64,000 nt of DNA from Klebsormidium nitens (GCA_000708835.1 DF237143.1:62001-126000); one strand, 5' to 3'; counted from the stretch's first letter, positions 1 to 64,000 are shown. A program made the numbers and translations. Notes: generated from the letters alone by a model not told the origin.

Positions 1-189
1 TCAGTGGGGTAGGGGGTGGTGTTACTGTGACTGACGTGCATCTGCTTCATTGGGGGCAAGAAAAGGTTCTTGTAGGACTGACCAGCTTGTTGAAGTTGGC
101 AGCAATAGCTGTGGGAACAGAAGCGGGGTAAGCAGAACCGATGATGTCATAAGTTGCACTCAGCTTGGGTACCCGCAAGGAGCGGCGCG

Positions 190-3100
190 ATGAAGCTCTG
201 CAGTGCGCCGGCCCTGCTGCAGGCCCTGGTGTTCGCTGCTCTTTGCTGGGTAAGTTGGACGCTTGCTGTGCCACGCTCCATATGGCGGGTCTTTCCATGA
301 CCACTGGACAGTGGTAGAGAACCTGACTTCAAGCGTAACTGCCAAGCTGACCCGTTGTTGCGTCCTCAGCCTTCTGATTTGATATGCTGGAGAAAGATAG
401 CTTATTCTTTTGTTCTCTTATTCAGATGTTGTGTCTGGTAAGAAGCATACACGGAAGTCTGGTTCGCAGGCATAGTACTGTAGTAGGGTTGGTTTGGACA
501 GCCCACCATTCACCGTCCTTGGGACATCTGTGCCAGTGTTGTCCAAGCTGGGTTTGCGCACTCATGTAACTAAAACGAGCTCTCTTTTATGGTCAACATG
601 TTCAGGGATTTGGCCTTGCACAAGAGGCGGGTTGCCGCAAATAGCCGATGCGCAAGTAGGGCGTGTCTCACAAGAGAATCTTTCTATCCTGTAGCCCACA
701 ATTCCTAGCCCTGTTTGAAAGCCACTGTAATGCGGCAGTTGGATAGCAGCAGCGTGTTGAGATCAAATTGTGGGTAAACTGATCAATATACCCCTCGCAC
801 TCATCACAAGCTTCTCGAGCAGCTCTTCTATTCACAAGAATTCCAACAAACGTTCGCCGCCCATCTCCAAACTCAGCAACCTGCATCGGGGCAAGAAGAA
901 ACGTTCAGACCGACACAGAACAAGACTATCATGGATCTCACCTGGATTTGCATCCGGTGACCTGGAACTGCTTTGATTTTGCAGACGGCTGCCGCAGGCC
1001 CCCGGGGTATTTCGGAGCCAAATACTGTCGTCGGTCCCGGGAGCAGCGACTTGCCCGTCGCAAGGCTGCGGCCTTTTGCTGCTCTGACTGGGCCTCCGAC
1101 TCCAAAGGGTATCACATACCAGTGAGCCTTTCAATTTTGTCCCCTTCTGAGACGAGTTTGGGGTTTAACTCAGCAAGGTAGAGAGTCCACCCATTTGCGG
1201 ACATTGTCTTTGTAAACAGGCAGCACGTGTTAACTTCAAGAACATCCTAAACTTCGGTTTAAAAATTAGTCCAGCGTCTTCCATCGTATTGAATTGAGGT
1301 ATAGTGCAATTCGGCCAGGGAGTATTGAGGCGAAGCTGCAGTTTGGCGTAAAGGGTGTTCCGGTGTGCAGTAGTGAACCGGCAGGTAACCCGCCTCTGAA
1401 TCAGACCCGCTGTTAACAGCTGTCGGCTGCTTCCTGACCAAGTGTCACGTGTCCCTTCTGCAGTGGTGGTCCTATTCTGAGCAAACCACTTACTGTCTAT
1501 TTCATCTGGTATGGGGCGGCGTTCACTGCAGCCCAGAAAAATATCTTCAAGGGGCTCGTCAGTTCTTTCTCGCCGAGCTCGAACACAGGCAACACTGGTG
1601 AGTCGAGCCGATCCATCCGGACTGGCACACTTGAAACCAGAATGGAGGTTGAAAACTGCAATTTCAAGCTTTGCATCAGAATTCAGAACACTTCGCAGTT
1701 TCCTACGTTCCGTATCAGGGGCGAACGAGAGCTCGATCGCGTTTGCGTGCTGCCGCAGAATGACTACTGACGGATCACATAGGCGCCCTCAAAGAAGACC
1801 ATCCGGTTTCTGACACTCCAAACAGCACGCAACCAGCGTGCGGTTGATCCCCGTAGGCGTAAACGTAAAGAAGACGATACAAGCAGCTATTTACGTCGCT
1901 GGTTCCTTTCCTGCAGCTCAATTGTGGTGGGCGAGCGTCAATGCTTACTACGACGGCAACCAGAACCACGTCTCCCCGACTGTGGCTCTGGGAGCCGATT
2001 ACGAAGACTCTCCGGGGTCTCAGGTATCGCCTGCCGCCTTTGGCCTCGTATGAAGAGTTTCCGTTTGATCTCTGTTGTCGGGAACGACCGGAAGAAAGAT
2101 GAGCTTAGACAAAGAAGCTTTCTAAGCTTTTCGGAGGTCGAAGCTTCTCGTCAGAGCTTCCCTCTTCATGTGCTTGCTGAGTAAGCCCCGATCTGGCCTC
2201 GTCATTACGAGATATTGTCCTTTGCTTCTGGTTGCTCAAATCCGACGAACTAGAGTTGTCCGCATCCAACGGAAGCAATCCATTGGGAGGTCAAGGAACC
2301 CTGACGTCAGCCCGTGTGTTGCAGAACTCGAGCCTGGTCATCACTCCGACCAGCAACGCGATGTTCGATGTCGTCACCCACGCGATCACCGCGGGAGGGC
2401 TCCCAGTTGATCCCAATGGAGTGTACATGGTCATGGGGAATCAAGGCACCTCGGTGGTGCGTATTCACACCAGCCATCCGCAGAGTAGAGTCCCCTGGAA
2501 GATTGAGACCTTTCTTGCGCTGCACAATTGATGGAAGCAGGTGCATGTAGAAGGAGGCTGCGCAATACTTTCAGGGGCCAAAAGAAGAGTGGTTTTGCTT
2601 TTGTCATCTGGTTCAAATTTGATATCCCTCACGAACGATCGCGATTAAGCTGGTTAAAGCAGAACCAAGGGGCTTGGATGCCAGAGAGTCAGTGGTGGCT
2701 GGCAATCCTCCTTCCCCATAGGACTGTCTCAATGTATCAAGCAAATAGCCTTGACGGTTGCGCTGTAATCGTTCCCTCCGGATGCGAACGAACACTCTTG
2801 TAGCCGAAAACCCCAAACAACCGTGACTCACTTTCAGAAGCGGACACGACCAACCTCGCCTGCGGTTAAATTCACCGTCTTGTAATAGGGAGGCTGCTGA
2901 AAATTCCTGTCAAGCTGAGCCAATTCGCTCAACCTAAGCTTCCGCTTGTTTCCAAACAACTCCAGGTAGGCTACGGAACCTGTGGGACGGAGTCAGAGTG
3001 CTCCAGCAACTCTTACGGAGTGACATTCTGCGGGTGGCATTCTTTTGAGAAATATAACGGGCAGACCCTTCACTACGGCTTTGTGGGCGTCGGCGCTCCG

Positions 3101-6100
3101 GCTTGCCGGCCGCGGGGGAATATGAACGGGTAGGACTATCTCTTTGTTTCTGTCTTGTTTGTTCCGGCTGACTTCAGCCGCTGACGGCAGCGGCGTCACT
3201 CTCGTGACGGTGGCGATTTGCGAACGGCAACTGAGGAGAGTGTCTGGACCGTCCGTTTATAGTTTGTGCCTGGTCGTTGGTTTGAATGAGATATAAGTCA
3301 GGTCCAGCGGCGTGGTTCACAGGAAACGAGGGACTCTAAATCGTAACGGAAGCTTCGTTTCGTTTTTCAACGGGAATATCGGCGGAAGTATCTCAGTTTA
3401 TGCTGCGCTTTGATGGCCTCTTGTCTTCAGTGTTTTGAGATATTAACAACTAGAGTTGGCAACGGTAGGAAACGCTGGACCCAGGGCGGCACTCCGTGGA
3501 AGCTGCAACAAGAGAGGGTGAAGAGATGGGAAGGAAAAGACTATCTAGGATAATGGACAAGCTTATATCAAGCACGAAGCAGAAGAGACTCGATGAAAGG
3601 GTCAACAGCCAAAAAGAGCAGCCACAACACAAGGGCCACAGTACGTGGAGTCAAACTGGTCGAAAGGAAAAGGAGAGGAAGAAGGCAAACGGAAAAGATA
3701 AGACAGTAAGGGAATCATCATGGTGATTACGACGAGCACCGTGTTTCCAAGGAATGTTTCGAACTCAGAATCAATAAGCTTCAGTAGTAGTCAGCTCCCA
3801 GCTATCACCACTGGAAACTGAGACCCGATTTCCACCTGCTTAATAATATTGCCACTCTTAACCCTCGCTAACCCCAGCCGTCCCAGGGTGGCTAACTAGT
3901 CCTGCAAACTGTAACCAACTTCTGTTGCCAGGTCTCCCAACGGCGATCCTCCCATCGACGCGGCCGCCAACATTTTCGCCCACGAGTTGGCAGAGTCCGC
4001 CACCGACCCGCAATACGACGCCTGGTGGGACGACGCTACTCAGCGCGAGGCGGCGGACCGGTGCAACTTCCTGTTCGGTGAGGGCGTCACAGCAGTATCA
4101 AGTTTGCGACTGCACTGCGGAGACAGCAAACATCGAACTCCTCTGACCCGCTCTTTAGATTCTTTTGCAACGCGTGACGCTCAATTCAAGTAGCGCCATC
4201 TAAACCACGTTCCTTTCCTCCAGGCACCACGACGCCATCTGCCAGTGGGGGCGGCAAGTAAGTTGATACTCCTTCGTCCAACGTGCTGAATATGAAACCT
4301 TCTGACTCCGGCGTCTTCGAGCATACGAGTAGCAGATTCAAACGCCAATCCCGTTTGACGTCTCCTCATATTTGTTAATACCGTTGACTGGAAACTCCCT
4401 GCGCGACTTGTCAAAATTGAAGGCTGGATAGAAGTTTCGCCGAAAATATACTTCCTGATTGGTAGGGTATTCAAAATTTCATCAAATTCGGGGTTACGGA
4501 AAAGTGCTTTCTGTTGGATTGTGCAGTTACAATCTGGTAGGGAACGGCGGCAAGCAGTACCTCATACAGCAGTTTTGGGACTTCACTGCCGGTGCCTGCG
4601 TCACAACTTCGGCGTCCAACGGTAGGCAGACTTTGCTGTGCGCGGCCGGAAATAGTATCCACCGGCGGACTCATCTTCGAAGTCTACGAAGTCAGGGTCT
4701 GTATCTGGCCGAGTGCGAGAGCAGCCGTTCGTTTCCAAACCAAGAGACGGCCTAAATGAAACTCAACACTGGACGGGACAAGAAGGCGCCTTCTAAGTGG
4801 CCGATCGGATGCTACAGCAACGGACTGCACGTTGTGTGACGTATCGAACTTCTGCAATTTAGTGAGATAAAACCAAGGACACTTTGGCTCTGCCTTTCGC
4901 TGCCACATTCCCTTCTCTTTCCACCATAAACTCGTCGTCTATTCGCTCCGCACTCACACGCCGCGAAGCTACAGACTCAGCCCGCAGCCGTCCTGCTGAC
5001 GTCGCCTCACGCTGACGCCACTTCCCGCTGACGTCACGCAGTCGGCGGCACGGTGGGCGGGGACCCCCACTTCGCGGCGGGTTACCTTAACTACACGACG
5101 GAGAGCGGGGAACCGGAGGCCGCGGCGATCGACTTCGACTTCCAGGGCCTGCCGGACCGCACCTTCTGCATCTCGTCCGACCTGCACATCGCGGTGAGCC
5201 CACGTCAGCGGCTGACGTCAGCATGACGCCAATCGTTCCTGGTATGGAAAGGCCGCACTCGCCTTGTGGACCGTTTGCAGAAACTCAGCCGTTTCAACGC
5301 CCGGGATGAACCATGATTTGAGGAAGAACACTGGCGCATTTTTGGTACATGGATCTTTTGCCTCTGCATCTCGAGCTGAGAGTCTTCCTCCTGCCCGACG
5401 CGTCGCAAGCAATGAGCAAGCGCCGTGAGCATAAGCAACGGCAGGCTGGCGAACTCGCGTTCTTGGTAGCAAGCAACTCGCAGGCGACTCGCGTGAGCAT
5501 GCATAACGCCAAGCTCTATACCCTGTCATGAGCGCCTCTAAACCTTGTCCTGAACCCCTCTAAACCCTGTCCTAAACCCCTTACAAACCCCGCGCCGCAG
5601 TTGAACGCGCGCTTCGTGGGCGGGGCGCCCGACGAGCGCGGCGTCGCGGGCACGTGGATGGACGCAATCGCCATAGTCTGGGCGTCCGAAACGGGCGTCC
5701 GCCGGACGCTGACGGTGTCCATCGACCAGTCCAAGGACTTTTTGGACGGGGACTGCTACGAGATCGAGTATGATGGGAAGAGTGTGCAGCTGTCGCCGGT
5801 AAGCCCAAGGGAGCTTCCTGGCTTGCGGAGTAGAAAGGGTCCGATCGAATTAGTAGCCACAAGCATGGGCTTTTGAGCCCATCTGCGGCCAGTGCTTTTG
5901 CAGTTTCAACCTTAGCTTCTGTTGCATCCATTCGGTCAGTCACTTTGTTTTACAGCTTCATTTGCTTTCGCTTAGCTATCGTCCCGACTGGCAGAGCCGA
6001 CTGGCTACTCCGCACGAACCTGTGACCTCTCAGGCTGCCAGGATGAACACTGATTCGCACAGATTTTCAAGACTCAGAAGCGGAAATCTCAGTGAGAAAG

Positions 6101-7509
6101 CTGCTGCAAGTTTGGGCGCAAAGAAGAACGCTTCGACCAATTGCAGTCGAACGAGACGGACGTGCGATGGACGAGCCCCGACGGGCAGCTCCACCTGGCG
6201 CGGCCCCCCGGCCACGTGGGCCTTCCCACGTGGGGCAACATCTCAATCATTGTCGACGGCAATCTGAACCTCGAATTGACTACAGAGGAGGAGAAGCGGA
6301 TCAACCTGGAGCCGCTCGGGAAGTTCATCAACATGGAGGTCAAGGGGCTGACTGCGACGCGCCACGTGCACGGGGTGAGTTACCGGGCAGGGGGTCGTTT
6401 CGTTCTCGCGTTTCGATATTAGGAAACTGACTCGGTTACGAAATTGACTCCATTAGGAAACTGACTCGATGAGCAGACAAGAAGGACAAAGTAACCAAGA
6501 AAGTTGCGCTGCTGAGGTCTTGTTAGCAGAGTCTCAGAAGACGGGCACTCCTCTTCTGGGACCTCGTAATAAAATCCTCAGCTTGAGCGATTGCTGATCG
6601 ATCTACCCCCTCCGCATTCTATCAGCAGCTAGGTTCCTCAAACTTCCCCGGGTGCCGGTTGACTAATGGAGCAAAAGGCAGTCGGCATTCCATCTTCCCC
6701 TCGCTTGCCCTCATTGAGCCCCTCCGTGCACGTCCCCGGTGCTTCTTCTACTGACCGCCGTTGCTTGCTGTTCTCTGTGGGTTACTGGACCAAGGTTTTG
6801 CCCAGCGGCGGTTGAACATGGCTGGCTGCGGACACCAGATACTCGCGATTCCCTGAACGGACCCTAAATGTCTGAACTGAAAAACCTTCTGTAGGTGCTG
6901 GGCCAGATGTTTGCCCCGGGCGGGGTCCAGCGGCGGCTGGGCATGGCTGTCTCGGACGAGAACAACCGGGAGTTTGTCGATGGTATTGTCGAGGATTATA
7001 TCACGCCCAGCCTGACGGACCCGGACTGCTACTACAGCGAGTTTCTGGTAAGGAATGGACAGCGGTTCTTTCAACCGAGACGCGCCATCCTCTTTTTCAA
7101 ATCTTTGTTGGTTCCAGCTGACTCTGACAAGACCTCTAACCCCAGAGAAGGTTAACACACTGAAAAGGTTTTGTACGACTGTGGACTACAAGTATAGCGC
7201 TCGCCTCCTGAAAACAATGGCGAGAGATTTCGGGCCCCCTGAAAACAGTGTTGGAAGTTCTCGGAAGCCGATTGTATTTTCTTCAAGAACCGTATGTCCC
7301 AGTATCAAAAACGTTGTGGCGTCACGAAGACCCGAGTTGACCCTGATGTGAATTGCTTCCAGGAATACGCGCGCGAGGAGCACAATAAGAACCCGTCCAG
7401 ACGAAAGCTGTTGTCTCTAGCGCACGGGGAGCGGATTCACACCGCCCGCTTGAGTTACACGCACCGGTCGAACGGGGGAGCTAGGACGCGACGAGTACTG
7501 TGGCGGTAG
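190..7509 (+). CDS. Secreted Phi-1/EXORDIUM-like protein fused to a C-terminal Root_cap/LEA-related (vWD-like) region; 14 exons, about 628 aa
   Basis: Phase-consistent exons 190-249, 985-1121, 1464-1597, 1917-2023, 2325-~2456, 2966-3129, 3932-4077, 4224-4257, 4527-4621, 5042-5193, 5601-5798, 6147-6374, 6895-7047, 7363-7509. N-terminus MKLCSAPALLQALVFAALCW looks like a signal peptide. Phi-1 motifs: ITYHGGPIL..VYFIWYG, WWASVNAYY, LPVDPNGVY, FCGWHS, SPNGDPPIDAAANIFAHELAESATDP, YNLVGNGGKQYLIQQFWD. Root_cap-type motifs: GGDPHF..FDFQG..FCISSDLHIALNARFVG..TWMDAIAI, VHGVLGQMF, PDC. Confidence 0.85.
5536..5579. repeat. Two 22-bp tandem units with telomere-like CTAAACCC cores, inside an intron just upstream of the 5600 acceptor
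   Basis: CTCTAAACCTTGTCCTGAACCC (5536-5557) and CTCTAAACCCTGTCCTAAACCC (5558-5579), 20/22 identical. Confidence 0.75.
6419..6469. repeat. Intronic 17-bp minisatellite, 3 copies
   Basis: TTAGGAAACTGACTCGG / TTACGAAATTGACTCCA / TTAGGAAACTGACTCGA. Confidence 0.8.
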
Positions 7510-9132
7510 CCATAGCGTATGGAATCTGTGACGTCAGTCAAGGTCTTCGAACCCACAGGCGGAGCTTCGCTTGTGGGTAATTGTATATTCGTGATATCAG
7601 CTTAGGACAAAGATGGATATTGAAAGTTCGCAAATGCAAGTTGCGTTTACTGCGGCGCTGCTACAGTGTGCGACTCCTTGCTTGACAGACTATAGTTTCG
7701 AGTATTTATACGTTTCAAGACGAACAGGACTCAGCATGTGTAAGGAAGGAAGCAATTCTGGAATACGGTAGTAACCAACAGCTATTTGAGTTACGCTTCA
7801 AGTTCTTGGTACAGACACTAAAGACCTGCAGATATGAACCCATGGGGTCGAAGCTGCATGTGTTTCACAATTCAATGCTTAAGCTAGGGTCATTGCCGGT
7901 TTTTTGTTGGGCAAGCAGGTGCAAAGCTCCCAAGTCGAGGAGCTCAATACGTCAAAGAAGAAAACGAAGAAAACATATGGTTTCCGATTGAAATTGTTGC
8001 TCAAGGCAGTCAACTTCGAACACGCGCATTAGCTCACTCCGCTGTACGAGTTCAAGGATCATTTGGATCGTTGGATGAATCGATTGTGTTGTTCATGCCG
8101 ATCAAGCAGGTTTCTGCCATTGCCCTAGCTGCACCACACGAACGTTCCGTATCATACGTTGACGTACCACTGTCTTGCGTAAGTTGCGCGCGCATGTCCA
8201 AACTGAATGATGCCACGATGCACACGCACACCCGTGCATTGGGGTCGGACGCGCGCTTTGCATATGCGTGCTGATGATCCAAACTGAGGCCGGAATAAAC
8301 TCCAGTGAACACAACTGCTTATCCATGCAGTACATGTAAAGCTAGGCTCGGGGCCCTTGACCGATATCGCACCCGACATGTTTCTTTCGACGGATCGTGT
8401 TCGATATACTTCCCACAAAGGCGTGAAGCATGGTTTACCGTTGATTTCCGTGATACTCGCACCTAATTAATCGCAGACTGGCCGCGTGCAACATCTTGGG
8501 TGCGAAGTGACAAGATGCCGGAGAAGTTCTATGCATTCGACTCGGACCACATGTTATGTGCGTTTACCGGCCATATGTCGGAAGCATAAAGCTATCATAC
8601 CGGCCATGTGAAGCACAGAAAACACAAATCTCTTTTTATTGCTTGCCAAGTGCAGATTTTAATATGGAGAGAGAGAAAAACTTTTGCTTTACACTGATGA
8701 GAATCACTACATAAGCCTAACTCTTGACCACGTCTATGTTGCCAGAAATCTGCTTTAGGAGTCCATTTTTTGGGAGTATCATTCAACACCCCGCTCAATG
8801 TTATAAGGTATAACGCATGCTGGGGCTCAACAAAAGCAAAGCGCCACGTAGGTTGCCTCATTTGCCTGCTCTAATAGGACCGCAAAGCCTAAACCGCAAG
8901 CGGTGCTGGCCGTATGGATCTTCACGTTCCCAAATCCTCTACAAGCTTGACATTATGGCAAAAAATGGTCACCTTTCGTCTACAGGAACATAAGAGAATA
9001 CAAGAAAAGCGAACAAATGTCGATTGCTGCTCCACTAGTACCACCCCTCCCACCAACGACAGCTCAAAGCAAGCTACCGCTAGAATTCCCATCCGCCGTC
9101 CCCAAGAAGCCTCCAATTGCGGCGACACCTCA

Positions 9133-12100
9133 TCAGGTGACCAGACCTCTGGGCCACTTGCCGTCCGGTGCCTCTCTTTCTCGGGGCGCCCCCGCATAGT
9201 CACCCTCCCTCTGCTGCCCGGCTGCCTTCTTCCGGGCACGACCGCCTGTCTCCCGACCTCTCCTCCCGTCCTTGGGAGATTTCCCCCCGACCCCAGCATT
9301 CTCCCCGGCCTCAAAATGCCTCGTCACTTCGTCAACTGCGACGCTGTTCTCGCCCCACCCGGTTGGTACCGGCAGCAGTCCGGTACCAGGTTCCGGGGCT
9401 TCTCTGCCCCGGTTCGAGTCCAACCGGGCGCCTTTTCCAGGTACGATCGTCCTCGGGGACACCCGTCTTCCTGGCCCGGGGGACGCTTGTTTCCCGGGAG
9501 TAGTTGGCCACTCCCATTCGCCATCCTGCTGTTTACCATTTTCTTTGCGCCTTTCTTTCAAACCTTCTCTTTTAGCATTCGTTCAAGTACAGCAACAAAG
9601 GTCACTGGGAAGCCAAAGGAGTGTGACAGGGCTGAAGCATGGAAAGCCCTCACAAAAAGGCTGACAAAACCGCAGAGAATAAGTTTTCACTCTGACAGAT
9701 CCCACAGGGTTTTGAAACAGCACCAGTCACACGAGGTTCAAGAGCTGTACCTGCAGAGGGGGGGTCGACAGCCCCCCGTCACCAACGCTGCTGGTGCTGC
9801 TTCGAACGTCCCACTGAAGGCCGGCCTGCGGGGGGCCTCGTTTGGGGGGCTTGATGAGCCCCCCTTTTTGAAAAGCTGCACCACAGAAAATAGGGAAGCG
9901 CCTGTTACTTTCGTTTTGAGGCCGCAGAAATGTTTACAGAGGAACTGTTTCTTCTAGCAAGCAAACAAAGGGGGGCTGAAGCAGGTGCAGGACCCACGAC
10001 TTCCCAAATGGACTTTGAACAGGCCTTCGTAGATATACTTGCCCATTCATTGTAGAACGTCAAAGTTGCATCCAATAAAACGTTCAACCCTAGCCCTGGT
10101 GGCAACATGAAAATGTTTCCGGTTCACAGATTTCAAGGCAGTCTCAAGATGCGCTACTCACTGGTCATGTTTTCCTCCCCGAATCCCTTAACGCTGGAAC
10201 TGTGGCTCAGTCTCGGGTCGGTCGCCTCGCTCGACCCCGACGCCCCCTCCTCCCACCCACGCTCCTGGGGGGGTGCCTCCACTCGTTTGCTCCCCTGGCC
10301 TCTGCCTTTTGCCACACCCCACAGCTGCTTCTCCCCCCTCCGGTGCCTATTCCTACTGGACCGCCCACTGGGGCCGCTTTCTTCGCTCGGGCTGATGTGA
10401 AAACCCCCCGCCTTGCTTGTGATCCCATCGTTCCAATCCAGGGGGGTCGCTGGGCTGGCAGACTCGCTCCCCCAACTGGTCGGCCCCACGTCCATCTGCT
10501 CTACCTCAGTGAGCTTATTTACACCCCAACCCGTGGGATCAATGGTAGTCACAGTTTCGAGGGTGGGAATAGGCCCTGAAGGCGAGGTTGCTGGGCCGCT
10601 CTTCTTCCGCTTCTTGCTCGCTTCCTCGGAGGACTTGCTCTTTGCAGACATCGAAGGAGCGTCCGCTGTTTCGGGACAATCCGCAACAACGGGGACCACG
10701 GATTCGGACATCAGCAGCCTGCGACGAGATGCGCTCTTCTTAGTTTGAAGGGTTTTCAGAGAAGCAGTCGCGAAAGTCCAGGGAGGGGAAACCTCCAGGT
10801 CTTGCAAAATTGCCCTCGGACAAAGATCCAAATTGCGTTGGACTCTGTCAGTGTTACGTCAAGCCCGTATTAGGCTTGTCAGAGCCTATTCTTAAATCTC
10901 GCTTTCTTCTCTAGGGTACCTTCGAGAATTAGTTGTTTGAAATACGTACCGCATGTCTCCTCAGAATGCATTCAAGTACTGCCACAGCTGTCAAAAAGTC
11001 ATTGATCAGGACATCTTTGCTATGCAGAACTTTGACAGAACACCCCTTTCTTTGCGACACCACAGCGGGATCCACAACAGTTTGACACTGAATCCTCGAA
11101 CCCAATCCATATGACCATCATCTGCACTCTACTCCCTATCAATCAGTGTTGTTAAACACCCTCCCCTCACCGCGAGTGCATTGCATCCAGCTCCCGTTGC
11201 AGCAGCTCCACGTGGCGCTCCAGGCGGTCCACCATGCGGCCCTTCTCTTGCGCCTCTTTTTGCAGCCGCGCCTTCTCGCTCAGCAGCCGCAGCGTCTCTT
11301 GCACCAACAGCTCGTGCAGCTCGTCACCTTGACCGCCCCCCTGGCGATCTGTCGCAATCCCACCTATGCTTTCTACCTTTGAGCTTTCTGTTCTTGTGCC
11401 TCCGACCCTTGCTTGTGATAAAGTCTCCTGACTGAACGGGTCGGAGGGCAGCGTTTCTAAGGAGGGCTCGACGTGCGGTTCTGCGTGCATTTGTTGCTTT
11501 GAGGGTGCGCTCGGCTTTGTGTCTATGGGTGCAGGACCCAGTAAACCCTTCTCTAAGATAGGCGCAGGCTTATTCTTTTCTAAGCTGGTCTTTGGAATCG
11601 ACTTGGTATCTGCCTCTCGTGACCCTACTTTGACGGGGACAGAGTGTTGGAGGGAAAAGGGCGTTGGAAGCTCTGAAGCTACTGTGCCCGATCGCATGTG
11701 GACGAACACTCTGCGCTGTCTTGCCCCTTTGATGAGAGGCTTCCCCACGATAGAAGCACCTGGATTGATGTAGGTGTTATTTGTTGATGAGAATGTGCCC
11801 GGAAAATCCAAAACTAAATGACTCCCTATGTGAGGCAAGAAGCAGACAGCTGGCTTCTGCTCAGCACCATGTCCACTTACATTTCTGATTACGCTATGGA
11901 TTCTTCCAGAAAGGCAGCTGAAAACTGCTGACATACACAAAAGCTGAGGGGAAGCGCATCCATTCTTTTGGCTTCATCTCTTCCTGTTACACGTGTCCTG
12001 TCTCTGCAACAATCATGGTTGTCTTTCATGACGGTTTCCAGCCACCATAACAGCTGTTGTTTTCAATGACAGCTGTGCCACAACGTGATTGACAGCTGTC

Positions 12101-13277
12101 AGGCTGCCTGCCTTTCCATTTGCCCAGATCATCTCTTGCTTTCAACCTCAGAAGCGAGCATACCTGGTCGGGACAATCTTGCAGGGTCCTCTGCTGCAAT
12201 ACTGTCAAGGCAGCGACGGGCTGACTCTGGTGTAGAGAACTGGAGCGAAACTGCAGAACAAGAGAGCAAGTTTGAGCGACGAAAAGAACGGAAACAGTTT
12301 GATACATATCTTAAGGAATCTAGTCCAGCTCAAATTCAATGCTGTCCAAACTTCGATCATGTGTACTGCATCCTCCTGCGACCAGTCTCATCGAAGCTGG
12401 TACGAAGAGGCACTTTAAATGGCGATGTTTCCAGGGTCCGTTAATGATAACCTTTCAAAGACCGATGCATCAGTTGATAAACAAGTCCGCTTCCAAGGTG
12501 CATCATTGGGGACGTAATAAAAAGCATGGTTTGCCAGAGTGACAGCTGTCAAAATGCAGCCTCATGGCTCACATTCTTGGCCGTTTCTGCGGATGCTGCA
12601 CTGGCCCGCCTCTGGGCCCAGGTATGCGCGCACGTCGCCAAAGCTGACCAGGCTGTCCAACTCGCCCGACAAGACCAGGAGACTGCTGTCCAAGTTTTGC
12701 ACTGCAATCAAGCAAACCAAGAATCAAGGGGCCGCACAATATTTCCGAAGACAAATGCTTTTCGATAAGAGTTCTAAAAGTCAAACCGTCACATTGCCAG
12801 GTTATAGGTAAGAGGCAGTTCTGGGGATTGCCGACGCACTTGATTTGAAAGTGCCTTTGGCCCATCAGAACCAACATTTCACGGTGGCTTTAAAACCTTC
12901 TCTCAGAAAGGTAGATGCAAGCAAGAAATGTAGTGGATCGTGAGGTCCGCAAAAAGACATGTCGCACCTGATGGCCCATCTTGCGCCCTGCCCGTCTGCA
13001 GCGCCTCTGTCTCTGCCACCAGAGCGCCACGCAATTCCTGCAGGCTCTTCACAGGAGCCGCCCTCACGCTCCTTCCATGATCAGAAGGGTTTCTGCCCTG
13101 CCTTACTCTTTGCCCGCCTGATTCGCGCCCCACGCCGCCACTTGAGATCTGCCAGGTGTCAGGCTCGGATGCCTCAATGTCAGCCCAGGACTGACTTTCG
13201 CTTTCTACCCGGGCAGGTCTCCCATCTGGCCCTCTGCGGACCCCAGCTGACCGCGACATTGGAGTGGTTTCTTCCAT
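9133..13277 (-). CDS. Hypothetical multi-exon protein with a small globular segment, a coiled coil and long disordered regions; 3' end uncertain
   Basis: Phase-compatible chain: ~13277-12984 (MEETTPMSRS..DGPS), ~12710-12568 (VQNLDSSLLVLSGELDSLVSFGDVRAYLGPEAGQCSIRRNGQE), ~12250-12164 (FSLQFSTPESARRCLDSIAAEDPARLSRP), ~11759-11170 (ending ELLVQETLRLLSEKARLQKEAQEKGRMVDRLERHVELLQRELDAMH, heptad-like), ~10845-10162, then probable exons ~9875-9748 and ~9530-9133. No family recognised. Confidence 0.5.
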
Positions 13278-14773
13278 TGGCCGGACGAGGGAGTCTAAGA
13301 CCTCCCTTGCAAACCCCTCAGCGGAACCAAAGAGCTGACATCAGGGGGTTACTTCAGACTGCGCTGGTCAACGATTGGCTTCTTACCTAGCGACAACAAG
13401 TTGGCACTTGACCGATCTGCACGAAGAAGGGGGCAGGTCAGGATCAGAGATAATGAGTCAAACGATAGCAAAGCTGGTTCAATTACCAAAACCTGAGATC
13501 TCTGCTCAGAGAAGTGTATCCAAGGACAGCTCCTGCATGCACAGGCCAAAACAGACGTACTAGCACGCCCAAGAATGATGCCCAGATCTTTCAAGAAGTG
13601 CTGAGGTCGTCAACGTCGTCACCTACTCGTCGCCAGACTCAACTTGCAAAGAAATCAACTCGAGGTCACAAGAAGGAAAATTTCTTTCAAGAGTAAAGCT
13701 GCTCACCTTGAGATGCTGAATGGCAGGTGTCCAGGAAGAAGGAGCTGCAAAGAAGGAAGGCGGCAGGCCGGGCGCTTTGCTGCTGCGCTCCGGCTTCACG
13801 GGAGTGACGGGGATAGTGACTGTGACTGGGTTGAAGGGATGCGGTAGGTACCTACCTAGGTACCTCAATGTGGCTTTCAAACTGTACCCTCAGATTTTGA
13901 AAACTGTCAATCCTTTGCAGCCGTCGATGAACATTCTTTGTGTGATCGACGGTCGAAAAGCCTTACGTGATATCCACCATGGCCCATGGGTACTGTTTGT
14001 ATAACACGTGTCGGGTACAGATTCGTAGCTTTCGATCTTCTCTGACTCGGCTGCCGACATCTCGAGTCCAGCTTCGCGTTTCACACCACGATTGAGGGGA
14101 TCGACGGCGCCGCGCCCCATGTACTGCTTTCACCGGATGTAACGCTGTCCTTCCCCGGCCTGGCTGAAGTCAAGCAAAGAGTTGATTGAGGGCCGCAGCG
14201 GCTGTGTCGTGTTGTGCAGCAAGCATGGCCCCGAGCATTGGTGCACAATCACCGCTGCCAACTAATAACCTGACAAGGGAGGAGGAAGCAAACAAACAAG
14301 TTCAAAGGGTTGCAGATTAAGTTTGCCCCAGGCAGCTAGAGGGCGGGTTTGGTAAAAAGATCTTGCCAGTGGCAGTAGTTAGTGAAAGCAGACATCACTC
14401 GCATTTGGTCTTACATTGCCCACTCCGAACCCTCAACGAACGTGTGAGGAACTCGTGAGCACAGATCAAGCAATAGTACTGAATGGAGGGGTCCAGAGTA
14501 CTTTCAAGATGTCAAAAGGTCAGGACTTTCTGCACCACCAACATATCAACCGACGCATCACAATTGAGAAGCAATGCACCGTGTGCGGCGAAGCAAGCGC
14601 CGAGGAACAGATTGTTGATGAGCAGATCGAATCTTTGCAAAGCGCCACTTGGCCGCCAACACCAAAGTTTAGCTTTTGCTTGCACATTGCGATCAAAACC
14701 CTTTCAAGGAAAGCACTCGAATGACGCAAAGAGTAGAAATGTGTCCGGTAACACCAGCAGACAGAAACTAGGC

Positions 14774-17735
14774 ATGGCCCGGTGCTCCTCAGATGGTGTT
14801 GCCGCAATTGATGTGATGATGCCCGACGGGGCGTCTGAAGATTACCCCATCACATTGGAGGAGGCAGATGCATCAGACGGCGAGTGGACTAGGAGGAAGC
14901 GACATGTGAAGAGGCTGAAGAAAGTGGAGAGCACCATTGAGAGGGTGAACTACATCATCCTGACCTCCCCCACTTTCAAGTTCTGGCAAACCTGAGATCA
15001 GGGGATCTTTCTAACAGTAAAGACTGCCATTAGACTTGACACTTCAAAGCTGCCGCCCCCAGCATTACACGCCAGTGGTGCTGCTTGCGGGGGCTGATAT
15101 GCTGAAGCTTTTCAAGTTCAAGAAGTACCATTATACATTACGAGAGAAACCTTGTTCAAGAAGGAGGGAGATCTTGTGCGTGTACCAAGGCGCTTCAGCT
15201 TGGAATTGATAAGAAACGTAGTTGTTTCCGGAAGACCACTTGCTCCATCTTCACATGTGGCTTCGTCCTGCTTAACTCATAATCTACTCTACCAATCTTA
15301 AGCCTTTATCTGCGAGGTCCTTGTATCCCACCGACAACAACCTGACTTTATTTGTCAACTGGATACTCGACATTGCTCTGATCGACTTACATCTTTGCAG
15401 GTGATATTTGACTGCCGGTTCTTCGCTCTGATGGGGGTAGTCGGCTCATTGATCGGCTCATTCCTGTGCTTTGTGAAGGTGAGCCAAGTGCGATCTTGCT
15501 ACCGTACCTTTAATCTCTGAACGTCCAGGACATCAGAGCAGAATTCAAAGAGACTTTTGATCTAGGAATTCGATACAATTCACATTCTTGTCGAAAGTTT
15601 GACCATCGCTACTGATATTTTCACCGCTGGTCTCGTATTATCATAACATTCCACAGAAGCTGCCTTCCATCATGAGGGGCAACAAGCAAAGCGCAGCAAG
15701 CCGGCAGCTTTTTCGCAACTGAGCTGTGGGCCTTTCCCTGTGTGCGTACATATCAACAGCCTCTCCGACCAAACAGACGTTGGTGCGCATACATTTTCCT
15801 AGATCTGTGCTCACAGGGTGACCTAATCGATTTGCAGGGCTGCTTTTATGTCTACAAGGCAATCATTGCCGCAGCCTTTGACGTCACGCACGGCCTCAAC
15901 TCTTATAAGGTCGTCCTCAAACTGATCGAAGCCCTAGGTGAACTGTCTTCATATCTCTTCTTCCCCCTTGTTATCTTTTCTCAAAGTGTGGGTCTGGTGC
16001 AGACAAGTTTCTTATCTGCGCGCAGCTTGCAAAAGGAACATGATTCATTTGCGGACACCCAATTGTATGCACCCAAGCTGGCGGCAAAATCAAACCCATT
16101 CTGAGTGGCTGACTTTCGTCTGGCTCTGAGTATCTGAATCTTGAAATCATCCTCCCTGCCGGCAAGGCGCCTTGATTTTGCTTCTCTTGTAATCCTATCT
16201 CAAGCTGGCCGCAAAGTCTGACTTCTTTAGTGCACAGCTTGGAACGCTGCACCTCAAGGACTTTGCTTAACAACGAGCCTTCGTAATAAGCATCTGAAGC
16301 ATTTGGCCCAGGTTGTTCAATCATCTTGGTTCGGAACCGCTGCTTCCAAACTTCTAACTTTGCCCGCAGTTTTCATTTTGTACAGACACTCAGCTTGTGC
16401 CTTGCTTTCAAACGTCAACTCTCGAGGCTCCGCTTCAAGTCCCTGATTTCCATGTCCTGCTCCCAAAATCCACAATTTCTCCGCACACTCGCTTTGGTGC
16501 AGACACCTATCTTGTGGCGACCGTGATGCTCATCTTTGGCATGGGGTGAGTCGCCCCATTCCAAATTTCAACTCAGTCTATTATAACGTTGGTGCAGTGT
16601 TCTCATTTCTCACCTGTCCCGTGGACCCCCAGCTCTTCAATCTGGATATGGCTCTCCTTCGCGTGAATATGAGCGAGCGTTTCGACTTGCTGAATGTGTG
16701 GAATTGGGATGAGAGTCTCCGCTAGAACTTCAAAATCGATCGATCATTGCTGAGATGCCGTCCAACTGTCAAATCTGCGGCTTTAAATTGGATCGTTATT
16801 GAGAGGGAACTGCGCCTCATCTACCTAACCGCAGCCGCTGAAGGGAGGAAAGTGGCAAACCGTACATGTTTGCCTTGTTTTGCAGGTTGTACGAATTGTT
16901 CGTGAATGAATTGGAGGCCGTAGCGACTACTGATTCGGTCGTAGGCTGCAAATCCAACCTGTTTGGACTATTTCGCTTGAGGGTGAGCCTCACGGTCGCC
17001 GCTAAACTTGACCATTAACCGTCCAAGCATTTCTCTCGGCCGCTACTTTTCAATTGATCTTCCTGATCAAGATAAAACACTTTTTCACTGCATCTCAAAT
17101 GCTACCGCCCCTTTGTGCTCTATTTACACGGATGGACCGTCCTAGCACACAGGATTGTCGTTACTCTGCATCTGCAAAAGGACGAAGGCCGCAGCGTCTA
17201 GTTTCAAGCTCGGGGTTCTCTTTGACTCTGTGAAAGCGGCCAGCAGAACTTCACTGGTCAAGTTGAAGTAGACTCTCGCACATGTTTCCTGCTTTTTCAT
17301 CTCCATTCGCATTTGCATATGCAATGTCCTCAACCAACCTTGACATGGTCATACCCCCTGGGTTGTCCTTTCACCCTACAGCCCCTTCCCAAGTCCTTCT
17401 CCCAGGTTCCGTCAACTCCAGAACGTCATTTTTCGCTGTCAAGTCCCATGGTCTATCAGTTCACGACTTTCCGCTCACTGTTTGCGCTCAACAGAGTCCG
17501 TTCGCTCCGTTCGCAGGAGCGCCCCAAGTGGCTGCAGATCAACGGCCTGGATGCGCTGAAAGAGAAGCTGGGCCACGTGATCGTCATGATACTGTTGGTG
17601 GGCATGTTTGAAAAGTCCAAAAAGGTGCCCATTCGAAATGGCGTGGACCTCGTGTGCGTTGCCACTTCAGTGCTCCTTTGCGCTGGCAGCTTATACCTGC
17701 TGAGTCAGCTCAGCAAGAACGGCAACGGGCACTGA
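14774..17735 (+). CDS. UPF0114 (YqhA-like) membrane protein, plant type; further 5' exons possible
   Basis: Exons 14774-14944, 15401-15478, 15838-15937, 16503-16545, 16886-16982, 17517-17735 join in phase. Motifs VIFDCRFFALMGVVGSLIGSFLCF, IEALDTYLVATVMLIFGMGLYELFV, SNLFGLFRLRERPKWLQINGLDALKEKLGHVIVMILLVGMFEKSK. Confidence 0.88.
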
Positions 17736-19070
17736 CACGTGACAGCTTGATGATTTTTAATTGGCATTGTATATAGCTTCCCTACTCCATTCGAGACGAA
17801 CTTCTTCTGGTCCGGAGCCCATTGCTCCATAGAGACAAAGAAGGTTTTCCAATGGAGAGTCGCCGGCTGAGTCACGCAAAGCTGCCGGATAGACGGCACC
17901 TGCTTGCAGCGAAACGGGTGATACTACTCGTGAAAGATAGATTGGCAAACATCAAATAGAGGTCAAGTGTACATATATGGTGAGAGATAGCTGGACCCCT
18001 CGCCTTTGATCGAGCATCCTAGTTTTACTGGGTGGGAGGCCATCATTTGAAGACAGCGTCATTGGATTTGGGAGAGATGGCCGGCGATCCCGATATCGAA
18101 GCGAAAGCGACTGATTCGCCCGCGACGTACGCCAATAAGGTGCAAGCGCGCTGCGTGGCACATGCTCCATTGGAAGGCTCCCTTAACTGGATAAGCATAT
18201 TCACTTGATTTAGTTTGTTAATGCTGTATCATTTATCCTCCAATTTTTCTCGTACTGGCGAGCTGTTTGCATGTCTGCCAACGTGTAGGCGGCTTCTCTG
18301 AGCTTCCACTGATTGCATTGAGCATCTTAAGTTTGGAATGGGCATGCCGAATCGAACACGACGGTCGAGCGGATCATAGGTATAGCCATCTGCATGGCAG
18401 CGCCGCCGCGGGCCTTATAACTAGCTGCAGCGGCTGGGGCGGGCGCGCAAATAAACGGACCGGGAGCCCTAGATGTCGGTATGCTTATGTTAACCTGCCA
18501 TGGCACATATGCAGTATAGCTCATGGGATTTGTACGTGCAAGCCGCCCCGGCCGCAGTCCTGCAGGCCGCCCTTGCGACGGTTACTCGATCCACGTCATT
18601 CAGTTTGTTGATCTCTGCCCTGGCACTCTTACCAGCCACTGCATGCGTTGAAACGAATGGACCATAGCTTGCGTCGCTTAGAATTCTAGATCTTGTTAAT
18701 GCACGATGCACTGTTCAAGCAAGTAGCCCAACAGAACGGTTAATGCATGCGCATGTAGACTTGCAGCTCGGAGCTTGCATCATGGCTCTGCTAAACATCA
18801 CCGCGCCCACAGCATCTGGCATGAATAAGGCTTTCTCATGACTATCAGCAACTTAGATTGACAGCCAAAACCGTCGAACGGCAACGCTGTTTACAAGTCG
18901 AGCCTGATTCATCGCCTCCCTTCAAGTAGCCGGCTATATTCGACGGTGGAACCTTCCGCTTGTCCGTAAAGCCCACTAGCTTCAACCAGCTGGCATCAAG
19001 GTAGTTTCGTCTTCGAAGCTGGCCAGTACTTAATTTGTTCCCGCTTCTCTCTGGGTCTGTACGAAAGTCC

Positions 19071-22000
19071 TCAACCTGGCGGATCTAGAGGCCAGTGCTT
19101 TTCCCCGACCGCTGCTTCGAGGTCTTCTCCTAGACAAAGCAAGGCCTCATCCGCTCCCCAGTGTCCGGCTACTGTAACAGCCAGCGGAAGAACTTGGGAG
19201 GAAGCCCCGGTTATGTGCCCAGTGCAGAGAGTAACTGTAGGGAGGCCCGAGTGCGACCAGGGGACGGACATCCGGGGGTCACCGGTAGAACCTAAGAAAA
19301 CGAGCGAGAGAAATACCGTCGTTTGACAGGTGGCTTCGGGAGAATGGATCGGTAAGTGCGACTATTCGACCAATTTGTAGACTGGGGGGTCGAAGGGGCG
19401 CCCAAAGATAATATCAGACACTTTGCCAGGTTAAGCAAAGCAGACCAAGGAAAGGACAAAAAGGCGTACGAAGGACCGTGTGTGTCCTATTGATGTGGGG
19501 AAAGAAGGTTCCGCAGGATGGCTGTACGGAATCATTCCGCGCGTTCCGTTTCAAACGCTGATCTCGTTCTTACTGGGCGGCTCCTTCGGCAGAACAGGCT
19601 TCCTCCACTCGAAGTAGGCGCGCTTACACGACCGCCCTTCGCAGACTCATTTTGAACCAAAAAGCTTTACGACGGAAGCAGCGTCAGACGTTGAAAAGTA
19701 GCAGAAGCTACAAGTCGTCCAGCCGCATACAGAAGCCCATGTCGCACAACCAAAGTGTTTCTAAAGATCGAGTTCCGGAGTCCGCTCACCGAGCCCAAAA
19801 GGCGGGGGCCCCGTCGCAGCCGGGGCAATCCAGCCGTCCAACCGGTGTTGCGCCATGAGACTTTCCAGTCTGTGTCGCAGTTCTAGTGTGGATTGGCGAC
19901 CCCGTTCAGCTTCTATCGGGGCCACGTTCTGCCCTTGAATGATCAGCTCGACAGTCTGCATGAGCAACTAGAGAAGCGAGTCAGCCGAGTCGCGCCCCCA
20001 ACATGGATGAGACCGCGAGACCGATGTCGAAGTCGAGTCGGATAGCGCACAATGACGGATGCCCCTGCTCAAGCTTGGCGCTCTCTTCCGCTAGAAGAGA
20101 CACGGTGGCAATCTATGTAAGCCGCGAGCGGCCGGGAATGATTCAGTTCTGGCCCCTTGTTCGATTCGAACGACTTAAATGGCGCCCCTCTCATCGTGTT
20201 CATTTGACTTTGAAGTTTCTTTGTCGAGGCTCAACGCCGGCTTTGATAGTTGAGAATTGATGGAAACCAATCCTGCGAATTGGTGTACAGTAAGGATTCC
20301 GGAAATCGCGTTGAGAAGCAGAACTCAAGGAAAACAGAATTCCTCGCTTGCCTGGTTGCTGGCAACAAGGGAAAATACTTCATTTCAAAGAGAGGCCGAC
20401 AGATTTACTGTTTTAACTGAGGGCAGCTTTGCGTCCAAATTGGAAGGTTCACACCTTTGGTCGGTACCGCGCAGCGTAGTCTCGGAACCACTCTCGATGA
20501 AGATCCGCAATTTCAAACGCCTCGAGCGTCCGATGGGCTCTGCACAAAATAAGCAGCTCGTCAGCCCCTCGACTTGCAAGAATTTGAAGCACTGAATCTC
20601 AAAGGCACAAAGGTTGTAGACAGGAGATCCTTATGGGTCTGAAAACTTGATTCTGTAAGGTTCTAGGGCCCAGAATCCTAGCTAATAAACCCCGGCGAAG
20701 AAGCGGATGGGACCAGAGTAAAGTAAGTAGAGGGCGACATTATTTTCCAGACAGATGTGAATAGAGCGAGGCACTGGGTTGCAAGGACTCGGCCCAAGGT
20801 CATCTTTTCGAGGTCCCAGGAAAGGAAGAGACAAGTAGGTAGGAGAATTGCAACGCTGTGCGTGTCAAAATCGAGGAAATTTTACTGCTCAAGGCCGAAA
20901 CACATACAGCTGCAACCAAGACGCCAAGGGACTGCTTACCTGTCAATGTCGGCGATGTCTTCCAAAGCGGGCACTCTTACAATCTCAAACCTAGAAGAAA
21001 ATGAAGTCACCGTGAGGCGCGAGGAGTGACGTTCGCACGAGAGAGTCTTGAAGATTGCCAATTCTTGTTCTCTTGAGCCTTTTACCTGAAGTCCTCGGTA
21101 ACCTTGAAGGAAACATCGATCGCCTGTGTTGACTTCGCCAAAGCGACAAGCGACTCCAGCAGACTATAGTCGCTTTGTTCGCTCTCGCAGAATTTCCACT
21201 ATTCGTATGGACAGGTTGCAGGAGACGCAGAAAAGCAAGGCGGACAAGCAACGTCTGACTGAACAGAATACAACGGCACCCGATCGCTCCCGCAAGAGAA
21301 GGTTCTCGTGAGCCGTTGCAATGCTCCGTAGTCAGAGCAAAACTCCGGCAGCCACATCATCACATCGCGACCCCCGCATCCAGTTCTGATGAAGACGCTT
21401 CGACTAACTTCAATCAAACGGATCTCCAAATTCTCCATTGCAACCCACCCGTGTCTCGCCAGTGCTCCCAGCGTCTTCTCAAAATCCGCCAGAGCCGCGC
21501 CTTCGCAGCCCCGCAAAAACGGCCCGTCTGGTACGCCAAGCCTCTTAACCCGCGCTCTTTCCCCGGCCGCATTAAGCGGAGTCTCCTTAGACCTGATTGT
21601 CTCGTGAAAGTCTGCTTGCGGGTCTTCAGAGATGACCGGTTCGAGGCTTCCGACGGTATCGGTCGGCGACCATCCAAGTCGGACTGTGGGCTCCCAGTTC
21701 GCCACTGTTGCAGAACACACCGCCCGGAGGGGCGCCACGTGGCGGGTGAAGAAGCCGACCTGGTCGATGGAAGGGCTGCACTGGAGGGATGGAATCTCTC
21801 GGTGCGATGCTTTTGGAAGATCGACAAATTCTGGGTCCCCGAAACATAAAGGGTCATGGGTTCGTTCTCAACCCGGAGTCTCACTATCTCGCAAAACGGC
21901 CGGAACGAAGTCCGCTACTTCGTCCAAAACCCATGAAAGTCTCACTTAATGCACTGCAGTTCCGTGCTGCAACATCTGATCCCTTTCGGCGGGCCCCCAA

Positions 22001-25000
22001 CCTGGGACCTGTAAAGAGCTGGGCCCTGGACGGAAAGAGCTCTGAAACACGGTACAGAGTGGGCTTACGGGAATGATTCCTTTGATGGATATCCGGCCTT
22101 TGGACGGCTTGAAGCCCACAACGCCGCAGTACGCCGCCGGGCGCGAGATCGAGCCGATGGTCTGGGTGCCTGCGAGGCGCGGGCACGGAATGACGTCAGC
22201 TCCTGCCTGGCTTTGTTTTGTTGGAAGGAGAGAGTACTTGATTAGTTGAGATACTTCCGCTGGGCTTCAGTTCGTATGCAGGAAAGAAGTGTCCAGAGGC
22301 CAGTATGTTTCGACTGAGCAGATCACCTGCGTTTTTTATTAAGTTTGCGGTGCCACGCTTCAGGCGGCTATGCCAATTCTTTTCAACGCCTCTGTTAAGT
22401 GCCCAGAGAGAACCGGGCTCCAAAGATTGATCACTCACTCGAGTCAATAAGGTCAGTGTTAGACTGTCAGCAACTGAAAATATGGAAAGACGTAATGTTG
22501 ACACTCGAAGGTCCAATACTCATCAATTTGAGCAGATGTTGGAACGACCTTCCCCTTTTGGACGTCTTGCTAGGCTGCCTGGGAACAATCTACTCTCAAA
22601 TTATTATAGATCAGATTGACTTGGTTGAAGTTTAGTGCCTTCCTCGAAAACTAAATTTATAGATCAGAGAGATTTGATTAGAGTTTAGTTCTTCCCTCGT
22701 GAATGTTCTGCGTGGGAAAAGACGGAGCTTTCGTAACGAACGCTTGCCTACGGCTATGTCGCACAGGCCGGCCGCGACCGCCGCCGCAGGTCCGCTGCTG
22801 GAACCCCCCGGAGTATGGCCCTGTAAACAATCCAGGGAACGTCTTCGTCCTTTTGCGGTTTGTAAAGGTGTCTTAACGATTGATGCGTTTGTAAATTTCT
22901 TGATTTGAACACGAAGGTTGACGCCCATCTTCTCGCTTGTTGTGCATACGATGCTCGGAGATGTACGCTTCCGCGGCGCTCACGAACGAAGTTGGCGGGA
23001 ACTCGGGATACCGAAGGACGAATTGCGGCAGACTCTGACTGATGCAATTCTACGATGGGCGGTGCACAAGCGAACTGCACGAAAATGACGGTCTGTATCA
23101 CTACCGATCTAGTCGTCTAAGGTAAGGATTGTTGACATGGTCATGTCCTGATTGTAAATAGGATGGCCACTCTCTCTGCGTTGCTCCGATGCTTCGAGCG
23201 GCTCACGTGCTCTCATCAAGACCCTTAGTATGCCCATGCTTCATGATTTTCATATTTTGAGCTTTCTTTTCCAGAATTTTTTCTGTGGAGTCGAGGACGA
23301 GGCTCACCGGCGCGACGGGGTTCCGAGTGGCTGCCGGCTCAAAGTGGGCGAACTCGGACGTCGCAGCCTTGCCCTGGACAAATGCAGACACTAGCAAGTG
23401 GTAAATGTTTAAGTTGATGCTCAAAAAAGTAATTCCAACAACACAGCAGAGCGAAATAAATCTGCGCGCAAAGCAGCTTCAAGATTCCTTCAAGCATCTG
23501 AACATTCAAGGTATTTGGCTGGACTCTGACTGCCCTCCCCTGCGGCTTCACAGGGAGCATCATTTTGGCGAAAAACCTCTGACAAGGGCTTCAATTAGTT
23601 CCAGCCAGTCAGTAAAGTCGTGCTGGTTCCATGCCGAGCCCTTGCAAGACTGAGGCGAATCACTCCGCCCTCTTACCAGAATGAGCGCGCCAGCTGCCTT
23701 CAGATCCGTCACGACCTGCAAAGACAGGAGAGTTTGACAGGATTGCATGCAGTTTCTAAGTTTATCAGGCGGGTACAAAGCAGTGATCCTGACAAACATG
23801 TGTTTCCAGAAGTCATGTCGAAATATTCGTGAGCAGGGTAGAAAGGGCAACTCTACTGCTTTTCGGGCTCTGTTCTTGTGAGATCCTCTTTCTGAGGATC
23901 AGGTAATAGTCACAGTGCGGATCAGGAGACTTTGTCACAGTTGGCCAATTTGCTCTTGCTTACAGCGACAGGCTTACCAGCTGACGTCATCCTCTTGCAG
24001 ACGCACCAATCAGAAATTGTGTGCCCGGGACAAAGTCGGAGAAGATTGCAATAGAGAGGCCCCCGCAGACTGAAAGAAGACTGCAAAGCCAGCAACCTCA
24101 CAGGTGACCGTATCTTTACTGCAGGAAAGCCCAGTAACAGCAGGCGGTTTGAGCGGCTTGCTTACAGGAGCTTCGTCCCCAGCCAACAAGGAAGGGGGCA
24201 GTAGACTGCCCGCTCTAGTTTCCATCCCAGACACATGAATCGTATCCTGGAGACAAAAACGCATCACCAAGTCAGTGATTGCCCCTTTTCCAGCTTTTGA
24301 ACCATTAGCACCATTGCGAACTGCCGCAGAAGCAGTTGAATGCCCATTCAAGGATACTGGACCTGCGTGAATCTGAGGGAGTTCTTATTGCAGACACCAC
24401 AGTGAGGGAAACCGGAGTGATTTGGCATTTTGCATTTGGAAAGAAGGCAGGACCTACTGCAACTATCCTTTGTGTCGGGCAAGCATGGTGTTAAGCAACT
24501 ACGGGTCAAGGGGCTTTGATGGGTTGGATTGTGTACTCAACAATGTGGGCCTCGTAGCTATGCTTGAAAGAACAAAGAATGCAATTCGGGTTGAAATATC
24601 GAGTGACACCTTGATATCCTGTGACTGTATGTCCCCCCTTCCAAAAACTGCAAACAGACTACACATATCGCAAGACGTGGTCGAAAGTCCCCGCTTTTGA
24701 CAAGCAAACCCCAAAACGAACAGTGACAACAGGCTCAGGACGTCAGGATGGAGGGAAAAAGCACCTTAATAGCGACGAGGAAGCCAAAGAGGGGGGGTAC
24801 ATGACCACTAGCTACACAATCGTTGACCAGGGACTCAGCATCATTCTGAAGGCGCCTGCACTTGGTCAAAAAGTGGGTTAGCAAGAAATACTTAAATTGT
24901 GAGCAGCCTTAGGCTACACAAAAGGAAGCCAGCGATCAGAGACTGCCCTGAATGATACAGGGGTCTAAACGGTCATGTTTGACTGAAGTAGGCCACGCAC

Positions 25001-25445
25001 CAGTAGTCAGCGAGCCCCAGGAAAAAGTGCGAAACTTACGAAAGGGCAAGCATTGAAGAAGCTCAGAAACCATACAATAAATACAGCCACTACATTTATA
25101 TCTTGGGTGGTATGGGAAAGGAGATGACTGGCCATATTACAATTGCTTGAGCAGCTGGAATGCGAAACAAGGCTAGAACTGAAGACAACTTAAGCGCTTT
25201 GCTAGAACGAGAGGTATTGAGTCAGTACACTCTCAGGAATTCGCTCTGAAAGACACGACGAGTGCACAAAGAGGACTCTGAGCCGATTCAACTCACTCCC
25301 GCCGTCCTGCTTCCGGCAGTAGTGCGCCCAGCGCCGGCTCCCAGGCATCTTCTGTCTCTGCAGCTCGCAGTAACACGGCCTGCATTCTCTCAACAAGTTC
25401 CTTTATGTTGATCTCTGAGCCCCCGGCATCCGTACGTCTGTGCAT
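19071..25445 (-). CDS. Amidase-signature (AS) family enzyme, about 12 exons; start codon approximate
   Basis: Spliced translation gives LGALLPEAGRRERLQNDAESL..PPLFGFLVAIKDTIHVSGMETRAG (catalytic Lys), GKAATSEFAHFEPAATRNP..GHTPGGSSSGPAAAVAAG (cis-Ser motif), GTQTIGSISRPAAYCGVVGFKPSKGRI (nucleophile Ser), CSPSIDQVGFFTR and PAATGPPPFGLGSTGDPRMSVPWSHSGLPTVTL. Confidence 0.88.
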
Positions 25446-25933
25446 TCTTCCAGAGCACATTATAGTAATGAAGCGAGATTTGTGCAGACTTTTGGCATGC
25501 CACTGCCTGCAGGGCGGAACAATCGTATCCCCCGATGGCCCACATTTATGGAGCTCACAAGTCAGCAATCGTTGGACTGGGATACATGAGTGACAAGTTG
25601 CCAAGGAAGGGAAAGAGACTACGCAGCGCATACCGTCATGTTTTCAAGCAAAACCTGTAACCTGAATACTGTAAGACGGCATTCCTCTTGTTCACAAGAA
25701 AGAAGAACTTGTTCACCATCATGGAATGCGAGGGAAGATGGCACGATGTGGTAAGACGTTGAAACTTATTACCTAGATTTCCTCAGCTTCTGCCAAAGTG
25801 GGGCGGCCGCGAGGGGATCGCGGCCGGTGGCCCACCCTCAAGTGATCGGACGGCTTCAAGTCCTTTCGAATCGGAGATCGACGGTAACAAGGCTTCTGCT
25901 AGCCACTTGGCACGTTTAGTCGGGAAATATGCA

Positions 25934-25969
25934 ACGTGGCGCCCTCTCACAGTTCGAAACTGGCCACGT
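25934..25969. promoter_or_regulatory. Inverted pair of ABRE-type ACGTGGC elements in the shared upstream region of the amidase and ERD7-like genes
   Basis: ACGTGGC at 25934-25940 and GCCACGT at 25963-25969, each about 0.5 kb from both start codons. Motif match only. Confidence 0.4.
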
Positions 25970-26458
25970 CAAGATATTGAGGGGGATCACCCCTCAGCTC
26001 AGGTCGGCTGCCTTTCGTTGCAGCTTCTCACGACGGTTCTGTAACAAGAAGATGGCAACACCCAAGGACAAAAGCAGGCCTGGGAAGAACGGTGCCTGAG
26101 CAGGAGATAGAGGTATTCAGGTGCAATAACTCCCATAATATAGGTATTGTGTCCCGTCTGGGGTAGTTTAGCAAACGAGCCATATTTGAATTCAAAGAAG
26201 ACTACCAAAGTGATTTCAATAGAACAGGACAGATTCTGTTTCAAGAATCTCGGCAATCTACTTGGTATTTGATTGCTTTCATTTCCCGTTTACCCCTTCT
26301 GAATCCTTTGTAAATCCAGGATCTTATCCACAGTCAGGTCTTGAGTTTCGTTTTACAGTCTTTTTCGAGCATCGAGATCTTTGCGCTGGTAGCTTGAACA
26401 GGCAAACCTGACCCCGCAGAGGTTTGCATTCTTCTCCAAGCTGTTACAGAGTTCCAGC

Positions 26459-29400
26459 ATGGGCGGCTTTGTTGAGCATGCAGAGCAGGAGAGGCAGACC
26501 AATCAGCAGTTGCCAGGTGGCAGTCAGGGACAGGCGCAATCAGAGCTGCTCCTGAGCGTGCCGGACGTGCAGATTCACCAGGTTATCGAGCGGGAGGAGA
26601 GAGCGTTTCCACTGGCAGAGGGAACGCTGACTGTTGTCTCCGTATCACTGCCGGGGCACGAGAACAGAATTGGTCTGGTTGCCAAGGTGGGTGACCACAT
26701 GCCGTGTCATAACACTTCTGGTGTCTTCTTACTTAGCATTCGTGTACTTGGAATAAATCTAGCCGCTTGTGAACCTTGTTTTTGTTCCTTTCATCTTGCG
26801 AATTTGTCTTATGAGCTTGTAGCTGTCCAGTTGCTGATGCGTTTAAACTCCTGTTTGAGAACATGGTGCAATGGCTCCAAGACATTGAGGGAGTTGAACA
26901 CACGTCGTCTGCAGCATTTCTTCGTATGTGTGTTGCTCGTTTGCAAAGCTCCCAGCAGGAGCGAGGGAGCCATACAGGGCCAGTTGTGCATGCAAAGACC
27001 TGAGCACAGTGGGTGATTGCAAAGATTTTGCGGAGAAAGATTTGAGCAATTGCATCTCCTCATTGGCCAGTCCCTTCAGGAGGCGGGAATTCTTTGGAAG
27101 ATAGGGCCAGGTTGCATGCATGATATCCTGGCAGTTGGCACAGGTTCCATTCAATCAGACAAATCACTCTGAGCCGCCGACCTGGTATGTTGAAAACGTA
27201 CAGAGTGGAGGTTTATTCTCAGAGGCTGTTTGCCAAGTATCGTATGCAGACATGAGACCAATATTCCTCCTGTCATTCTGTGTTTGGCTATGAACCCTAA
27301 GCTTTTTTGCCTGATTGTGTCACAGTTTAGGCATAGTAGATGACTCAAACCTTAAACTACTTGCGTGGCCAGATTGTCCTACATTCAACTGAAACGCTAG
27401 CCATTCCTTATACCAACACATAAGATTCTTGCACAAACCTGCTGCATCTCTCCTCCTGAAACTAGGTTGGAGAGTTTGAGTACCCACTGGCGAAGGACAC
27501 CGCGTGCCTGCGCAGCAGCCCCCACCAGTATGTCTTCGTCCTTTCCGATGGGGTCCTCATAGGCCTGACCCTACCTGGAGACACCCCCCCTGAAGCGGTG
27601 GACCTCTTCGAGCTCCTCCTCGAGCAGTGCTGCGACTTTGCCATCCAGCAAGATGGGACAGCAACCAAACCTGGGGAGGTTCTGATAACCAAACCTGGGA
27701 ATGGTGAGCGGCAGGAAGTGGCGGTGGATTCGACGGGCCGGCCTCAGCAGAGGGAAAACTTTTCAGCTGACCACCCGGGTTTCGGCGCAGACCCAAGTGC
27801 TAACAAGGGGAAGAACAAGTATGTAGTTTCCGGTCCTGACGCTCCGTCCCCCTCGCAATATCCACCAAGCACATCGGCACCAGCAGCTTATGCCACCGGA
27901 CTGCCCGCTAGTCAGCCAACTGGTGTGAATAAGTACGTGGTGTCAGGGCCTGGCATGCCTGCCGCTCCTCCAGGCCTGGGTCAGGGGACAAGCGCCTATG
28001 GAGGGCCAGCCGCTTATGCTGGAACGAGCGCTTATGGTGGTGCGGGTCATGAGAGCCAAGTGCCAGTTGTGCACCCTGATGGGAGCATGACTGGAGCGCA
28101 GCCGAGGCCAAAAAAGGTGGGGGAGCGACTGGCAGCCATTGTGGGAAGTGGAGCGGCGATGCTTGGACATGGTGAGGGGGAGAGACAATGGAGCACTCTT
28201 CTTGTGAGAAGGATCATTTAAACATTGTGATTATGCATGGTTGAGAGCTGGACCAGTCACACTGACTAACTGGGCAGCTTTGAGCTTGCGAAGTAACAAA
28301 GCAAGAGTAATGAGGAAGTACGGCAAATGGGAAGACTTCCAGATCGTATTGAGGACACATAGACATCATGTGAAGGAATGCACAGGGAGAATATTCGACA
28401 CCTTGAGTTTGTTGGAGGTATTCCTAACAGTTTTCAAATGCTATCTCTAATTTGCAAAACAAGTTATCTGTAATGGTTGTGTCTTGCGGGTAACAGGAAG
28501 GTCAAGCCGACAATCTTTTGTGTCCGAGGCCTTTTGCTGCCCAGCCTTGTCTCGCTTCTCTAGTAGGCGGGCCTTATCTTCAAGGAGTTGCAGGCAGCGA
28601 TATCCTGATGGGGAGTGCAGGGATTGGCAATTCTTAGCTCGGTATTCTTAGATCTAAAACACTGATTCTGCATTTTGCCTTCTCCAGGAATTGTCAAGGG
28701 CGGTGAGTGGACCGCCACGAAGATTCAGGAGCATGGTCAGAAGCAGAAAGCGAAGGCGGTGCCAAACGAGCGCCCAGCGGAGATCAGCCCGACGATCCAG
28801 TCCGGGGTGCGGGGCGCCAACCAGGCCTCCAAAGCGGCAGACGCGACTGCAAAGAAGGTGGGCTCAAGAAAATCCCGTCTTCACGTTGATCAGAACTTCC
28901 TGCTCTGGTTTACAGCGTCTCTTGGTCAGGATGGCCTGAACTGAAGCTCGGCTGTATTAAGAGGGGCACTGTCAAACAAAGAGCGAACCCGAGACCTGGT
29001 TTTTTGCAGAAGGTGCTGCCCCAGCATATGGTCAGTCGTGTCAGTCCGAGTTGCCCGGTTAGAGACCTCAGCAATCAAAGCAGATTGAGTGCAGTAGGCA
29101 AAGTGACTCGGGACCTTAGTTCATGAATACTAGGTTTTAGTAACGAAATGATTTGAGATGTATGTTGACGGTGCTTTGTACTATGCACTCTGGTTACGCC
29201 TCACCTTTCAACAGAGGCTTGATTCGATACAAGATTCTTTTAGCTAATCGGCCGTCGCACCATTTGAACCCCTGCAACCCAATATATTTCGTTTCATGCG
29301 CCACATGGTAAAGCCGATGTCAATCAACTGATATGTCTTCCCGCCCCCAGGTGGTTGGCGGCGCAGTCTACGTCATCACCGCGGTCGCCAGCAGCGTCGG

Positions 29401-30459
29401 GGCCGCCGTGCACGCAGTAGGGGGATCATCCCAGCCCGGGAAGGAGCCCAAGGTCGGCGCGCGCGCGCTCGCGGTTGCGTCTGTCGACGGGATTGCCCAC
29501 GTGTTCGACGCTCTGGAGACGTCCGGGAAGCACGTCATGGGCACCAGTCGGGAAGTCGGCTCGGATCTCATGCAGCACAAGTGAGTTGGAGGTTTCGTTT
29601 TCTTGTCAGCTTACCCCTCCGTGTCGAAACTCGTTTTCAGTGGAATGGCAGTGGCAGGCACTCGCCCGAAACAGATCGAAACGCTTGAAAGTCGGCTGAA
29701 CTTCCCTCAATGCTGCTATACACTGTATGCGAACCACTGATAAAGGTGGTCAGCTTATCACGAGTTGACAAGCTCATCTGAGCAAAGTCGGGCCTCGGCT
29801 CTCGGGCTAGTCTGGTGTACACGGTGCCTTGGGACTTTCTCGTTGTCCAGTCTCAACGGGTCTTTTGAAACAATTATGTCGAGATTTTCTGGATCGAAAA
29901 TCGTCTGACGTAGTATCATGAGAATTGCATATCGTTAGATTGATTATATTCAAGACAAGCCTGAGGTCTGATTTGCTGGTAAGAAGCTTAGGGCTACCTT
30001 AGCGCTGTCTAGCTAATCTGAAGGTGCTTGGTTACACTATCAATGAAGCCTTTCGTCTTTCGCCGCGGTTCTCGTCGACTGTTACTGTGGCGCGATCCTA
30101 CAGTCGACAAGAACGCCAATGAAAGTCTATTCGAACCACGCACCCAATGCGGGCCAGCTCTCATGTACGTCATCACCCCTCGCAGGTACGGCGCTCAGGC
30201 CGGCCAGCTGACGTCAGACGGGATGAGCACGCTGGGCCATATGATCCACGCGGGGTGGACCATCCGCAAGCTAGGGTTCCGCACTGTCGCACGTTCCGCT
30301 GCGACCAACACCGCGCTGCACGTCATCCGGAACAGCAACGACGGCGGAAACGGATCGGAGGCGCAGGCGATCAGCGGCTGGAACACCGCGCCCGCGCAGG
30401 GGGAGCTGGACGAGGCGCGGCGCGCAAACCAAGCAAGCGTGGCCGTGGGGATGATCTAA
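26459..30459 (+). CDS. Senescence/spartin-associated domain protein (ERD7-like), 5 exons
   Basis: Exons ~26459-26686, 27466-~28171, 28688-28857, 29351-29580, 30187-30459 join in phase. ELLLSVPDVQIHQV..LAEGTLTVV..VGEFEYPLAKD..HQYVF matches the ERD7 N-terminal region; GIVKGGEWT..ASVDGIAHVFDALETSGKHV..MQHKYGAQAGQLT matches the Senescence domain. Confidence 0.85.
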
Positions 30460-31758
30460 TGAGTACGTGGCTAAGTTGTGTTTGACCGCGAGAGTTGACA
30501 CTAAATTCTGAGAAAGCGTGGCTTAGGGCGGCAGAAGCATCTTTCGTGTGTTGGACGGACTTGGTGTTGGCGTAAGGTTACTGGTTGTCTGTCACTTATT
30601 GCATGCGCAGGGATGTGCGCTAAGTTCCACTGTGGCATCAGCCTCGGATCATTTGGCGCGCAGGTTAGAGGAGCTCAGCAGGTTTGAATTCCAGGTTAGA
30701 TTGGCACGTTCTACCACGAGTTTGCGCTGGAAGAGTTCCACGCAGACCTGCCGGTATCATTGTGAACGCCTTAGTCTGGGTTTGGTTCTTGAAATAGACG
30801 ATCTTTATAATGCACTTTTTGCACGCGTAGAAAAGAAGGTGTTCTGGCAGGGGCATCTGACTTAGATATTCGGAAACTGCGTAAGTGAAGTCCCGTAAAC
30901 GACGGTGGCATGTGATTTCATGCGGTTCCCTTTTCAAACGCCTTATGATCGCATGAACCGCAAGTTTGACCTTGTCACCTTTTCTGCTTGTCGTGGCACT
31001 AGATTCATCGTGTTTTGAACGGATAGGTTGCTACTTTCGCATGGTTGTTTCAAGCTGGCTAAAGTTGACCAGTGGCGATCGCTAGGCAAACGCCTTTGGG
31101 TGGATTATGAAATCTCCTCAAGAACAATGGTGCATGAAACTGTCAAACCTGCGTCCAATTCGGCAAATGCCATGCACTAGGCCGCCAAAACGCCAGCTAT
31201 ATTCAAAAAGTGGCGGCGTGTACATCATGAGGGATATTGCAACTCGCAACAGCTCTGCAGCGGCCTTGTTGCAGGGTATTCGAGCATTCTTCGAAGACAT
31301 CAGGATATATACATTAAGGCTGTTATGAAGCGTTGTAGAGTATATGTTCAAGATCACAGCGATACAATCTTGCTACAAACACGACCAACCATGCAGTGCT
31401 CCAAAGACTCCAGCAACCGGCAACCTTGCGCGTCGATACAGGTTACTTACATCTACATCACGAATCACGGATCAGACGCCACGCCCAGCCAAACGGGCAA
31501 ATCGTTATCTCGAATGTGAGGACTCACGGCATTTCCTGGCCGCCTGTCAACAGGTTCTGCAAAAAGTCCAGCTAGACCATGCTATCGACCGACTGACTGC
31601 CGCTTCTCCTGCAGTGTCCATTTTGGGAGTTGCAATCTCGACTTTCTCAGTGGTGCCATTTTCGTCACTTCCTTCCTTTGACCCAGCTAAAAGACTCTAT
31701 CTTAACTCTTCACGATTCTTCAACTCTCGACATGCTTTCGCTTCAACGCTCCGCCTGC

Positions 31759-33126
31759 TTACAAAGTTTCAAAACAGAATTGCTTGCACCAGCTTTTCAC
31801 CAGGCTCTCCTCCCCCAAGAGGTTTTCCCGAAGGAGCGGATTGTCACGGCGGATCCAGATTTCAGGATAGCGTGGAACAATCAGGCGGAAGAGCGAGACA
31901 GCAGCCGAGGAAGCCGTCTGGGAACACGTCCTCTCACGGTCTGAATTTTTGTCTCCAAGTACCAAAATCTTCGAGGAAAGTCCGAGACCTGGAGTAGGCG
32001 ACGTATACCCGAACTCCCATTCGAGCGCCTGAAACCTAGACCTCGACACCACCACTGCACGACTGACAGCCAGCCGTTCCAGCTTTGGAAGCTTCTCAAG
32101 AACGGTCGAAAAGTGCAAGACCTCTGGTGCCACCTTGCTCAAGCGATCCATACCACGAGGGACTGCATGTATCAGGAGCACCCTCAGGGAAGGACAGTGT
32201 TGCGCTATCTCCTGAAGCATCTCATTTGGCAGAACGTCCTCCCATACGTCCAGATCTAGGGTTTGAAGCCTTGCGAACTTGAGATCCAGGAACTTGTCAT
32301 GAGAAGGGAACCGAGTTTCTTTGACAAAGCACTGGAACCTGAGGGACGTGAGAGTTGTGAGTCCAGCAGGCATGCTGCTTGAGACCGCATCTGACCAGTC
32401 GAAGAACACGTGGGTTGTGATATCCAGATGGGTAAGACTGCTCGGTTAAACATCCTCTTTTCTGGCCGAGTCGTCTTCCTCCAGGTTTTCGAAGAACTCT
32501 GCGAAATCACCGCGTCCCTCCTGCCCTCCTCGGATTGTCAGAGCTTCCAAGTTTGGAAATTTGTCCGCGATAATCTGAATGCCTCTGGTGTAGTTGGGTG
32601 GATAGTAGTCCCCCGGGTCGACATCCATCCTTTTCAGGGAGTATGTTGATGTTGACAAGGAATCAATGAAGCATCCGAGTATCATCTCCTCCGTTTTCAC
32701 CGTCACGCTCTTCCATTCAATACTCGACAGCGCTGGCGAGATGTCTGATCCCCAGGCGTTCCATCCCACGACAAGGTCGCAAAGCGAGGGCCGCGACTCA
32801 ACTTCCTTCATAAGAGCTGTGCATGCATCTTGCTTCTGTGGTGCTTTCTGAAACGGCTTTAGGGTTGATGTCTGGAGGTCGGATGTCTGAGCAGGTACCT
32901 TCCGAATTGGCTTCTTTGGTCCCTTCTTTGCTCTCCAGTATGGTGGAAGCCAGCGAAGCACCAGAGTTCTGCTGCACCGGCGCGCAGACTGGTCGAAGCT
33001 CTCGCTCACACTTGCAAGCTTCTCCAGCGCCCAGGGTTTGCTTTCTGTGACCTTCCTTAAGATGCAATCTTGGATTTCACAGGGGAGGTCATCAAAGCTA
33101 GCAGGGCCTTGGCCACCTTGCGCCAT
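31759..33126 (-). pseudogene. Intronless F-box/LRR-like gene interrupted by one in-frame TAA at 32446-32448
   Basis: ORFs 32446-33126 and 31759-32409 are in the same frame, linked by TAA + PSSLTHLDITTH. F-box-like ASFDDLPCEIQDCILRKV. Collinear with the intact paralog at 34694-36142 across the stop. Confidence 0.75.
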
Positions 33127-33717
33127 CCTTACGTGCTCGCTTATCTACCCTGGCAACCAATTCCGGATTAGCAGGGACCCTTTCAGAAGAGTTGGGCTTC
33201 TCTTCAAAGTTTGCTTCAAAAGTCTTTAGTGCTGACTCGGCTTGCGCAAGTCCTGATGAGATAAGATTATTCCGTTCGTCTTGACTGCTCGATGCGCTCG
33301 TTTCGTCAACTTTGCGGCCGCGCTTGAGCAGACTTGTCTTTTGCACCATTGCGGGACCTGAGTGGACCTGAGCCCTCGATGTCACCATTGAAGCCATCGA
33401 ACGGTTGAAGCTCTAGGTTCAGCACAGACGGCATTTGGCCTTGGTTATGGCAACCCGGATTGACCCCGGTTTGAGAAGATGGATACTCCCATACGATACT
33501 ATTGCATCGCTGCAACTTTGAAAAGGATTCTTCATCGAAACTCCGTGACGACCCTGAAACCTCAGTTCCGGCCGCTTCGGACCAATTAGGAGCACTAATG
33601 ATCAAGCCTGCACACGCGAGTTGCAGTTGTGACAATTTGTCTTCTGCCGAGAATAAGCATGCTATCTTGATTCGCAATCCGATGAAAAATGGAGAGCAGG
33701 GTTACTTCCTCGCACCA

Positions 33718-33922
33718 GTAGCGGCGATGAAACTCAAGGAAAATAATAGTAAGCCCAGATATAGTAAGGTAACCGCACTGTGACGGGTAGGGTTAGCATG
33801 GTGGTTAGGGTGGGTACGGGTGCGGAGCGGGTGCTTTTTTTCAGGTTAGGGTTTTTAGTTTTAGTCGGAGCTTACTATTATCTTGGCTTACTATTATCTT
33901 TCTTGAGAGTTATGTAGCGGCG
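33718..33922. mobile_element. 187-bp MITE-like element (33727-33913) with terminal inverted repeats and a 9-bp flanking direct repeat
   Basis: GTAGCGGCG at 33718-33726 and 33914-33922. Inverted repeat CTCAAGGAAAATAATAGTAAGCC (33733-33755) vs reverse complement of 33885-33907, 21/23 identical. Second inner copies of the ATAGTAAG unit on both sides. G-rich interior with GGGTTAG motifs. Confidence 0.72.
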
Positions 33923-34693
33923 GCCCCCGGTGGCGCCGCGAGTCTTCATAAGGAGCATGCAGTGGCGAGCGTGTAAGCACTCACATCGGCATGGGCAATG
34001 ACTGCCTCTCATGCAGAAAGTGTCAGTCCCTCAAATTCCTTCCTGCACGTCTTATGGCACAGATCCGATTCCTTCAAGACTCACTTTCACAGCTGGCTTC
34101 CCGTATCGACAAAAATTTGGATCGTACCGCGCACCACGCACATGACGTCTGCCCACGTTTGATAACATTGCGGACGGCAGGAACGCATCTGAAACACGCG
34201 GCTTGTGTACACAAGTAGCTAAACGTGAACCCTCGACTCGCTTGCAGACAGCCAAGGTAATTGATTCCGCCCATGAACAAATACCGATTCCTCCACATTG
34301 TGCATCTGATTTGTGCACCGAGGACCTCAAATGCAGCCAGAGACTCTAAATTCTTCGATGCAATATGTGGCATTCGTAGTGATACATACTAACGCCTCAG
34401 TATGTAGAGTCTACCTACCGCGAATGAACACAGGTAGCTCGTGTTACAAAAACTTGTCCAACGATGCAAAATTTTCCCATTCTGAGGATTGAATCCCTTT
34501 CCTTAGGTCGCAAAGCGCCACATGATCTTCATACATCACCTCCATTCGAAGCCTCAACACATTCGTTTTTTGACTCTGCTACCCGACTTTGTTTCCTTGT
34601 AACTTGGAACACAGTCGATTCTAGCTACAACAAAAGCATTTCTCAGCCGTCTTGCTAACATTCAATCGACTCCGCTGCAAATCATCTCGAGAG

Positions 34694-36142
34694 TTACTTG
34701 CAAAAGGCTTCACACCAGCTTTTGACCGCGCTGTCCTCTCCTAAGAGCGATTGGTGCTGAAAAAAAGAGTCCTTTCGTCGTTCCCAATCTTCTGAACCAA
34801 TCGGAACAACCAAGCGGAAGACCGAGACACGTACAGACGGCGTAGAGAAGGAAGCCGCCTCGTCGAGGACCTCCCTAGTAAAGTCGCAATCCTTGTCTCT
34901 CAGCACAAGCACCTTGGTGTAGAGTTCCTTCTCACTTCTCCACAAACCGGAGTTGTCACGTGACGCAGGTGTGAGGCCAAGCTTTTTCACAAGTGCCAAG
35001 AACCGAGGCCTCGACGTGACCAAGACCCGACTGACTACGAGCCGCACCAGATCCGGACAGGTGTCAACAACGGTGGAGAAGTCGAGAATCTCGGCTGAAG
35101 GTGGCGTCAGGCGATTCAGAAGAGAAGGAACGGCGTTGATCGCAAGATGTCGCAACCATTGGCAGTTTTCTGCTACGTCCTGAAGCGTGGAGTTTGGCAG
35201 TTCCTCATCACGTACTGTCAAAGTCAAGTACTGGAGGCGCTTCAAGCTCGTACGGAGTGACGCGCTGTTAGCACGACACGGTTCTCTGCTAACTTTGCAC
35301 TGACATCTAAGGGAAATGAGGGCTGGCAGGTCAGCAGGCAGGCTTCTGGAAACTGCAGTGGACCAGTCTGGAAACACGTGGCTTGTTATTTCCAGATGTG
35401 AGAGACTGCTGATTGATCTTCTGGCAGCCTCCTTAATGGCGAAAGAAAACTTTGACAAGTGGTTGCATCCATCCTTCCCGCCACGAAGTGTGAGGATCTC
35501 CAGCTCCGGAAAGAAGTGCGCAAGGAATAGGATGCCGCTGATGAGGTTAGGTGGATAGTAGTCCCCTGGATGGACATCTAGCCGCTTTAAAGAGTTCCTG
35601 GACTTTGACAGGCAGCTGAAAAATTCACCTGGTGAACTCCATTGCAAGGCCACTGTCACGCTCTTCCACTGGATGCCTGAGATAGCTGGCCAAAGATTTT
35701 CCGATGCTTCTAGGCTTACGACAAGGTTGGAGAGCGATGGCCAAAACTGAAGTTGCTTGGCAAGAGCCCTGCATGCATCTTCATTCTCCGAAGCCTTTGC
35801 ATCTGCCTTCTGAAGATGCTTCTCCTGAAGATGCTTCTCCTGTGTTGGTCTCTGTATCGCCTTCCCTGCACTTCTAGATGGAGGCCGGCGAAGGACCAGA
35901 GTCTGGCTGTATCGCCGCGCGGATTCTTGTAGGATTTTGTTCACCCTTGCAATCTCATTGAAAGCCGCCGGCTTGTCCACTGCAAGTCTTCTCACGATGC
36001 AATCCACAATCTCGAAGGGAAGGTCATCAAAGCTGGCGTCGCCTTCGCACCTCACGGCCTGCGCCATGCCCCTACGCTGTACCTCAAAGAGGACTTTGCT
36101 TGCTGCCAGCACGTTCATTTGAAGCTTCTCTTCTCCCAGCAT
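34694..36142 (-). CDS. Intronless F-box/LRR(RNI)-like protein, 482 aa
   Basis: Single long ORF. F-box-like ASFDDLPFEIVDCIVRRL followed by LRR-like LxxL repeats (LEILTLRGG, LSHLEIT, LQYLTL, LRHLAI, LVRLVV). Shares PGDYYPPN and VKSWC..FC with the neighbouring paralog. Confidence 0.78.
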   Translation of the reverse strand: MLGEEKLQMNVLAASKVLFEVQRRGMAQAVRCEGDASFDDLPFEIVDCIVRRLAVDKPAAFNEIARVNKILQESARRYSQTLVLRRPPSRSAGKAIQRPTQEKHLQEKHLQKADAKASENEDACRALAKQLQFWPSLSNLVVSLEASENLWPAISGIQWKSVTVALQWSSPGEFFSCLSKSRNSLKRLDVHPGDYYPPNLISGILFLAHFFPELEILTLRGGKDGCNHLSKFSFAIKEAARRSISSLSHLEITSHVFPDWSTAVSRSLPADLPALISLRCQCKVSREPCRANSASLRTSLKRLQYLTLTVRDEELPNSTLQDVAENCQWLRHLAINAVPSLLNRLTPPSAEILDFSTVVDTCPDLVRLVVSRVLVTSRPRFLALVKKLGLTPASRDNSGLWRSEKELYTKVLVLRDKDCDFTREVLDEAASFSTPSVRVSVFRLVVPIGSEDWERRKDSFFQHQSLLGEDSAVKSWCEAFCK

Positions 36143-37468
36143 TCATTACTGACCTAAATATAGACAGCGCAGAGACTGGGCTTACACTGTGCTGAGCGAG
36201 GCAACTTCTGAAGAGGATGAACAGACGACCGCCGCATTGGCAATAACTTGAACAAGGCTTCTTATGTGCGCCCGTGAGAGACGGTGCTTCCTCACGCTTG
36301 AAGGGTAATCCATTCAGTTAACGTCTGTCTATTTGATGTTTGTAAGCTTTGCTCAAGACTACGATAGCAGTGCACTTTCAGTTCCAGCCAGAGAGGCCAT
36401 AAGCCAAGATAGAAGATATAAGTGGACGGTCGTAAGAGGTTCAATTTTGGGTCCTGTTTAGTTTATAGGGAAGCTGAATTACACATATATGCCTCCTGCT
36501 CGATGTGTAAGCCGATGTAGCGCCATCAACGGCGATTGCAACGGTCTACTAGGGAATCAAAACCGTTCCTCTCAAGATCTACGGCCCATTGATGAGATGC
36601 ACATGGCGGTGTCAGGCTCTATGTGGTATCATAGTAACAATGAAGCCGGATCAAAATCACGTGCCAATATTCCGTCCACAGTTGCCAACGGGCCGGGATC
36701 CACTGTACGCCCGAAAAACAAATTCAGCCCTTTGCTGACATATAAACTTTATCTCAAAAGGTGCTCCATTTCACTTACATTCGCGCCAGCTACTCTCTGG
36801 TGAGAGCCGCCAATCATGGACGTGATCCGCTATGTATCAGTTTCCTGCATGCAGACGGCTTGCAAGTACAGACATCAGTCAGGATCAATATCCCAAAGGC
36901 TGTCCGTATGCCAATGAGGTCATGCGCGCGCGTAGGCCCGTATGACAGCGCTGAATTGCAGCGCACTCACAAGTTTAGGCACCCAGCCAGCGGAAGTGCT
37001 TATTATGAGTGGAAAAATATACTCGATCAGTCCGTATGGTCTTCTCAACATGCTGCATATGCAACTTGGTTTGGACCGAGCCGCCAAGTGGCATACCACT
37101 GAACCTAGCGCCTAAGTACGAACTGGAGCTTCAGTTGAATGCATGCAATCTGACCCACTCGACCAGATTGACTGCAACATAGAAATGGCCGGCCAGGTAC
37201 GTGCATGCGTCTGAAACCTTGATACTTCACGAACGTGACTGGAATGATTACATGATAGCATAGGATTGCGGCTGGCGGCTGTGAAGTCCTTGCTCCCGAC
37301 CAATATGTTTCGAGGGTTCCGTTGCATGACGGGGACATTCCCGACCGTCTGGACGATAACTCTGTATGTAGGGCGCAGTCGCACAGTGGCGCAATTATAT
37401 TCTCGAATCAATCGCAAACATGGAGGGGTCTGCCATCTTTAACAATCATCTCCGTATCAACAAGCTCG

Positions 37469-47777
<10,309 letters not shown>

Positions 47778-48109
47778 TTTGCTAAAAGAACATGCCTTGC
47801 ACCAGCTAAAACTCACGAGTCTTGCTGTCTTCGTAGACTGTGCGCCTTCAAGCGCCAGCCCGCCAACTTCCAAGCGCGCCAAACTTGAAGTTGAAGTTGA
47901 AGTATGAGACTTTTCCGAATCAGACTTCTGCTTTTGACTGCGGCGTCCTTCGCGGCCGGGTCCCCGCGGTCACTTATATTCGCGGCCGCTACGAAGTGCG
48001 CGACTTGGGGGTTTTGGATTGAGTTCCGCCACATTCAATATTCCGCTAGGATCCGCCCCTGGGAACACTCCCCGGATCGGATTGAACTCAATTGCTCCGT
48101 TGACCTCAA

Positions 48110-48588
48110 TGACGTCAGGTCGAGCCACATGGCAGGGCTGCAGACAGGACTTTATCTCCATGTGGTCCTCGTGGGCGACGACGCCGTGCATGATATGCGG
48201 CTGAGTCAGCACGGCCTTCGCAGAGACTCGCACCGAATGCTCAATGGGTTCAGCAAGTCCTATCCGGTGCGAATCGAACCAGGGGAGACGGGGCTGAGTC
48301 AGCATGGAATGCCGCGGGACGGCTCAACTCTCGGCTGCTCTGACTCGGCAGCTTCTGCGACGCCCTGTCAGCCTTCCTCTTCTGCCCAGGGCCATGGCTA
48401 CCATTGGGAGACTTGCATTGAAAACAGAAATGCAAGCAAAGTCACCTGCTCGAAGTTCAGAAGTTGCGATCTGTTGCTGGTTGGGGAATCTGCCAAGGAC
48501 GATTGAACACGGCGTTGTTCAGTAGCCTTGCTTGTGTGCTTGGAATGCTCTGGCGGCCGACGTCTTCTCCTCGCTTGCACGTGAGTCA
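48110..48588. promoter_or_regulatory. Cluster of bZIP-type motifs in the gyrA/ICL divergent intergenic region
   Basis: TGACGTCA 48110-48117; GGCTGAGTCAGCA at 48199-48211 and 48292-48304; CACGTG 48578-48583 overlapping TGAGTCA 48582-48588. Confidence 0.45.
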
Positions 48589-48825
48589 AACGTGCAGCAA
48601 TTAGGTGTTTCGTGCTATTTGCTTACTTGAAAAGCCGATCCAAGTTGACATGGTGTTCAACTAAACTTCTGGAGTTCTGCAATTACGTTCAAGTTGCAAC
48701 ACTGCATCACTCTTGAGAGCAGCAAGTGATTGGAGTGCATTGACATCAAGGAATTGAGTCCACTGACAACCTACACTTCCTTGCAGCGGACTTAAACCCA
48801 ATTGCCTCACCATTGAATTGCTACA

Positions 48826-51800
48826 ATGGAGCAGGTAAGGTGGCTTCCGACACTTCCTTGGTGGTTTTCTGTTCCTGGCATCACTTTCGCACCATGTAGA
48901 CAACTCTCCATTTCAATATCATCTGCTGATCTTTCTCGAAAATTGTTGGCGTGTGATTGTACTGAATCCCCATCATTCATCATCTGAGCATCTGAAGTTG
49001 ACACAGTGCTCTGCTCCCTTTTCTTATGTGCAGTTCGCAGAACATGAGCAGAGGGCCTTCGACGCACAGGTCGCAGAGGTCGAGAGTTGGTGGCGCAGTG
49101 ACCGATTCAGACTTGTAAGTTTATCCGTTGCCTCAGTAGACACATGACTAGCTCCTTATGGTTCCCTTGCCTTTTCAGTGAAGCTGCTCTGTTGACGATC
49201 CTGCATGCTGTTGCTCTTTCATAAGCAAGCTGCTTGGTGTCAAGTTGGGAGGTCGGAACAACCAAATGCTGCAAGGTAGTCTGACATGCTGAAAGAGAAC
49301 GTGTTCCATGGACTTGCAGGTGAAGCGGCCATACACTGCAGCTCAGGTTGTTGCTTTGAGAGGCCATCTCCGGACATCATATGCATCAGGTATGTTCCAC
49401 GGCTGTCAATTGTCTTCTTCTGCTAGTCAAGATAACGATCTTCCTTGCCATCTGCAACTCCTTCTAACAAAATGCTTCATCGCAGCCCGTTGAACACTCT
49501 TTGGTGGTTTTGAATTGCAGACGTCCAGGCAAAGAAGCTTTGGCAGATCCTGAAGCATAGACAAGCTACAAGGACATGCTCAAGGGTGAGTTCTAACCTT
49601 AGGCCAATGTTGAAGTGAACATGGGAGATGGCTGGGGCACCTTAGTGGGGCAGTTCTGATTGCATCCAATCCTATGGCAAACTAGAATCAGATGTGTCAT
49701 GCTGTCATGATTTTGAGTAAGCTGGTGGCAACCATGTTTCTGTCCAAGACACTTGTGAAGAAGTTTGCAATCTGGCTTTGCAGACATTTGGGGCCCTGGA
49801 TCCAGTCCAGGTTGCTCAGATGGGGCAGCAGGGGATCGACACTGTGTATGTCTCAGGCTGGCAGTGCAGCTCTACTGCTAGCTCCTCCAACGAGCCTGGT
49901 CCCGACTTGGCAGACTATCCATCTGACACCGTTCCCAACAAGGTGGAGCAGCTGTTCTTTGCTCAGCAGTTCCATGACAGGTGAGTTCTGCATTCTTCAG
50001 CGTTGTTTCAAGCTAGAGAAGAGTTCCAAATTGAGCTGTCTGCCAGCTAGCTGTGGTCTTTGCTATGAGCTTTGATGTACTCTGCAATTTGTAATAATCG
50101 AGTCATTGCAGAAGGGAAAGCCATTGGCGTTCGTGAGTAAGCTCTCTTAACAAGTTGATTGTTCGTGCAGGAAACAACATGAGGCTCGGTTCCAGATGAC
50201 CAAGGAGCAGCGCGCTCAGACGCCTTATGTTGACTTCCTCAACCCCATTATCGCCGATGCCGACACTGGCTTTGGTGGCATTGGAGCTGTCACAAAGCTG
50301 GCCAAGATGTTTGTGGAGCGTGGTGCTGCTGGCATCCACATTGAAGATCAGAGCACAGGTAAGACGAGCTCGATTTTACCATGTGGCTGCTCATGTTCTA
50401 TCAAGAACGGTCAGTCACTGCAGAAATGACATCTATTTTGATCAAGTGCTCAGCATGCACAGAGTTTTTGCAGAGTTTGTTCTAGGTGGTTGTTGAAGTC
50501 GATGGATGCTTCACTTCATTATCTGGTGAGTATGCTAGAAGATTAGCTTTTCGCTGATTCGCATTCTTTCTTTTCGCAGCTACAAAGAAGTGCGGCCATC
50601 TCGCTGGCAAGGTGCTTGTCTCTACCTCGGAGCATGTCAACCGCCTCAATGCCATCCGCCTGCAGTATGACATCATGGGCGTCGAGAATATCATCATCGG
50701 TAAGAGCTGGGCAGCTCATTGTCAAAGTGTTCCCTACTACTTTAGGAGTTGCTTCGTCTTTCGCTTTTCGATCTTTTCTAAAACTTTCAAGACAAAGTGC
50801 TAACACTGGAGGTTGGGGCTGTTTTTGTGTGCGATCTACCTCTTTTTTGGGGTTTTTGACCCGTCCTTAAAACGACCTGGTGTCATGTAGCTGATGAAGG
50901 AAACTGTTGTCAATCATGCAGCTCGGACTGACGCCGAGGCGGCCAATCTCATCACGACGAACATTGATGTTCGTGATCATCCCTTCATCTTGGGTGTCAC
51001 GAACCCGAAGCTCCGCGGCCACTCAGTTGTGCAGGTAGGCAGAGATTTCAGTATAGTCGGAAGTAATCTGTTGGGCGTCTGCAATTACCAAAAGGAGTTT
51101 CCTCTCCGTGAAAGCACTTCCGAGCAGGAACCTTTAGATCGTTGTTGCTATCTTTGCCAAAGTCGCCCTGCTCTTGAATATCTGTCGAATCGGCCTCGTA
51201 CAGGCTTTGTTGCACGTAATCGTGAGTCCATTTTGAAGTGTGCATCCTTTATTCCAGGCTCTTGATGACGCCGAAGCCTCTGGCAAGGTTGGGGCTGCCC
51301 TCCAGGCCGTCGACGATGCATGGATGCAATCTGCTCAGCTGAAGACGTACGGCGAAACCGTGGCTGACGCGCTCAGGGCTTCTAACATGCCCGAGGGCGA
51401 GAAGGCGCGCAAGCTGGATAGATGGCTGTCCCAGTCAGATAAGCTGTCCGTCTTCGACGCGCGCGTGCTGGCGAATGAGCTGGGCGTGGAGGTCTTCTGG
51501 GACTGGAATCTGCCCCGTACTCGCGAAGGCTTCTACCGGTTCCGTGGGAGCACCAAGGCGTGCATCGCTCGTGGCGTTGGTAAGCCCCCTGACTGCTTCC
51601 TATTCAACTGTACAAATCGCCAGGGTTTCTGTTGAGTGGGTTTGGAAGGGCCCATAATCACAGGTTTCGAGATGCAGGTGACCAGAAAGAACGTACAATC
51701 TTCGAAGAAGCCACTCGTTGTGCAGTTTTTGTTGCGAAAGGGCTGGTCATAGAGGCAGCTCATTGCTGTCTTGCGGGGTTTTTTCATACCTTGCTTGCTT

Positions 51801-52035
51801 TACCTGGCGCAGATTGTCCATCCGGAAGTGGCAGGGTTAGGATTTTCTCGACATATGTGAGTCATCACCTCAGTCGGGTCCTCGTTCATCCATTTTTCCG
51901 AAGTTTCTCAAAAGCTCCTTCCTTTCTGCAGCTTTCCAGCCGTACTGCGACATCATCTGGATGGAGACCGCCAAGCCGATTCTCAAGCAGGCCACGGAGT
52001 TCGCGCGCGGCGTCAAGAGCGTCTACCCCGAGGCC

Positions 52036-52071
<36 letters not shown>

Positions 52072-52862
52072 GACGCCGCCGGCATGACGGACGACCAGAT
52101 TCTGCACTTCAACGATGAGCTCGCCAAGGAGGGCTTCGTATGGCAGTTCATCACTCTGGCGGGCTTCCACGCGAACGCTCTGGCCATTGACAACTTCGCA
52201 AAGGACTACGCCAAGCGGGGCATGCTCGCTTACGTGGAGGACATCCAGCGGCCCGAGCGGGAGAACAAGGTGTCGACGCTGCAACATCAGAAGTGGTCCG
52301 GGGCCAACTACGTGGACTCGCTGATGAAGACGGTGACGGGCGGGATTGCCTCGACCGCAGCCATGGGCAAGGGTGAGCACTGAAATCTTTTCGATTCGTC
52401 TTTCCTTGAGGGGCCAGTGCCAAGAGGGGCCAAAGCCAAGAGTTGCTGTGGCTGGCCGCCCTGCTCTTCAGCGCAACATTTCAAATATCAATCTTAGGAT
52501 AGCTGTAATGCTGCTCGAGCTCGAGAAAAGTTGCAGTTGGTTGCAGTTGGCTCAAGTTTTCAGCGGATCGCATTCTTCTGAGAGGGGCTTCGACAGGATT
52601 ATTCTGTATAGTACGTGATTATTACGATCAGGCGAGACGTTTCGTGTTGAAATCTTCTTGTCGAGCAGCTTCACTGCCGTCTACACCGAGGAGCATCGTC
52701 TTTTTGGGATCACGAACTTCGTCGAAATTGCTGTGCCGAACATATTGCTCCCCGTATTCAGCTTCTCACCTTCTCGTTGCAGGTGTTACGGAGGACCAGT
52801 TTGCTCAAGGCCCAGTGAAGTCCGGGGGCATCCAGGTTATGATGACCCACTCGAGGATGTAA
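48826..52862 (+). CDS. ICL: Isocitrate lyase (plant/fungal long form), peroxisomal, 11 exons
   Basis: MEQ (48826-48834) spliced to [25 protein letters not shown]; [33 protein letters not shown]; [12 protein letters not shown]; IHIEDQ; [12 protein letters not shown] active-site loop; ARTDAEAA; IWMETAKP; [11 protein letters not shown]; [10 protein letters not shown]; HQKWSGANY; C-terminal SRM* is a PTS1-type signal. Confidence 0.96.
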
Positions 52863-54070
52863 TCAGGTGCTCCGCATTTTCTGGTCTCAAATATATGATG
52901 GTACGTAAGCAGGCCAATCTGCCGGTTAACATAAGTTTGTTTAGTCTAGTGAGCAAAGCGGGCACTTCAAGCGGATAGATCATTGAATGTGTAGGTTTGT
53001 TAGTCCTGTGTTTACATTGCTAAATTGATCAGAATACTGGTATATACCATACGATCATATAGCTAGGCGCTGGGGGTTTCAGGCCTTCTCAGTCGGTACT
53101 TATCCAAGTGTACGAAAACAATTACTGATTGTGCTCAGGGAAGAGAATAACCTGCAAGCGAACTTGACGTTGACGGGTATAGCTGGATAATTACCGGCTC
53201 TGCAACATTCATGCGATTTCGCGTAGTAACCAAAAGTCAACTAGGATTTGGCTCAGGGTTGAACGTTTGATTGTCAACTCGCATAAGAAAACCACAAACA
53301 AGCGCCGTATGGCCTCAAGTTCTGCCTCAGTTCATTCTTGTTTGATTGTGCTACTGCAAACAAAACGACTGAGATCGGGATGATTTTAGAAAGACTGATC
53401 AAGGCCACGCGGTCGGGGAACTGGATCACTCATATGCCTTTAAAGATTGTGTACATTTAGATGTAAACACGACGAATGGGATTCCGTGATGCATTCCTAA
53501 TATTTCTATAAAGCGGCGGCGCGTAGACCATGTCTGCACCGCGTGTGGATCGTTTAGTACACGGTGCTTGAGTCATGTGAATTCGGAATCAACGATCACA
53601 TTGAAAACTGTTCGAGACACGATTACTGCATGGCGGCAGACTCTTTAGCAAGGTGCGGCCGCGCAAGCCTGCATTGGAGATGCAAGTGCCTCAGTCCTTG
53701 CTTCTGGGATAGTTGCACACCATCGCGAAGAAGAGAGTTGACGCACTGCACGTCGCCATAGTGCATCCGCGCTCATCGGATTGAAGTCACCTGGTCCGAG
53801 GACACTTGGGCTTTTGACTATGCACACGACCACCATCAGCTCCAGCAACGCAAAGCGGCTAAAGTCTGAGCATAAATCCTGCGATCGGCCAACAGCAGCT
53901 GCTTTGAGCGCTTCAACATGGTTTAGAAAGGCCATTGACATTTTTCTAAGCTCGAATTGGAGCTAAACAGGCGACGAGAAGTCTGCTATGGGATGTAACT
54001 CAATGAAAGTGCGCGGTCTTCGAACCACTGTCCTTGTGCACAGCCGATGTCCTTTCGTGCGAGCAGCAAA

Positions 54071-57000
54071 TCACGTTTGCGCCGCCCGTTCCTGAGCTTT
54101 CTGAAGGCGCGCCGTGTGCAGCAGATGTCGGGCCTGCAAGGTAGCGCTGATTCAATTCAGCACGTCACGCTACTAGACGGTCTTCCTTGGAGAATACTCC
54201 GGATGGATTTCAAGAACGCGTACCCAATTCGCCCAGCAAGAATCCCACTTGGATTGTAAGACTACATTGCGTAGACAACGAACCTGGGACTTAATTGTTT
54301 GTCGAAATTTATGTCTAGGAAAGCGGCATCCAGTGTCAAGAACGGTCAGAACGAGGAGAGGCCACTAGGATGTGTACGTTACTGCTTATGAAAGTGCTGG
54401 CAGAGCTCCGGGAGTCCACTGTCGAATCAATCCACCAGATGAACATGGGAGAACTCTGGCAGCATCTCTTAGAAGTTGCTGAGTTCTGAGAGATCGCGAG
54501 CAAGAAATACGTCGGCGCGCGCTTACCATCGCCTCTGCCGGGTCGTCTGCGCGCGCGCGCGCGGCGTGCAGCATCGCCTGCAGGACGGCGGGCATCACCG
54601 TGCTCGCGAGCCACGCCTGGATGCCCGCACTGCGCTGCTCCAGAGTCGCGCGCGGTTTTGGGGCCAGCCCGGGCTCCGGTTCCGGCAGGACCTGCGCGAG
54701 GCGCGCGCAAAATCAGGCGCAGGAAGTTTGACGTGCGCGTTCAGAACCATGCAACTTATCGAGAAGCGATGCCGTTCCCGCTTCAGAACCTTCGCTGACG
54801 GTAGAATATTAGGATCAAGAGCCACACACATGACTGCAAAAAGCTGCCAACGTCACGCATTGTCCTAGCATCAGCTTTCGAGAGGAGGCCCTTGAGACGC
54901 GTGATGCGACTCTGTGATTGCACAGTGATCGCCTCCCTCAATATTGCGTTCCAGCATTTCATTAAGCAGCGATTTCGAAGGTCTTACTGTTGCCGAATCC
55001 GAGCTCTGAACGGCAGCCGCTTCCTCGGTCCCCTCAGGAGACGCGATCGGCTCGTCGCTTGTCTCCACGTCCTGCCCCTGTACCGCCAAAGACGTACTTT
55101 CATCTGTTACTGAAGTCGCTCCATGAAAGGTTACGGTGCCTCTGTTATCGCAGTCCTCATTGACCCGTTGGAAAAATAAAAGGCTCGATAGAGGCAGAAA
55201 GCAGAGGTTTTCAATGAAGACGCGAAACCTACTTCCAGTAAAACTGGCTCGTAAGTGTCAAGGGAGGGTGCAACTCGCAAAATTTGGAACCCTGTAGACG
55301 AAACAAACGGGTGCATCGTATGGAGATCTTGGCGGCAGCAGGCGACCAGACGTATGAAGAGACGTCAAAGTATGAGCGGTTTGAGCGAAGAGATATTGTA
55401 TAAAACGTCGCCTCAATCAATGACATCAAATTGTTTGATTTAGCGAGATGACTTGCGTTCAACCAGAACAGCCTTCCGACTACCAAATGTATGCTCCAAT
55501 TACTGAACACTGTACTGTACTTGACGGGTCGTATACTTTTCTCGGAAGAGAAGGGTAAATGGAGACCACATCTTCTCTAACACCCAAAGGTTTTCCTCAG
55601 GAATTCATTTCGAGGGCACAAAGGGGAAAGCTGGCATGCAAAAGAGCGTCCTGAAAAATTCTTTACATGCTCTTGTGATCCCTGCTCCTGTGGTGCCGGC
55701 TCCGGTTCCGTCCGCTCGACGGGCTGCGGCTTCCGCTTGCTTCCGGCATACCTCTCCGGTGGCCCAAGCGCTGCCCTAACCCTCCCGATGACCATTTCTA
55801 AACCCATTCCAGTCGGTTCCACTTTCGGGACCGGCGTTCTAGCTTTCTCAACGTTTCCGCCCGTCCGTTCAATTCCGCTCGAGGACGCTCCGCTTGGCGG
55901 CCTCGTTCCCGGCGACGGAAGTCCTCCGCTGTGTGCTGACGGCGATTTTGGCGTTCCCAGTCTGGAGCCCGCTGACGTCATTCCAGGCGTCCCTGCTTTG
56001 GGAGACTTTAGCGTTTCACTTCCCGCGACGCTCTCTCGTTCCAATGCCTCGTCGACCGGCATCGTTCCGCTGAGGCCATCGCCCAAGCTTCCGGCGCTTC
56101 CGGCGGACCTCGTGTTCCGGTCGCTTCCAGCGGAACCAATGTTCCGCTCGCTTCCTACAGAGCCAATCTTGTCGCTTCCAGCGGAGACGGTGTTCCGGTC
56201 GCTTCCTGCCGAACGGTTAGGCCGGTCACTTCCGGCGGAATGAGTGTTCCGGTCGCTCGCAACGGAACGCTCGGTCTGGGCTGTCATGGGCCTCTCCGGA
56301 ATCTCCGCTTGGTCTATCTCGAGAATCGAAGCCCCCGCCGTTCTGACGCTCTCCAAGATTCCCTCCAGTTCAGGCAACACCGCCTCGTTGTAAACGGAGA
56401 TCCGCCGCGCAAACTCCGTTCCGACGTTGTGCGTTCCGGCCCGCTCCTTCTCCGGAATCGCCGCAATGCGCGCCGCCAGGATCTCGTCCGTCGCTTTCAG
56501 AAGCACCGACCAGTCGAGCTTCACCTTCCACTGCTCTTTCTTGGGCGCACCGCTCGTTCCAGTCTCCGCTTCCGGGGCGGCTTCCGGCGGAAGCGGCGGC
56601 TGCACTTCCTTGGAGGACATCATTCGGATCAGCGGGCTGGCTCTTCGGCCCGCGGCCTTAGGCGCTGCCTCCGTTTTGTCGTCGGTCGGTTTTATGGAGC
56701 TAACACGCTTTGCGGATGGGCGAGAGGCTTCCGGTTCCGGTGGCTCCGGCGTCCGGCTGGCTTCGCTCCGGACGGGTTCGTCTGAGCGGAAGACGAAGCG
56801 GACATCAAGGGGAATGATAATTTGTGGAGGCAAAAGAGCTGGCGCTTTTGCTGATAAACACTTGAAAGCTCGCAAGATTACCAAAAACACGGTGTGCTAG
56901 AAGGCTACAAACGACGCGCACCCTCACCCGCGAAGAGAAGCTGCGTCTGCGCCAACGTCTTCGGGAAACCGTCCAGGATGAAGCCGTTCCGCCGGCATTC

Positions 57001-60000
57001 CGGGCCCAGTTTACCGGACGTCAGGTAGCCGCGGACGGCTTGAACTAGGAGAGCGTCCGAAAGACGAGGCCTCTTCGGTTCGGGTGACGGGGCAACCGGT
57101 TGGCCCTTTTTGGGCTTTGGTTCGGGGACCGGGGGAGGGGGAGCGAGGGCGGCGGAGGCGGACTGCCTTAGAACCGGGTCTTCGCACTGCAAGCGGGAGC
57201 GAGTGTTGAGAAACTCGCGAAGTCGGTAAGAGCGGACTGTTTTGAAATGAAGGCTTGTTCAGAAAAGGCGAATAGCAGGCCCCTCGAAAGCGACTGTGTC
57301 AGTAAGCTGAGACAGATAGGTAGTAAAAGACCTTGCGCGTTTGGACCGAGTAAGGTCAAGCACAGCAAAGCTTGACCGCGGTGTGTAGCCTATTCCAGTT
57401 AAGTCTAAGCTTTATAATTCTCAAATATACCAGAATCACCAAAATTCGCCAAAGCTTGATTGACTGGAGGGGTTCACTTCTATCCTTCCATATGAAAATC
57501 ACAATGACCCGGCGAACGCAAGCCCACTTATCTCGCCTCAGGTTTTTGGAACATAATCCTGAATACGTCTGTCTTCAAAACCCGGGGAAGTTGTTCGCTC
57601 CTCACGGTCCCCCTTGACTCGCTTCTCTGTTGTTAATTTCCAATTTAATTTCAAGAGTTTTGATTTGAGACGTGAACTTGCCTACCTCTTCAAGGGCCCA
57701 CTTGATGACCGCGGGCACCGAAAGGACGTCGACGCCGTACTCCTGTGCGAGCGCGCGCGCAAGCGCGCTTTTTCCGGCCGCGGGGGGGCCGTGGAGCGAC
57801 ACGCGAAGGGGGGCGAGGCCACGACGGTCCAGAAAGTCGCGGGCAAGCCTGGCCACGTAGGGAAGGGGACCGTCCTGTGTGGAGAAAATGGGGGAATGTT
57901 TGGAGAAAGATAGTGTGGGGAGTGTTCTTACTGAGCGATGAGAAGTGAGTCCTTCGAAGAATGTCCTTCTAGGGGAAGGGATAGAGAGATACTGTGCGAG
58001 AGACTGGCCACGCGGGAGGTCGCCGTCTTATGGAGCGAATATGGGGGGCTGACTCAGGAAAGCACGTTTTGAAGAACGTTCGGTGGAGGAGAGAAAAAAG
58101 GTCGGAAGATTGCGCCTCGGGAGATGGAGAAGAACCAGGTTGGCGCGGGGGGAGGGAGCCTTGTAAGGAGCGGGAAAGGATGGAGGTTTCTATTCGGAGA
58201 CCGAGCACTGCCACTGGATCAGTTCTTTGATGGGCTGGGCTCACGGAGCAAGAAAGGGCGTGTCTCACCTTAAAGCGCCACGTCATCTCCTCGAGGGGCG
58301 TCGCTTGCATCGGCAGGTTGAGGAGCAGGCTGGGCTCGACTCTCCTGTTGGACAGCCACATCTCCTCCACGGACATCCGCCGGACGTCCGCACCAAAGTG
58401 GGCAGCGACGCCCTGCACGGAAAGTCACGTCCGAAGTTCTTAGTTGTACAGTTCAGCTCTGACTCTGGATCTGGAGACGCAGGCACTGTTCTGAAAGCGA
58501 GCCGCAATTCAGGCAAAGACCTGTAAGGGTCAAGGCTCCTTATGGACGTAGTGGGCAAGCTGGGGTCCGTTTGCTATCATCAGAAGGCGTTTACCAGCCA
58601 TCCTAAGTACAGGTAGGCCACGAGAGGCTTCTGATTACATCTGGCCCCCTAAGACAAAGCGATCCGTGGCGTCGTCCTTTGCTAGCCAGCTGACTGAGAA
58701 TCAGGCGAAAAGCGCAAATGCATCATACGAATGCTGTCGACCTCATCATAGTATTTGATAGGGGAAAGGAGATGACATGAGCGACTCACAGGATGTTTAG
58801 AAAGGACATCTCAATGGGCACAGAGGAGATGGAAGAGCTGGACTGCTGGCTCGATAAGTAACAACACGCCAGGATGACTCGTGAAGGCGAAAGCAAGAGA
58901 CAGCAGGTGTGGAATGGAAACAAATCTGGAGCATAGTCACAGAAGAAGACAAAAAATGGGATCACGAGGGAGAGCTTGCCGTACTTCGACCAATGCTTGC
59001 TGCGTGCAGCGCGCCTCGTCCACAGCCAACAGGTGCTGCTGAGGTGGCAGTGTGACTGCCACGTGTTTGATGAAGGTCGCCAGGTCGGACACGTGTATGG
59101 TTGGCAGGACGTTGTCTCCGAAGCCGTACACAGTGGGACCCTCCCCTGACCAGGAGTCCTGCGTTTAGAAACAGTATCTGTCTGCCGGCTGATCTTCCTT
59201 GGAGCCTCCGGTGGCTGTAGCTCTCAATGGTATTTTGCATATGTGCATGGGTACCCGTGTTGATATATCTGACAAGTTTAATCTCTCTTGCTGGTCACAA
59301 TTTCCTTATGGTACCTTTTCTCTCGCAACGGACCCAAAAGCCGGCTTGCCGAAATTGCGTTCACACACAACGAGAACGTGCAGATCAAAGTGCATCAGAG
59401 GCCAGCAAGAATGTGACGCTGCGCTGCTTGCTTGCATTTGCATTACTGCCCCCTTAAGGACCTTTCGAAAAGTTTGTCAGCCACTCTCACACCCCCGTAA
59501 AAAGCGGTATCTTACCCGGAACACACTCTCCAAGGCCCTTTCTCCTCCTCCATACTGAACCCCGGGCCAGACGACGTACGTCCTAAGCAGGCCCTGTTTC
59601 TGTGCTCGTGTGACCCTTCTCTCAGCTTCTAGAAGGTCGCCGTATTGGGGATGGGGCCTTCTCCGCGGCTCGTCCGCTGTAGAGCATGGCTCTTCCATAT
59701 CCACGCGCAAGCGAGCCCATGTCAAGATGTCGGAGACGGCAATGAAGACTGTCTCCTTTCCTTGGGGGCCAGCTTTCAAGACTGGGGAAATTCGAAAAGA
59801 TTTTTTCAGAGTGCAGTGGCCATACTACAAACAATGCTTTGGGCTTTGAGTATAGGCCTGTTGCCTGTGATGCTTTTGCGCGACTCTGTGGTGGTGGTTT
59901 GTGGTTCTTCGGCGTCAGTTTCTGAGTTGACCCAAGCTCATGAAGGTCGAAGTTGGCTTTACTGAAAGAGCCACAGATGCAAATGTTTGCACGTTCTGTG

Positions 60001-60649
60001 CACCACTTCTCTAGTGCACTGATTGTTCCAACCAGTATGAAAGCTGCAACTGTCCAGGTCAAAGAGACAGAAGCCTTTGTTTGATTGCAAAGCACACTTC
60101 ATGCATATTTGCCATGCTTGCGGACACTGTTCTCTTGCCAGCTGTCAAAAGTAAGTCGTCAGAAAGTGTAAGGGTGGGGCAGCTCTTATGCCGGGCCTTC
60201 AAGCCCGTACACCAACAGCCCCTGGTAAACAACCACCCATTAAAGCTACATTGACAACGGCCATCAGCTTTTGGCCAACTCGCCATGCATCCTTATTGCT
60301 AAAGTTACGCAGCCTATACTTTTGTGCTATGTACACCATTCGAATGCCAAGACGCACCTCGAAGGACGTCAGCAAATTCTTCTCTTTCGCTCTCAGTCTG
60401 CCTGAGCTGATGAAGGATGATGTCAGCACCCCTGAGTGCTCGCAGCTCTTCGTCATTGAAACGTGCCTCCGCGGTATCTAGATTCACGGCGGCTGTATTT
60501 GGCAAGCTCTGCAGAGTCTGTTGAGGTTCAGTGAATGTGGAAGAAGGGAACACGACCTGTAGGTCAAATTCGCTGCCAGCTCTTAGCTCTTCTAAGAGGC
60601 AGTCGTGGAGAGGCTGCTCAAAGGCGCCCCACAGCATGAGGGACTTCAT
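54071..60649 (-). CDS. AK7: Adenylate kinase 7-like flagellar/ciliary protein (NAD-binding-like N-terminus, AK domain, C-terminal Dpy-30 motif), with long low-complexity insertions
   Basis: VFIAVSDILTWAR..RRRPHPQY..LEAERRV..TYVVWPGVQYG; YGFGDNVLPTIHVSDLA..LLAVDE; P-loop LRVSLHGPPAAGKS; CRRNGFILDGFPKTLAQTQLLF; LKATDEILAARIAAIPEKERAGTHN; Dpy-30-like IQAWLASTVMPAVLQAMLHAARARADDPAEAMARHLL; stop at 54071-54073. Confidence 0.85.
56096..56254 (-). repeat. Coding minisatellite in AK7: six units (five of 27 bp, one of 24 bp) encoding RxxxSAGSD
   Basis: Translation RNTHSAGSD RPNRSAGSD RNTVSAGSD KIGSVGSE RNIGSAGSD RNTRSAGSA; forward unit about GCTTCCGGCGGACCTCGTGTTCCGGTC. Confidence 0.85.
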
Positions 60650-61853
60650 GGTTGCCTTCTATCGGATCCTACCGATGGTAGTACTAGAAGGCGCTAAAAA
60701 TTGGCCTCTGCATGAGCTTTCTGGAGCTTTGAAGCTTGCGGCTTCGACTTCAAGAAGCTTGCGGGAAGACAAGCGAGCCAAAACGAGTGAAGCAGTTCTC
60801 AGTCTGGATTTTCAGTCATCTGCGCGAAAGATGGTTGTCCCAACGAAAGGTCTTTTGTGCGCGCGAGCAATGTAGACTGTTCTGGCCGTCCGATGAAAAC
60901 TTTTGTAGCATCTGAACGGCAGAGATTGACCGTGCGGTTAGTGATTGTATAGCTCACTCGCGCAGGCAGGCTGATTTGCTGCGGAGAAGAATGTTGCCTT
61001 GCGCTAGCTAGTTGAATTATCCATCCAAGAATTTAGAAAGCCCATATTATTCAAATTCGTGTGGCGCTCTTCTGAGTTACGGGCCAAGGTGACGGAGGAA
61101 AGAGCACCTTGTTTTCGTGCATGTTCATGCATTGCTGGGGTTGCTGCGCTGAAGCAGACTCTGCGCAGCATGGATTGTCACCAATTTTGGGATTGAGCAG
61201 TGGTTGCTACTTTATTTGCAATGCCTAGCCGTGCGCTTTGGATCGTGACAGACACTCGCGCCATGGCCCTGGGCATGTAGCAATGATGGTCCAAGAAGGA
61301 AGACTGAGCCAACGTGCATTGTGACTGTTGGTGCTTCTTGCCTTTGGATCTAGCCCATGCGGGTATCCTTGAGAAAGCCTCATATAGCGGGAATCACGGT
61401 GTTGAAGCCAATTGAGCACCAAGGTAAGCATTGCAAAAGCGTGCTCCCGAGATCAAGTTTCTAGGGTGTAAAGATGACCTAATGCCCCCACATTGCCTTG
61501 TTCAAGTTGCAATTATTGATTAGTCTTTTGGGGCCGTGACTCTTTCTGATAATGATCAACCTCATAAGCTGGAGCGCTGGATACAAAGCACGAAACTCCA
61601 GACCAATCGACAAGCTATGGCCGTCATATCAGGGGTTTTCTAGGGTTTCTGCCCTGTCTTTGTTGAAAAGCTCCTGTTCTTATCTTCTTCTACATGTGTC
61701 ATTGTATGTAGCTTAGGACTGTGTTCGTTTTTACTACCTTCCATGCAAGGCGCACTTGGCTTGCTTATAGCCACACCACCTTCTCAACTGCGCTCTCAGA
61801 AGTGAACTCAACTTTGTAGTGCAGGAAACCGGTGGCCAAAGCGACAAGCCAGG

Positions 61854-64000
61854 ATGTTCGCCGCCACTCAGGAGGTAAGAGTGATGGGACAGAATCGTGC
61901 CAACTCCTATGTGGGAGGTGCTGCTTGCAATAAGCATAGATGCTTCCAAGGCTGGTAGCGCCTTGCTCGAATGAGGGAGCGCTCCTCAATGCATCTGCAG
62001 CCAACATGGCATGCAGAGTGAGGTTTTTTCATGCAGAAAAGAAGGACTACAGGCATCGATTCTTGCTAGTCATCCAGGAAGAAGGGGCTTGGATCATTTG
62101 ATCGAACCTCGCCTAGCTTCTGATTGGCCCCCATGTTGCAATCTGCTCAAGCTTTTCTGGACAGTACTTTGCCATCTTGCTCAAACAAGGTTGACACCGC
62201 TTGCAGATTTTTAGGGCACAGCAGTACCTCAGGAAGTGGGTTGGAAAGGCTGCCCCGCAAGCTGGGAGTAATGATTCTCCTAGCAGCCGAGGCAAGTTCC
62301 CCTATGATCTCACAATGGTCGTTTTGAGAAAATTCAATTCAACGTTCTTCGATGCAGCACCTTCACCAGTTCGTCCTTGTTCAAATGTAAAGACCCTACC
62401 GAAGCAAGGATAATGCATCTAAAAGTCGCCGTTCTGCCAATCTTGATCCCCTTGTTTCTGTCTTTTCCGTTGGAAATTGGTAGGACGAGCGAAGGACGGC
62501 TGCGCACTCCTCTTCCTTGAGCTGTTGTAGGACTTTTAAGGACTTTCTTGTGTGTCGTTTGCTGAAGAAACGTTTTCAATATAAGACTGCCTAGGTCAAC
62601 TCAAAAATAAAAGAAAAAGGTATTCCGGCACAGCTGCAAAGCAGACTGAGCTGACTGGCCTGTAACGCCCGTGCTGGCAAACTTAAACATGCATAGGGTA
62701 TGTGGCCCACGAGGTCCTATGCGCAAGGCTCATGAGGGCCATGCTAATATATGCTTGGTCCTTTCCAGGCGCCCTCGGCAGTCCCAAGAAAGAGGGCACT
62801 ACAAGCCCCACAAGCGCAGAAGCGCAGAGCCGATGGGATAACGATCAAGGTAAGGGCCATATCAGTGTTTCGCTTTCGGTTGTAGTTGGTTGCATTTGCT
62901 GGACGGGTTCATTTTCCAACTGAAGCTGACTATCCTACGGGGCTTTGAATAGCTGTGTTCGGCCAGCGTCTACAATGTTCGCTCACTCCCCTCTCCTTCA
63001 AGAAGTTGGGAGGAATCTGCAAAATGTTTCATTCCAATATCCAATCCCTCCCAGTAGCCTAAGGGCAGCTTTATTAGGAGTGCATTCTAAACGGATTCGA
63101 CCCGCCAATCTGCACAAGAGAAGAGAGCCCGCGCACGGTCTGCGGCGCAAGTCATCCGGGGGGGTGGCTTCTTTTTGGACCCATTTGCGAAACCCTACTT
63201 CTTCCAAACCTTTTCTGCCAATCTCTCTGGACTCTCCTACCAGCTTAAACAGCCCTTCTATTCTATAAACGAAGTCAAAACAAAACGGTCATTTTGTGCA
63301 GAGGAAGAGAGCCCCCGCACACTCCTGCGGCGCAAGGTCATCCGCGGGGAGCTCCGCGAGCTGCGCAGCGAGTTCACCGACACGTTGGACCTCTCCATCC
63401 ACGTGGCCACGTGGAATGTCAACGGTCGCCGCCCGCCAGACGGCCTCGAGCTGGACGAATTGCTGGACGTCGAGAACCCTGCAGACATCTACGTTGTCGG
63501 GTTCCAGGTGCGTCCTTTGATACTAAAGGTACAGGGGGTTCTGGCAAACCTGCAAGCACGGACCGGAAAAATTTTTTCAGCGTGCGAGTCTGGGCGGTTC
63601 AGTTGCTACCAAAGTCGCCTCAATTGAGGCGCCAGATTGGAAATATAGATGGGAACAGGGGTCAAATTGCTGAAAACTGCAGTGTCGTGCTTACTGGGGC
63701 TTGCAGTTGAAGATTCCGAAACGGGGAGCGTCTCAATCTCTGTCTCGCTCCTTCTCGTCTCTGTGGGTCCGGGTCGTTTATGTGCAAGCAATGCTGTGAA
63801 GCTAGGAGCTGACAGTAAGAATTTGCTTCTACGAAGCGCCAACAAAGCTTTGCCTCCGCTGTTCAGGAGATCGTCCCGCTGAACGCAAACAGCGTCCTCA
63901 TTGGCGACATGGGCGAGGCCGCCGCTCGCTGGGAAGCCTTGATCCACGAAACGCTGGTCGCCTATCCGGCCGACAAAGAGAGTGGCGGCATGGAAGCACA
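61854..64000 (+). CDS. Type I inositol polyphosphate 5-phosphatase (plant 5PTase/CVP2-like), 5' part; continues past the window
   Basis: Proposed exons 61854-61874, 62207-62291, 62769-62849, 63302-63507, 63868-end. Motifs LSIHVATWNVNGRRPPDGLELDELL..PADIYVVGFQ joined to EIVPLNANSVL..AARWEALIHETL. The 5' exons are less certain. Confidence 0.85.

Follow-up and report, generated by a model that had tools for sequence, protein, structure and literature searches.

A Klebsormidium nitens gene joining an EXORDIUM-type (Phi_1) module to a root-cap (DPH) module, with a candidate GDPH self-cleavage site

Introduction

EXORDIUM proteins and root-cap proteins (the latter with ~2000 members in streptophytes) are widespread secreted proteins of plants, for which no biochemical mechanism was found in the searchable literature. 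EXO itself is apoplastic and is required for cell expansion (PMC3691544). [quoted passage not shown] According to the same preprint, AnIBP stands alone among root-cap proteins in having a functional N-terminal domain, and the authors who described it drew no link from the DPH domain to the von Willebrand D (VWD) domains of animals or to self-cleavage (PMC10796529). GDPH-bearing VWD domains are cut autocatalytically at the Asp-Pro bond, which lies between strands beta1 and beta2, in a reaction that needs the Asp and the His and is favoured by acidic conditions; where no disulfide holds beta1, this cleavage can fragment the protein (PMC10880436).

The gene described here lies in a window of 64,000 nucleotides of Klebsormidium nitens (DF237143.1:62001-126000), and positions are counted from the first letter of that stretch. 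An earlier note on this DNA had proposed that a single secreted protein joins a complete EXORDIUM domain to a root-cap domain. Land-plant EXORDIUM/EXL/PHI-1 proteins (PF04674) resemble the product, KFL_001940120, in pairing an N-terminal secretion signal, a putative one in KFL_001940120, with a complete Phi_1 domain. However, EXO and EXL proteins are described as single-domain proteins of ~300 residues, whereas KFL_001940120 has 628 residues with an extra C-terminal domain of 285 residues.

Structure of the gene

A gene model built by hand comprised 14 exons, all with canonical GT-AG boundaries, and its 1887 nt encoded 628 residues in a translation that was identical, letter by letter, to the NCBI predicted protein KFL_001940120 (P0013 in our searches), an uncharacterised public entry. 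Two syntenic orthologues, L001 and L002 (identities of ~85% and 58%), were available for comparison. The features of the gene are as follows.

190-7509, plus strand: complete coding region of KFL_001940120, with 628 codons and a TAG stop spread over 14 exons (gene at DF237143.1:62190-69509)
190-249, plus strand: exon 1, start codon and the larger part of the signal peptide
985-1121, plus strand: exon 2, remainder of the signal peptide (residues 1-24 finish at 996), low-complexity N-terminal stretch and start of Phi_1
1464-1597, plus strand: exon 3, Phi_1 (profile positions 6-43 of 276, E 7e-6)
1917-2023, plus strand: exon 4, Phi_1
2325-2456, plus strand: exon 5, Phi_1
2966-3129, plus strand: exon 6, Phi_1, with the invariant CGWH motif (residues 212-215, 3029-3040)
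3932-4077, plus strand: exon 7, Phi_1 (profile positions 179-227), with the invariant HELAE, an HExxE (residues 262-266, 3981-3995)
4224-4257, plus strand: exon 8, Phi_1, 34 nt; a 34-nt exon is also present in L001 and L002
4527-4621, plus strand: exon 9, final Phi_1 exon (profile positions 250-275 of 276), ending in phase 1 with no stop
4622-5041, plus strand: intron 9, 420 nt with GT and AG ends, at the module join; no usable ATG
5042-5193, plus strand: exon 10, first exon of the DPH domain, with GDPH (G343, D344, P345, H346) at 5059-5070
5601-5798, plus strand: exon 11, DPH beta-sandwich
6147-6374, plus strand: exon 12, DPH beta-sandwich, with the start of the Pfam Root_cap match at 6354
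6895-7047, plus strand: exon 13, carrying the root-cap sub-domain and its GVLGQMF motif, with the end of the Pfam Root_cap match at 7044
7363-7509, plus strand: exon 14, basic C-terminal tail and TAG stop

An n-h-c pattern typical in layout of a signal peptide, MKLCSAPALLQALVFAALCWTAAA/G, was read by eye at the N-terminus and is conserved in L001 and L002, and the product is presumably secreted. The order of parts in the protein is the signal peptide, a short low-complexity stretch, Phi_1 (residues 63-331), an 11-residue linker and the DPH/root-cap module (residues 343-628).

The exons of L001 and L002 are collinear with those of KFL_001940120, with 13 of 13 intron positions and phases kept and intact ORFs of 630 and 619 residues, and the downstream neighbour gene was also syntenic in this comparison. 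As judged from the aligned coding sequences, both modules are under purifying selection (dN/dS 0.12-0.36 in each of them).

The junction between the modules

The coordinates that had been put forward for the junction were recovered exactly. Exon 9 ends at 4621 in phase 1 (..TCCAACG/gtaggc), the acceptor at 5041/5042 (cacgcag/TCGGCGG) restores the frame as N-V-G-G-T-V-G-G-D-P-H-F, and the later exons remain in phase until the frame closes with the TAG at 7507-7509. That a single protein is encoded was supported by the official annotation model, which is identical, and by the phase of the join, which is kept in the two syntenic orthologues. In both of these the same phase-1 donor and acceptor are found, exon 9 ends without a stop, and no ATG lies ahead of exon 10.

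The junction could alternatively result from the misjoining of two adjacent genes or transcripts, i.e., a Phi_1 gene ending at the TAA at 4755 and a separate root-cap gene. Reading through exon 9 does lead to a TAA at 4753-4755, and the three GCTGACG repeats (4995, 5011 and 5027) that stand directly before the exon-10 acceptor contain TGACG, resembling bZIP promoter sites. However, the root-cap part has neither an ATG nor a signal peptide of its own, as the earlier note had recognised, and the frame of exon 10 runs into a stop four codons upstream. The phase-1 donor and acceptor are kept across three genomes, down to 58% identity, whereas the read-through tails past exon 9 are unconserved (44, 22 and 8 residues in the three orthologues). 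Intron 9 is also ordinary in length and divergence, with 49.7% identity to the L001 intron against 17-57% for the other introns, and its 420 nt contrast with distances of 2.3 kb and 1.6 kb to the neighbour genes. CTRAY motifs occur 46, 30 and 14 nt upstream of its acceptor. Altogether, misjoining appears very improbable, and the locus is almost certainly one fused gene spanning both modules.

Two other arrangements were discarded. An alternative first exon within intron 9 would have to begin at one of the only two ATGs of that intron, which open ORFs of 27 and 17 codons, neither of them signal-peptide-like. A functional intron-retention isoform was rejected on the same lack of conservation amongst the read-through tails.

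The EXORDIUM module

The description of the EXORDIUM domain as complete was borne out by the Pfam Phi_1 match, which covered residues 63-331 and profile positions 1-275 of 276 with 105.9 bits (cut-off 25). Conserved motifs of the family, including CGWH, HELxE and SPNGD amongst others, are present, and residues C212, H215, C237, D254, H262, E263, E266, E284, D287 and C289 show no variation across 34 sequences, KFL_001940120 among them. The nearest relatives amongst matches of at least 345 residues were Closterium and bacterial proteins (~33-37% identity), a length range that left out the ~310-residue EXO proteins of land plants.

In the predicted structure of P0013, the pLDDT exceeds 90 across residues 60-336, and metzincin catalytic domains make up nearly all of the best structural matches to this Phi_1 model (Z 7-8.4). 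In the modelled fold, the module looks zincin-type, with an invariant HExxE, and because of these two features it may bind metal or be a hydrolase.

The Z-scores of the zincin matches are middling, and the HExxE differs from the canonical HExxH.

The DPH/root-cap module

The DPH domain extends from D344 to R628 (285 residues) at the C-terminus and is collinear with K. nitens root-cap proteins. In length and in its opening DPH it agrees with the C-terminal domain of the root-cap family (~280 residues; Prochazkova et al. 2024), in which the root-cap sub-domain (PF06830) has ~60 residues. The earlier designation of this part as Root_cap/LEA-type held only in its first half: homology to the K. nitens root-cap proteins was found, but the Pfam Root_cap match falls below the cut-off, and the 'LEA-type' label is an annotation habit only. 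The 57-residue Pfam model (PF06830) matched residues 523-579 with 14.9 bits (E 0.03, cut-off 27), and paralogues named 'Root cap family' in UniProt also scored just 15-19 bits against it. The exon-wise Pfam scan of exons 10-13 returned no Root_cap match because this short model straddles the join of exons 12 and 13.

A DPH profile combined K. nitens 'Root cap family' proteins with exons 10-13 of KFL_001940120 and its orthologues, and residues 329-579 scored 377 bits against it; the K. nitens root-cap proteins alone are ~34-53% identical to these exons. Additionally, the protein atlas neighbours of the DPH domain included a Root_cap cluster (TM 0.73, feature scores 0.92-0.95). The GDPHF sequence is invariant in the three orthologues and in four K. 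nitens paralogues, and the residues that flank it vary.

The fold of the DPH domain was examined with a predicted model of the paralogue P0006, not of KFL_001940120 itself (mean pLDDT 41, from a 16-row alignment), and this low-confidence model was used because the fold search had a clear-cut outcome. Alignments that mixed Phi_1 with DPH homologues (A3, A4 and A5) placed the DPH sequences on the Phi_1 half and were not used for folding, which leaves the DPH half of the P0013 model unreliable and with no alignment support. When the P0006 model was compared by VIA-align to solved structures, ranks 1-19 were all VWD or VWD-derived domains with Z-scores of 6.0-9.9 (i.e., MUC5B 9.9, VWF 8.3, MUC2 7.7, FCGBP D10 7.5 and RGMB 6.4); below this block came one unrelated chain with a Z-score of 5.9, and the remainder scored 4.6 or less. 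Foldseek returned the same VWD families as its top 13 matches, with a probability of 0.97-1.0 for nine of the ten best. VWD clusters were also present amongst the protein atlas neighbours of the DPH domain.

The Foldseek E-values for the VWD matches were 0.02-0.09. At the level of sequence, the Pfam VWD model (PF00094) gave no match at E up to 1, and the DPH profile found none amongst the sequences of solved structures at E up to 10.

The aligned core begins five residues past GDPH in P0006 and three past it in FCGBP D10, i.e., within two residues of the same place. The likening of this GDPH to the autoproteolytic site of vWD and mucin proteins was thereby strengthened, as the model has a VWD-like fold with GDPH in register with the VWD cleavage position. 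Judging from the modelled structure, the DPH domain is probably VWD-like.

Occurrence of the architecture

The combination of domains had been called unusual and possibly undescribed. It does appear unusual, in that no second protein or locus with both Phi_1 and DPH was found in protein, profile and metagenome searches; the sequence is not new, however, since the protein is already in public databases. A metagenome scan with P0013 brought up no second fusion; its only matches were six Phi_1 loci of bacterial type, all lacking introns. A phmmer search of a representative library with exon 12 gave genomic fragments and one paralogue only, and a blank from this library is not evidence of absence because it also missed the database entry of P0013 itself. 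In the searchable papers, nothing was found on KFL_001940120, on GDPH in root-cap proteins, or on a root cap protein in connection with von Willebrand.

Fate of the fusion protein

Taken as a whole, we lean slightly towards reading KFL_001940120 as a secreted EXORDIUM-DPH fusion with a VWD-type DPH domain, a self-cut between D344 and P345 and a zincin-like Phi_1 domain. The protein follows the usual plan of the root-cap family, in which a signal peptide precedes a variable N-terminal 'passenger' and the DPH domain occupies the C-terminus, and the passenger is here the whole EXORDIUM domain. Self-cleavage is plausible, if still tentative, by analogy with VWD proteins and from the modelled position of GDPH. 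In the acidic secretory pathway or the cell wall, the protein would cut itself between D344 and P345, giving an EXORDIUM module of ~34 kDa with Asp at its C-terminus and a DPH module of ~31 kDa. Counting of cysteines indicated no obvious disulfide holding the two modules together. KFL_001940120 may have an enzymatic or wall role, and the wall, mucilage or adhesion role put forward in the earlier note is a hypothesis.

It is also conceivable, with some doubt, that the fusion stays uncleaved, with the DPH domain acting as a beta-sandwich for wall binding, adhesion or oligomerisation that would anchor or multimerise EXORDIUM in the cell wall. Many VWD domains are never cleaved, and the retention of the domain in land-plant root-cap proteins, mostly with DPR (2024 preprint), would fit a role of this kind. 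AnIBP, which combines DUF3494 with a DPH domain, ran at ~55 kDa, its uncleaved size, and the authors of that study suggested that it oligomerises by way of the beta-sandwich; the gel spot at ~55 kDa, however, was not identified by mass spectrometry (PMC10796529). Invariant GDPHF between variable flanks in the orthologues and K. nitens paralogues, and the placement of GDPH at the VWD cleavage position in the P0006 model, argue instead for a cut, as does the acidity of the apoplast and the late secretory pathway, which favours Asp-Pro cleavage (PMC10880436).

A further reading, which we regard as unlikely, takes the DPH domain for a pro-domain like that at the C-terminus of inter-alpha-inhibitor (ITI) heavy chains. 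Cutting at Asp-Pro and transferring the new C-terminal Asp to a sugar hydroxyl would then be one coupled process, leaving EXORDIUM covalently attached to a wall polysaccharide. The ITI heavy-chain cleavage site, DPHFII, resembles the DPHF of KFL_001940120. ITI_HC_C entries were amongst the protein atlas neighbours of the DPH domain (feature scores 0.90-0.92, TM 0.52-0.60), and the paralogues P0009 and P0010 gave weak Pfam ITI_HC_C matches (E 0.05-0.14). The heavy-chain pro-domains are likewise C-terminal, have 239-244 residues, and are removed when the C-terminus of the heavy chain is esterified to chondroitin sulfate (PMC7170535). Each of these links is nevertheless weak or below threshold, P0013 itself has no match to ITI_HC_C (PF06668), and there is no known acceptor polysaccharide and no plant precedent that we could find. 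A wider proposal sees in the root-cap (DPH) domain a green-lineage equivalent of the animal VWD domain, with its self-cleavage, and of the ITI pro-domain; a GD/PH cut would yield an activated C-terminal Asp that attaches the passenger, in Klebsormidium a zincin-like EXORDIUM module, covalently to wall polysaccharide. This is similarly improbable; if true, it would provide the first mechanism for the ~2000-member root-cap family and for EXORDIUM proteins.

Returning to the self-cleaving fusion of a zincin-like EXORDIUM domain and a VWD-type DPH domain, the fold results offer two hypotheses that can be tested at the bench, namely that the DPH domain is a module of VWD type that cuts itself at GDPH and that Phi_1 is a zincin-like HExxE domain. 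The conserved natural fusion in an early-diverging land alga indicates that a single polypeptide can host both modules in working form. Should cleavage occur, the difference between algal DPH and land-plant DPR would mark a functional shift in land-plant evolution.

Comparison with known systems

The ITI_HC_C pro-domain (PF06668) is a ~240-residue C-terminal domain located behind a passenger and lost during maturation, and the DPH domain is likewise C-terminal after a passenger; the similarity between the two is weak or sub-threshold, and ester transfer to a glycan is unsupported in plants. GDPH-bearing VWD domains (i.e., those of FCGBP, MUC2, MUC5AC, RGM and BMPER) are beta-sandwiches with GDPH just before the aligned core, as in the DPH domain. 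Unlike the animal VWD proteins, KFL_001940120 has no Pfam VWD match, no C8/TIL partner domains and no evident beta1 disulfide.

Closer to hand, the stand-alone root-cap proteins of K. nitens (KFL_004310070, _080, _110 and relatives) have a signal peptide and a homologous DPH domain (~36% identity), and are collinear with KFL_001940120 from GDPHF to GVLGQMF and beyond. Their N-terminal part is Cys-rich, spans ~110 residues, and has a Cys two residues before GDPH, whereas KFL_001940120 has the 270-residue Phi_1 domain in its place and no Cys beside GDPH. The short paired-cysteine N-terminal region of the root-cap family (~100 residues) is thus replaced by the Phi_1 domain.

A replacement of the same kind is found in AnIBP of Ancylonema nordenskioeldii (PMC10796529), a secreted protein of a streptophyte alga in which, as in KFL_001940120, a folded domain of known type takes the place of the short N-terminal region. 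The passenger of AnIBP is a DUF3494 ice-binding beta-solenoid rather than Phi_1, and its source belongs to the Zygnematophyceae, a different algal class from that of Klebsormidium. The C-terminal domain of AnIBP (~280 residues) opens with DPH and has the root-cap sub-domain at its far end, an arrangement resembling that of KFL_001940120, and the plan of a passenger plus a DPH domain now extends past this single known ice-binding case.

Gene model and public record

The gene lies in an intron-rich eukaryotic region, and its 14 exons were all placed with canonical GT-AG sites:

190-249, + strand, exon 1
985-1121, + strand, exon 2
1464-1597, + strand, exon 3
1917-2023, + strand, exon 4
2325-2456, + strand, exon 5
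2966-3129, + strand, exon 6
3932-4077, + strand, exon 7
4224-4257, + strand, exon 8 (34 nt)
4527-4621, + strand, exon 9 (ends in phase 1)
5042-5193, + strand, exon 10
5601-5798, + strand, exon 11
6147-6374, + strand, exon 12
6895-7047, + strand, exon 13
7363-7509, + strand, exon 14 (TAG at 7507-7509)

When joined, the exons form an open frame of 628 codons closed by that TAG and, as the earlier note had stated, the later exons remain in phase up to 7509, the frame being intact over all 14. The translation is identical, letter for letter, to the 628-residue protein P0013, recorded as 'hypothetical protein KFL_001940120' of Klebsormidium nitens (GCA_000708835.1, DF237143.1:62190-69509). Because this match is exact, the sequence and gene model are already public. 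The UniProt entry is uncharacterised, with Phi_1, the domain of EXORDIUM proteins, as its sole Pfam assignment, and a literature search with the gene id returned no match. The combination of Phi_1 with a DPH domain (the C-terminal root-cap-family domain) in KFL_001940120 is so far undescribed. An exhaustive phmmer search with exon 12 against a 50%-identity representative library missed KFL_001940120, although exon 12 is exactly contained in it, and a blank in that library does not equal absence.

One gene joining two modules

The join between the modules was found as first described: the phase-1 end of exon 9 lies at 4621, and splicing to the acceptor at 5041/5042 restores ...SASN-V-GGTVGGDPHF. 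Read-through of exon 9 meets a TAA at 4753-4755, and a stop four codons upstream closes the frame of exon 10. Intron 9 (420 nt; the other introns span 146-802 nt) contains only two ATGs, which open frames of 27 and 17 codons that are not signal-peptide-like; with the frame closed upstream, this agrees with the claim that the root-cap part has no ATG or signal peptide of its own. Both neighbouring genes are on the minus strand, the upstream one ending ~2.3 kb ahead of the ATG and the downstream one beginning ~1.6 kb past the stop, so genuine gaps between genes in this region exceed intron 9 in length by a factor of four to five.

Two unannotated genomic loci, found via exon 12, were compared with the gene (L001, Logan SRR23617307; L002, JGI metagenome 3300060285). 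The downstream neighbour is syntenic in both, which makes them positional orthologues. Each contains collinear counterparts of all 14 exons, including the 34-nt exon 8, and agrees with the window gene in the position and phase of every intron; the reading frames are intact (630 residues in L001, 619 in L002), with regional identities to the window protein of 80-91% and 42-61%, respectively. The three genomes share a phase-1 GT donor and a phase-1 AG acceptor at the module join; in each, an in-frame stop closely precedes exon 10, and an ATG ahead of exon 10 was present in none of them. Reading through exon 9 gives tails of 44, 22 and 8 residues in the three genomes, which are thus not conserved. 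Between the window and L001, intron 9 retains 49.7% identity, inside the 17-57% range of the other introns. In the orthologue comparisons, dN/dS was 0.12-0.36 in both modules, indicating purifying selection.

If these were two genes, the interval would have to supply the first with a stop and the second with its own promoter, start codon and signal peptide. It contains none of them, and this alternative was rejected. Judged from the sequences, KFL_001940120 is almost certainly a single fused gene. The earlier proposal of a single protein is strongly supported by the phase-1 join, the intact frames of the orthologues and the selection on both modules.

The two halves were also observed to differ at the DNA level. 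Synonymous divergence is much lower in the DPH half (5042-7509) than in the Phi_1 half (985-4621), with dS of 0.32 vs 0.59 and 0.87 vs 2.56 in the two orthologue comparisons, and GC3 is higher (0.86 vs 0.72), which suggests stronger codon bias or another DNA-level constraint. Separately, the palindrome TGACGTCA occurs in 12 copies in the 64-kb window, where ~1 would be expected, and four of these are in or beside the gene. The TGACGTCA/GCTGACG elements at the gene are located as follows:

4995-5036, element group
5211-5220, element
2302-2309, element
7529-7536, element

Three GCTGACG repeats with 16-nt spacing stand directly ahead of the exon-10 acceptor, two of them retained in L001; they fit both the CTRAY branch-point consensus and bZIP sites. 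Past the stop, the first ~100 nt (7519-7633), which contain a TGACGTCA copy, are conserved with L001 (~75%, translated comparison), unlike the introns, and this stretch is probably a 3' UTR element.

Domain content and occurrence

The Pfam Phi_1 match of P0013 is complete (residues 63-331, 105.9 bits, profile positions 1-275 of 276). Pfam Root_cap reached only 14.9 bits (residues 523-579), under the cut-off of 27, as is also the case for K. nitens proteins named 'Root cap family' in UniProt (15-19 bits). Exons 10-13 are nonetheless collinear with these K. nitens stand-alone root-cap proteins (GDPHF, NARFVG, IDQxKxF, W(T/A)SPDG, PLGK(F/Y), HGVLGQMF), and residues 329-579 scored 377 bits against a profile of such proteins that also included exons of the window gene and its orthologues. 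The claimed Phi_1 plus Root_cap composition stands for the complete Phi_1 domain and for root-cap homology, with Pfam backing the Root_cap label in part only. The last 285 residues match the published 'DPH domain' of ~280 residues, which is C-terminal, begins with DPH and ends in a root-cap sub-domain (Prochazkova et al. 2024, PMC10796529).

No second protein with both modules was found: among 41 matches to whole P0013 (candidates of 345-1099 residues), none except itself covers more than 54%, none of the other Phi_1 proteins found matched the DPH profile, and a metagenome scan with P0013 returned bacterial-type Phi_1 loci only. The architecture, rightly called unusual, is a new combination of two known domain families, known to date from Klebsormidium and two related genomes only. 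Root-cap proteins are described as having a signal peptide, a ~100-residue N-terminal region without known function, a beta-sandwich and a root-cap sub-domain, with AnIBP, an ice-binding protein of Ancylonema nordenskioeldii, as 'the only known exception' (10.1101/2024.01.29.577848). KFL_001940120 also departs from this plan, with a different passenger, and would be the second exception.

Phi_1 is often found in secreted proteins of bacteria that have several domains; the long ones listed (P0024-P0059) are from Acidobacteria and others, with TIG, ricin, CAP and FG-GAP/VCBS domains among the partners. It also occurs in one chytrid protein (Batrachochytrium salamandrivorans), and at 33-37% identity the bacterial and chytrid domains are as near to the algal one as Closterium proteins are. 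In K. nitens, stand-alone root-cap genes also form a tandem cluster (KFL_004310070/080/110/120), and KFL_002290180, an 'expansin-like EG45 domain-containing' protein, has in common with their products a Cys-rich N-terminal region together with the initial portion of the DPH domain, so the DPH module seems joined to several partners in this alga.

Structural relationships of the two modules

In 2013, the PHI1 region of EXO was reported to be unlike any known domain (PMC3691544). In a model built with a 34-sequence alignment, residues 60-336 of P0013 have pLDDT >90, and the best solved-structure matches are nearly all metzincin/zincin catalytic domains (Z 7-8.4, 150-175 residues aligned), including ADAMTS1, ADAMTS5, archaemetzincin, snake-venom metalloproteases, fragilysin and ulilysin.

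Structural matches to the modelled modules

Phi_1: ADAM22, Z 8.4
Phi_1: ADAM8, Z 8.1
Phi_1: TACE, Z 8.0
DPH (paralogue P0006): MUC5B, Z 9.9, 117 residues aligned
DPH (paralogue P0006): VWF, Z 8.3
DPH (paralogue P0006): MUC2 D1, Z 7.7
DPH (paralogue P0006): FCGBP D10, Z 7.5
DPH (paralogue P0006): RGMB, Z 6.4

For Phi_1, Foldseek placed ADAMTS-1 and fragilysin first (E ~0.08). With middling Z-scores and a consistent family, the predicted zincin likeness is a lead. Two motifs were located in this module:

3029-3040, + strand, CGWH (residues 212-215)
3981-3995, + strand, HELAE (residues 262-266)

H262-E263-x-x-E266 is invariant and within a long helix (251-269); H215, D254, H262, E263, E266, E284 and D287 are invariant in plant, algal, fungal and bacterial homologues. 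When positions are interpolated roughly and linearly across the aligned stretches and set against active-site numbering, HExxE presumably falls close to the helix that carries HExxH in ADAM8 and TACE. Phi_1, a family without known biochemistry, may thus carry a candidate HExxE metal site.

For the DPH domain, an unbiased structure alignment against 48,161 solved chains used the AlphaFold model of the K. nitens root-cap paralogue P0006, whose mean pLDDT is 41, with 60-80 at residues 167-253 only. Ranks 1-19 were exclusively von Willebrand D (VWD)-type domains, vitellogenin, Cypridina luciferase and an insect pigment protein among them, followed by one unrelated chain at Z 5.9 and the remainder at 4.6 or less. 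Independently, Foldseek put MUC2, VWF, MUC5AC and RGMB on top, with probabilities of 0.97-1.0 in nine of the ten best and E-values of only 0.02-0.09. The aligned core of P0006 begins at residue 123, five after the His of GDPH (115-118), and that of FCGBP D10 at 4085, three after the His of G4079-D4080-P4081-H4082; these offsets would place the root-cap GDPH where it canonically lies in VWD domains. Consistent with this, the neighbours of both P0013 and P0006 in the protein atlas were a Root_cap cluster (TM 0.73, feature scores 0.92-0.95), clusters of ITI_HC_C, the pro-domain family of inter-alpha-inhibitor heavy chains (0.90-0.92, TM 0.52-0.60), and a VWD cluster (0.85-0.86). A literature search found no paper tying root-cap proteins to GDPH or VWD.

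Proposed processing and comparison with known systems

VWD domains undergo autocatalytic cleavage of the GDPH Asp-Pro bond, located in the beta1-beta2 turn, when the pH is neutral or mildly acidic. The reaction depends on Asp as well as His, and without a disulfide on beta1 the protein can fragment (PMC10880436). GDPHF is invariant in the three orthologues and in four or more paralogues, while the linker ahead of it is variable. The K. nitens paralogues have C-G-D-P-H, whereas the fused protein has no Cys beside the motif. Its Phi_1 module has six cysteines, including the family-invariant C212, C237 and C289 and the nearly invariant C329. From these features, cleavage would be expected to release two modules, a ~34 kDa EXORDIUM module ending at Asp 344 and a ~31 kDa DPH module. 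AnIBP migrated at ~55 kDa, its uncleaved size, which speaks against obligatory cleavage, although the spot was never identified (PMC10796529). By analogy with VWD domains, self-cleavage of P0013 at GDPH is a serious possibility to which we give slightly less than even chances.

Altogether, the first observation was confirmed and its interpretation supported and extended. KFL_001940120 is chiefly useful as a natural test case for a VWD-type self-processing role of the plant root-cap domain, and likewise for the hypothesis of a zincin-like EXORDIUM domain.

A second comparison is with inter-alpha-inhibitor heavy chains, in which a C-terminal pro-domain of 239-244 residues is removed as the C terminus of the chain is esterified to chondroitin sulfate (PMC7170535). 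That the DPH domain would similarly attach its passenger to a wall polysaccharide is an analogy we consider improbable, well behind the self-cleavage suggested by the likeness to VWD domains.
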